NCBI GenBank assembly: GCA_965637545.1
Contig: OZ281501.1
Span: 11,842,001 to 11,906,000, forward strand
Direction: 5' to 3'
Source of the DNA: Phallusia mammillata
Lineage: Eukaryota
Length of the DNA: 64,000 bases
Part shown: one piece after another, positions 1 to 64,000 of the stretch
How positions within the stretch are numbered: position 1 is the first letter of the stretch
Layout of the letters: the number at the start of each line of letters is the position of its first letter
Program-made: the position numbers and the translations under genes
The notes under the pieces: generated by a model
What the model saw: only the letters and a program-made list of their open reading frames with translations
Told to the model about the DNA's origin: nothing
Databases searched by the model: none

Positions 1-599
1 GCTGCTACACTAAATTGTTACTTAAATCACAAGTTATTTAACTAAAGTAGATCATTTTATGTAATTTTACAACAACTCGGACTAAAAACTTAACTAAACT
101 TGCAACCTAGGCGGATAAGTAACAACTGAAAGTATCCAAGTTGATTTGTGCAAAAATTTGACAAATCAGCATCATTTGACAAACTGTTCACAAAAAGTTC
201 CTGTAAGCGTATTCGCGCCGTAAGCGTGTTCAAACCACCTGTTTCAGGCGTATTGGCAATCGGAGATCTCCAATACGCTTTGCCTTTTTCCTTTTTCGGA
301 AACGAGAGAAATGCGTATCGATTAAGCGTGTTGAATACGCTTAAACGCTCCATGTAAACTGATGTAGAAATAAGCGCTTACCAAAGCCCTGTTGTACCGT
401 ATTTGATTTTTGTCAAGAATCGTCGCATTTCAGTTTCGGGAAATCCCCAAATACAAGTTTTCAGCTTTGCCTGCAAGTTGCAACAATTATTGTGTTTCAA
501 AGCGCTTTAACAATTGGTTAAGTAACGCAGTACCAGCGTGTTACATGTCACTAACATACAATAAATGTTTTGTACTGTTTTCAGGGTGTCTTATAACAA

Positions 600-3500
600 A
601 TGAAGTCCCCCAAAAGAATTTGCATTATCGGAGGTGGTGCAAGTGGACTTACTGCCATAAAATGTTGTTTGGATGAATGTTTAATTCCTGTTTGCTATGA
701 AAGATCTGGCGATATTGGGGGTAAGTCTTGGTGGCAATGAAAAGTATTTAAAATGTGTCTTTAGGAACTAATCATTTGCCTCTGTGCTTTTTTAAATGGT
801 TAGTTTACTTTATCACAATAGTCTTGATATCATATTACCCCTATGGTGGTTCATTACATTTACACAAACAAGAACTGAGTGTTAGCTTGGATAAATTTGT
901 TAAGTGTATAAAAGTGCTTCAAAATTGCATAGGTTTGTGGAGATACACAGAGGAAAAGACTGTTGGTGCTTGTGTCTACAAATCAACCATTATTAACACT
1001 AGTAAAGAAATGATGTGTTTCTCAGACTTTCCAATTCCTGAGCACTTTCCAAACTTTATGCACAACACAAAAATTGTGGAGTATTTTAGGATGTATGCAA
1101 ACAAGTTGAGTGATATATATATTTACTGTTTATTTTTGTGGTATCACATGTTTTTGTGGCTTATCTGTTTGCAATGCTATCATAAACTTTTGTTCATGCT
1201 CCTAATGGTGCATGCTACAGTATATCAATATCAACCTATATGTTAAACAGGTTTGGATTAGATAAGCACATTCAATTTAAAACTGAAGTTGTATCATGTG
1301 AGTTTGCGAGGGATTATCATGAAACTGGAAGATGGTAAGTGTTACCAACCAAAGATAGGATATACATCCAACCAGGATGTTAAATGACATTGCAAATCAA
1401 TTGTTTTGGGTTCGAGCTTTTTTTTAATCTACCACTAGTTTCAAAACCACGATGGACTGTTTATGCAAATCAGGAAAACTATTTTTTTTAAATTACCACT
1501 TTTGCACTTGATGCAAACCTTAAAAGTGTGGCTTTCAGCTTGTCATACACATGTATTCAAAGGGTAACGTTAGAAACAAAGCGTCCGCTACTTAACACTA
1601 TGTATTTGTTTTCTTAACACTATGCATTTGTTTAAGTGTTTGTTGGTGAAAACATAACAGACATTGTTCTGATAGAGAAGGCTGTAGGCACAAATACTGT
1701 TTCATATAATTTAGAAAACACAAAACATGTTTATCACTTGGGTGGGTTTGCAAATGCAGGGAAAAGTCATCTTCAGAAAGTGGCAGCCAGTGAGTTATGA
1801 AATATATAATAGTAATGGGACGAGTACCCGGTACTCACATGGGCTTCCGCAGGAAACAATACAGGGGAGGGCAATACTATCGTCACATCGCCGTTCGATA
1901 AACGGTATTTCAGAACAAAAACCATCTGACAGTGATACTCATTCTTGTCAATCCCAATGTAGCAAAGTAGTGCAATAAACAGAATATTAACTATCACTGA
2001 AGTATGTGGTAGGTTGGCAAATAACTTTTTAACGTAAGTAGAATTTACATACACATACCTTATTAGATGTAATAACAGACACAGTGAAGGTATCACATAA
2101 TGGCTTTTTTACACATCCATCAATGACGTAATAATATGCTTGTTACTGAGCTATTGATAAGTAATAATGTTCGATTCATTTAATCTGTTGTAAAACCTCA
2201 TCCTGTTGTGTTACAGTTACAGCTTGTATTGGGTGCATTTAACAGGGTGGGTCATTCCATGTCAACTGCCCAGGCCAGTTAACCCACCCCCTCAGATTTT
2301 TATAAAATTTAAAATGTGAATGCAGCTAGTTACACTGATTTCAACAACAAATTTTTTTTTGAAAACTATCAATGTTTCACGAAGTTATGACTTTTTGAAA
2401 ATATGTCAAAAATGTGATCACTGCAGCGACGCGCATCAATGATTTTTAAAATACTGTGTTTAAAATGTCAGATTTCTTTCTAATTTGTATATTGTGGTCA
2501 TTTTAGTAGGTTAGGTGAACCTTTAGGACATTCTCAATCACCTCATTATAGTTTTTCATGTTTTTGAAATACGGGTCAGTAATTTAAGGGGGTTCAGTTT
2601 GGGGGTATGCAAATGTGCATTCATGCGTAACGACAACTTTAAAAGCTCATATCTTGAAGAGCACACTAGCTACAAAGTTGAGTAATGGCTCAAATGAAAG
2701 CTCTTGCTGAGTACTTTCCTTGTTCTTAATTTGATAATGCTTCTCTGTAATTTGTTTGAAGCAGGGTCATAATAAAACACAGGTTCATTTTTCGGATATT
2801 TTTGTGATACTGCTTTTATTATCTATACTTTATGTGCCCTAATTTGTGATTAAAAAGTTGTTAAAATGCAAAAGTTTAGTGTAGGTGCCTCACTGGATAC
2901 TGAATGCCACAAAAAGGCATATCCAGCACAAAAACAAGGTATTTTACCAATTGACTCTCTAACAGATGAAGAACAAGTGCTTCTGAACATTCGAGTTGCT
3001 GCTGATAAGGGCAATGAATGTTGTTTGGAGAACATATGTATTTTCCACAAGTACAATTACATTGGTCGGTACCCTTCTATGCAGAAGAAGTGTTGTCCTT
3101 TTCAAGTCCACACCAAACCAGTCAAAAACTGTAGTATACATTCTATCACTTGAGAATGTTACCAGAAATATAAAAATTAAAATTTAAACATTGTCCCGGG
3201 AAAAAAGGTGTGTGTCAACTACAGTACAAGACTTAAAGAAACTCTCTCTCAAAATGTATCATCAAATGAAGAAGCTTCGAGTTTGACTGACAGTGATATA
3301 TATAACATTGCATTTACTGTTGAAGCAAACGAATCTTTCAGCAGGCTTAATGAAAGTTTACAGAGCGTTGAGGTGAATAACTGTGAAGTTGCATGGTGTG
3401 CCTTCAAGCAGTAACATTTTCTATGGGAAAAGAAAATTATTTCAAATTCATGATGCCTTCATGCAAAGATGTCCAATTTTTTTTAATGTCAGTGACGTAG

Positions 3501-6500
3501 CCCTATAGCAAGACCAACCTGACACTAAAGATGAAGACAAAATGAAAATAAAATCTTTTGACAACATTATCTCTAAAATGAAAAAAATTAAGAACAGTGG
3601 CAGTACGATAGCAGAAAAAATACAAGTCCCCATAATGACACCCAAGTAACTGGTCAAGAGAAAAGACTAGCTCAAACGGAAAATCACACCTTTTCACGGT
3701 ACAATGTTTAAATTTTAATTTTTATATTTTTGATAATATTCCCAAGTGATAGGACGTATATTACGATTTTTGACTGGTTTGGTGTGGACATGAAAAGGAC
3801 AACACTTCTTCTGCATAGAAGGGTACCGACCAATGTAATTGTACTTGTGGAAAATACATATGTTCTCCAAACAATATTCATTGCCCTTATCAGCAGCAAC
3901 TCGAATATTCAGAAGCACTTGTTCTTCATCTGTTAGAGAGTCAATTGGTAAAGTACCTTGTTTTTTTGCTGGATATGCCTTTTTGTGGCATTCAGTATCC
4001 AGTGAGACACCTACACTAAACTTTTGCATCTTAACAACTTTTAATCACAAATTAGGGCACATAAAGTATAGATAATAAAAGCAGTATCACAAAAATATCC
4101 GAAAAATGAACCTGTGTTTTATTATGACCCTGCTTCAAACAAATTACAGAGAAGCATTATCAAATTAAGAACAAGGAAAGTACTCAGCAAGAGCTTTCAT
4201 TTGAGCCATTACTCAACTTTGTAGCTAATGTGCTCTTTAAGATATGAGCTTTTAAAGTTGTCGTTACGCATGAATGCATATTCGCATACCCCCAAACTGA
4301 ACCCCCTTAAATTACTGACCCATATTTCAAAAACATGAAAAACTATAATGAGGTGATTGAGAATGACCTAAAGGTTCACCTAACGTACCAAAATGACCAC
4401 AATATACAAATTAGAAAGAAATACAACATTTTAAACATAGTACATCAAAAAGCATTGATGCGCGTCGCTGCAGTGATCACATATTTGACATATTTTAAAA
4501 ATGTCGTAACTTCGTGAAACATTGATAGATTTAAAAAATAAAATTTTTGTTGAAATCAGTGTAACTAGCTGCATGGACATGTGAAATTTGAAGAAAATCT
4601 GAGAGGGTGGGTTAACTTTTGCCATTTTTCTGGGACGTTTGACATGGAATGACCCAGGGTGGAGACCCACGACGTCTTCAGTTTACGTTCCAGGAAAAGT
4701 TTTTGTATAACACTGTGTGAATGTTTATTGTGTTTTAAGATGCGGATTTTGCGACCTTTTGCGTTTTTCTTTTTTCCAGGGGGGGCACACGCCCCCGCTG
4801 CAGACGCCCATGGGTACTCAGTATCGAACGATTTCAGTAGTATCGATACTCATACGCGGTATCTAAATATTTTATCTCAGTTTTCAATACCGCAGGCCGG
4901 TTTTCACCATAAGAATACGGGCTTTTTGCCAATATTTGCTTCGGACAGCACAAAAATGCGCTTTTATGTGGAGATTACATTTTTCTGCATGTGTTTGTGT
5001 GCACGTCTGTACCCCGGCCATGGCAGATAAATTAGATAGTGATATACAACTAAGTACAACACTAAACTTAATTACTCGGTAATCATACTCAGTACTTGGT
5101 ATCGAAGGTATATACATGTGGTCCCGGTATCGGTACTCGCTTCAAAACCTGGTATCGACCCATCACTTATTTATACTTCATTCTACTTCTAACTAAGTGT
5201 CCAAAAAGAGAGTTTTTTTTGTAGGATTGTTCGATCCAAAAACATTGAAACAAAAGAAGAAGTTGTAAACCTGTTTGACGGAATTATTGTTGCTGTAGGA
5301 CACCATGCAGTGCCATATTTACCACTGTCATCTTTTGCAGGTACAGTACATATTTATATACTTCTGTTAATCCAGCTTTGTTTTAGTCATATTTAAACAT
5401 TACATGTATTGGTCATTTATCTACTTTCAAGGTTTTGAGCTGTTTGGTGGGGGTCATATGCACAGTCATGATTACAGAAATTTCAATGGATTTGAAAACA
5501 AAAGGGTATTGGTTGTTGGAATTGGAAATTCTGGTGGAGATATATCTGTTGAGTTGAGTAGGGTTGCCAAACAGGTATGTGTTTTGGTTTCATTCAACAC
5601 AAATCTCAGATTTAATTGTATATTTTTTGCCAAAGGTGTTTTTAAGTACCCGAAGAGGTGCATGGGTCATGAATCGAGTAGATGATTATGGACTACCACT
5701 AGATATTGTACGAATAAACAGGTAACAATAGACCTGATTAATGCAAACTCTTGCTATTCCTAAAATATTCATTATACATTTTGTTACTTCGCCACTTATA
5801 AAGGGGACACATATTCCCCATTTTTTTGTTTCTTTCTTATATCTTTTTTTTAGGTTCCAAATGCATTTAATTTTTATTAAATAGGCGTTTCAGGTTGTGA
5901 CTTATACCTTTGGCTCATGAGACCACAACACAAATTTTAAATGGTATTCTGAAGGTTACCATGGTACCAAGTTTAAAATCATTTTTTTGCAATTTTTTCG
6001 TGGATACATACTCTTAGAGACAAAAAACTGAACTCTCATTCTATTCAGGTTTAATCAGTTCCTGCTTAACAAACTTCCATCAGCTGTGACTAACTTTTAT
6101 GGACAGACTGTGCTCAACAAAAAATTTGACCATGAAACATATGGCCTTCGACCAAAGCATGCAGTACTTTCTCAGGTATTCAATATCTTTTAGGTGACAT
6201 GTTTATTTAAAAGTAATACTTCCTGGACACAGAAATTGTTGTCAAAAAGAACAGTAACAGAGTTTGTTTGACACTATATGTATAGCATCCGATGATTAAC
6301 GATGATTTGCCAAATAGAGTGCTAAGTGGAACTCTAACTGTCAAGGGAAATGTTTCTAGTTTTGCCAAAAATGGAGTATATTTTGAAGACAATACATTTG
6401 AACAAATAGACTATGTAATTTTTGCAACAGGTTATAACTTTGCCTATCCATTTTTGGACAATCAAATTTTAAAGGTGAGTTTCTGTTTTATTTAACGATC

Positions 6501-9500
6501 AAATTTATTTAATCTATTTTACTGTATGTCAGGTTAAAAACAACGAGACAGACCTCTATAAATATATATGGCCACCCCAGCTAGAAAGAAGCACCCTTGC
6601 TGTTGTTGGTGCCATTCAACCTGGAGGTGCAGTAAATCCAATTTCTGAACTTCAGTGCCGTTGGATCACAAGATTATTTAAAGGTTGGTTTGTTCATAAT
6701 ACCATACATAGATGTGAAAAATCCAAATCGACAGCCCCTGCTAAGAACTGCATTTTAAAATGTTTAATTTTTATGCAGTTGCTATGAATATTTTGCTTTT
6801 AATCATTACTGATATCACATATTTTATGTACTTTTAGTTGTGGTAACATATAGGACACATTATAAATGAAACCGATGGACACAACAGGAAATAATTATGG
6901 GTCCCCTTCCCTGAAGGGGACACATATTGATTTTACTCGAATTGTTTTTTGTTTGTTTTTCTTCCTTTTTTTTCTTCCCAAAGTTTGTCCGACTCGCTTT
7001 TCCATCAAATGTTTGATGGATTTGGCTGAAATTTACACAGATGGTAGATATAGTTATGTAGATGTGCATCCCACTTTGTTTTTGTTGATCCCCAGTATTT
7101 ACCCCGCTAGCCCCCTAAAATGGGTATTTTCCCCCCGAAGTTTGTCCGACTCGTTTTTCCATCAAATGTTTGATGGATTTGGCTGAAATTTACACATATG
7201 GTAGATATAGTTATGTAGATGTGCATCCCACTTTGTTTTTGTTGATAACCCCAGTATTTACCCCGCTATCCCCCTAAAATGGGTGAGTTTTTAAACAGTG
7301 TCAGAATTGGCTGAAATTTGGATTTCATGTATAGTATGCCATTTATAGGTGTCGATTGTTGTGTTCAACCCTGTAGTCCTAACATTTACCCCATAAGCCC
7401 CTAAAGTGTAAAACGTATTTGTATGTTACTGGGCACCACAAACGAAAGATTTCTTTGGAGCAATAGTGTTACAAGGGCAACCAGTTGTATGTTGCTCGTT
7501 GGTGGGTTGCTTGGTGATCGTTTTTGCGCCATGGCAGTTAGGGGCTTGTTAACAGCCCTATGACGTCAGAAACATTAACGGTTGTTGCTCAAAACACCTC
7601 TAGTGGTCGAAATTTTAAACATTGGCGGACTGGGCTGAAATTTTGCAGTACTATTGATGGAGTCATTGTGGATTTTTTAGTTTGTGTGTCGAACCCAATT
7701 AGTTGCCTTACTAGCCCCCTAAAATGGGTCCGTTTTTTAAAACGTTAAATAGGACATACTTCAAACAATATCTGGGGTGAATCTAATTTTATAGTTTGTA
7801 TTCTACATAGTATTATTATTTAAGCCCAGTGCCGATCACTGTGTTTTACCTTACAACACCCGACTTTCTCATGGTTATCTCTTGAAATGCATTATTTTCA
7901 AGTTTGCATGTGTGGGGACCCATGAGTTTTTGCCTGCAGAAACGACTAAAGTTATAAAAGACAGTGGCTAATATGGGACCCAATACAAAATAAGCATAGG
8001 AAATATATTTATGTTGTAAAATAGGTTATAGTGTATATGCAAGGTCAATATGTGCTAAGCCACCCTTCTAGTTTAATACTGTACTTAGGTGTAAATTATT
8101 ATTTGAATTGGCTACAAACATGATACAACATGATATAAAACATCAATATAAAAAAATGAAATGTTTGTTATCACTGGCCTAGTTCAATGTTACTCAAAAT
8201 AAACCACAAATTTGTTTCAAGGTTTATCTGAGCTACCTTCCAAGCCCACAATGAACTTTTACATCCAAAGACAAAAAGATGACATGAAAAAAAGATACTA
8301 TGCCACACAAAGACACACTGTGCAGGCAATTTTTTTATATATTTGCATAAAACCCATCTAGTACAGGGGTCAGCAACCTTTTTTGTGATTCATGCCAATG
8401 CTTGTTCTTTCCATGTGGTTATGACTTCACAATATTTTTCTGAGTAATAGTGGTTTGTCCAGCTGGTATCAATAGTAAACAGAAAGCAGACAGATTAGTG
8501 TGCTTTGGCTGGAATTTAAGTCTATTGAATGATAAACAAATGTAAAATTAGTTATTAAAAAAAAAACACTAATGTACAACTTAACATACCGCTGGTGACG
8601 TAAGAGACCTTAAAACTAGCGTAGAATGGGGAATTTTTGTGACGTCATAATGCACCGAGCATCGAGCATTAACCTGGGATGCTCGGTGCTCGACCAAACA
8701 GAACATTTGCAGTTTTGGCACATCCCTAGTATATATAGTGCATGAACAGCACCCACTCATTCTCTACACCAGGGGTACGTGTACCCCTTGGGGGTATGAA
8801 GCACCAAAGCAGGGGGTACGACATGCATATTTGTAAAGAATGTGCAACAAGTTACTTTGTTATATGTCTAGAACGGGTTGGTTTTGTACTACTTACAATA
8901 CTGTTTTAAAGCATGCATTTGACATGCAAGTTATAAATACACTGAGTTTAATTCCTATTATTACAATTTTATTTACTTCCATCGGCCATTGTAGACAAGG
9001 GGTACGAGAAAATTTCATGAAAGCTCAAAGGGTACGAGCGCTAAAAAGGTTAAGAAACACTGCTCTACACTTTCAATGTAAGAAAAAGAGTCTTATGCCT
9101 AAATCAAGAATTTCTGCACAACCTAGGCTTCTAAATTGTGATGTGTATTTTTATTTTGTGCTTGTGCCACAACTTGTGTACAGATTTTAAATTTCTGCAG
9201 GTGGATTATGTGAAATACATGGATGAGCTTGCTGCTGAAATCGGTGTAAAACCGAACCTCTTGCGGCTTGCAATTATGGACCCAGTGCTGGCCTATAAGG
9301 TACATTTCGCTTGTTAATGACAATCAGCGCACTCCAATAAAAGTGGTGTATTGAAAGCAACTATTTCGTTTGGGGGTAAATGAATGCTAATATGAACTAA
9401 ACTGAGCTTTTTTGTTAAAAACTAAACTGAACTCTTTTGTTGGGAAAACACTTTGTTATAACTCCAGAACCCAAACAATGATACTAGTTATGTATTAAAG

Positions 9501-9735
9501 TTTCAGTGCATTTTATCTCTTCTTGTAGGTGTTTTTCCACGCTTGTACTCCATATCAGTACAGACTTTCAGGGCCAGGAAAATGGAAACAGGCAAGAGAA
9601 AATATCATGACGCAACATGAGCGTGTGAAACTTCCTCTGAAAACTCGTCCAAGTGTGCACAAAACTGGGTTGTCACACTTTTTATCATTTTTTCTTGTTG
9701 CAGTGATTGCTATATTCATATATCTCACAATTTAA
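600..9735 (+). CDS. FMO: Flavin-containing monooxygenase (FMO5/FMO2-like dimethylaniline monooxygenase), 12 coding exons, 532 aa
   Basis: Exons 600-720, 933-1104, 1251-1334, 5225-5340, 5432-5574, 5636-5721, 6049-6175, 6286-6474, 6533-6683, 8222-8325, 9201-9299, 9529-9735 sum to 1599 nt with consistent phases. Motifs: FAD site GGGASG, FMO signature [11 protein letters not shown] (FxGxxxHxxxY), NADPH site GIGNSG, FATGY, C-terminal hydrophobic anchor. Intron 10 needs a GC donor. An acceptor at 584 implies an upstream non-coding exon or trans-splicing. Confidence 0.95.
2249..4655. mobile_element. Fold-back DNA transposon derivative with ~960-bp inverted arms in FMO intron 3
   Basis: GGGTCATTCCATGTC at 2249 and its reverse complement ending at 4655. 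Inverted similarity runs inward to ~3212 and ~3686 (about 90%). AGGGT flanks both ends (2244-2248, 4656-4660), a 5-bp TSD. Confidence 0.9.
2866..3685 (+). pseudogene. Degenerate N-terminal transposase-like coding remnant inside the fold-back element (its 5' part is mirrored at 3715-4029 on the - strand)
   Basis: Broken reading frames give Cys/His-rich [31 protein letters not shown], then [10 protein letters not shown], then [13 protein letters not shown], interrupted by stops and frameshifts. From memory this resembles N-termini of DDE transposases from long-TIR, GGG-terminated (Sola2-like) elements. The family call is unverified. Confidence 0.45.
6981..7284. repeat. Tandem duplication with ~157-bp period, with more diverged partial copies at ~7304-7410 and ~7625-7730
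   Basis: Two near-identical units AAGTTTGTCCGACTCG...CCCCTAAAATGGGT at 6981-7125 and 7138-7284. The motifs GGCTGAAATTT and CCCCTAAA recur in the downstream partial units. Confidence 0.85.
8770..9062. mobile_element. hAT-type MITE
   Basis: Starts CAGGGGTACG and ends GGTTAAGAAACACTG; the two termini match imperfectly. 8-bp TSD CTCTACAC at 8762-8769 and 9063-9070. Confidence 0.75.
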
Positions 9736-10355
9736 TTATTTTTTTTTAGTTTTTAAAGCAGGTTGCATCAATGCAATTTAAGAGAGGAGAAATTGAGTGT
9801 TATAAAAAAATATTTGTGATCCTGGTTTATTAACTTCTAACCAAAAAAATACTTGTGAAATCTTCTTCAACATGTTAAATATTTATTCATGTCGAGAAAT
9901 TTAATCACAGTTACTTTCGTTTGTATTTTATTGGAAGCAATGTTTTTTGAAAGCTTGTCCTGATCAGCATAATGGTGATTCAACCTCACCCTAGCTACCC
10001 GGTCCCCAAACATTTGGGCCATGAAAAGAAGAAGTTTGGGATTCACTGTTGTAGGCCTACTTCTAAGATTTTATTTCTTCTTTTTTAAAGTGATGTTATG
10101 CAATTAAGGTTATCCATATGCAATTTTTTAAGCATTTTTATGTATTTAATTGTGTTCGTACTGTTTTTGCAATCGTTTTTTTTTAATTGAAACCTCGTTG
10201 AAATAAACAGTAATTTAGAAAAGTTGCAGAGGGCTCAGCATTTTTGAATTATTGATGGTTAGTTTTAGGTCAGAAATATTCTAGTAGGTACCTCACAGTT
10301 GCGTCTAAGCAGCGATCGAATGTTAGCACGTAACAAGGAACTTAAACTGTTAGGT

Positions 10356-11147
10356 CAGGGGTCGCCAACCTTTACCACCCAAAGAGCCACTCGGACCAGT
10401 TTCACGTAGTAAAAAAACACTGGGAGCCACAAAGTCGTTTTAAAATTTAAAATAAAATGCAAAACGTTTTTAGTCTTATGACATTCGACTTTTTGTTGTT
10501 GTTTAGCTAGTGTTTCATTGCATATTAGACACACCGGTATACTAGTCTCGTCAGCAGAGAAACAACTTTACGTAGCGTTGCATATTCTGTTTTTGCAGAT
10601 TTGTATTCTATTGTTAACGCGTTTCTAACGTAACAATTAACAAACAGCTATTGTTACGCGCGCACACACACTGCAAACAAAAACAGTATTGTCTCATATT
10701 GCGCCTGGCCCATTGAAGGCGCTATACCGAATCAGCCGGTCACCAAGCATTCACCACCGGCTGATTCGGTATAGCGCCTTCAATGGGCCTGGCGTACTGT
10801 GATTTATATATGAGTGTGCCGTGATCGCTGGTCTGCATAGACGCTTTAGGGTTGATCCCAGTTATGAATTTATGTTTGTCTCATATTGCGTATTAACCTG
10901 CGCTCCGCCAGTTTGCCTCTTTCAGACTTCACGTTTGATGGTATAGAGATGGGGTTGCAGGTAACTACAACAAGCTAGTACAGTCATGCTACTGCACTTC
11001 AATTTTCGTGTTCGACTTTTGTGTTCAGCATAATCGTCACATAATTTTTATTCAAATGTACAACATTTGGTAAATTCAAAAACTGAGCCGCATCAGAGGG
11101 ATCAAAGAGCCGCATGCGGCTCCGGAGCAGCGGGTTGGCGACCCCTG
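10356..11147. mobile_element. hAT-type MITE with a nested insertion
   Basis: TIRs CAGGGGTCGCCAACC / GGTTGGCGACCCCTG. Perfect 8-bp TSD TGTTAGGT at 10348-10355 and 11148-11155. Confidence 0.92.
10704..10875. mobile_element. Rearranged partial copy of the tRNA-containing element at 50835-51158
   Basis: Shares CCATTGAAGGCGCTATACCGAATCAGCCGGTCACCAAGCATTCACCACC and, in reverse complement, AACATAAATTCATAACTGGGATCA.CCCT.AAGCGTCTATGC with the 50.8-51.2 kb copy. Flanked by the 15-bp direct repeat TTGTCTCATATTGCG (10689-10703, 10876-10890). Confidence 0.8.
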
Positions 11148-12081
11148 TGTTAGGTGTTAAGATTGTTTTAAGTATTAATGAGTAGTCGGTCTTATCGTTG
11201 CTTCTCCAAACAATAAAAATGACTTCAAACAACAGGCGAAAGACTAGAAACGTTGTTAAAAGTTCAAACGTTTGTACGCGTAGTGTTATGTAACATAATT
11301 TCGATAAGTGTGAGAGAAACTGCGGACAGAGAATTGTCACAGTACGTTATTAACACCGTTTCACATCCTGATATCAATGTGTTTTATGTCGCAACAACGT
11401 GGTTACCTGCAGTCACTAGCCTTGTTCTGTGTCATTGTCATCTGCTCTTAAGCATTATCTCAGAAGTTCGTTGCAACAGAAAGTAAAACAGACGAGTTGA
11501 AAAACCCTCAGAAAGTTAGCTCGCGGAGTGTTCGTTATTATAGGTCGCTAAACCTTTACCAGACTTATTGCATGTGAACAGCAAAACTAAAGTGTGCGGC
11601 TTTTTGTCAAATCCGGTCTTGATTTTCATTGGAGTGCATTTTTAGGTGGGTCTAATGTTGTAGTCGCTAGGACTTGATACATTAGTCCTACCCACAAGAA
11701 AAGTATTCTTTAGACGTTACATCAATTACATTTTTGGCTCGCCGTCATTGAAAAAATGTTAAAATGGCATCTTACATGATTTGAAAGTTGTGTGTAGGTG
11801 AAAAAAGCGGTAAGAAAATGTGCGGCAATTAACTGGAAACAGTCATTTAAAATATTATAGTCAGGCAAGGTGTAACTATAGTTATCTGGTCTGCTGACAA
11901 TGGTTTATTAAATAATTCGTATTTTTTTAAGAAAACGCCAAAAATAGTCAATAAGGACCTGTTTCACTTTTGTGTTGACAACCAGATGATTTGAAGGTTT
12001 AACTGTAACCTAATTGAACGGGACTAAATGTACTTTTAAATGCCCGCAGCATACATTGGGTTTGTTGATAATCACGGCATC

Positions 12082-15000
12082 ATGAGGTTATGGGAAAACA
12101 AAAGGTTTCTAAAAAAGTTGCTGGTACTGACTGGAGCTGCATTGATTGTCTGTATCATGTTTCAGGTACTGAAAACGGGGATTCGCAAATAGTGGGTCGC
12201 GACCCAAATTCCCGGCGGATGGCTGGGTCGCTAAATTAAATGTTTTCATGCAACGACACATTGTAGTCGTGTCCGGAACAAAGGTTTAATAAGGAGGTTT
12301 ATGCGCTAACAATCGGAAAGTTACGTTCCGGCTAGGACGCTGGTAGCAGTTTCTTGCTAAGTGGTGACTGCACTAAGTGCAACATATCAAACTGTTTTTG
12401 CATTTGAACAATGTAAAAGTGTTAAAAACGTGTAATGTTGTGTTGCTTAGATCCACCAAACACGTAATAGTTTGTCAAAAACATTAGATCGATGTAAATC
12501 GAGTTATGTTATTAGGGTAATTTGTTACTTGCCAGGCACAATTTATGCCTTCTGCAGTTACCACCTTAAGTACATTCGTGACTTTGCGCAACTTAACAGT
12601 AGGATTACCGCTTCAGCAAGAGATTTAGTTCTTTAGAAATTGGACCCTGTTTTTTTAAGCAACGATTTTGATTACCTGACAGTCACGCTTATTTTGCAGC
12701 TGCAGTTTGGCTGAGTAAGCTAGATAGCAGCGGCGAAATCTGAAAACTACAACGCCTTTGCTAAAATTACCTGTTCTTCCTGTCAATTAGATGGGTAGAG
12801 AAACCGCCAATTTTGGAAAAAAGTGCTTTGCCGCATAACGCGTCGTTTTGAACGACGTGTGACGTCATTAGGGATTTCCCCCAAAAAATTGTTGGACCCC
12901 CCTTTAAAAATTTCTGGATACGCCCCTGCACAAAGGGAATCTGTTTTTTTCATCACGTTACATAGTGATTTTGATGCGTGTTAACTATTGGATGCCAGCA
13001 AAGCATTAGATTTGTACTGAAAATTTAGCTTGTCATAATTCGAAGGTAAAAGAAATAAGAATAAATAACAAGGAACATATCGTTTTCAGGTAAAGAAAAT
13101 ACATGATGATAACAAAAAAGGAGACACGAAACAATTATTTACTGCACATGAACAACACAATGACGAGAAAGATGTGAAAACGTTTAGTACAAAAATGGAT
13201 ACAAAAGGTTCTTATATAAGTACCAATACAAAGTACATTCGCCACACTGAAGTCCAAGCCAAACATTCCTATTATGTTATGATTATGCTGTAACAAAGGG
13301 AGAGAACGCACTGTAGTCAGGATATGGTGTTCTTAAAGCACTTAAGGTTATGATCATTTTTTTAATAATTTATTGTCACATGTTTGATGCAGCTGACACT
13401 GTTTGTAGATACAAAGGAAGCAAAAGAAGAACACCGACAAGTTTCAAACAATGTTCGTTCTGGCCCGTGGCCGTCAAAGATGTTTTCAGGCCTTGGCGTG
13501 AAACATTTTTCCAAGTTGAATATTGTATGTAATTAGATAATTCAGCAAAACACTGATTGTAAAAGAATTTGTGTTCATGCTTTGCAGACGCAACCTCACA
13601 TCAAATCTTCAAGATATTTACTTCCTCTTTTGTTTTTTGACATGGGACCAAACAACCTTTACCGGCTGTTTAGACAGGGTGTAGTCACTGCTTATGAAAT
13701 GGGAAGAACAATCGTAGTACCGGTTTTCCACAGGTAATAAAGCACTGGATTTATAAGTTTACCAGTAACCACTAAATATTACCACTAACTACGAATCGTT
13801 ACAAAAGCTTAACATATAGTAAGGAAAACCGTTAGAGAGTTTATTCACATAAAACATATTGCGCGGCAAAACGAAATGGATTACTATATTCTGTCTCACC
13901 CTACCAAAAGAAAGGGCAAACAAAGAAAAATTAGGGCATTATATACTATAGCTTTACATCATTAATATTGTTTGCTGCACAATCTCCAGACATCCTCGAA
14001 TGGGCGATCGAGCAGAAAATCCATTTGATGTTCAGATTTACGACCAAAATTACACAGTTGACCTTGTGTGGTCACCCAACGAAACAATAGACACTGATGC
14101 TCTGATGGAGGTAATATAAATAAACCAAAAACCTTTTTACATGTGTTTCACTTATTTTGTAACTGTTGGAAAGCGCTTGAACTAATAATGTAAGACGCAA
14201 TGGCTGTTTTGTTTGTGGTTGAAAAAGCTGTGTTAATTTATTCATTTTATTGTCTCTGACCAGTATCTTTTAATCTGTCTAAGGTTTTGGGCGTAATATC
14301 GATGAAAGAGTTCCACAAGAACTGCAACGGTCGTTTGGACGCGTTGGTTCAATGCGGATACCTAAAGGAGAGACGGGTCAGAGAATTTGCCAATTTTCAA
14401 CGAGCGGCTAATTTAATGGTACGTTTCAACTTTCTCAATTGCTTGATCGTTAAGTGCAAAAACCTACAAACACCAAAAACAGTGTACCTAGGCAGTGGTG
14501 GGATTCAATTTTTTTGTCAGCCGGTTCTATCGCAAAAGTCATATTTTTCAGCCGGTTCTGTTACAAAAAGTCCATTGACAGTAACCAGTAATGCTTACCG
14601 GTTCGCTGATCTCATAAAATTTCGTGAGACGGTTCTATAGAACCGGTGCGAACGGGCTGAATCCCACCACTGTACCTAGGTAATACGGCATTCACATGCT
14701 AATGAGGACATGATATTTAGGTTTGCTAGTCACGGAGTAGTTACTGACATAGTTCTCAGATATTTTCCTTACAAATCTGTAATGACCGTAACAGTTTTAA
14801 AATGAAACTTTATGACAAGGAAATTGAAGAGTTACACATAATTGCGCACTGGTGGGCTCACTTCATTGTCACTGTATCACGACAATAAAATGTATGGTAA
14901 TGTGTTTAATGGTCATATCAGCTCTCTATATTTATTGCTTATAGCAGTAGTTCTCAAACTGTGCGTCGCGACGCCCTGGTGAGTCGTTTCAAATTTTCAA

Positions 15001-17401
15001 GGGCGTCGCAGAATAGTTCCCTTTCGTGGCTTTTGTTGTTGTATCAATAAACACAACTTTAATAATAAGTTTTCTCATTAACTTTTATTTGCTGGTGCGT
15101 CGCAAGTCCAGAAAAACTTGTCCAGGGGCGTCGCAATAAAAAAAGGTTTGAGAACCACTGGTCTATAGGCAACTGTGCAGTCTATAAAAGATGGCCAACC
15201 ATAGATTTTCTGAGCATGGCAGAAAAGCACACTTTTACGCAACAAAATAACGCTGTTGCAGTTATTAGTGCAATACTGGCACATACAAAATAATATTTTT
15301 AGTAAAAATGTAAAATAAAAAAAATAAAAAATAAAAAAAAATGAATTTTTTTGAAAGATTTACTTTTAATTTAATTTAAACTAAAAAAAATTTAGGCCAA
15401 CAAATTGCTCTTTTATAATGCAAGTAATTGTAAAATTACATTTACATGATGTGTCACAACTTATACCAGCAGATTGACAAAACGATTACAATTGATTCTT
15501 ACGAAAAACTGGTTACAAATGACTTGAACGCCGGAACAATAGGACCTGACAATTATAAATGTCTTGGCATATTGTACGGAAAAGGATGTCTGCCGGACGT
15601 GGACAGATGGCTTGGAACTTTTTCAAAAATAGCCAAGTCGTTTTTAAGGTGCATTACTTAAGTTAGTTTAATTAGTTTCTTATTTACTAACAAATTATTT
15701 GTCGTAACGTGGAAATGGGTCAAAGCAATTGCGAAACAGTTCAATACCAATTACCAAAATAAACATCTAAATTTAATGTGAATTCTTTGTTATTTTGCTG
15801 AGTTGTGGTTAACATACTTTACTTAACTTCCCTAACAAGAGTTGTAGGCGGGGCTGTTATTGGGGCCCGAACCAGAAAGTACAAACCCGAAATCCTTCTT
15901 AAACCCGATTATTATTATTTTTTTTTAAAACGAAGCAGGCCCTAAAGCCGTTGAAAAAGGGCCAAGAGTAATGCCGATGGTAAAGTCATGCATAAATCAC
16001 GCCCGTTTTGTTGAAACTCGAACCCGAACCCGGCAGGAATTACAACTTTTCTCCAAGCTGTTATTAGCGGTTTTAAAATCCCTGTCCTTCATCCATATAT
16101 ATAGGGAATCTGATATTATGCTGTCTTGTTGCAGACCCATGCCATGTCGAAATTTTGCTTCACGCTTTATCGAAAATGTTATGGGTGGAGAACCATACAT
16201 GGCTGTTCATTGGAGGTTCGATACGGACTGGCTGGATATGTGAGTTTAGCAGTTTAACATGTCTGGTAGCAAAAATCTCAAAAGCGAATCAGTGCTGACT
16301 TGCAAAATCAAAAACGCAAATTCGCAACAACGTTTTTCCTCAAACTTATGTTGACTTTTTTAATTTTAAGGGTTACTTTAAAATGTGAGCAATAATTAGG
16401 AAAGTGGAGTAATATTAATGGATGTTATAATGTATGAAAATCATTTGGACAAATCTCGTAGTAAAGTCGGTTGCTGGCTATAGTTTGAAAGTTTATTTGC
16501 ATGAAACTTGAAGTTAAGAGAAATTCAATATCGGTATGGTTCTAATAAACTAAACTTGGCTTTTTCCAAGGTGCAAACACACAAGACCATCAGTTTCCCG
16601 GAAGAACAATAAAGAGATCTGCCGGTTTGTAATAAGCCTAATGTACGATGAGGACACTCAACATAGATTTATCGGAACGATTCGAAGCAAGATGGCCGAA
16701 TATAAGTTAAAGCAAGTATTTCTGGCTACTCCACCAAATGTATGTAGGATGCTTTATTCGTGCGTAAACAGGTAAAATGCACATTGCCCTACTTTCAGAA
16801 TTTGGACCTCATAAGATTAATGAGAAAAAATTTCCCGGGAAAATTCTACTACAGCGACGACTTAGTTCAATACGGAAGAGAGGCGGAAGGCGAAACTTTC
16901 TGGACAAACAACTACAGTGGTTCTTTAATAGAGCAAGAAATATGTTTTAGTGAGTCCTAATTATGTTTTTGATACTTGTGTCGCACCTTTAAATGAAATA
17001 AATGTAAAGTTGTAATCAAAACATTGCGGCATTATGGTAAATAAAAGGCGTTGTAAAAAACGTATTTTTGGTGTTTTCTTTTTTTTACACAAGTTTTTGT
17101 ATCGCATGAATAAAATGATTAAACAGTGTTCTGGGAATACTTTTTGTGCAGTGCGTGGTGTACACATATACATATTTTTCTTTGCGTCGGGTGCACAGGA
17201 GTGCAAAAATAACTTCCTAAATTTACAATAACCCTATGTAAACGAATTTGTGTATTTTTAGGGTCCACTATATTTATCGGTTCTTCTCTCTCATCGTGGA
17301 CGCAAACGGTTCTGACTGATCGCTTGGCTCGAGGAATAAAACGTCACGACAGTGTTCTACATGCACTGGGGGGAGGTAGGACCACCATTAGATTAGATTA
17401 G
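12082..17401 (+). CDS. O-fucosyltransferase-family (O-FucT, POFUT-like GT-B) type II membrane glycosyltransferase, 11 coding exons
   Basis: Exons 12082-12165 (signal anchor MRLWENKRFLKKLLVLTGAALIVCIMFQ), 13090-~13270 (3' end uncertain), 13393-13524, 13588-13733, 13990-14110, 14284-14418, 15470-15648, 16135-16239, 16571-16739, 16799-16949, 17262-17401. Phases are consistent from exon 3 onward. Family motifs: YLLP..GPNN..RTIVVPVFH, PYMAVHWR, VFLAT, EQEICFRSTIFIGSSLSSWT. Confidence 0.85.
14493..14672. mobile_element. hAT-type MITE (same family as 45252-45424, opposite orientation)
   Basis: TIRs CAGTGGTGGGATTCA / TGAATCCCACCACTG. Perfect TSD TACCTAGG (14485-14492, 14673-14680). Internal CCGGTT repeats. 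Confidence 0.92.
14945..15160. mobile_element. hAT-type MITE
   Basis: TIRs CAGTAGTTCTCAAAC / GTTTGAGAACCACTG. Degenerate TSD GCTTATAG / GTCTATAG. Confidence 0.8.
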
Positions 17402-19132
17402 GATTATAAAACAGTTTTCAAATTCGAACATATATAAGCGTGAATTAGTGATCCTTCATTTTCAAAAATTTCAATCTCATGGAAATCCGTAAATGTCGAA
17501 AATGCCAATTTCTAACAGGAATTAAAATAATGTGTTTACACACGTACTTATCTACATATTAGTTCAAATGTAGGCAACGTGTGTTTTTTTCCTTTTAGGA
17601 GAAACACTTTTTCCGTCACTTGAATTTCAATTTCCTGAAGGAAAAAAAACACAAATAAAGCAAACAAAATTTTGAGAAACAAAGCAACGTTTGGGCATGA
17701 TGTCAAATGGATGCTGCATGCAATGCTCAAACGACCAGTAAACTGAAAATGAGACATCGTGAACGAACGTTTACTTTCACCCAATGGTTGTTAGAAAAAA
17801 CGTTGGTAACACAATCCTCTTTTGCGCATTTTGTTTTGGAAATAATTTTTGTTTGGTTTGGTTTCATGAATGTTTCTCGATCCTTTTCTGTTTTCTGGGG
17901 TCGAAAATTGGAACGGTTATGACCAAAAAGCAAAAACTAAAGTTTGGACGATTTAAGCTGGACGTTACACACTATAGTCCACAAGTGGAAGTCAATTTCA
18001 GTGCAAACTGTTACTTTTCTGTTTCAATCACTTCAATCACAATTTTTGGTGCAAAACGTTTATGGCGCAGCACTCCTTTTTGGTATCAGGCGACAATCGG
18101 AGCATATAGATGTGTTGAAGCCATCTAAAGCAAAGGTAGCAAAAGTATTTTGTGAATGGAAAGCGAAGCAAGCTGTAGACCAGCTCGGAGTTGTTTGAGA
18201 CAATTTAACGCAATAATGCGACTTGGCAGTTCATTTAGATACCGAAACAAGACTCCCCAAAGTTTTCGCTTTCCTTTAGTCTATAAGCATGTGCTTGCTG
18301 TGATAGTCTGAAAAGTCATTCGAGTTTGATCTGTGCTATATTAATTCTCCTACTAAGCACATCACCCTGAGCAAATGCCTGTTTACTTTATTGTTAGGAT
18401 ATTCTTAGTAGATTGCACAATTAAACGGCATTCTCTCTTAGAATATTTAGAAATCATGTTCCCTTTTTCAATTTCTAAAGCAAACCCTGTATTTGTTGTG
18501 TAAATTGTACATGAAAGCACATCCCATACCATCAGAACACTGCCTTATATAAAGAGTTATGAGTTACTGATAGCGTGAAATATTAGACCAGGTTTATAAC
18601 TGACTACCACCAACGTTTTGTTTGCACTCCCATAAGAGTACAGGCTGGGTTTTCGTGTTTGGGGGTACTGAGTTTTCAGTTTGTTTCCCTTTTTCCAATT
18701 AAATGTTGGTAGCTTTTTTCTAACTTAGAGTTTCCGAAAATATAAACTGTTCTGCACAACTGTATTCGTAAAATCGTGTTGCACAAATGTACACAAAAAG
18801 GTACAGAACATCTATATAAAGTGCAGGATATATGGTATAACAACAAAAACGTTATAGTACAATACAAATAGAACAGCACGTTGACCGGCACACAGATATT
18901 AAACATGTAAGTAAACTGCTTAAACCAAATTAAATGTAAAACCCTAATTATCATGAGATTTCAGTCACAATTTCCAAAGTACAATTGCAAGTTGTTTATG
19001 TTAAATTCAATTAAAAGCATTCGTAAAACTACAAACCGTTTTAAAAGGCATAGTAAAATCACAAAATACATGTTACACAATTATCACCGCACGAATATGT
19101 ACAGTACAGGATTTGTCCACAGTAGGAAAATA

Positions 19133-20653
19133 CTACTTGGACCCTTGGGCAGGTTGCATGGCTTCCAGGACTCGAGATATGTCACAGTTGTAAGTTTTCA
19201 GAAGATTTGTAAGCCACCCCCCATGATCATTGAAGCCCATGTCCATCAACTGTGATAAGGCAGCTTTCAATCCCCCATCTTAAAAGAAATGCATTTACAA
19301 ATATTGAAAAGAAAAACTTTTGCTAAAAACACCAAACAAACATTTATATATACCTTCATCTGTTTCCATTTTGTCTTCCCCGGTACTTTCTAAAAAATGA
19401 ATAATGTACACTTGTAAACATATACCAACAAATGAGGGTTGAGGTTCTTTATGATTGAACTTTTAATACAACAAAATAAAATAAATAAAAAACACAAAAA
19501 CTACCTTTGGTTTCGTCTTCTGATTTGGCTCCATCTTTCTTTAAAAATGTCCAGTCGGTTTCATCAGGGCTGTCTCTTGACTTGTCTTGTGCTGTGTCTA
19601 CACAAAAAAATACGTCACAAATACAATCAATGACTTCAGATACTATTTAAGTAAAAATTATTAAACTCAGAATTGCAAAACTACATTGGGATTCCATGTT
19701 TACCTTGTTTTTGACCTTGATCACTTGTTTCAGGTTTTTGACTTCCCGGGCATTTTTCCTGTTTGCCCTTATGTTCAACGTTTATGTCCACATCAATGCC
19801 AAATGGCTGAAGAAAATCGGCTACAGCATTCCCCATGTGCTTGAGATAGCTGTCAGCTAAACAATAAATTCAAATGTAATGTTTCAAGTAGTTGAATGGT
19901 CATTGCACAGTTTGGTTTAAAATTAACAAGCATTGTACACAAAATTTCTGTTACAAAATGTTACCTGCAAACTGTCCTTGAGATTGCTGTTGGCTTGATG
20001 AACCACATCCTGTGGACTCTTGTGACTTTTCTTCCGGCTTTTTTTCCTGTCCCTCAGAGGGAGACTGAAAAAACGGAAATGGTGGAGGTTGAAACCTTGG
20101 TCCAAAATGACCATATGGTGGTGGAGCCATCCAGGGTCCAAAAGGTCCTTGAAAACCAGGACCACAGTTTCTGCGTCGGCCACAGCGGGGCCCTCTTGAC
20201 TCTTGTGCATCACCATCGGACTGGCTAGATCCGTTTTGCTAAAATTTCAAAACAAATTCTGTTTGAACGACAAAAATTAAGTTTTGCTTACAACCACACT
20301 GAAATTTTTTATAAACATACCTTTATGTACAAACGGAATACATCAGTGTTTAGTTGCCCAAGTGCTTGAATCAATTCCTCATCTGAGTTGAACCAAATGA
20401 GATCACCATCAGTGTCACGCCATTGCAATGCAAAGTTGTCCTCACCAAGGTTTGGAAATACAGTGGCAACCTGTTAACATATGATTTGGTTATTAAACAA
20501 AAAATGATAAATTACAAAATGTGTACAAGCACACACCTTTCTTCTTAAATAATCATAGCTACTGGAAACGTCCTGGTCCACAGCAAACCTTCGAATTTCC
20601 TTTGGTCGGCCAGGTTTGTCCTCATACAAGAATGCTTTGAATTGAAGTGACAT
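19133..20653 (-). CDS. SQSTM1: Sequestosome-1 / p62 autophagy receptor, 7 coding exons, 322 aa, no ZZ domain
   Basis: Exons 20653-20537, 20470-20321, 20238-19965, 19856-19704, 19597-19505, 19389-19354, 19278-19133 sum to 969 nt in phase. PB1 (MSLQFKAFL..EIRRF..WRDTDGDLIWFNSDEEL), conserved YLKHMGNAVADFLQPFGIDVDINVEH segment, LIR (DETDWTFL), UBA (LSQLMDMGFNDHGGWLTNLL). Confidence 0.95.
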
Positions 20654-20971
20654 GTCTTATTTCAAAGTAACAGAATATACTCTTTTAGTTCTTAAATACA
20701 ATTTCTAATATTATCAAAATAAGTTTGAGAGATTGCAAATCTGAGAGATTGTCCAACTTCAAAATAGTTCCCTGAATTCTCTTGCAAACACAGTAAAAGC
20801 GGAATGATCAAACCTGTTCGGACATACGTATATGTAGCCAATCGTGTGTTTCTAGAATATTCTAGCTGCTGGTTGACGACGTGAAAAGACAAAATTGGGC
20901 TTAGTGACACGCCATCTTGCGTGATTTTGAAAAAATGAAAAAGTTGCACCACCGTCTGTTATTGTTTTGTT

Positions 20972-21000
20972 GTGACTCAGCCATTTTGAGGTCACATGAC
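20972..21000 (-). promoter_or_regulatory. Putative SQSTM1 proximal promoter module: M-box/CLEAR-like E-box, YY1 site and ARE/AP-1 site
   Basis: Minus strand reads GTCATGTGAC-CTC-AAAATGGCTGAGTCAC. A candidate 5'-UTR splice donor GTATGT begins at 20827. Motif match only. Confidence 0.55.
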
Positions 21001-21950
21001 TGTTTCAGGGGGTTCCCCTTTGTTAAATTTACTGTTTTTTTTGAAATGGCAGAATAAAAATGTTTTATCTTTGGATGGAAATAAAAAAACAAGAGTTAGC
21101 ATGAATACATTTCTGATAAAAAAATTACAGAATTATTGTGTAACAAATGTTGGTTTTCAAACATAATTTAAAAAGTTTCATAAAATTCGCATGAAAAAAT
21201 ATTGCCACAACATATAATAAGGTTTAAATTCCCAATCTTGATAAAGCAGATACGTATTTAACGTACACATTTTAGAAACCTTCGACAAACGATCCAAAAA
21301 TCATTAATAATAGGATTGTTTAAAGCTGAAGTACACACATAAGTATCTGCTAATTTGCATGGCAAATGAAACATTTATCAAGTAACCCCTGTCATGGCGC
21401 ACCAAACTGTTGTTTTGGTCTGTTTCCCATCTGAGTAATAACATTACTAAAAACAGGACAACATGCGGATTGGTCATTTTACCTATTAAATTAGCCACAA
21501 GAGGCGATGTTGAGCGGGGTCACGTATACATGTACATTTGGACAAAAGCAACGCGTCGTGTTGACAAAAGCTTTCCTTCACAAAAAAACATGGAGTTAGA
21601 TTTGCGAGTGGGGCTTTGTCCAACGCGGTATGCTGACGTAAACCCTCAAAGCAACTTTAAATTGTAATCGAGAACGCTGGCTTGGTGTCGAGTACATCGG
21701 GTAGGGCTCTTCGCCTTTTCGTGTCGCGGAAATAGGGAGAAAGAAGGCTCCCGCGAGCGAAGTGAGAGTGGAAATAACTTGAGCCTCCGCTGTCAGCATC
21801 ATACTCATTCCAGGTCGGTCAGTCTTGTACAAATAAAACACAGACAGTGTTGTTTCATTGCTGATGAATAGGTCTTGCTGTATCTTATAGACTGGTGGTG
21901 CGTGGTAACAGGTAATAGTGTGACTACAAAAGTGTAACATAAAGTCAAAG

Positions 21951-23003
21951 ATGAACGACAGTACAGGACAACTGGAGTTGGCAGATAGCGACGAAGACAG
22001 CAACAACACGAACGTTTCGTATTCTGGAAATGACACTGCTTTCAAAAGACTTTGGATCCGTGATGAAGTGTTCGCAAGTCTACTAACTTGTATCGCAGCG
22101 TATTTGGTAATCAGCCTCAGTGTTTATGAATACCGCCGCTCCTCTGTAATGCGTGAAAAATGTAACAAGGAAAATCGAAGAAAGAAATCCTTTTGCAAAC
22201 GTTTGGAATTATTTTTGACCAAGGGTAAACTGTGTCTTATAGCCGCAGTTTCAATCATGTTACGATGCTTTGGCGAACAGATTGAGCTACGCTTAGGTCA
22301 AACGTCGGACGTTGCATGCATGCTATACCAGCACTTGTATGTGGTCAACTACCAAATACCGCTGCTCTCCCTGTATTTGCTGCTATGGGCACGGCAGCGA
22401 AAAATGTACAGGCATCGGACACTGCGACACTTAACATCTTCCAAATTGCGCTTCCTCAGTGGGACTGTCATCGTTGGCATCTTCGCATCGTCTGCCATTA
22501 CTGTCTTCGTATACTTTTACAGCTTCAGGCTCGTCAGTTCAGAACAGGGCTGTGTTTACTATTTCACCGACGCCCAAGAGCCTTCCTCGGGCACCCCGGG
22601 TCTGATGATGTTCGCAAGCGCGTGTCTATTCCAGTTTATCCTCATGGGACTGTTGGTTTATCCACTGGTGCGTCATTACCACATTGCATTGTGCTGCACT
22701 CGAGTTTCGCAGCAGCACATTAACACGCACAACGTGAAGCGAACAGTCATGCGGATCGCAATATGCGCGACCGTATGTGTGCTGTCGGACTTCGTCGTCG
22801 CTACCACGATGGCAGCTATTCACGACAACCACAGTCCTATTATGTTTTGGGCAAACGTTTACAGCCTTAACCTTATTATAAACCTTATTGCGGTCACGTG
22901 CTCCTTCATCGACTGCCGGCGCCGATTCTTTTCGTGCTATGAGATGAGCTACGAGGTGGTTATGGCCGCAAACCAACACACTGTTCTCAGCACCACTGTG
23001 TGA
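21951..23003 (+). CDS. Intronless orphan 7TM GPCR-like protein, 350 aa (paralog A)
   Basis: Single long ORF with seven hydrophobic segments, N-terminal N-glycosylation sequons (NDS, NNT, NVS, NDT), and a Cys at the top of TM3 (VACMLY) and in ECL2 (QGCVY). Clearly homologous to 34870-35901. Confidence 0.88.
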   Translation: MNDSTGQLELADSDEDSNNTNVSYSGNDTAFKRLWIRDEVFASLLTCIAAYLVISLSVYEYRRSSVMREKCNKENRRKKSFCKRLELFLTKGKLCLIAAVSIMLRCFGEQIELRLGQTSDVACMLYQHLYVVNYQIPLLSLYLLLWARQRKMYRHRTLRHLTSSKLRFLSGTVIVGIFASSAITVFVYFYSFRLVSSEQGCVYYFTDAQEPSSGTPGLMMFASACLFQFILMGLLVYPLVRHYHIALCCTRVSQQHINTHNVKRTVMRIAICATVCVLSDFVVATTMAAIHDNHSPIMFWANVYSLNLIINLIAVTCSFIDCRRRFFSCYEMSYEVVMAANQHTVLSTTV

Positions 23004-25247
23004 TTGATTGGTCACAGGTGCACAGGAATGTAAAACATTCTGCGTGAAAGCTACGTGCCCGGAAAAGAAAAAGGTGCAATAAGGCCTTTTTTATGTTTAA
23101 AAAAGTTGTTTTAGGCGCAAACTATTTACATCGGAAAGTTAAATATCCTATTGTGCTATTTCAGTTTCTTGTGTCATAGTTTTTTATTGAACATAAACTA
23201 GCTTACGATTTACCTGTATGGGCGAAACGTGGCGCTCGGCAAAAATGATGTTCAGCGCTTTAATTATTGTGTCTGCACTCTGCAATATACCACCATTTTA
23301 CCTCTGTAGGCAGGCTTTGACGTGTTTCACACATTGTGCACATTATTGTAAGTTCGTTGATACTTTAAACCTTAAAGGATAACTTGTATGCTGCTATAAT
23401 TGTTTCATGAAATTTGGCCACGAGTTACAAGTTTGGTGCGGAGCTGTTACAACTTTTCGCCAATATTTATGTTGCTGTAGTTTTTATGTTTATGTTAAAA
23501 ATTTTATTCACCGTCACTGGTTTAATGAGCACTTTTGCATGAAATAAACAAGTAAAATATAAGATCCCGAACAGTTTTAGTCCAAGTCCAGTGCGATCCA
23601 ACACACAGTTTCGTTTTCGTAAAGTCGAAGAGGCACATGCATTTTTTTAGGTTGGCAACTTCTTTGCTGCAACTGACGCATTGATAGACATCGCAGAAAC
23701 TAAAACTAATGACAAACTTGTACAATTGTGCTGTTTTGTTTGAGGCCTTCGTGAGACATCTCTTACGGAAAATTTTTAAATTTACCCAACACAAACATAT
23801 TAGGGTTTATTGAGAAAATACCATCAATGCGGTACTTAGTGTCAATGGGTTTCGTAGGATCAATAAGCACATCTTTCAGACGTACTGTAAACGTCACACC
23901 GCCCCGGGAACACTACCATCAATCGTTATTATTTTTTTTTAATCGAGTTTGCAATACGTCTCAGGAAATTAATTCTAGATTGTATCACCGTGACGTCAAC
24001 AATCTGCTTGGCGGCCCAGATTGCGATACTATCTCGTTTGTCATTTACGGCTGTTTGCCGATTATCCGATCTTGCTTTTGCGATACGACAAGTACACAAT
24101 CGCCAAGTAAAATGGGCTGTATGAAGTATCCTCAAACTGATCAATGGATTTTCTAAACAGTAGATTAAAAATTATGTCTTCAAGGGCTGAAATCTATGAA
24201 CCAAATGCTGGCCGTTTTAAGGGTAAATACGCTGAACAGTTTATATTACCATAATACTACTGGGTTGTTGGGTTCGGTTCAGGTCATTTCGAGAACGCCG
24301 GTCTAATGCTTACCGATTGATAGTGGCCAGAAAAGAAAATAGTCAAGCTCGTGAATTATAGATCCGTATTGGTGCTTAATCGAAATTCAATGTGCACAAG
24401 GTACTAGCTACGACAGACAGCTGATTTCGAACCCATAGAGTTGTTTACGCATAGTGCGTCGATTCTTATCGATCTCGGTCGATTCGAATTTCCAGTGCTG
24501 CACCTGTCAGGGGTGTCTTGTCACCCTAACAACTTCTAGGATTGGGAAACACAAAATATGCGGAAATAAATAAGCTTTTTGTACTAAAGAATTAACATTC
24601 TTGCAGCGCCACGTGAAAATAAATTTACAGATAGTGAGTTCATTAATAAATAATAAGTGTGAAAATGATGTTGTCACGCTTTTGCCACGTCGCAGAACCC
24701 TGGCATTAAAATTTCAGAGGCGTTAATGTACCTCGCTCTGCAAGGCTGTCAAAGCAGGAAAACTAACCTTTATCGCATTTCACTGCTTTTGTTACATAAC
24801 TCCACATCGTTGCCCAAAAATGTAAGTATTTTCAACACACAGTGTGATCCAACTTTTTTTGGAAAGCATGAACCATCTTTCCACGCCAAGTGTGCTGGTT
24901 TGGCCACGTGTCCATTTTTATTCAGGATCTCCATTTATTTTACATTTACCCCTGTTGTTTGCATTTTTTCTTGAATTGACGAAGATTTGATCACTATAGT
25001 TTAGAGCAGTGGCTCTCAACCTTTCGTGGACCGTGCCCCCCTAAACGTAACTTTTGGACCTCGTGGCCCCCTTCAAGCAACCCTGTAGGACCTGTGGCCC
25101 CCTTAAAAACTGTAAATGGCAATCTCATGTTGGAATTCAGTACTAATTTCAACTTTAAACAGGTGTGAAATAGTCGATTAAATTAGGGAATAAAGTTAAA
25201 AAGGAAATGGATTTTAGTGGGTGTTTCTGGTGAATCTACACCCGTGC

Positions 25248-25306
25248 CAGCCGGTCACCAAGCAATCACCACCATATGGCAAGGCGTAGACTAGAAAAAA
25301 ATCTAG
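25248..25306. repeat. Short fragment of the tRNA-containing element (3' trailer part)
   Basis: CAGCCGGTCACCAAGCAATCACCACCATATGGCAAGGCGTAGACTAGAAAAAATCTAGC matches ~50876-50933 with two substitutions and one extra A. Confidence 0.85.
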
Positions 25307-26115
25307 CAAAAGTCAATGTAGTATAAACGTTTTTTAATACAAACACAATGAACGAGCAAACAGCGCGTTTGTGAACTCATCGGTTTTTGGAAAAAAATCG
25401 GGTTCCTTTGCGTTGTGGACATGCAGCGTATAGTCAAGGCGTCCCTTGGTCTGTCTTCAACGCTTTCAATGGCCAATAGTGCCTCGGCAATTGTCATAAG
25501 ACGGGTCGCGTTGCCAAATATTTGTGATCAACCTTCTCGCCCAAGCGGGATCTTTCTCCAGAGCTTTGCCCGTTGCAGTTGCAGTGACAGTCCAACTTCC
25601 GTGTCTGAACTTTCACACGCTCCTGTAGGCTTATGACCAATCACCCTGTTTCCCTCTGCGCTATGGAACCGGTCATAATCAGCGCCCGAACAACTATTTT
25701 TATCGCCCGCTGTTGTAATCGGTTTCCTATGACATAGGGTGCTTTGAAAATTCGCACCAGTTCATTTTGCGGTATGCGGTATTTCCAATTTTGTCGCATT
25801 TGACATTGACAAATTACATACAATTGGCCGTACCAGTTGTTCAATAACAACCGGGTTTTTCATTTCATAACCAACTTTTTTGTTGTTAAACATAGTAAAT
25901 GAACCAATTAGTTTGGGCCATTAGGCCAGACCTTAACTGTTTTGCAAAAAAACAAACGTAACGGATGTAAGTGTAACAAATTTTCGTTTTTTTCTTGTGC
26001 AAAAAAGCTTGATTGTAAATGATATAGCATAGACACAGTATCCAAACCAAGACTTGTTGCATGGCGGGCATTTTATTACAAACACATAATATAGGGGGAT
26101 ATGTACATTTTAAAT

Positions 26116-26391
26116 CAATGGTTCTCAACTCGTTTCGGGCCACGGACCACCAGCCCAGTGAAAATGATATCGTAGACCATTTTATTTTGGAGCAAAATTA
26201 AAGTATGCATAGGAAACAACCATTTGGGCTTGAAACATAATTCTTTAAAACCGATTTTCAAGACGTGAGATAACAGCTAACATTTTGATACTCTTTCAAT
26301 ATGTAATATGCAATCATCTCCAGTTTATCAATAAATTTATTGGACGTCCTGTGGACCACCCAAAAAGTCATCCACCAGTTGAGAACCACTG
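26116..26391. mobile_element. hAT-type MITE
   Basis: TIRs CAATGGTTCTCAACT / AGTTGAGAACCACTG. TSD TTTTAAAT (26108-26115, 26392-26399). Confidence 0.88.
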
Positions 26392-28552
26392 TTTTAAATG
26401 GATGACAAAGTCTTCGTATGCGTTATAAATATTGATGCGCCAAGAACATAAAAACAACACAGGATTGGTCCACATATTTCTGGATCAAACTCAAATCATT
26501 TTGATCATGTTTACAGTTTTATCAATGTTTGTTATGGAATGTTCCGAGATTAATTAGTCGAGAGCCGCAGTGTTGGATCAGTGATGCGGAACTTGCAAAA
26601 CTAGCTTCGGGAATGCCCCCTACAAATAAAAAATTACAAAATTAGTTTGGGGACAATTTTAGTTTACTTAAACACATGTGATCGAACATGCCTTTCGTTG
26701 TGTTTTTTGTTGTGTTCCAATTTATTAGTGCCCACTAATTAATGGTCCCTATTCTCCCGCACCTAATGATTGCAAGCGTCTCACATGGGGGCCGCTTGTG
26801 TCCACGTTAAACTACTCATTTAACAAAAAGTAAAAGAAAACTCAAAAACAATCACTAAATTAAATTTTGAAAAATATTAAATTTAAGGGAAAATATAAAT
26901 TATGTCGAAGAAAATCAAGCGTATACTGTATACTGTTATGCTTATAGTAACTGACCGTTTACTTTTACACACACGGCCACCAAATGTCAGGCACATATTG
27001 ATGAAATACGTGAAGTTTATGAGAAAAACCGAAAATACCACTTGTAGTACAAAGTATTTTATGATCAATATCAGACGCACCGAGTAATTGATTTCTAATA
27101 TTAAACGAACATAAACCAATGGTATTTTTGTTTTGTGATGATTATTTCCAGATTCTGTTGCTGGTTGTATGGACTTACCAAATAGGTTTACATTGCTTAT
27201 CTTTTTACCTGCATTAAAAAAATTGTTTTGTTTTTTATGGTTGTATGTGAAATATCAAATCGTATACTAAATTTAAAATCGTTTCTAGGTGTTTTTTTGA
27301 AGTGAAAAATGCTTCACTATTTTGCTGTTTAATTAATTTCGTGTGTTTAATAGTAAATAACGAAGCGGTGCAACGGATACAATGGCTGTGCTGGTTTTAA
27401 ACCCCCCACTTCGAGGGTTAGCAACCCCTGGTACTCGTGCTTTTTAAATGATTTTTAATGGCACGCCAAACAACTTGAGAGTTTATGTTATAGTTTTTGG
27501 TGTAATTAAAACCTCAACAGATTGATTGTTTTTAGTTGTTACGTTGTAACAATCTCAAAAACCACATCTACACACACAAATATGTCTGGAACTGATTACT
27601 GTATAAACTAACTGCATGGCACTAACTAAATTACGCACAAAATGTTGGCACGCAAAGCCATTACCATTTCGACCATTTTAACTAGTAAATTATCACGCGA
27701 CGTTCAAAAAATTGCCCGTCCTACTTGTTCATGTTACAGCCGGGGTCTATATACTTAAACTTTCTGTCCCTATTTTCTGTTTGTTTATTTTTTAAAGAAC
27801 CAACAATGTCGATACGAAAAAAAAGACATCTCTGAAGATCGAATAGGCTTAAGATTTTGAGCTAAGACCACCAACATGTTTGTTGCTTCTTGAAAAGTTT
27901 TTAAAAATCCTTTTATTTTCGCTGCTGGTCCAAACAAACATCGATCGCCGACCGATCTCAAATGGAGAACTTCGCGGGTGATTAAAACTTTTTTTCGATC
28001 ATTAATTAGTTTGTAGACACAAAATGTCTGTGTTGTGTAAAATTGTATACACTTGAAGTACAGTTCAATTTTGAATATTATAAAAAATATGGCTGATTTC
28101 TTTCGGAACGGGGATGAATAATTTTTGGTTTAATATGATTACGAATGAGCGAAAGTAGTTAGTTTATGTAAAGACAGGAACTGCAAGGTTTCTATGTAAA
28201 TCGTACCTGTGCCGATGCCAAACCACTGTATTGGTTATTTTGGTTAAAATAGGATTGACGTTTCAACATTAAATGACGGTGACCGTTTGTGATAAGTTGA
28301 GCCAAGCCACCAACGCTTTATCAAAAAACCGCATCAATCGGTAACCTTATTATCTCGACGCTTTGTAATTTATTCAGATGTGCGTGATTCGAATCCCAAG
28401 GGCCGTGAGGTTAAATTGCATCAATATCTTTAGCTTACTGCATCAGTGGTAGTTATGATAGTAGAATGATGGTATAGTGATCATGCACTATACCAACCTT
28501 CGAAGGTTGACCAGAGAACCATCAGCCAATTTATTTGGCATGGTATTTTATA

Positions 28553-28774
28553 AGGGTACAACATACCGAATGTATGCATTTGGTTGGTAAGGTTTTGTGT
28601 TCAGAAATGCGTCAAAGCAATTAGACCGCAGCTGGGAAAGGTGTTGGAAATGTCGTTGGAAAAAATGTCGTCTATTTAGGGTACAACGTACCCAATGTAT
28701 TCATTAGGTGGCTAAGGTTTTGTGTTCAAAACGCGTCAAAGCAATAAGAACGCTGTTGGGAAAGGTGTTGGAAA
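28553..28774. repeat. Diverged tandem duplication with ~125-bp period
   Basis: AGGGTACAAC..AAGGTTTTGTGTTCA..GCGTCAAAGCAAT..TGGGAAAGGTGTTGGAAA at 28553-28650 and 28678-28774. Confidence 0.8.
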
Positions 28775-29265
28775 AATTTATAGGAAAGCAGTTAATGTAG
28801 ACCAACGTATAGTCTGCAGTCGAGAATTAAATGTACTGGCAACCGTTCATTGATAAAAAAAACTGTTGCTGACTTGTGATATATGGCTTGTAAACTGGTG
28901 TTCAAGGAGTTTAGGTATAAAAGTACATGATTTTCATCCTCCCATGAATCTGTTTTAAGCAATATAGGTGTACACTAGGATGAACATTCTCTTTTCTCAA
29001 CTGCATTTTAGTAATAATATATGTTTTTTCAGTAACTTTACAAGCGCGACCATGTAGGCCAATAGGCCTGACTTTAATTTCGATTTGCAAAGTTAATCTT
29101 ATTTGTTACGAAATCAATTATTTGAGTTCGAAAACTGCCGAAACGCCTCAGCAAATCTTAATTGAGACTCTCTTCAACGTTATTAGAATGAGGGCACCAA
29201 ATTGACCGCAAGTCTTTTTAGGTTCCGCTAGAGGTCATATACATACAGTTTCTGTACCTTAGGTT

Positions 29266-29365
29266 TAGAGCTTGGCCGAATGGTCGGGCGCGCCTGACCC
29301 ACATGCAGATACAAAAAAACTGATCGGGTTTCGTCCCCGGGAGTGTCCTGGGTTCGAACCCCGTG
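29266..29365 (+). pseudogene. tRNA-derived sequence (tRNA pseudogene or SINE head, Leu/Ser-type layout)
   Basis: A-box-like TGGCCGAATGG (29273-29283) and B-box GGTTCGAACC (29351-29360). A CCTGA/TCGGG stem encloses an intron-like insert. No intact acceptor stem. Confidence 0.45.
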
Positions 29366-29938
29366 AAAAAAATATCAAGTCATATATAATGTACATAGGT
29401 CATTGTACTGTACTTTTTACGTGTTTGGAGGTACAATGCTTGTAAATAAGCTGACATGTAAGTCATAAACTGCATGTAGGTTTAGGCAAACTAACACACT
29501 TTAGTGCATACTTGCTCATAACGGTTCCATAATAACGTATATCTTTCTTCCGCGTATAATTGTCGAAGGTCGTGATAGTATTTGCAAGCGGCCACATATA
29601 TATTGGTATATGTAAGATTTCCAGAGTAATTTGTCAGTTCGCATTTCTCAGAAACCATCTTTCTACCGCACCCCTATTTTGCTCTCAAATTTTGCGCCGC
29701 TGGCAAAAGATCGAGGCGCCGTCATTGTAAGTTGCTGATTTTGAAAAATCTCTCGCAAGCAGATATCGAATGGGCTGAGTATGCAACATTGTCACATTTT
29801 GAGTAAATGCTAGTGCCTATTGCCGAAGACAACTTTGTGCCAATGTGGGCACCAATAGTGTTAAGGTATTGCAGTCTTTAGTATTGTAGAATATGTAAAT
29901 AACTATTTGTTGGAACACTATATACGGAACTGTTCATA

Positions 29939-30099
29939 AGTTTAATGGTGAAAATAACGGCCCAAATAGACGTAAAAAGCGACATGCTTCATTGTTCAAA
30001 CGTTTCGGCAAATGCTCATGCTATCATTGCCGAAACGTTTGAACAATAAAGCATGTCGCTTTTTACGTCTATTTGGGCCGTTATTTTCACCATTAAACT
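29939..30099. repeat. Near-perfect 73-bp inverted repeat (palindromic MITE-like hairpin)
   Basis: 29939-30011 pairs with 30027-30099 with one mismatch around a 15-nt loop. Confidence 0.92.
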
Positions 30100-32732
30100 A
30101 TTTGTTAGTAATTTGAAATCAGATTTAACGCATATGTCGACTAATGCCACTTGCGCAAGTCTTTTTTTGCTCGTCCAACTATTATTAACAGTACGTAGAA
30201 TGATAGAAAGGTACTGTACACTGTCAGATCTATACAACTTTGAAGGAGGTGTGTCACAGCTAGAGCACAGCATACCAGACAACTGATAGTCTTCTTTTGG
30301 AGTCAGATCGGATTTCGCTGCGTGTCCGGATTCGATTACCCTTCCATGGCGCGGTAATTTGTGACCGTAATTTGCTGCCTTGTTCCATATCTAGGTAAAG
30401 AACGCGGTTACCACGACAGACAGAAAATTGAATTTTACACTGCTGTGCGCCTAAATGGAGCTTAAACGATAATGCTGTAGTTATATTTTCGCTGCTTTGT
30501 TTGTATATAATGAAACACTATAACAGTGATAACAGGTTGAAGCAAAAACGTTTTGCAGAACTAATGTTTGTGAGGTGGTTTAATATTGCGGGTCGTGTAA
30601 GATTCTGATAGTTTTCGATTTAGGATTTTGACTGTTTCATATTACATTAACTAACATAATTTTGGTTTTATTCTGCTGCACTTATTTGTATGCTACACAA
30701 GTTAGCATTTATTTTCGCAGCATATCCTCGTTAAGCAAAAAAGTATTAACAAAAGCCTAAGCAATTGAAAAGCCTCGCAAACACCTGTTTGACACGTTCA
30801 TTTAACCCTGTTTTAAATAAGGTAAACTTATTCATTACCAGAGAAAAAATAGGGTCACAGGAAAAAACAAAGAATCGCCGTTACTTTCAGAAAGCCCAGT
30901 GTACGGCCGCAGAGTTCAGGAATTGGCCTCGCACATTGCGCGCAGGTAATTACCCGTACATATGGCTGTTCAATAATATAATCATCGCTCATTAGTGGAA
31001 TTGCAGCTTGAGGTTGTATGTGGGTTGAGTGACGAAGAAAATCCTGCTGCCACATGAATGTACGTCACTGCTGTCAAACTGAAATTCCTTGACAGAAAAT
31101 GAATTACTTGAAATGAAAAAGGCGAATATGTCTATAAATCGTCTGTAGTGCAGTCAGGGGTCAGGAAGGAAACACATAAGCGTCCAGGTGAGCTCGAGAG
31201 GAATCATGTCACTTTTTTCATTCGACAGTAAAGGGCAAGCGGACAATAAGGTAAGTCTGAGTTGTAAGTGGCCTGAGATGAGAGGCCGAAACCGAGTGAA
31301 GTGGTGGGGATTGCGCTTTAGCGCTTGTTGACTCAGTGTAACAGGTTGTTAGAATCGCAGTGGAGGCGTAAAGCCGATGTGTACAACTGCTTTCGGATTT
31401 TATGAAAGCATTTAGAAAGGTATTGGATATCGGCGAACCCAGGGACCGATGTACGTGAATTCCTTGTAACAGATTGTTAGTTAGCGTCAATTCGACTTGT
31501 AGAATTTTTTTTTAAAAAGATGTAATTCTGTTGTTTGGTTGACAAATGTTGAAGTGTCGTTTTTGCAGTTTAAACTTTTAATTTTTCTATCACAGATTAT
31601 TTTGAGTTTACTGCATCTAACTTAGCAGTTCTGAGCATAATAATTAGATTTTGGTTCAGGCCCAAAACGAAATGTATTTTCAAATCTTAATACCATATTG
31701 ACATATCATTAGCGGTTAGATAACGAAAACAAACCTCGCATTTATTTGACCTTCTGCTAGCTGGTCCATGTACGCATGATGACCTCAAATGTATAATATT
31801 GTTCAGTCCGTTTAAGTTCACTCCCAAATTGCATATTCTTGGTACAATGCTTATTGCCTTAAACACATACTATTACCTTACATACATAATATGCCATATA
31901 GGTTTTAACAGGTGACAGATGCAGGTAGATTCAATTACGCAACAACATTTTAACCGCTTTTGAGGTATAATTACCAGTACTGCTATTAGCCACGTTTGAA
32001 CATGACCATAATTGATTTTACATGTTGAATAAACAATTGGCTGTTCCGTTTTAATAATGGCTGCTACCATATTATGCAACTAATAACTCGTATTCAATTG
32101 GACTGGGCCGTAACAAACATTTGTATCGATACATATACAAATAGCTGGTAGTATTAGATAATAATTAACACATATGATTGCTATGTGAAAATCCCGACAA
32201 TAGTAGTCTCTGCGAACAAATAACACCTCAACATTTAAATATATGTTTAAATCAGTGATGCGTGTTCTATGTACTTCTAAATAAATCCCAGCATAAGCAC
32301 AGTTGTGAGTGTCTTTGTGATAAGATGCTGCAATGGCAGTAAGTAAGTAATTTCAGTAAATAGTGTGCTTTTTGGGATCATTACCCAGTCGGCATTCACA
32401 TAAAAAACTCTGCGCCAATAGTAAAGCTTCGATCCGTTGACGGAAATCTCCGCCCTGAATATAAATCTTATACTTCTGTAACTTTATTTAGTGCATGTCA
32501 TGAATATATACCGTTGGTGGAGTATAAACAACAAGGCGTGTTAAAAAAACTTTTTGTCGCTTACTCGAGTCAGCCCTCAATGTCAATAACAACGGCGCCA
32601 ACAAAGAGAAAAGACTAAACTGTACAATGACTAGTTATCATAACACACCCGGGAACTGGGAATGTCAGGCTTGGATTGCTTCAAGTCCAATGGCAACAGA
32701 GAAACTTTTATCGTGTACATGTATAACATTTA

Positions 32733-33238
32733 GGCCCGATCCACACTGGTTAATTGCTCGCACGCACGATCGCTCGCTTGGCTTGGAATTGCGTCGGCGT
32801 TGACCACATTGTCTACTTCATGCTTGGTTGACTGCTAACATTTTGTCAAGACTAAATGATATGAAATCCCGCATAAAATTATTAAACATAATTTTTCCTG
32901 AATAATATTTGCTTTATTACTCATTGCTATATACTTTGCTGATCTGTGATTACTAGCTAGCACAACATAACGAGTTTAAACATTATCTGGTATTTATGTA
33001 ACATCGTTTGGGACACACAAAATATATCAAAGAACATATATATGCAGTTTTACTAACATAAACACCATGTGACTCAACCCCTGCATAACAAATTCGTTCA
33101 CTTTTGCCTGCACGCGCTGCCCGAACAATGGATTTTCAATTCGGCTGCGAGCGACGCACGCAGCGTGAGATCAAGCTCGCGCCGCCTGCGGACAAAACAT
33201 TAATAAACAAAGATCGTGCGAGCAGTGTGGATGGGGCC
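32733..33238. mobile_element. PIF/Harbinger-type MITE
   Basis: TIRs GGCCCGATCCACACTG / CAGTGTGGATGGGGCC. 3-bp TSD TTA (32730-32732, 33239-33241), typical of PIF/Harbinger. Confidence 0.85.
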
Positions 33239-34869
33239 TTAAGGCCCTGAAAAGTGGTAACCTACTCTTAATTGCAGTAATTGTTATTGTTGTTGTTGTT
33301 GTTGTTTTTCCTCGCAGGTGAACCAGTGTTGTTGTTATTATAGGTGTCAGTCGAGGACCCAAATCCAACATTTGCTAAGTTAGGCAGAAACTGGGCCAAA
33401 CGTCAGGAATAATAAGTCGACATGGTAGCACGAACAAAGCGGTCGACCAAACCTTGCCTTAGATAGGCAACCAGGCATGTTACACAATTCCTTGCACAAA
33501 ATATTAACCGTGTTGCCTCTCGTGAGTCGAGAGAAACCTTCGTTAACTTATTTAGGTTCAAAATTACATCACTCGCACCTTTGTCACATTTGGATATCAT
33601 TGGTTGTGTAAGTTAATTATGCGGTGGTTGTTGTGTTATTGTCAGCACAGGGCTTCCAGACAGCATGTTGGCAGCACTAATTTAGCAACTAAGCATAGCA
33701 GACGCGGTCAGTTGGGTTGATTGCCTTTGTAGCGTTTAGCTTTTCATCTTGCATAATGGATGCGACCAACATCAAAGATTTATTACGTTAGGTCAGGAGT
33801 TGCCCTATCCCAGGCAATTGAAGCTAATGACACACGACCGCTTTGTTAGGCTGCACAAATAATAATGCGATTTAACGTCACAACAGGAATGGCAAATTCC
33901 TCACAAAACGTAATAAATTCACTTTTATTGTTCTTAGCTGTTCGTAATAGGGCAGGCTAATGTTTTGTGGTTAATATCAGCAAGTTGTTTGTTTTGCAAA
34001 AAAATGGCACCAGCACTTTGCATTCCACGAAAAACAATAGCCTTGGTTAAATTTTACTTCAAATTTTAGAAAAGAAACAAAGTAAAAAACAAAGTTCTTT
34101 TGTTCATGACCTTGATACTAACAACGTTTCAAATGTGGTTTTGGCGCTGCACGGGAATAAATCGCCGTTTGTGTCTAAGTCGTGCCATGACAAGTCGAGA
34201 TAAGTGTGTAACTGGACGATCATCTCTCACCGCAGTTATCTTGGTATAATTCAGCTACAGCACACAATTTCCCGTGCTTTCACAAACTTTTTTAGCCCAT
34301 AGAGATGATTACAGCCACGTATCAATTTTGAAATTGCAATTTGCTGTGCAATCTACAGTAAATATAGATTTGGATTTTTTAGGAAATTAATGGGTTCACT
34401 CTTGCAGAACTTGTCTAGCAAATTTTTTCTACCATTTATAAAATATTCTGAAAGCTTGTAAAAAACAATTTGTTTTAACGTTAATATTTTTAATGTAGGT
34501 GTCAAACTTAAACACAGCTTGCTTTAAACGTGATTCATTGGCAAATCGTTGCAAACTGGTTCTTGACATATTTTTAGTAAACATCGAACGCGATAGTAAA
34601 CATCGAACGAAGCGTTGCGTAGTTTGTATTGATTTGTTTCAAAAGAGAGCCATTCAACGAGTCAAGCTGAGCACAATTAGGACACATGTTAGATGATATG
34701 GATCAGAACAATGCGAGATAGCGTCGTTGTCCAGCATCATGCGAATGTTGCACATATAGATATAGTTTATGCTGGCTCAGTAACCTAAAACTATTGTGTT
34801 TTATTTCAGATCCATCTGAATGTATAGTCTATATTTAGGCTTAAAAATCACAACTGCGCACTGTTAAAA

Positions 34870-35901
34870 ATGAATGTGACTGCAACCACACCGGTCGTAA
34901 ATGACACAGGCAACAGCACTGGTTTTCCACAAATATTTTTCGACCCTCGTGCCGGAATGGTCAGACCTTGGCTTCGCGATGAGATTCTGACTTCGTCTCT
35001 CACGGCCATCGCATTATACTTGGTAGTAAGTTTATCTATTTTTCAATGGCGACATGATCAAACCAAAGGAAAAGAAGGCAAAAACAGGAAGAGTTTGTCG
35101 AAAAAGGTCGAGGACTTTCTTTCCCAAGGCGCGCTTTGTCTCGCTGCTAGCGTCTTTGCCCTTGTACGATGCATCTTCGAACAAATCGAACTTCGCTTTG
35201 GTCAAACATCCGATCTTGCATGCAAGATCTACCAACATCAACTGGTTGAGGTTTTTCACACGTCTCTCATCTGCCTCTACCTTTTGCTTTGGTCACGTCA
35301 GCTAAAAATGTACAAGCACAAAGCACTGCGACATTTGGGATCTCCACTGCTCCGATTTATCAGTGCTGTAGTTATTGTGGGCTACGTTGCATCAGGTGCC
35401 GCGACAGCTATCATCTACCTGGTTAGCTTCACTCTTATCAGCTCGCCAATTGGTTGCGTTTATGACCTCACCAAGATTGATCCACAGACGTCAACTTTGC
35501 CCGGACTGCTCCTTTTTGTCGCCGCGCTAGTGTTCCAGTTCTCTCTTCTGGGACTTCTTATTTACCCGCTGGTCAAGCACTACAAAATCCGCTTGTGCTG
35601 TGGCCCTGAAGTTGCTCGACAGAATTCCGGTAATGTGCGACGCACCGTGATTCGACTCAGTGTGTGCGCTAGTGTTTGTGTTCTATCCGACATGGTATCT
35701 TGCATCCTGCTTATGACATTGCACGACGGAGTAACAGCTATCAGTTTCTGGGCAAATGTGTACACTATTAACTTAATTGTAAACATTCTTACGGTTACTC
35801 TGTCTTTTGTTGACTGGAAGCGTCGACTGTTTCCTTGTGTACAATTCAAGTACAAGGAAGTGCCCACGTCTGGCAATCAGACCAGCAGCTCGGCACTATA
35901 A
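34870..35901 (+). CDS. Intronless orphan 7TM GPCR-like protein, 343 aa (paralog B)
   Basis: Single ORF with seven hydrophobic segments, sequons NVT, NDT and NST, and the TM3/ECL2 Cys pair (LACKIY, IGCVY). Shares blocks with paralog A, for example EQIELR.GQTSD.AC, LYLLLW.RQ.KMY.H..LRHL and FWANVY..NLI.N. Acceptor TTTCAG at ~34810 suggests a spliced 5' UTR. Confidence 0.88.
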   Translation: MNVTATTPVVNDTGNSTGFPQIFFDPRAGMVRPWLRDEILTSSLTAIALYLVVSLSIFQWRHDQTKGKEGKNRKSLSKKVEDFLSQGALCLAASVFALVRCIFEQIELRFGQTSDLACKIYQHQLVEVFHTSLICLYLLLWSRQLKMYKHKALRHLGSPLLRFISAVVIVGYVASGAATAIIYLVSFTLISSPIGCVYDLTKIDPQTSTLPGLLLFVAALVFQFSLLGLLIYPLVKHYKIRLCCGPEVARQNSGNVRRTVIRLSVCASVCVLSDMVSCILLMTLHDGVTAISFWANVYTINLIVNILTVTLSFVDWKRRLFPCVQFKYKEVPTSGNQTSSSAL

Positions 35902-38453
35902 AACATGCTATCTTGAACATATGAAGCGACCGCTTAGACAGTGCTGTGTTGTCTTGCCCAACCGTGATGGAACTCGTGGTCAAGTCGTCATTTGGAACCT
36001 TTACACTGGATTGAACCGGGAGTTTTCCAATGGCGAAAGCGTCGATATTAACCACGAAACATCCAAAAGACTATAATGACTGTCAAACGTTCGACCGGTA
36101 AAAAAAAACTGACAAACCTGTTGTACTTGTTCTATTTTTGTGTTTTGTATGTGCTCGATCACGCCGACTCACATAAAATCCAACTTAAATTGAACACAAA
36201 TGAATTTTTAAACTTGCTAGGTCAAACGAATATCATCTCAAATCAGGACGTTTTGATACTATTTTAACGAAGCGATGTTATGTGACCCCCAAACTGGAAT
36301 AAATTAAAACACTTAAATACGGGAAAACACGTTACGTTCCTCACCAACCACTATTGCTCGGCCCCAGGTATAAATTGTCTAGACATCTTCAAACATTGTA
36401 TATAAACCAACAGTTGTAAATTAACTGTTCAAACTAGAATTTGTTTTAGGACATTAATTCTTGTTGTCAATAGAAGTGTTTGAAAATGATTTATCAGTAA
36501 AAATACTAGGAAGGAAAGTTGTAGTATGGGATTGCAAATCATTACATGGTCCTGAACTCTTCTGTCCCGAGCCGGCTCAATATATAGCAAGAAGGATCCC
36601 ATTGACAAATTGAGCATTTGCAACGTTAAATGATCGTGAATAAAAAAACTGTAACAATCTATTTTGGAAGAGGTTATAGGCTTGAGAAGAAACAAATTAT
36701 TTTACGTTGCTAGTTGTTTAGGAACTTTTTGGCTCAAAAAAGTCTGAACGTTTTTATTGACAATGCTGTTCGACTCGCAAGTCTTTTAGTATCAGTTTAA
36801 CTGACCAGTTCATTGTAAAACGGCCGTGCAGTGACTAGCAAATAGGAAAATAAATAGAAAAAACTAAAAAAACAAATGATGTTTCCTTGTGTAAAAAAAA
36901 CAGGAAGGACATTAAAATTTCTACAACAAAAAAAGCAAGTGTGTTTGAGTGACATGTTTTGTTAGATGCTAATTAGGCAGAGAAATATAATCAACAGTAA
37001 AATCGTTAATCTGTCGATATACTACATTTTAATTGATGTCGAAATCATAATATTTCAGCGACCAAAAGAGATTTAAAGAGTACAAATGGAAAAAAAAAGT
37101 GCAAAGCTGTGTTGCAAAACGATATGTGGAGTCAAATCGATCCCTATTGGATTGACTGTCACCTAAGTAAAAGGTCATCCGAGCCAAACGGTATTATGAA
37201 GGCGTAGGTCTATTATTAAATAATCAACCCCTGTGAGTTTACACTGCACAGTATTCCTCAGTGCAGTGTAAGCTAACCAAAAAAAAGTACGATGTATTTA
37301 GTCTCTTCACTGTGTATCTGCCCGTTTTAGCAGTGGCTGTCCTTTTTTGCATAATTTTACATCATAACTTAGTTTGTGGTACATCACCGTGTCACATCAC
37401 AAATACAGCCAAAAGTTGGGTAGTAATTTGTTGGACACTGTGCAAATGTGATTACAGGACCTGAGCAAGGTTGCTTCCGTTGGAGAGCCTGATCGAATTA
37501 AACCCTGACCCCTGCCAGAGTTCGTGAAAAACCAACCTACGCAAATCGCGACAGACGTGGTCTTGAGATTCTGACAATCCGTCGCTTACAATTTCACTCA
37601 AAATAGCCAAGAGCCCCAGATAAATTGTATTTGTGGCGAAACGCTTGTCCGTCGTGTTTCTTACCGTGTTATAGGGCTATCGTTTTTTTTAATCCTTAGG
37701 GAGCACCACAGCCCTGGCAGAAGGGCAATTAAATGGCAAATGTTCTAATAAAGATCGAAATTTACCCAGTGGACAATGCAGAAAAATCTCTTAATCTAAG
37801 CCGGGTCGTTAATTCTGCCAAGATCGTTTCCCACTAAAACTCTTTGATTTATCGTTGTATTTTCCAAAAGCTTAATTGTTCTGATGTGATTTTGCTGCAT
37901 GTTCAGTTCGGTAAACGAATAAAAAACACGTTTTATTTTATTGTTGGTAAAAGACGCATACCAAAAATATCCAACGCGTTGACAAAGACTACAGAAAGCA
38001 ATTTTTCAACAAAGCACTTACATGTCATAAATTTAACACAGTGACATTCAAGGTTACGCTATTTAAAATTACGATTTTTTTTCATCTTTAGGTTACGAAA
38101 GTACAGATATGGTCAATAGCACTGTATTGTTTTTGACTCCAAAAACCTTTGCAATACAAAAACTGCACAATTAAGATAGTCTTCAGATCCCGTTTTAATT
38201 TGGTAGAAACCGAAATTTTGGTAGGAAAAAGTCCCACTAAACATGGTGACACTAATAGCAGCTAACCTGTTTTTACGGCGAGTAGCCACCAAAGCAGGGA
38301 CCGTATGTGGCGTAATCCACTTTGCGCGGCAACCCGATTCAATAGCAGTTGACATGTGCGTGTAAAGGTTGCGTGAGAACCGAGGGTAACCAGTCCGTAA
38401 GTGGATTACAATCGAGTGAGGTGGTCTAATTCCGTCCGGTTCACTGCCGAGCG

Positions 38454-38538
38454 CTGATTGGCTGAGAGCGTTTGCCCTTGCGCTCGTCACGGCTTCTGAT
38501 TGGCTGCGTCGGAGTGTTGGGTTGCTTGGTCACATGAG
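38454..38538 (-). promoter_or_regulatory. Promoter-like cluster with no assigned gene: two NF-Y boxes and an M-box
   Basis: CTGATTGGCTG (reverse complement CAGCCAATCAG) at 38454-38464 and 38496-38506, and GTCACATGAG at 38529-38538, in a locally GC-rich patch. Candidate minus-strand donor AG|GTTAGC at 38267/38266. Confidence 0.45.
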
Positions 38539-39037
38539 CGAGGGGTTGGCCGGTAACCGCGTTCTGGAAATTGATAAAAAATATAATTATGTCATTTCTG
38601 CAAATATATTATCCGGCATTCGGCGATTACTTTGAAACCCTTAAAGTTGTGACTATAGGTGCCAATAGCGGGAAGATATTTGTACGACCAGGGTCCAACA
38701 TGTTCTCTTCTAATCAAGCAATATATTGCCTTAACAACACTATATATTTAATGGCGATTAGAGAATAAACGTTTAGACGTGGCGTAAGTGGCAAGACAAA
38801 GCAGGACAAGACGTGAAAGTTTGGTCCATTGTAAAATATTTTAATTGGCATTCATCGTTTGTTCATGCAGATCAAATCTGACAAGAGGAAAAATTCTAAT
38901 TCACCCATGTGGTGGTATAATACGTTCCCTATTACATAAACGTAAACACTTTCATCATGGACTTGGAGAAATGGGCAGTCTAACTATTCGATTGTGCTAT
39001 GTTCAACCATATGACCTTTGCCACGAACATGCAAACG

Positions 39038-42000
39038 TCATAAAATTTTGTTTAATTTTCTATTTTGCCCAGAAGGCAAAAAATTCACAGACTTTACGTA
39101 AATACGAATCAAGTTTTATTGTACCTGAATGTTTGGATGGTGACGTTCAACTAATACAGAGCCACTTGGGGGCGCCGACACATTTGGGCTTCTGGAACGG
39201 GGTCCAGGGTCGCCACCCGCCACACCGGTGACTTTAGCGGATAAGGTAGAAGTACGGCCAGCCTGGATTCGAACTGGTCCGTGACTTTGAGGTTTGGAAA
39301 ACTGCTGGTTGGTCCGCACAGGATTAGATTGAGTTTTAGCTGGTACCTGCAAAAATATGGTTGAAGACTCAAAAATGCCTCAAATAACAATGCCTCACTT
39401 TTCATACCCACAAAGCGCCTTCTAAACATTTCGGTTGTTTATTTGGTATTAAAGCAAAAAAGGCTACACGTGTGTTCATACATGGACTATACAGGCTTAC
39501 AAAACCACAACCTTGGTGCTTTTGAAAAACAACATTTTGCAAATTTAAGCAGGAAAATGTCATGGCGGAAAACATCGATCACTGCAATTTGGATCGAGAA
39601 ATGCCTAAACCTAAATAATACCTTGTTCGCAATAATTAACATGATTTCCCACCTGGTCATTATGCAACAAGTGTTCGATCGTTGACGTATGTGCCACCCT
39701 AAAACCAAACTAAAATCGACCAAAGGGGAGAAAAGGGGGGAGTGTTGATGTTTCACTCTCCCGCAATTATTAAGACATTTTTAGGTTTTTGAATTGGGAA
39801 ACAGCAAACCGTTCGCTCTAGTATTATCAAATCAGTAACGATACTGTATGTTTGTACAATTCTCCTACATGTGATTTAAAAATCTAATTCGTATTTATGT
39901 TCACAAACACGAGAATCCATAACCAAAAATAATTCCTAAAATAAGACAAATATTCTAAATAAACATAGAGAAGTGTTTTCGTTTTCCACATAGCTTGAAG
40001 TGTAGCCCTTCCTTGCCTTTAGTATTGATTTTTGTGACAAGGTTTTTGCCAAAAATCAAACAAACGAAAACCAAAGTGTCAGATAAAAAAGGTTAAGCAT
40101 CATAACGTAGCGTAATATTCGTTAAATACCCAGAACCAATCAATTGAAATACGATCGAACTCCGTGGATATAAAGAGTCACCGACAGCCGCACCCACATG
40201 CTAATTACCTTGCTAACTGTAGGGCGGGGCATCATAGGATCGGCATTCCTCAACAGCGAATCACCGGTGCGGCGTGTTTGATTGACAGCTGGTTTGGTGC
40301 GCTGCGGTTGTTCGGCATCGGATGAGGCGCAGGTGAGAGCATCAACAGCGGCTGCTAGTGTCCGGACTTCCTCAGTGGCTGCGAGAGGTAAGGTTTGAAT
40401 GTAATCATAGAATTTTTCGCAGCTCCAACGCTCAGAATTTTGCACAACTTGTTGACTCAACAAATAGGCATTTTTTTGTCAAACTAATCCAGTTAACACA
40501 TCATTTAGGCACAAATATATCGTTTTTATATGAGCACGTGTTAAAGCCTTAAAAAATATAATTAAAATTTTACACATGAAATTTAGACATTTACTTTATT
40601 ATTATCTCTAAAACATAATTTTTGTTAAAATATATGAAGCTTACTTGTCGTATTTTCCTCCTCGGCGTTAAACATCGTCATTGCTTCAAGGTTGAGTGCA
40701 CACACGCCACGCATGAATGCCTTTTTCATAGTTTCTTCATATCGATCTCGTTCATCGTGCAAACGCTGGACTTCGTCACGAGAGCTCTCCAGTGCTTCGT
40801 TGATCTTTAAAGAATACATTTTAAATCTTTAAACTATTTCAGAAAAAAACACGAATAAATACAAAACTCAAATTATACGAGGTTTCTTACCGATGCCAGT
40901 TTAGCCTCGTAATCGTCAGTGAGCTTCATACACACTTCCTGTGCTTTTTTCTGACAAGCTTTTTCCACCTTTTCCCGCCATTTTACTTCCACTAAACTTC
41001 TCCAACCCTGCCACGCCTTCGCCGCTAGAGCATGCTCGCGATGACGTCGCGCCAAAGTGGAAGTAAAACCCTTAAATACAAAGTTGTGTTTAATTTAATC
41101 AGGCCCCAAAAAATTGAAAAAAAATCACGGTGAAGTATTATGAAAATGTTTAAAACAAATTTGAAATCACACATAAATTTATGTCAAACCTCAAAATTAC
41201 CTGTCGTTTTTCATCAACTAGTCTTATTTTCCAGTGAGTAAGAGCCCTTGCCATCTCCTGCCTTTCCTTACTACTGTGCAGTGCTCTGGTCAGGTTGGAT
41301 ATCACAGAATCTTTGCGGTTCAGTGAAGTATCGTAAGTGTGTAAAAGTTCCTTCAGATTGGCAATCTCATCCTTAAATCACAAAAAATAACTTAGTTGTG
41401 TACATACATTTTACCTAATAACATTAAGTTTTACTTTAGCAACAATGTGTTACAGCCCTTAACGAAGCTATATGCTAAGTGTTACAAAATTTAAAACTGA
41501 ACATGAAAATATTTTTGATCTTTTTTTTACAACTCAAATATATATATATATATATATATATATGATAACAAAATATAATAACACCTGTAACTTATTTCTC
41601 TCAGATTCATGTTCTTGTTGCATTCCATGAAGTTGACGACGATAATTTTCTGTAATTGTAATCTTAATCTGGCTCAGTTCAGCCTACAACAAGAACATTT
41701 TTTTCAACGAGAGCAAAATGAGATGAAAAGTCTACAAACTTAAAATAGGCTACAAAATATTAGCTACACTATTATATATAACCTGCCTATTTGTAACTAA
41801 TAGTGATTTTCAATTGCTTTTTTTACAATTTTACTATTCAGCACATTGTTAGAAATTGAATTAAGACATCGTCTGTGACGTCACTTCACACATCTGGCTT
41901 TTCCTTTTTTTTCCTTAGTGCTTTATATACCGTGTTCTACAGCTTGATTAAAAACATGTACTGATGATGACAACAGAGATTGTCGAAACGTCTACACGAT

Positions 42001-43913
42001 GTATTCTATATACACCACTACCTTGGCAGTAATGTTTATGATTGAATTAAGACATGCTGTACAACTAAAATTTATGAGGAAAAGGTAATACCAAAACAGA
42101 GCTGTTCATCTTTGTATGCCAGCTGGAAAGATGAGTGTACATGCGCTTAATATCAGCATCCCCATTATCACTTGCATCTAACGTTGACTCATATTGTTTT
42201 CTTGATGCACTGGGTTCTTCTCTCAAGGAGGAAGTTGCAAGGTTCGGAATTCCTTGCAGAATGTCTGCCAATAAACAGCATTACTTCTCTACATCCCCAA
42301 CCTTTGATCAAATATAATGTAGTTAATAGGCAATTGTCAACTGTTTTCAAACCTTTTGGTGAAGGCTGTGAACTGCTTCTGAAGGTTCTTCTATCAGTGG
42401 CAATCTCTTCACTTCCCATTGCACTATCATGGCCTTCACGCTTTTCAGATTCGGTTCTGGATGAGTTATCTAATATAAATTTGAGCAGTTAATATTTTGT
42501 ATTGGAGCGTTTTTGTCCAATGTTGGTCTGAATTTCCTAGTGGGTTGCAAAATAAAGGAAGTAACTCTAATCTCTTGTTTATTGGCTGATGACCATGGGT
42601 GTGCATGACAATGCTAAATCTTTACATTGGTTTTGTTTGTTGTCAAGAGCAACATCAACCAAAACATTAATGATGCAAAACAACTTTTTTGCGTTTCAAC
42701 CTGAAAAATAATAGATAGCACAAACAACTATTTTAGGGTGCTGAATATCGCTAGGTCAAAAAAGTCAGGCAACCACTGGTTTAAGTATGGAGTCACAGGT
42801 TATAAACATGTAACTATAAAACCCTACAGTTATATCAAAAATAAAAGCTATCCATTTTACTTACTCTGTTCATACTGACAGGTTAAGAACAAAAACATTA
42901 TGCAGTTGTATTATTAAAAGATGCTGAGTTGAGTTTATTTCGCTCTGTGAAAAATTGTAGTAACACAATTGCACTAAAATATTCTGCTTGCCGGAGATAG
43001 CAATAGCATGTTAATTCATAGCCAGAAAATAGCAACCTGAATATTCATCAACAGTTGTGAGAGCAAGATCATCTGGTTCTTGAAGTCGAAGTTGAGGAAG
43101 TGTAACATTCTGTTGCACTGTTACACTTGGCTCCCACTTTGGTGTGACAAGAGCATATTTTAGTAGTTCATCATACTCCTCCTGCAGAAAGATGCAAATT
43201 TGTTTGTAAGTTTGCCGCCAAAATGACACCTGTTAATAGGAGTAAAGGACTTTTTCCAAGTAGGACAAGGACATGACAGCAGAAGTGTTGGACTTGTAGG
43301 TACACTGTTTGATGACTACTGAGTTTATAATACATCAATGCTTTTAAAAGTATGCAAAGAGAAATACACAAATTCATTTATTACACACAAATACACAAAC
43401 CCTCAGGTCAGCAAACATTTTTAACACCATTTGGTTTCTTTTCCTGTGTCCTAAAGATACTTCTCTAGTCTGTTTGGGTGTGAACGAATTCAGACTACGT
43501 GCAACATGCAGCATACTTTTTTAGTTTAAGCTTCTGACGTTTATTTGTTTATGCTGTTTTGTGGCTAAAATCTATTACACATCACTTTAGCCCTTTCTTT
43601 TACCATTGACGCTGCCCACACATGTGAAATATATATCTCCTCAAGAACCACGACCAATTTTCAGCCAGAAGCTCTGCTTCTTTTAAACTGGTGTATAAAT
43701 CATAAAAACGTTGTTGGTAAAAATGAACTATGCAAGTAAAGCAAAACTTTTTGAGAACGACGCATTACAAAGTTCATTTTTAACACAATAAATATTTAAA
43801 ACAACGAATTACGAAGAAACGCTAACCTGCAAACCAGATGATACGGAACTTCCTTTTGAAGTGTCGTAATTTATCAGCGGTCCGTCCCCGTCATCTTCGC
43901 TTATGCTGGACAT
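39038..43913 (-). CDS. POC5: Centriolar protein POC5
   Basis: Exons 43913-43827, 43181-43037, 42469-42353, 42264-42092, 41683-41585, 41371-41201, 41070-40891, 40804-40645, 40378-40209, 39346-39125 are in phase. The last exon is uncertain (candidate 39091-39038). Diagnostic blocks: [70 protein letters not shown]. Confidence 0.93.
41538..41563. repeat. (AT)n microsatellite in a POC5 intron
   Basis: About 13 uninterrupted AT units. Confidence 0.95.
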
Positions 43914-44139
43914 TTGTATGTTTTAAATACCGTTTTTATACCTAAGAATACTTTTCGGAATACCCAATATTGTGAAAATTTCCCAGCCAACCAACGCAAA
44001 ATCTAATCTACTGTGTCGTTTAAAGATCTTCGTCAAACCACCTCGGGCGTTCATTGGTTGCCGTGGGTGTCACGCATGAGGAATTCCAGTCAATAACATT
44101 TTTTTCTTTTCTAAACCTGTTTAAACGTTTAGTTCAAAC

Positions 44140-44737
44140 TAGGGTTGGTTCGGATATCAATAATTTCCACTATCCGGATAACGGATATATACGGATATTT
44201 TGAATTTAGTTATCCGGTTAACCGGATAATAATAACTTAAGTCTATTACAAAATCATCCAATAGTGCCACAGATTTCATTTTAGTGTTCATAATTTACAC
44301 CATATATACATCAAATTTACGCATACTGCTTAAGCAGTGTAGTTCTGAAAAAGAACGATATATCAGTTGTTTCACATATTGCCCTACAGTCAAATATCAG
44401 AATTCATCCTTCCGAGCGAATCGCCTTACAATGGATGCATTTTATAATTTATTAGTGTGACTTCAATTCTCTCGTGAATTTTAACATCTTTAGGGAATAT
44501 GCACAACAAAGTAAATATTCGTATTAATTAGGATAAACATAAATTCGTCTGTTGCATCTGTCACTGCACATTAACTGTGTGTCATATAAAATTATGTTAA
44601 AATGCATACAACGCTTACGCAGCACTATTATTTTGTTATCCGGTTAACCGACACAAAAATATCCGGATATCGGATAGCAAAAAACTCTTCGGTTAATCGG
44701 TTAACCGGTTATCCGTTAACCGTATAATTTAACCCTA
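44140..44737. mobile_element. hAT-type MITE with subterminal ATCCGG/CCGGTTAA repeats, upstream of POC5
   Basis: Termini TAGGGTT / AACCCTA. Perfect TSD GTTCAAAC (44132-44139, 44738-44745). Confidence 0.9.
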
Positions 44738-45251
44738 GTTCAAACCAATCATACCGGTAACAGCTTTCTGTTGACAACATTTTTAGTTTTTTTGTACTTT
44801 ATACATATCCAAGTTTGACTACTAGGCAATAACATGGCTTTCTCAGCACCATGCATTATTTATGCTATTGTGGGGTTGCCATATCCACGTGGGCCAAATT
44901 TCTGACACTTTCTACAAATATCATTCTCGAAACCAATCTTGCATCGAATTGCTCGTTACAGCATGTTGCATTTTGTCAGCCACATCACCATTGGTTTTCA
45001 AACCAGAAATACAAATTGATAAAGGCACAGGTCTCTTTTTTTCAAGCGATGAAATTCTCTTCCACAAAATTTTGTCAGCATTTACGATTAGTTAGCTGTT
45101 TGAATCGCCTAAAGATGGCGATCTCGACCACTTTAATATATGCTAGTGGTCGAGATGCTTAAATTCCGGACGATAGGAATGCTTTTGAAATTTCAAAATT
45201 CCGGAAGTCCGTTAATCCTAGCCTACCGGTGATAAAAGTGTTGGTTGTTAT

Positions 45252-45424
45252 CAGTGGTGGGATTCAGCCGGTTCGCACCGGTTCTCTAGAACTGTCTCAC
45301 GAAATTTTAAGATCAGCGAACCGGTTAGCATTACTGGTTAATGTCAATTGATTTTGTAACAAAACCGGCTGAAAAGTATAACTTTTGTGTTAGAACCGGC
45401 TGAAAAAATTTAATCCCACCACTG
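45252..45424. mobile_element. hAT-type MITE (family of 14493-14672)
   Basis: TIRs CAGTGGTGGGATT / AATCCCACCACTG. TSD GTTGTTAT / GTTGTGAT. The interior is the reverse complement of the 14.5-kb copy. Confidence 0.9.
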
Positions 45425-46494
45425 GTTGTGATCATGTCAGTTTACAATATTATTTTTTCATGAGAAACAGCGGTTCGATGACCGTGTTATTGAGTAGCCT
45501 ACCTACCACCAGCTAGTAATGATCGGCAACCTTTTCGTGTACTATTCGACATATCTTTGAGCAGGACTTTTTTTCAACCATTTTGCTGCTGTTTTGATGG
45601 CTAAACAATTAAAATTCTGTTCCACTTTCCACATTAGCCTTTAACAGCAATTTCGGCTCAGCTATTTATTTGAACTACAGCACAGTTCACATTACGTGTG
45701 TTAAATTTTTTAAAAAAGTAGCAAAATTTGTCTGTTTACATGCTTATCATTTATCTAACTAACCCAAACAAAAGCAATCAGTAATCGATGTCCTACTTTA
45801 AATTTTTATTTCCAAGTTTGGCCTTAAATGTTTTGAAAATACACAGTACGCAGTTGCGGCACGAAACGAGCCAATCATAAGCCGCAAGTGCGGTCACGTG
45901 CACCATGGAGCAGAGGAAAACAGGCCGACGCAATTCGGCGTTTGGAGCACCACATTTGTGAGTTTGCAAAGTTTTGGCTGGGGAAAATAATCTAATTGCG
46001 AATTGCACTCCAATTTTGCTTTACTGGAGGCCACAAAAACTGCAAGCAATATTTGTTTCTAGATTATGAAAATTGTGCCGACTGTTTTCACAAGGAAATC
46101 TGCATCACAACGTTGTGATAGAAAAAGCCGCGAGAGTGAAAATTTAGAGTCGCCAAAATCAACGACGTTATTATTGCCAATGCATAGATGGTACAGTAAG
46201 TTGTGTTGTTTTCACACAAATGGCGATTTCACACACACGATGTGAAAATGTCCAAAAAGCGACAGTTTTCCAAAATATGAGAAATCGCTTCATGAATAAA
46301 GCGGAAGGGCTTCAACATGATGCACCAAAACGAAACTACCTTTCTAACAAGTAAATGTTGGTGTTACCAAAAATGCCCAAAGCAGTTTTTTTTTCGGACA
46401 ACTGGGTTGCCATTTCACAATAATTTTTAGTAATCGACTTCGAAACACGACAGGGGGTGCCGAGGCAAAATACTTAATGTCGAAACAACCAAAG

Positions 46495-47100
46495 CTATAA
46501 GAATTTATCTAATGACGCGCAATGGGGTATCGACGAAGGCGACACAGCCAAGACAGTTTCAATCATGGACAAGTTGCATGACGTTGCAACCGCTATGTTT
46601 GGAGATCGTGGGTTGAAGCGACAGTCACCCGTCGCCAGGTGGCACAAGAAAGCTTTAACGCAGAAACAAACGCGCAACACGGTATAAATTAAAAAGAACG
46701 AGACAGAAAGAAACTAAAACACGAAGTTGCGCGCAGCAAAGAAAAGACGCTCGCTGACAAAAGTGAACGACAAGCTAGTGACACGGAGAATGGGAGAGAA
46801 CAAGCGAGCAACGATAGGAGAGAAAAATGACTTGCCATCGTAACGTCGTTGTCGAGATGGGGATTGCTATCAGCCGAAATCGCGAACAATTGTTCGGACA
46901 GGGAACATGTATACACCCCGAAATGTGAGAGATGCTCTGAAACGTGAAACCGGTTGTACCTTGTGTCGTTAACAAATGGAAATGTTTGTGGAAACAAAAA
47001 TGGCCGCCTGGAACATATTCCAACCGAAATCGGAATAGAACGCATCAAGAGGCGAGAACGAGCTTCAATGGGGTCATTACATCATGAAATCGAATCTAGT
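46495..47100 (+). mobile_element. Possible decayed RTE-clade LINE ORF fragment
   Basis: Broken + frames give LHDVATAMFG..RW, RKKLKHEVARSKEKTLADKSER and VVNKWK. These resemble, from memory, the linker between endonuclease and RT in RTE LINEs. No RT core motif is seen. Confidence 0.3.
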
Positions 47101-47212
47101 GAGCAGAGTATTTTTTTGATTAAGCAATTCGTTTACTTCAAAATAATGAAACTACCCAAACCATCAGTTGCTTGGTGCTTAAAGTAAATGTTGAAAATCG
47201 TTTTGTTTAGAC

Positions 47213-47665
47213 CAGTGGTTCTCAACCTTTTTTACTATGCGACCCCCTTTAGAGATTTTCTAACACCACGCGACCCCTTTACACACGCACACACACAGGA
47301 AGTTTAACTACCAGCATGTGTTGATTGTGTTCATCACACATTTGCAATCTAACGTGGCTGCAATAGTTCGGCGTTTTGCTGTATTCCGGAAAACGCCTAT
47401 TTTTCACTAACTATTTCACTACTTCGTGTTTTTTTATGTTAAGAAAAACCAAAACCCGCAATTATAGAAGTATACAATCGCAAATATTGTTGCGCCCGTT
47501 CTAAATCAAACGGTCGTGTGAGTTACTATATGCTAAACAAAAGTCACAGGGAAAGTTTTTTTGATACAGATAAAATAAATCCGTGTTCGGTTGCATCTCC
47601 GCGACCCCCTCAAAAGTGCTTGGCGACCCCTTGGGGGGTCGCGACCCCCAGGTTGAGAAACACTG
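47213..47665. mobile_element. hAT-type MITE
   Basis: TIRs CAGTGGTTCTCAACC / GGTTGAGAAACACTG. Perfect TSD GTTTAGAC (47205-47212, 47666-47673). GCGACCCC subterminal repeats. Confidence 0.92.
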
Positions 47666-49114
47666 GTTTAGACGGTCATAGGGAGGATTATTACTGATAA
47701 ATGTTATTGTTAAAAGAGGTTACAGTTCCTACATCTTGCAAGTTCGCATATGAATTCAACGCGGTGTATTTTCTCGTGATTTAGGCAACATCTATATTAG
47801 GGACGTGTTACCAAGCGGAATGTGTATCACATTTTACCTAAAAGGCTAACGAATGAACGGGGCGCGACACCTCGAAAGCACGTTTCACAAGCTTAACACT
47901 ATTGTTTGAAACAGAATTCTTTGCGCCGATGCGACCCTCCAGAGGTCACGTGTCTACAGCACGACACCCCCATCGACCACGCCTTGCCCAAAGACCTTCG
48001 ATAAAAGAAACGAAAACGAACTGAAAACGGGGTCAAATTATTTTACGACGATGGGCCTGATGGCCCTACCCCACGCTCGGGTATGAAACAGTGCTAAAAA
48101 ACGGAAGAACAAGAATACGCGAGCAGTTGACAAGAAACCACCTAAAATCAGCAGTTTGCGCCGGATTCCTATATTTTCGGTTTGATCAATGGCTTGAACA
48201 AAGAAACCGTCACTAGGTATTCCAAACTCGACGAGAGCGCACAGTAGTTATCGATTTACCCTAACGCCCGAATAACCTATAGTGCGAATTTACTGCGAAT
48301 ACTGCTCAACACTTGACGAGAGGTCAATTCGCGAAAAAGCACCGAAGGAAAAGACAGCACGGCGACCCGGGACATGACAAGCTAACGCCGTCAAAATAAC
48401 TAAGCTCGTCGCCGTTACCTTACCTAAAGTTTATGGTTTAAGTACGTTTGTGAGTGTGGAGATTGGCTGTTCCGTTTTATAAGCCCTTACGGCCGGTGAA
48501 AAGTTTTGCCCACCAGGTAGCGCACAGTGCAAACGATCGACGCCGTCGGTTGTGTCCCCAACTTGCATTTTGCTCGTGGCGCAACAACGAAAATTGGCCT
48601 AACAGGGTTGCTCGAGCAAGGCGCGCAAGTGATCGATTGTTAAAGTTTTTTTTGCCGGAAAAAAAGTTAAGCATAAATAACGTTTAAAAATTTTTTCTTT
48701 GGTTTTTCTTTTTGCAAACTGAACACAAATCCTTCTCGTCAGAATCGCGCGACGTTAAGAATGGTTCGCATTTAAGCTCGCGAACACAGCAAAGAGAGAG
48801 GGCAAAAAAATCCCTTGCACGATTTAGATGTCCCCGGAATAGGAGAGTCTGAGGAACAGTGATCACGTGATTCGGTTGCTGCCATGGCGACGGGGGCGAA
48901 AGGGAGTCAGACCGTTGACTCTCCCCCTTTGCATATTGTCGCGTCACAGTAGGTACCCCCTTCTGTTGCAATCAGAGCAGCAGCTTTGGCGGGGAACAGC
49001 TGCGACCTCATTTTGCTAATTTGCTTGAAGTATCGGATCGCGCCATGCGCTGGTGACGTCACACGGAGCGCTGCAACAGTTTTTTTGGGCAAGCAAGCCC
49101 CGCAAATCCTCGTA

Positions 49115-52100
49115 TCATCTGTCCGCGTTGTTTGGGCCGTTGACAGCCGTCGGTCTGTTCTGGTGATTTCCTCCGTAAAAATCGCGATGACCGCCTCGCC
49201 TGTTGGCACGGTAACCACCGCGCCCACGAAATTCACGGGGTCCTCCCCTGCCACGCCCACCACCGTTGTATCCGTAATCCCGATAGGAGTTATATCCCTG
49301 ATCGCGATTGTAGTAGCCTCGATGGCCACGGTAACCATCGTAACCGCCGCGACGAACGTAGCCGTTTTGCTGGTTGCCATCGTAACGCCGTTGCTCCCCA
49401 CTTTCATCATTGTCTTGTGCGCCACCGCGCGACTGTCTTTGATTTCTCGAGGGCGCCTTAGTCGACTCCGGGGTTTCGTTGTGCGCCTTGACGTCACTAG
49501 GTTCGCGTACGTCATCAACCGAGCGCGTGTCATCACCGGAATCAGATTTAGAGGAATCTGAAGAGTCTTTGCCGTTCAAAGCAGCTGCTACGGCGGCCAT
49601 TCTGGCACTTTGCTTTTTGCGTAGCATGTCAGCATAGGTTGGTTTCCTTCCATTTGAATCTGAAACGTAATGCGTGTTTAATAAAGCTGACATGTGTTTA
49701 ACACTTTCTATGACGGTAAAAAACATGACATGGTATTACTTCTATTACCTGGAGTAGGCGATGACGAAGAAGAGTTCCGGTCACTGGAGGAATTCACGTC
49801 GTCGCTTCTTTGTTCCTTAGGAAGTGTAATCTAGTATTGCACAAATGCATTAGAGCTTGTAGAGTTGATCAGTAACCCAATTCAGTTACAAATTATGTGC
49901 GTATTCGATTATGTACTACTTTACGAATATCGTTATCGAAAACAGAAGTAATAGGTCACAAGTTCTAAACCGGGATAATTTCGACATGTCTTGAGGTTAA
50001 TATTGGTAAACTCAAGTTCTGACTTTCATTGAGGGATGAAAAATATTTAGTCTATATTGTTTTCACCGTGACAGACACATACACAAGCAATAAACTGTTA
50101 ATAATTTTCCCGATTTCGTTTCTGCAAAAGTTTTGGTAGGTTGTTTTGCAAAAAATATCTTCGGCCAAGATGTAAACACAAAAAGCACCCTGATTTTGCA
50201 CAGGTAGTTTTTTTGCAAACTATCCAATACATGTGAAAACTTTTCTTTTTAAAACTTAAGCCAAATGTAACAACCAACAACAGAGTTATCTCACTTCGTT
50301 AGGTTGTGACACAGGAACAGGGCGGTCGACTTGAGCTTTGCTTAAAATCTCCGCTTTGTTTCCACCTTCGTGTCTGGTGTTGGTCTCTGCTGGTTTCGGG
50401 TGCTGTGATTTCTTCATCGACGAACTGCGAGAGGCGGACCTCCCCTTGTGAGGTGGTGGTTGGTCATGGTTTACGGGAACCTTCTCCGCGGGAGCAGTTG
50501 ACTCGTAAGCCTTTGGTTTTTCCGGGGTTGGCTTCTCAACGGGTTTTGTTGGCGTTACAGGGGGTCGTGCCTTTGTTGCGGTTGGTGCAGGTGCTAATGA
50601 AGTGATACAATATTGTTTGTGTTATATTTGTTTGTATACATGGTATACCATAAAAACTCAAGGGACGTATTAACAGATAGTCAAATCCCCAGGAATGAGT
50701 ACACAGCGAAAAATAAACACAGGCAGATACATTTCAAGAGTATCAGCATTTTAAAGAAAAACCTTACACAAAATGTCCGCCCCTTGTTTTAACAATTTCT
50801 TACACTAATAACTTTATGCACTTCTTCCACAATAAATCACAGTACGCCAGGCCCATTGAAGGCGCTATACCGAATCAGCCGGTCACCAAGCATTCACCAC
50901 CATATGGCAAGGCGTAGGCTAGAAAAATCTAGCCTGCGGTGGGATTCGAACCCACGACAGGAGTCTTTCCGGGACTCGCGCTCTACCAACTGAGCTACAC
51001 AGGCCCAGTGGAGAATCCGCCGAAAGTCGAATCACAAGCACCGTTGCCTGCCTGGTATGCTGCACATGTCAGCTTCGCAGTAGGGGATCGCCAGATTGAC
51101 CAGTATCAGTTAAGATGAACATAAATTCATAACTGGGATCAGCCCTGAAGCGTCTATGCTTCCACAATAGTTAGTATCACGTACCTTTTTCTGTGGGTGG
51201 TGGGGCAATTTCGGGTGCAGAGTTCAAAGGTGGGGTCGCCTGTTGTTCGTCTGGTTTCGGTTTGGGCACTTTGGGCATTATTGGGGTTTCTGGGGCTGGC
51301 TGGGGGATCACCATGGGTTTGGGGGCTGGTTGCAGAGGCATATGGTAAGTGGGAGTGATAGAAGAGTTTGAAACTTCAGAATATTTCTTGCTTGTTTGAA
51401 CGACAGCAGCTACCACTGGTGCCTGCGTTAAACGGATGTTGGTAAAACGCAGTTCATACAGTTCTTCTTCCAGCAGTGCGTAAAAAATGCTTGGTTTTAA
51501 AAATTCAGATGTACGCTATGGCTTTAACTGAGCTGTAAACCAACGACATTTTAAATGAGCTATTAATCAACGAGAGTTTTGTCAAAAAGGGTAGTTTTCG
51601 AATAATAAACAAGCAACTGTTTTTTAGCAACTTTAAAGCTAAAACTCGTAGTATCATTCCTCTTATTGTTTAACCAGTAACAAACACAGTCCAAAGCAAA
51701 GGTTTCTTAACCATAATCGGCCCAATCCCGCGATTCAGCAATATCAAGTAAATAGGGATTTGTTTACAGTAGTAACACGTGTCAACGTTTTGCGAATCGT
51801 ACCTTGGCAGTTTCAAGACCTTTGACAACGTCAGCTGCGGCAGGTCTTCCCTCAACCGGTGCACCATTGGTCACAGAAGCCTGGAATAGAAAATTGCGAA
51901 CATCCATCAAGTAGTAAAATTTCCAAATTCAAATAAAAGTTGTTCTGTGTGTTTTCTTACCGTTGTCGAAATAGATCCAGGCAGAGGCGGAAATGAGTTG
52001 CTTTCCAGGGTGAAAGGTGTGTTTACGGAGGGCATGGGAGGAGGGGTTACCCGCTGCAAACAAAACATATTTGTATTTAAAAGCGTTTATTTAATACACG

Positions 52101-55100
52101 GACCTTCCAATTTATCACCTGTAATTCACAGATGGCATAACCTATCACTTACAACCGTTAAATTTGCATTTATCTTCAGATTACATTATTTTTGTTATTT
52201 CAATTTGTGGTTAAGTTGTAACTGATTAAGCAGGTTTGACTTTTACAATACAAACCACAGAACAAGCAAACTGTAGTTGGTTATTCAAATAATGTGTAGT
52301 TGTTAATCTGCCAGTAAACCAAATACACTATATTACATCACTTACACCCGCAGATCTTTCTTCGTCTGCTCGTCTGGTTCGTCGAGGACGAGGCACTCCA
52401 CGACGCTGCTCCTGTACCCCAGTTCGATTTCTGGCCATTAAACAAACAGATTAAAAACTACAATAACTTATTTTTCACACAAAAATCTACCTCTGATCAA
52501 TGATAACTGAACCGTTAGGAGGCTGCGTGCTTGCCAAGGTTCCTCTCGGTGCTACTTGGCCTCGTTGCATCATCACTTCGGCGTAACCTGCACCATCTGT
52601 GTAAAATTATTTGCGTTTTTTATATTGCTGCTTTTTTACATCCAAGTCTGTGATCAATTACATGACAAGGCCAAGCATATCTTCATGGTATTTCGTAACT
52701 CGCATTTTAAACAATCAATAAAGTTGGTATGACAAAAGAGAGCAAGTTATTACATACTACGTTTGGCCATGCTTTTATTTCTACGACTGAAAAGAGTAAA
52801 AAAGTATTTGTTCGTTACATTCCCGTTGCCAACTATCGCGACTCTGACATTAGGAGATCTTATCAATCAAATATAATAAAATTCTCACAACGTTTACCAC
52901 CAGGTTAGTGTTGAACATCAGCACTTACCATGGGTTGAGTATTTTACTTCCTCTGGCAGCTGATCCCCGCCCGGAGGACTTAGTCTCTGCGAATAGAAAA
53001 GACACAGTGGTATTATTGATGTCAATCGGATTATGAAACATACAATGGCAACGACACGCAAACAAAAGACATTCAGGCTCAAAATCACAGGTATAAAGTC
53101 AAAATGAAGATATTGGGGCAAATTTGAATGCGAAATCGACAGTAAAAAATTTGTACATGTCAAAAACTGTTCAGTATCTACAAAAGGCCATCTAATTATC
53201 CACAGCAAAAACATTTCCTATTTTAGTCTTTAACAATAATACGTACTGGGTTTTGATCCTGGACTTGCATGCCATTTATCATTTTCTGCATTTGAATCGG
53301 ATAAACCATGTGCTCGTTGCCCTGACCGTATGTCGAATCAACCGACACTGTCTGCACATTTGGCGCCCCCTTCTGGCCGCCGTGGTGCATCCCACCGTTG
53401 CCAGGGTAACCGTATGAACTCGCGGGATAAGAGATCTGCGCTTGTTGCTGATGAGCCATTCCTGGAACACACAAGATTCGTAGACCAATTGTTCACGACT
53501 AGTGGATTGTTGTAGCTCAACGGTTCTTGCGCTTTTTTTAACTTGTTTTAAAATCCTTTTTGATTGATCGCTTGCATATATTCTCGTCAACAAAATATAA
53601 ACAAAAATTGGTATGTACGGGTTCAGGCTTAGCCGCTGGGGGAAAGTTTAAAGATAAGTGCAACATCAACAGTGTAGATACCAGAAAAGAACATTCGCTC
53701 ACATTTGATTCCTTTCGTAAGTTTAGAATACCCATTAGGACAGCTTATAACATCGACAAGTAATTTTACGGTCGCTATAGGTGACCTTTGTAATGCAACA
53801 TAAACAATCGGCATAAAAATGTGTGATTGTGTAATATGCTTTCGGCTCGCCAAAAATTACTGCACACCGTATTATGATTATTTAGATTGAGTAGAAAAAT
53901 TACCTTTCTGTTGAAATCGAGGACTGATTTCTTGTTGATGGCTATTTTGATAAGCACGTGACGTCGCCCTGTTTCCTCTGGATGCGTTTTGCGCTGATCC
54001 ACCGCTGTTGTTCTGTAAAATCATTTCCTTTTCAAGCAAACATGATTGTAAACGTTCGAATGATTCCAACACAGCAGCAAAGATTGGTTAATGCTTTTAT
54101 TTCACCATTCAATGTAAAAAAATGTTTGGTTAAGCCCGGATAATTATAAGTAGAGATTCCACTCTGAGTGACTCAGCCATCATTGATGTCAACTAAGTTT
54201 TTGTCTTTTTGTATATAATTTTTAAAAAAGTATTACATTAACGATACAAACTGCAAAGCAAAATAGTTTTTGGTTTGGCACAATTCGATCATGTCGGTAT
54301 TTTCTGTGACATAAGCTTCCGCTGATCTCACATGTACCTGATAACATTATTTACTTAGGAGTTTTTGCGAGCTGCATGCGTTTTTCGGTAGCTGTGCAAA
54401 TAAAACTGTCATCAATCTTATCAAAATGCCCGGTTACCTGTGATGAACCGTAACTGGAGTTTGAGCCAGGCCTTTGACCAGTAGACTGAAGTGTCCCTCG
54501 CTCCCTTTGCTGCTGGTGACGCGGTGGCATCATCGGGTGTTGATGACCGACATGTGTGTGCATTGCACCTTGTGCGTGGCGACCCATTACCACAATTGGT
54601 TCTACACTGGGCGTGACAAAAGGTGCTGCTGGTCGGACGGCGGGTAAATAGTGGCCGGAAGATTGACCTTTAAATCAAATACAATGGTTACTTTGCATGT
54701 TGTAAAACAGAACAATATTCGCCAATACAGGAAAGCATTACACAGATTTCGCGCAAATTCAATACCATAGCCAAGATTTGAGTTGGTACTTAGGGGTTTA
54801 GGCAAAATTTGTGATGTTCTTTAATTGTTAATCAAGAGTGTTCGCACAAGTTTTGCTTTCCTGTGACGGCAAATAGCTTAATGAAAATAGGTATATTGTA
54901 GGTTAGATTCTCTAGTACAGGGGTCGCCAAAGTGCGGCCCGCGGGCCGGATCCGGGCCGCCAGGTCATTTCATCCGGCCCGCGACCACATTTTTTGGTTT
55001 GTCAAATCGCATTGATAACTTTGTAACATTTAAAAATTAAGCTACTTCTTACGAAAGTTTTCCTGTCGCGATATGTAGAATTGATATTACTTTGTTTTTT

Positions 55101-58100
55101 GGGATTACAACGCCCAGGATTGACCCAAAGCCAGTTTGTTACGTCACAAACAAGACTACAAGGGTTAATTGTGCGCAAACAATTGCTTTCTTTGGCCACT
55201 TGTGACGTAATATACAAGCATTGCTTGTAAGATGAGACTAACTATACAATTTAATAGTCGCATCACCAGATTTTTAATGGGATTATAGAAAGACCATATC
55301 CTGGCGTCCATATCAAAATCGCCTTGCGGGCTAAGTTCGGAAAGGCGGCGCTAGGGCATAAACTATCCGGCCCGCGCGAATTATTATCAAACTTATCCGG
55401 CCTGCAGTGAAAAAAGTTTGGTGACCCCTGCTCTAGTACAATTATATTGCACTTGGAACACTTTTAGGGCGGCAAATCGATTGACTGATTGATTAGTTTA
55501 ACCACCTAAACTTCACTTAACGTTGCATGATGCTGAGACAAAAAAGAAAAAAAGTAGTGAGTCTGCAGCGCAAGTCTATAAATTATATGGGTAACTGTGA
55601 CACAAACAGTTGAACTGGAATATGCAGTTGTATGTCAGTATTTGACAAGCCTGGACACATGCGGCGGCTAAAAAGTGTACAAGTCGACAATACGCCTGCC
55701 ATAACTACAATTCACGTATGTCAAACTATATCTGTTTATCACGATCGAAAAATCTGCGTAGCATTCATTCACATTCACAAGCCGCCACACGAATGCCATC
55801 TAAACCGAAAGTTCGCACGTTAAGTGCTGCATCGAACGAATGACGCAATCCGGGAGCAACAAGCGTGACACGTGGTCCAAGGCAATCAGCGCCCGTATTG
55901 CCTTTCGAAATCTGCGGTCTCCGGTTTAAGCGTTACTGGTTGGGTGTGTTTACTACGCATTGGCTGAAGTGAGGATGCAAATTGGTCGCTTTCAGCTCGG
56001 TATGAAATGTCACGTGGCCAGAAATAATGGAGGACTATAGAAGATCGATAAGCATGGCTAGACGTGGCCTGTCTGCTGGTTACAGCCTAACAATAGGGAA
56101 AAGGTGTCTGTACAAACACAACCACGTACCAGCACAAGTTAGTTCAGGAGACAAACTTGTTTACATAACTGATCAATCTCATTATTAAAGCAGGTTCAAG
56201 GTTAGAACTGAATGTGATTTCTAAACTGTATGCTGTGTGCCTTTTTTGTTGCACAAAGTCAGCAGTTTGTTTAAAAATGACATGTTTGGTTATGAAAGGA
56301 CAGCTCAGTTCCTGTTGGCAAATGAATATTTACTGTCCTTCAAGGTTATAGAGCTCTTGAATTTTTACTCAAATGAATTTTTACTCTGATGAAGACGACC
56401 GGAATAAAAATACATTTGCCAGAAGATCTCTATTAACTTGATACTATGCCTGGCAGCAATAGCTTATTTACTGACCTTGCTTGACATTTAATCACATGAC
56501 AACCAGTAACCACAACTTTCAAACATAGTTTTGCTGAGCTAAAGCAAAAGATCTGGTATAATTTTATCAGTTTACAGGTTCATTGGCAAACAACTAAACG
56601 AAGTACAATTTGTGCTGCATTACACACAAGTATGTTTATCATTCATCAAATTTATTTTGCTTAATATTTCAGCACTGCACAGACCTCGCAAAATTTGAAT
56701 GCCAATCATTTCAGTTCTAATTTCATTGTTTCTTTTTTTGGCAGTATTTAGACATGATGCATTTAGTCAAATCAGCTCTATGGGAGTTTTATAGCCACAA
56801 AGTTATAACATTTTTTATTACCCGATCTCCATGAATCAAAATGCAAGAATTTGACAGATCCCAATATTCACATAAAAACAGACATACCTGGTTGATCAGA
56901 TTGTGGGTAGTCTGGATTCAAATTAGGAGGGTTTGGGTCATTAGTGAGAATGTACTGGGATCCAGCTGGTAGCTGTTGTGAATGTGTTGATGTGGGGTGA
57001 GGCTGAGGTTGACCATAGGAACCAGATGGCTTGCGTTGTCCGTATTGCTGGTTCCTAAAAATATATTTTTGATTGAAAAACAACATAACTTAACTATAAT
57101 ATTGCTTAAACAGTTTTGTGACAAAAAAGAAAAAAACTAAAAAGGAATTTGAATCATCTAATCAACCTTTTATTTTAAAAACGTGCACATAAACATACTC
57201 GAAAATATTGTTGGTAAAAAAAAAACTTAAACATATTATAAAACGTTAAATCTTACACATCAGTATGTTTGCATATCAAATGCAGTGTTAGTGCACATCG
57301 CAAAGACGAAAAGAAACCAAATTGGAGGGACATATAACAAGACAAAATTTGTGGCCTTAAACAAATTTCATTGACCCACCTTTGATTTGTGCCTTTGTGC
57401 ATTTCTCTGAAGCTGAAATAAAGTAAACACAGGTTATAAGAGAGATAAACAAACATCAAACTGTCTGCTAGTTACAGAACAATTGATGGGAATGAAAGTC
57501 TAGTTTGGGCTTTATAGACTTTTGTTTGCACAGTAAACTTCAGACAACTTCACAAATTAGTAATTTCAATTGACTCTTGTTGAGACTTTTTACATCTTTA
57601 AATGCCAAATAAGATAAAAAAAAATCTTGCCTTTTATCAGAATCATAAAATTTTATTAGGCAAAATATATTAGTAAAAAAAGTGTTGTGTCAAAGTTAAT
57701 CAACTTTTTACAACTTGGTAGGTAATTTAAAAAAAAGAAATATACCTGTGTGTATTGGAATACTGGCCAGACTTGTTGCCAGAAGTTGGAGGTTGGTTGG
57801 GTTTGTACTGGGCCATAAAGTTGGGATGAAATTGACTCTGCTGATAGATGAATGTTATCAGGTAGGTGACATTAGTTAGTCATTAACAATGCATGGTAAC
57901 CTTTTAGTGACATACACCACGTACAATCTATTTTAGGCATTTTGTGTAAATGAAATGAAACAACACTAGTTGTCACTGAATTTTTTTAAACTAAAATTAT
58001 ACAGGTACACAAGACACGGCTTGAACAGTAGCTTTACTAAAAACAAAATTGTTTTTTTTTAAATTGAACAAAAATAATCGCCAGCAATTTTGTTCATGCA

Positions 58101-61100
58101 GATTTTATACCGGTTTTTCAACTCACTGCAAAAATAGTTGGCTGAAGAAACATTTTGCAGATTTTTTACCATAAATGTTAAGCTAATAAAAGAGAGTTTT
58201 GTTGGTACATTTGCACATACTTTTTCCTAACACAAAAATAAATCACACACAACTAAAATACAAAATCTTACGAGTATTTCTGGGTTTGGTGGGTAAAACT
58301 GCCCCTGGTATGGGACCATGATACTGAAGTTGCTGATCAAGGAGCCTGGTTGTCCCTGCCCACTTGTTGAAGGGGATGGGGCAACTCGAGCAATGAAAGG
58401 GGGTGTGTGGGTGAGTGCAGGTGACATATGATTCTGTGGATGAGCTGTGGACCCAGGAATCGGCCCAGGTGGACAGAAAATAAATTGCTGAGGAACATTG
58501 GAAATTTCACCAGGCTGTGAGCTTATCTGTCAACAATGAAAGCAAAAACATTGTTAAGTATATGAGGAAAATAATACAAAATACACCACTACATACAACT
58601 TAACAACATTTACCATAAAACGGAACAGTGCCAATATGATAAAAGTTATGTTTATTTGTGTAATGATCTTTCACTTTCTGACAAAAAGCCCACTTTTCAT
58701 ACAACACTGATAAAAACATTTTGAATTTTATTGTAAGCAGGGTAATAATACCTTTACAACAAATAAAGACTTGGCCAATTAGTTTACATGGTAAATTGGA
58801 ACTTACTTGTTGCTGTGGTGTGGGTGGTTGCTGGGGGTTTCCTTGTTGCTGTATGGGTTGGGAAGGTTGGGTGGGAGTTGGGGGCTGTGGTTCAGACTTT
58901 GGGGGTTGATTGGGACGGTTAGGAACTGTATAGTTAAACATAGTCTGGATTGTCTTTGACTTGATGCGAGCCTAAATGAAAAAAGATGTAAAGTTTACTG
59001 TTTTGCAAATAAATAAATGAGATCACGTTAAAACTGTGTTTGAATCCCTGCATTTGCTATGGAATCAAAATCTTTCATATTTAATATTTGTTTCATATCA
59101 TCTGTAAACTAACTTCAATATTAGCACCATGTTTGTGTTGCTCACCTAGCACTGCGCATGACTATATTTTATTTTTTAATCTTGGGTAGGCACAATTGTG
59201 GACATTATTTCCATGTGCTTGACTGAGAATTTATTCTCAGACCTACCATAATTGGCTTTCCAAGGAAAGATTGAACATTTTCTCGCAGATGTCTGTATGC
59301 AGCCTGAGCATCTGTTTCATTGGCAAATGCAACATACCAACTAGTACCAGCAGCAAACTCACACGACAGAAACTTTGGGCAAGTTGGCCCATTGAACAGA
59401 CCTTCAACACTCTGGAGAAATATATTTTGTTTTTAAATGAAATTCTTCCTTTTTATTGCACTGAAAATTAATATGCATACTCCACTTTATGTGTTAACTT
59501 AAGAAGAACTGGAAAATTCTTACCTCAACAGGTGTGTCTCCAGGTATTTCTCTTAATATGACAATACATCGTGTTTGGTTGGGTCGAACTTTTTCTTCCT
59601 TATCATCTACTTGAACCAAGCTTGATGCTGTGAATATAGTTATTTAGTCTTGATTTTGGCATCACATTAATAGTGTGTTTCTATTGTTCAAATAGGGACA
59701 AAAGTATCATTTTATTATTCTTATCATTGTATGCAAGGGAATATACAATGGACATTCATACTTCATGTGACAACATCTCTTCTTCGTAAAACCTTACAAA
59801 TTTGGGACAAGATTCGGGACAAGGGATTATATTTTGACCACCAATTTTGCAAGTGAAAATGAAAATAGGGTACCTTTTAATGCCTCTATGACCAGGCTAA
59901 GATCAGAGGTTAACTTTTTTACTGCATTGAAGTTGGCAATAGTCCAGATTGGCACATAGGTTTGGTTGTCCATTTGTGATATCAGGTAGGGATCTTGAGC
60001 AAGGTTTTCCCTGTGGGCAAACAAAAATTCCATAAAACAGTCAGATTCTATTTGTCAGACTATCCAATCCTTCATATCTGGTACAATATTGCAATGAAAA
60101 AACTGAGAGTAAATACATAATACATAAAAACCTTAATACATATGACTAAACTTTTTGAAACAGAGGACCAATGAGCAATGTTGTGATCAGTATATGTTTA
60201 CATTTCAGGATATTAGTTACACAATTTGAGCAAATTACTATTGCAGATTATGACATACATTTTTGATACGATTTAACAAAACATCTTGCACTGTTATATT
60301 ACACTAGTTAGCAAAAAATATATATAAGTGTTTACTGGTTAAAATTAGTCTATGTGTTTTATTGGCAAACATGAACTGTTGAAGTGAACCCTGCCATGAC
60401 ATGACGAAGGAAATAACCCATGTTCAATTGTTAAAATATTCATAACTTTTTTATTGTCAAATATTAACTGAATTCAGCTATGACTTGACAAATTAGTTGT
60501 CTCACATAGTAAATAAAAAAACTTATCCCAATTACAAACCCCTATAGCAAACAGGAAACAATACTAAAATGCACAGGAATTGGTCCATTCCTGATTAAAC
60601 ACACACACAGCAGACACAGTGTTTGCTGAGGTCTGCACACCAACTTAAACCCATACATTGTAGGTCAAGCAGCAACAAATTAGTCCAAGTCTTTTGTCAA
60701 TGAGATTCAAATGGCCAATTTTAATGCAAAGGTACATTCATAGAAGCATTTATTTGAATTATAAACAGGCTACAAAAATGGTTCCCAACCTTAATTCCTC
60801 CGCAGTGAGACATTTAAAACTCAAGGAAAGAATTTTTATTTTTTATTTGTTTGGTGGTTTATAAACTCAAACTATTATTGTCATTTTTTGGACAACTTGG
60901 TTCCATATTTTTATCATGTAAACTATTAAATTAATGCAGCAGTACATATTTCAGTTGTGGCAACCTACCGTGAGAAATAATATTCTAGCTGGCGTTGTAA
61001 CTGTTCCTTGAGTTCTTTTCCCTCAAGTTTTGGAAGAGATGGAGAAAGTGGTTCCAAGCTACTTTCCATCTTAACCTCCTCACCAGCATCCAGTACTTGG

Positions 61101-62093
61101 TCAGCCATACCAACATGCTTAGTATTTCCATTTTCATCAAGAACTACTGAAAAAAGACAATGTTATATTATTCAACAAGTAGTTTTAAATGTGTTACCAG
61201 AGAAATAACATTACCATTCATTAAATTTTAGCCGTTTGCCCTAACACTGTAAAACATAATACATACTTGCAAGTCCTATGGTATGGTTTTTCATATAGTT
61301 TATGAACAGTTACTTTTACACTATTATCAAACCATCTGTCTTACATCAATTGTAGATGACAATAATATATACAGTATAAACTGAAGTTTGTTTTCTTGAT
61401 CATAAGATTAAGTAAAACACCAGGTAGATTTAAAACACACCTTCAGAAGGCATTTCTGACTGGACTCCATTAGCAACTGTAGTGTAGGCACTTGTATTGG
61501 AACTGTACGGTGAACTTTCGAACTGATTTGAAGATTCTGCAACCAAAAAACAAATACATGACTAACACAATGCACACTAACTCCACTGATTGTACTCAAA
61601 GTTTTAAGAAATTTTACTTTAAACAAATGCATATTGGCGGATTGAAGCCGCAAGTACAAACCCCAAACTTAGCCAAAGTTCACATACCTGTCATAGTGAA
61701 AGACGGAGACACAAAGTTACTCTCAGGTATCCTGTTAGGAAAAGATTGCTGCTGCTGAACAACTGGTTCTGCTTTGTTTTCCGTATTTTTCACTCGATGT
61801 TCATGGTCCTGTACAAAAATAAAATTACAACATAAAATCATACAATAACACTTTCACATTCTAACTATGTAATATTTTAACAGTGCTTAATGTAAATAGA
61901 CTATCGCCACACATATACATTCTTCTGTTACAAACCAAGACAAAAAAAACTTTCTCTAAAAGTAGAGACCGACAGCTACTGAAAATACAACTGCTGCCCA
62001 ATGACCTATATTTAACGAATTGTATAAAGTATTTTTGCACTTAACTTTTGAGCTTACAGATTCAGTTCTCACCTTCATGTGCAAATTCACCAT
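49115..62093 (-). CDS. LARP4: La-related protein 4 (LARP4/4B ortholog), 23 coding exons, about 1200 aa
   Basis: Exons 62093-62073, 61808-61688, 61536-61441, 61146-60969, 60010-59874, 59627-59524, 59411-59247, 58971-58807, 58526-58272, 57840-57746, 57054-56888, 54628-54438, 54012-53904, 53461-53247, 52986-52929, 52596-52491, 52430-52346, 52053-51961, 51880-51803, 51422-51185, 50593-50295, 49830-49749, 49659-49115 sum to 3603 nt in phase. La motif ([22 protein letters not shown]), RRM ([29 protein letters not shown]), [13 protein letters not shown] and RKPTYADML. Junctions in the low-complexity middle are less certain. Confidence 0.92.
50835..51158 (-). mobile_element. 324-bp composite element with an internal tRNA-like gene, in a LARP4 intron
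   Basis: 11-bp direct repeat CTTCCACAATA at 50824-50834 and 51159-51169. 154-nt leader, 73-nt cloverleaf and 97-nt trailer. No poly(A) tail and no TIRs. Partial copies at 10.7-10.9 kb and 25.25 kb. Confidence 0.85.
50932..51004 (-). tRNA. tRNA-like cloverleaf (non-canonical; nominal anticodon GGA); probably element-borne rather than a decoding tRNA
   Basis: GCCTGTG TA GCTC AGTTGGTA GAGC GC GAGTC CCGGAAA GACTC CTGTC GTGGG TTCGAAT CCCAC CGCAGGC. All four stems pair, the A and B boxes are intact, and a T5 run follows 4 nt downstream. Atypical features: C33, an extra base before the anticodon stem, and no long variable arm. Confidence 0.6.
54918..55430. mobile_element. hAT-type MITE in a LARP4 intron
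   Basis: TIRs CAGGGGTCGCCAAA / TTTGGTGACCCCTG. Perfect TSD CTCTAGTA (54910-54917, 55431-55438). CCGGCCCGCG subterminal repeats. Confidence 0.92.
55841..56016 (-). promoter_or_regulatory. Promoter/enhancer-like motif cluster in the largest LARP4 intron
   Basis: TGACGCAA 55841-55848, CACGTG 55869-55874 and 56011-56016, TGTTTAC 55947-55953, ATTGG 55959-55963 and 55981-55985, ATGCAAAT 55975-55982. GC- and CpG-richer than the flanks. Confidence 0.4.
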
Positions 62094-63460
62094 GACTGCC
62101 TACACATCAACTTGAACACACCACAGAAAAACACAGTCAGCCTTAACACTCAACACACACCAGTTGACTGTTGTTCTCCCATTACACCCTGTCTAAACAA
62201 GCAGACTGTCAGCTTTTCCTGTCAGACTGCTGGTCTACAGAGCCAATTCCCAACTACTAATTTAAATAAACTGGCGTATCTAACATCAATCTACTGCTGC
62301 TATAAGCTCAACGTGGCTCAAAGCGACATACACAAGAGGCGTGTGTGCCTTGCAGTTAAAATACAGGAAGCGTGCGCCGGCATGTAATACCAGTGACGGA
62401 CAACGCCTAAATTGTACCGGTTGTGTACTCTCTTAACACACGATTGCCGGAAAGAACGCCTAAGTACCATACATACAGCATACATGCTTGAAACGTAGCG
62501 TAGCGTAGCGGCTAAATGCCTACTAACTGTGTTGTGCCCTGACCACATAAACCAAGCTATCGCTTCAGCACACAGACATGCGAGTATTGCTGCTGGCGAA
62601 TGGCGCGTAACAGCAGGTCGAGAGCTAACGTTGAACGAAGCACTTTAAACTACCTGGCGAATGTCCCAAGGCTCATATCCAATTAAGACGCATCAGAGGT
62701 GCTGCCTGCTTTGCTGCGTAGCTGCGAGACGATCGCAAAGCAGGCCACCCACCCACACACACACACACGCAGCGAGTGAATCATCGCATCCCCTAAATGG
62801 CATGAAGAGCCGGCTAAGGCGGACTCACGCCAAATCACATGCCATTTCAAAAGCACAGGGAAATATTTGGCACGCACACTGGCATTTAATTAGACAGCGT
62901 TTAACGTTTGTGCGAAAGGGTGCACTTCAGTTTCCTGCCTTCCTCAGGAAGGTAATTTCCATTGCTATCCCTTTTTCACTCTACATGCCTATGAGCGTAT
63001 TTGGAAAGCAGATGTATTTTTGCTTTGACATCAACAAAACAGGATGCCCACTGCTGTTTTCAACAAAAATATTGTGAGCTCCAGACATGCACAAATCACG
63101 TAGCGCAGTAGTAAGGCGCGGCAACACAATGCATAATTTATGTAAGACACGTCGAGACGGGACGGTTCTCTTGAGCCGCGTGAAGACAGCAGCGAGCAAA
63201 CGCAAGTCAATGCCAACCGTCCTTAAACGTTGGACAAGCCGCAACTCGACATTTCGCAGAAACTTGGAAGGTCGCGAAACTAATTTACGTTTGGTCGCGA
63301 TATGCTATTGTAAATGTACGGTCTTAGTGTAACATGATACTTAACGTAAGGATCTGAATAAAATGTAAAACCAGTTCCACCGTGACGTTGTCTGACGAGC
63401 AAAATGAGCAGCAGAGTCGCGTCCTTATTTGGGCAAGCATGTTTCCCTACGAAGCGGAAT

Positions 63461-63502
63461 GCCATTTTCGGGTTTTGCCCGTTCACGCTGTCACGTGATT
63501 GG
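63461..63502 (-). promoter_or_regulatory. Candidate LARP4 promoter (E-box, CCAAT, YY1)
   Basis: GTCACGTGAT 63490-63499, overlapping ATTGG 63498-63502, and GCCATTTT (YY1, AAAATGGC on - strand) 63461-63468, about 1.4 kb upstream of the LARP4 ATG. Motif match only. Confidence 0.35.
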
Positions 63503-64000
63503 TCTGTCTAATTAACAGCTGAATTCAAAAACAGCAAATGCATTTCTTTGAGTCAGAATGCAATAAGCAATACGCTTACACTAGCAAAGTGACTACAGCT
63601 CTGGTCACAGACGTGAATAACCATTGATGAAGTAAAATTCCCCAATTCTCCCAAAGGGTAAGTACATGTTGCACTTCATTATTGCTCAAACGTTACAACT
63701 TTTACAAGAATAAACGCTTTTCGCAATGAGGAAACATGTAAACAAACTGCACTCCTGCCTCAATGGAAGCCATTAGTTTTCTACACAACAAATCGCATGG
63801 TGTTGCCTAACGCAAACGACTGATGGAATCCTTTGTCTCCATATTTTACGGGTAGCAATCTGTTGCTCGTCAAAAACGTTTTCCCTGGTCATTGAAAATC
63901 GGAGAAAATGTAATGCCCTTTAACCATTGTGTTTTTTGGACACAGATTTATAAGGATACTTACGTGTTTTTTCTGCGTAGGTATTTGTGTCGCGTCTGAC

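What the first reader, a model, noticed from the sequence alone, without database searches (positions are those of the whole stretch)
50835..51158. Composite mobile unit carrying an internal, structurally intact but non-decoding tRNA
Seen: an 11-bp TSD, no poly(A), no TIR and no TG..CA LTR ends. A 154-nt leader precedes the cloverleaf, whereas ordinary SINEs begin at the tRNA. All four stems pair and both Pol III boxes are intact, but the anticodon arm is abnormal (CCGGAAA loop, C33, extra base, nominal Ser-GGA without a long variable arm). A T5 terminator directly follows, so Pol III could not transcribe the leader and would stop before most of the trailer. The whole unit therefore needs another transcript or template to move. 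Two further copies in this window are truncated, inverted or permuted. Inference: an undescribed non-autonomous family, possibly Penelope-like or tandem/circle-derived, analogous to Cassandra TRIMs that carry 5S promoters internally. It lies sense within a LARP4 intron.
Basis: partly seen in the sequence, partly recalled or inferred. Interest (0 to 1): 0.78.

Follow-up and report, generated by a model that had tools for sequence, protein, structure and literature searches.

The report
Penelope-style retroposon carrying a tRNA-like gene
This is one truncated copy of a young, abundant 355-base non-coding jumping element that carries a tRNA-like gene, and its insertion scars match those of Penelope-like retrotransposons rather than an ordinary SINE or a new class of element.

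Summary
The copy is 324 bp on the minus strand with an exact 11-bp target duplication, no poly(A) and no inverted ends. It has an internal tRNA-like cloverleaf (Rfam 55 bits) with an abnormal anticodon loop, followed by a T5 run.

The 324 bp is not the unit. The family unit is 355 nt, the 324 bp plus a conserved 31-nt joiner seen in head-to-tail copies. The family is young: the best copies are 98-100% identical, and a 19-mer from the 3' end has 561 exact hits.

I sampled 64 loci by position.
- Copies are 5'-truncated.
- 3' ends fall at two fixed sites 80 nt apart, A and B.
- Two-armed head-to-head insertions pair A with B 28 times, A with A once, B with B never.
- Target duplications are 8-16 bp, median 13.

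These are the published hallmarks of Penelope-like element (PLE) insertion. No hammerhead ribozyme was found. No helper was identified: three PLE families of this genome share no sequence with the unit.

The window copy is a solo A-type arm in a 591-nt intron of a LARP4-like gene, in sense, and is spliced out.

Earlier notes of this scan reached the same reading on other DNA of this genome.

Verdict: new variant of a known kind.

The parts
50835..51158 (-). One insertion of the family: a solo arm covering unit positions about 1 to 324, with its 3' end at site A. It is 5'-truncated by about 31 nt relative to the 355-nt unit.
   Evidence: 100% self-match; other copies 98-99% identical; the 31-nt joiner is absent here; end classes.
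50824..50834 (.). Target-site duplication, left copy (CTTCCACAATA).
   Evidence: exact 11-nt direct repeat; the family range is 8-16 bp.
51159..51169 (.). Target-site duplication, right copy.
50930..51005 (-). tRNA-like module: a full cloverleaf with consensus A and B boxes, an anticodon loop CCGGAAA with C33, extra bases, and no long variable arm despite the nominal Ser anticodon.
   Evidence: the MFE fold is a cloverleaf; the 46-nt core has 213 exact copies in the genome.
50913..50938 (-). Hairpin formed by the 3' strand of the acceptor stem and the trailer, with the T5 run (50923-50927) in its loop.
   Evidence: 11-nt arms, 91% complementary; T5 is invariant in 71 copies.
51006..51158 (-). 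It holds site B (unit 41-55) internally.
50835..50929 (-). Unit positions 229-324, the 'trailer'. It ends at site A, one of the two family 3' ends.
   Evidence: 53 of 116 young arms end at unit 321-330.
10704..10878 (.). Second insertion of the family: an inverted A-type arm (unit about 258-322) joined head-to-head to a B-type arm (unit 276-355 plus 1-41). It is flanked by TCTCATATTGCG at 10692-10703 and 10879-10890.
25248..25307 (-). Internal fragment of the family (unit 226-283) at 93% identity, with a T7 run and neither family 3' end.
50594..51184 (-). Host intron (GT..AG on the minus strand) that contains the insertion, which begins 26 nt after the 5' splice site. Without the insertion and one duplication copy the intron would be 256 nt.
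   Evidence: a 3056-nt contig of run X9 joins 50593 to 51185; (splice-site letters).

Best explanation
The window holds one dead-on-arrival copy of a young non-autonomous retroposon. Its RNA is copied into DNA by the reverse transcriptase and endonuclease of a Penelope-like element (PLE).

Source copies are partial head-to-tail tandems of a 355-nt unit. Their transcripts therefore run through more than one unit.

The enzyme makes staggered nicks about 13 bp apart in AT-rich DNA. It uses both freed 3' ends as primers. Copying starts inside the RNA at one of two fixed sites: A at unit 321-330, or B 80 nt further on, at unit 41-55 of the next unit. A few bases of microhomology are involved at the start.

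- One priming gives a solo 5'-truncated arm, as in this window copy (site A, 324 nt, 11-bp duplication).
- Two primings give head-to-head arms, one ending at A and the other at B.

The tRNA-like module is not a decoder. Most likely it is kept in source copies as a Pol III promoter, as an RNase P/Z processing signal, or both. That step is inferred.

Shown here: the family anatomy, the end classes, the A/B pairing, the duplications, the family's youth, and the intron context. Inferred: which enzyme acts, and which polymerase makes the template.
For: Family anatomy:
- The 355-nt unit has a conserved 31-nt joiner.
- The top 40 scored candidates of 4660 are mostly 98-100% identical to the window copy.
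- A 19-mer from the 3' end has 561 exact hits.

Census of 64 loci taken by position:
- 99 of 116 young arms end at A or B.
- Two-armed insertions pair A+B 28 times, A+A once and B+B never (binomial P = 6e-8).
- All inverted pairs are head-to-head.
- Target duplications are 8-16 bp, median 13.
- Mean microhomology at 3' junctions is 3 nt.
- Target sites are 71% AT, against 62% for the window.
- 5' ends are scattered.

Published PLE hallmarks match:
- 5' truncation, partial tandems, an inverted 5'-truncated copy and a tail at one end only (PMC8557442).
- Two internal reverse-transcription start sites, and cleavage and extension of both strands (PMC11167929).

PLE families of this genome make duplications of the same size: 14 bp in L091 and 14 bp at window 41856-42055.
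Against: - No helper was found. The 973-aa and 845-aa PLE families, and the last 730 nt or so of the young family I call PLE-X, show no similarity to the unit.
- The distance between the two ends is 80 nt, not the published 30-40 nt.
- There is no hammerhead ribozyme, although some PLE clades also lack one.
- In vitro, the two strands did not differ in start site (PMC11167929). Here they almost always do.
- My sample required an exact 19-mer, so it favours young copies that contain unit 306-324.
Confidence: 0.8

Rival explanations
1. A tRNA-derived SINE mobilised by a stringent LINE (RTE, CR1 or L2 type), with the inversions made by twin priming.
For: It has a tRNA-like module with intact A and B boxes, variable target duplications, 5' truncation and no poly(A).
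Against: - The tRNA-like module is internal. Only 5 of 116 arms start near it, and only 19 of 72 contain it whole.
- There are two fixed 3' ends 80 nt apart, paired A with B in 28 of 29 two-armed insertions.
- The two arms overlap in unit coordinates, which single-template twin priming does not give.
- I did not test for a LINE tail match.
Confidence: 0.08
2. A retrozyme-like element whose template is a small circular RNA. Multimers would arise by rolling-circle reverse transcription, with RNase P/Z and a tRNA ligase replacing the hammerhead in making the circle.
For: - The 355-nt unit size is in the range of animal retrozymes (PMC7229834).
- Head-to-tail junctions occur in DNA and in contigs of runs that may be RNA.
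- 5' ends show a local excess just after the tRNA-like module: 6 against 1.3 expected, P = 0.003 uncorrected.
Against: - There is no ribozyme.
- The fold is no more stable than shuffles, z about -1, so it is not rod-like.
- Arrays have at most about 3 units.
- Tandem DNA copies explain every junction seen.
- Contigs cannot tell a circle from a tandem.
Confidence: 0.08
3. A DNA-level repeat: a DNA transposon, a Helitron, a tyrosine-recombinase element, or local duplication of a tRNA gene.
For: Some copies lie in segmental duplications (C3 at 3.9-5.1 Mb).
Against: - There are no inverted ends.
- Internal break points are variable.
- Target duplications of 8-16 bp flank dispersed copies on all large contigs.
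- Helitrons and tyrosine-recombinase elements make no such duplications (established knowledge).
Confidence: 0.02

Closest known systems
Non-autonomous Penelope-like elements (short non-autonomous Penelope elements of butterflies, PMC6685494; non-autonomous Chlamys elements such as MRC1, PMC8557442)
   Same: They are non-coding and form partial head-to-tail tandems. They show 5' truncation, inverted 5' copies and an extension at one end only, and they depend on a PLE enzyme.
   Different: This family carries a complete tRNA-like module. The extension is 80 nt rather than 30-40 nt. No sequence shared with an autonomous PLE was found.
Animal non-LTR retrozymes (PMC7229834; bioRxiv 10.64898/2026.07.22.740005)
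   Same: Both are small tandem units of a few hundred nt, non-coding and linked to PLEs, with target duplications longer than 4 bp.
   Different: Retrozymes are defined by a type I hammerhead in each unit and by circular RNA. Here there is no hammerhead and no evidence of circles. Arrays are short, and most copies are dispersed fragments.
SINE2/tRNA elements
   Same: Both have a tRNA-derived module with A and B boxes, are non-autonomous and have variable target duplications.
   Different: The module is in the middle of the unit, not at the 5' end. A T5 run follows it directly. There is no LINE-type or A-rich tail, and there are two 3' ends.
Cassandra TRIMs
   Same: Both carry a Pol III-type gene inside a non-autonomous retroelement.
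   Different: Cassandra has LTRs, a primer-binding site and 5-bp duplications (established knowledge). None of these is present here.

Membership tests
PLE-mobilised non-autonomous retroposon | Frequent 5' truncation with a fixed 3' region | tested here: met
   5' starts are spread over the unit, and 85% of 3' ends fall at two sites.
PLE-mobilised non-autonomous retroposon | Partial head-to-tail tandems (pseudo-LTR structure) | tested here: met
   arms longer than one unit have seamless 355-nt periodicity, up to about 3 units.
PLE-mobilised non-autonomous retroposon | An inverted 5'-truncated copy joined head-to-head | tested here: met
   29 two-armed insertions in 64 loci, none tail-to-tail.
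PLE-mobilised non-autonomous retroposon | [quoted passage not shown] | tested here: met
   A+B 28, A+A 1, B+B 0. The tail is 80 nt, against 30-40 nt in the literature.
PLE-mobilised non-autonomous retroposon | Sequence shared with an autonomous PLE of the same genome around its start sites | tested here: inconclusive
   no similarity to two full PLE families or to the 3' 730 nt of PLE-X. Other families and PLE-X's 5' region could not be fetched.
Animal non-LTR retrozyme | A type I hammerhead ribozyme in each unit | tested here: not met
   Rfam at E up to 10 on a dimer finds only the tRNA.
Animal non-LTR retrozyme | Circular RNA of unit length | not testable with these tools
   Only contigs were available, and they cannot tell a circle from a tandem.
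SINE2/tRNA | A tRNA-derived promoter head at the 5' end of the element | tested here: not met
   the module is at unit 155-228, and 5 of 116 arms start at 145-154.
SINE2/tRNA | A 3' tail that is A-rich, a simple repeat, or LINE-derived | tested here: not met
   ends A and B carry no simple tail. A LINE match was not tested.
Functional tRNA gene | A canonical 7-nt anticodon loop with U33, and a class II variable arm for Ser | tested here: not met
   the loop is CCGGAAA, there are extra bases, and the variable region is short.

The most novel reading that the evidence does not exclude
The tRNA-like module has taken over the job that the hammerhead does in other Penelope-type elements. Host RNase P and RNase Z would cut multi-unit transcripts at the cloverleaf into template RNAs, which would explain the excess of 5' ends at unit 226-231. 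A dimeric PLE enzyme would then start one cDNA at site A on one target strand and the other at site B on the other strand. If so, this family is a natural short substrate that exposes the strand asymmetry of PLE integration.
Probability: 0.2. Interest if true: 0.7.

Novelty: new variant of a known kind. Interest (0 to 1): 0.5.

Why it matters
How Penelope-like elements integrate is still poorly understood. This family offers hundreds of young, short, non-coding insertions whose ends can be read base by base.

They show in vivo that the two target strands almost always use different start sites: 28 of 29 two-armed insertions. The one published in vitro system saw no difference between the strands.

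It is also the first case I could find, in the papers I could search, of a Penelope-type non-autonomous element built around a tRNA-like gene instead of a hammerhead. That raises a testable idea: host tRNA-processing enzymes may replace the ribozyme.

For annotation, the practical point is that these copies are neither tRNA genes nor ordinary SINEs.

Tried and rejected
- **Hammerhead or other ribozyme.** Rfam at E up to 10 on a dimer and on the PLE-X/unit junction found none.
- **Viroid-like rod.** Folds of the unit and its parts are no more stable than shuffles.
- **Covariation in the cloverleaf.** Copies are too alike to say anything.
- **Helper by sequence.** The 973-aa and 845-aa PLE families and PLE-X's 3' part show no similarity. 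PLE-X's 5' region fell on a run of N, which I left alone.
- **A misreading I corrected.** I first thought all PLE-X copies end exactly where a unit array begins in L011. That was an artefact of where my query ended. PLE-X runs 36-41 nt further.
- **Empty allele of the window insertion.** None was among the joints shown. The likely source sample bridges both junctions.
- **Pfam on ten nearby minus-strand ORFs.** No hits. The La exon was found by a genome search instead.
- **Start of arms at the tRNA-like 5' end as a sign of a Pol III start.** Not significant.
- **Literature.** I found no paper on a tRNA-like module in a Penelope-type element. A search for the Ciona SINE name 'Cics-1' gave only unrelated papers.

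Full report
**What is at the coordinates**

The stretch 50835-51158 is flanked by an exact 11-nt direct repeat, CTTCCACAATA, at 50824-50834 and 51159-51169. It has no terminal inverted repeat and no A-rich tail.

The element reads in sense on the minus strand.
- ARAGORN finds a 76-nt tRNA there at 50930-51005, nominally Ser(GGA), with the anticodon one position late.
- Rfam's tRNA model scores 55.3 bits over its full length. The anticodon loop is CCGGAAA, with C where U33 should be, and there are three inserted bases.
- The A and B boxes read as consensus.
- 153 nt precede the cloverleaf.
- A T5 run follows it and lies in the loop of an 11-bp hairpin. The hairpin forms between the 3' strand of the acceptor stem and the trailer.

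**The real unit**

A search of the window's own assembly (240 Mb) gave 4660 first-look candidates. The 40 that were scored include dozens of full-length matches at 98-100% identity.

In those loci, successive copies are joined by a conserved 31-nt segment that the window copy lacks. The period is 355 nt.

For coordinates I used one natural copy, L021:1501-1855. I built no consensus. On that scale:
- the tRNA-like module is unit 155-228;
- the T5 starts at unit 232;
- the window copy covers about unit 1-324.

A 19-mer near the 3' end has 561 exact hits in the genome, against 0 for its reversed control. The 46-nt core of the tRNA-like module has 213.

**Census**

To avoid the bias of best-hit lists, I took the first 64 loci in positional order from the 19-mer list (contig 1 and part of contig 2). 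I mapped every piece onto the unit.

*3' ends.* Of 116 arms at 93% identity or better (counted over all 90 family loci fetched and the window):
- 53 end at unit 321-330 (site A);
- 46 end at unit 41-55 of the following unit (site B, 80 nt further on);
- the remaining 17 are scattered.

*5' ends.* They are spread over the whole unit and become denser towards the 3' end, as expected for truncated cDNAs. Only 19 of 72 arms hold the whole tRNA-like module.

*Insertion shapes*, after removing duplicates:
- solo arms ending at A: 14;
- solo arms ending at B: 14;
- two-armed insertions with the 5' ends facing each other: 29.

In the two-armed class, one arm ends at A and the other at B in 28 cases, both at A in one, and both at B in none (binomial P = 6e-8). 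No tail-to-tail pair was seen among the 100 listed places.

*Target sites.*
- 37 insertions have clear target duplications of 8-16 bp, median 13.
- About 3 nt at each 3' junction can be read as either target or element.
- Target sites are 71% AT, against 62% for the window.

*The window's copies fit.*
- 50835-51158 is a solo A arm with an 11-bp duplication.
- About 10704-10878 is an A arm joined head-to-head to a B arm, with a 12-bp duplication.
- 25248-25307 is an internal fragment.

**Comparison with what is known**

Craig et al. (PMC8557442) list the marks of Penelope-like element insertions:
- heavy 5' truncation;
- partial tandems forming pseudo-LTRs;
- an inverted 5'-truncated copy next to the 5' end;
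- a 30-40-bp 'tail' often present at one end only.

Frangieh et al. (PMC11167929) showed with purified protein that a PLE cuts and extends both DNA strands. Reverse transcription starts at two adjacent sites inside the RNA, and the tail is the stretch between those sites. They also found a preference for AT-rich targets.

Every one of these marks is present here. Two details differ:
- the tail is 80 nt;
- the two strands use different start sites almost without exception, which the in vitro work did not see.

Two PLE families of this genome make duplications of the same size. One is 14 bp around a 973-aa element in L091. The other is 14 bp (TTGAATTAAGACAT) around a 172-bp fragment in this window at 41870-42041.

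An ordinary LINE-driven SINE would have one 3' end, a head at the tRNA, and non-overlapping arms after twin priming. None of that holds here. DNA transposons, Helitrons, tyrosine-recombinase elements and Cassandra-type TRIMs are excluded by the ends and the duplications.

**What the tRNA-like module may do**

It cannot be a normal decoder. Pol III stopping at the T5 would give an RNA that lacks both start sites. The template must therefore be a read-through transcript or a Pol II transcript of a tandem copy.

- The T5 is unchanged in all 71 copies that keep the hairpin.
- Arm starts show no significant pile-up at the 5' side of the module.
- There is a modest pile-up just after its 3' side, at unit 226-231: 6 against 1.3 expected, P = 0.003 before correction.

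That pile-up could mean the reverse transcriptase stalls at the cloverleaf. It could also mean RNase Z-cut RNAs serve as templates. I rate the second idea as possible, not shown.

No hammerhead was found in a dimer, and the RNA is not unusually structured. It is therefore not a retrozyme by definition, and nothing here shows a circle.

**Expression and host context**

Only assembled contigs of public runs were available.

A 3056-nt contig of run X9 joins 50593 to 51185. This shows that X9 is RNA. It also shows that 50594-51184 is an intron, GT..AG on the minus strand. The insertion begins 26 nt after the donor site and makes up 335 of the intron's 591 nt. It is removed with the intron.

A La-domain exon lies upstream on the same strand at window 59875-60033. 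Its best solved relatives are LARP4 proteins, E = 1e-14, against 3e-6 for LARP1.

Element sequence, including the head-to-tail junction, occurs in contigs of X9 and of other runs guessed to be RNA. This can come from introns and tandem copies and proves no dedicated transcript.

The likely source sample (X15) bridges both junctions. No empty allele was among the joints shown.

A run labelled as another organism (X18) holds a cyclic 385-nt contig equal to the 355-nt unit at about 99% identity.

**The helper**

This is the weak point. The Pfam GIY-YIG model finds many PLE copies, some with open frames of 700-970 aa.

The 973-aa family (L091) and the 845-aa family (L092) share nothing with the unit.

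A third family, which I call PLE-X, is as young as the unit family: the top matches are 97-100% identical, with 833 candidates. It has a minimal hammerhead-like motif near its 3' end, shows inverted pairs, and left the fragment in this window.

In one locus, copied about 15 times by segmental duplication on contig 3, a unit array starting near unit position 8 is fused to PLE-X sequence. The fusion point is 36-41 nt before PLE-X's usual end, and no flanking duplication was found. This looks like a template switch between the two RNAs. It is a lead to PLE-X as helper, but it is one event.

The last 730 nt or so of PLE-X show no similarity to the unit. Its 5' part fell on a run of N, which I left alone.

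**Verdict**

Earlier notes of this scan on other DNA of this genome reached the same reading. They call the animal a sea squirt, which I did not test. I re-derived the anatomy independently and added four things:
- the positional census;
- the A/B pairing statistic;
- the intron proof;
- the PLE-X lead.

In the papers I could search, I found none describing a tRNA-like module in a Penelope-type element. Repbase and Dfam could not be searched.

I class it as a new variant of a known kind, of moderate interest.

Noticed in passing
window 41856-42055: A 172-bp 5'-truncated 3' fragment of a young Penelope-like family (my 'PLE-X') lies at 41870-41041+1000, that is 41870-42041, flanked by a 14-bp duplication TTGAATTAAGACAT. 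It carries a minimal hammerhead-like motif (CTGATGA ... GAAACGTC). Other copies are 97-100% identical over the last 147 nt.
   Followed up: partly
L011:560-1903 (and about 15 segmental duplicates on contig 3, 3.0-5.1 Mb): A decayed PLE-X 3' part (GIY-YIG region with stop codons) is fused directly to a 2.1-unit array of the tRNA-like element. The fusion point is 36-41 nt before PLE-X's usual end, with 2-4 nt of shared letters at the joint and no flanking duplication found. It may be a template-switch chimera and is a lead to the helper.
   Followed up: partly
L091:2145-5568: A Penelope-like element with a 973-aa open frame, 159-bp pseudo-LTRs at 99% identity, a CTGATGA...GAAA motif in the pseudo-LTR and a 14-bp target duplication. 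At least three places in the genome have the same open-frame length.
   Followed up: partly
window 50913-50938 (minus strand): The trailer repeats most of the 5' acceptor strand. The 3' acceptor strand can therefore pair either in the cloverleaf or in an 11-bp hairpin whose loop is the T5 run. In the fold of the whole unit, the hairpin wins over the acceptor stem.
   Followed up: partly
run X18 laid on window 50832-51159: A run labelled as a different organism holds a cyclic 385-nt contig equal to the 355-nt unit at about 99% identity, plus many 90-95% pieces. The family is either shared with a close relative or that sample contains this animal's DNA.
   Followed up: no
window 2277-4617: A large inverted repeat: arms of 579 and 352 nt at 94-95% complementarity around a spacer of about 490 nt. 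It may be another two-armed retroelement insertion.
   Followed up: no
G000 contig 2 at 1719879/1720221, 1726214/1726556, 1872352/1872694: Pairs of tRNA-like cores spaced 342 nt apart instead of 355: a shorter unit variant that lies in duplicated segments.
   Followed up: no
window 14512-14672 and 45252-45408: Two copies of another dispersed repeat in opposite orientation at 88-93% identity, about 30 kb apart.
   Followed up: no
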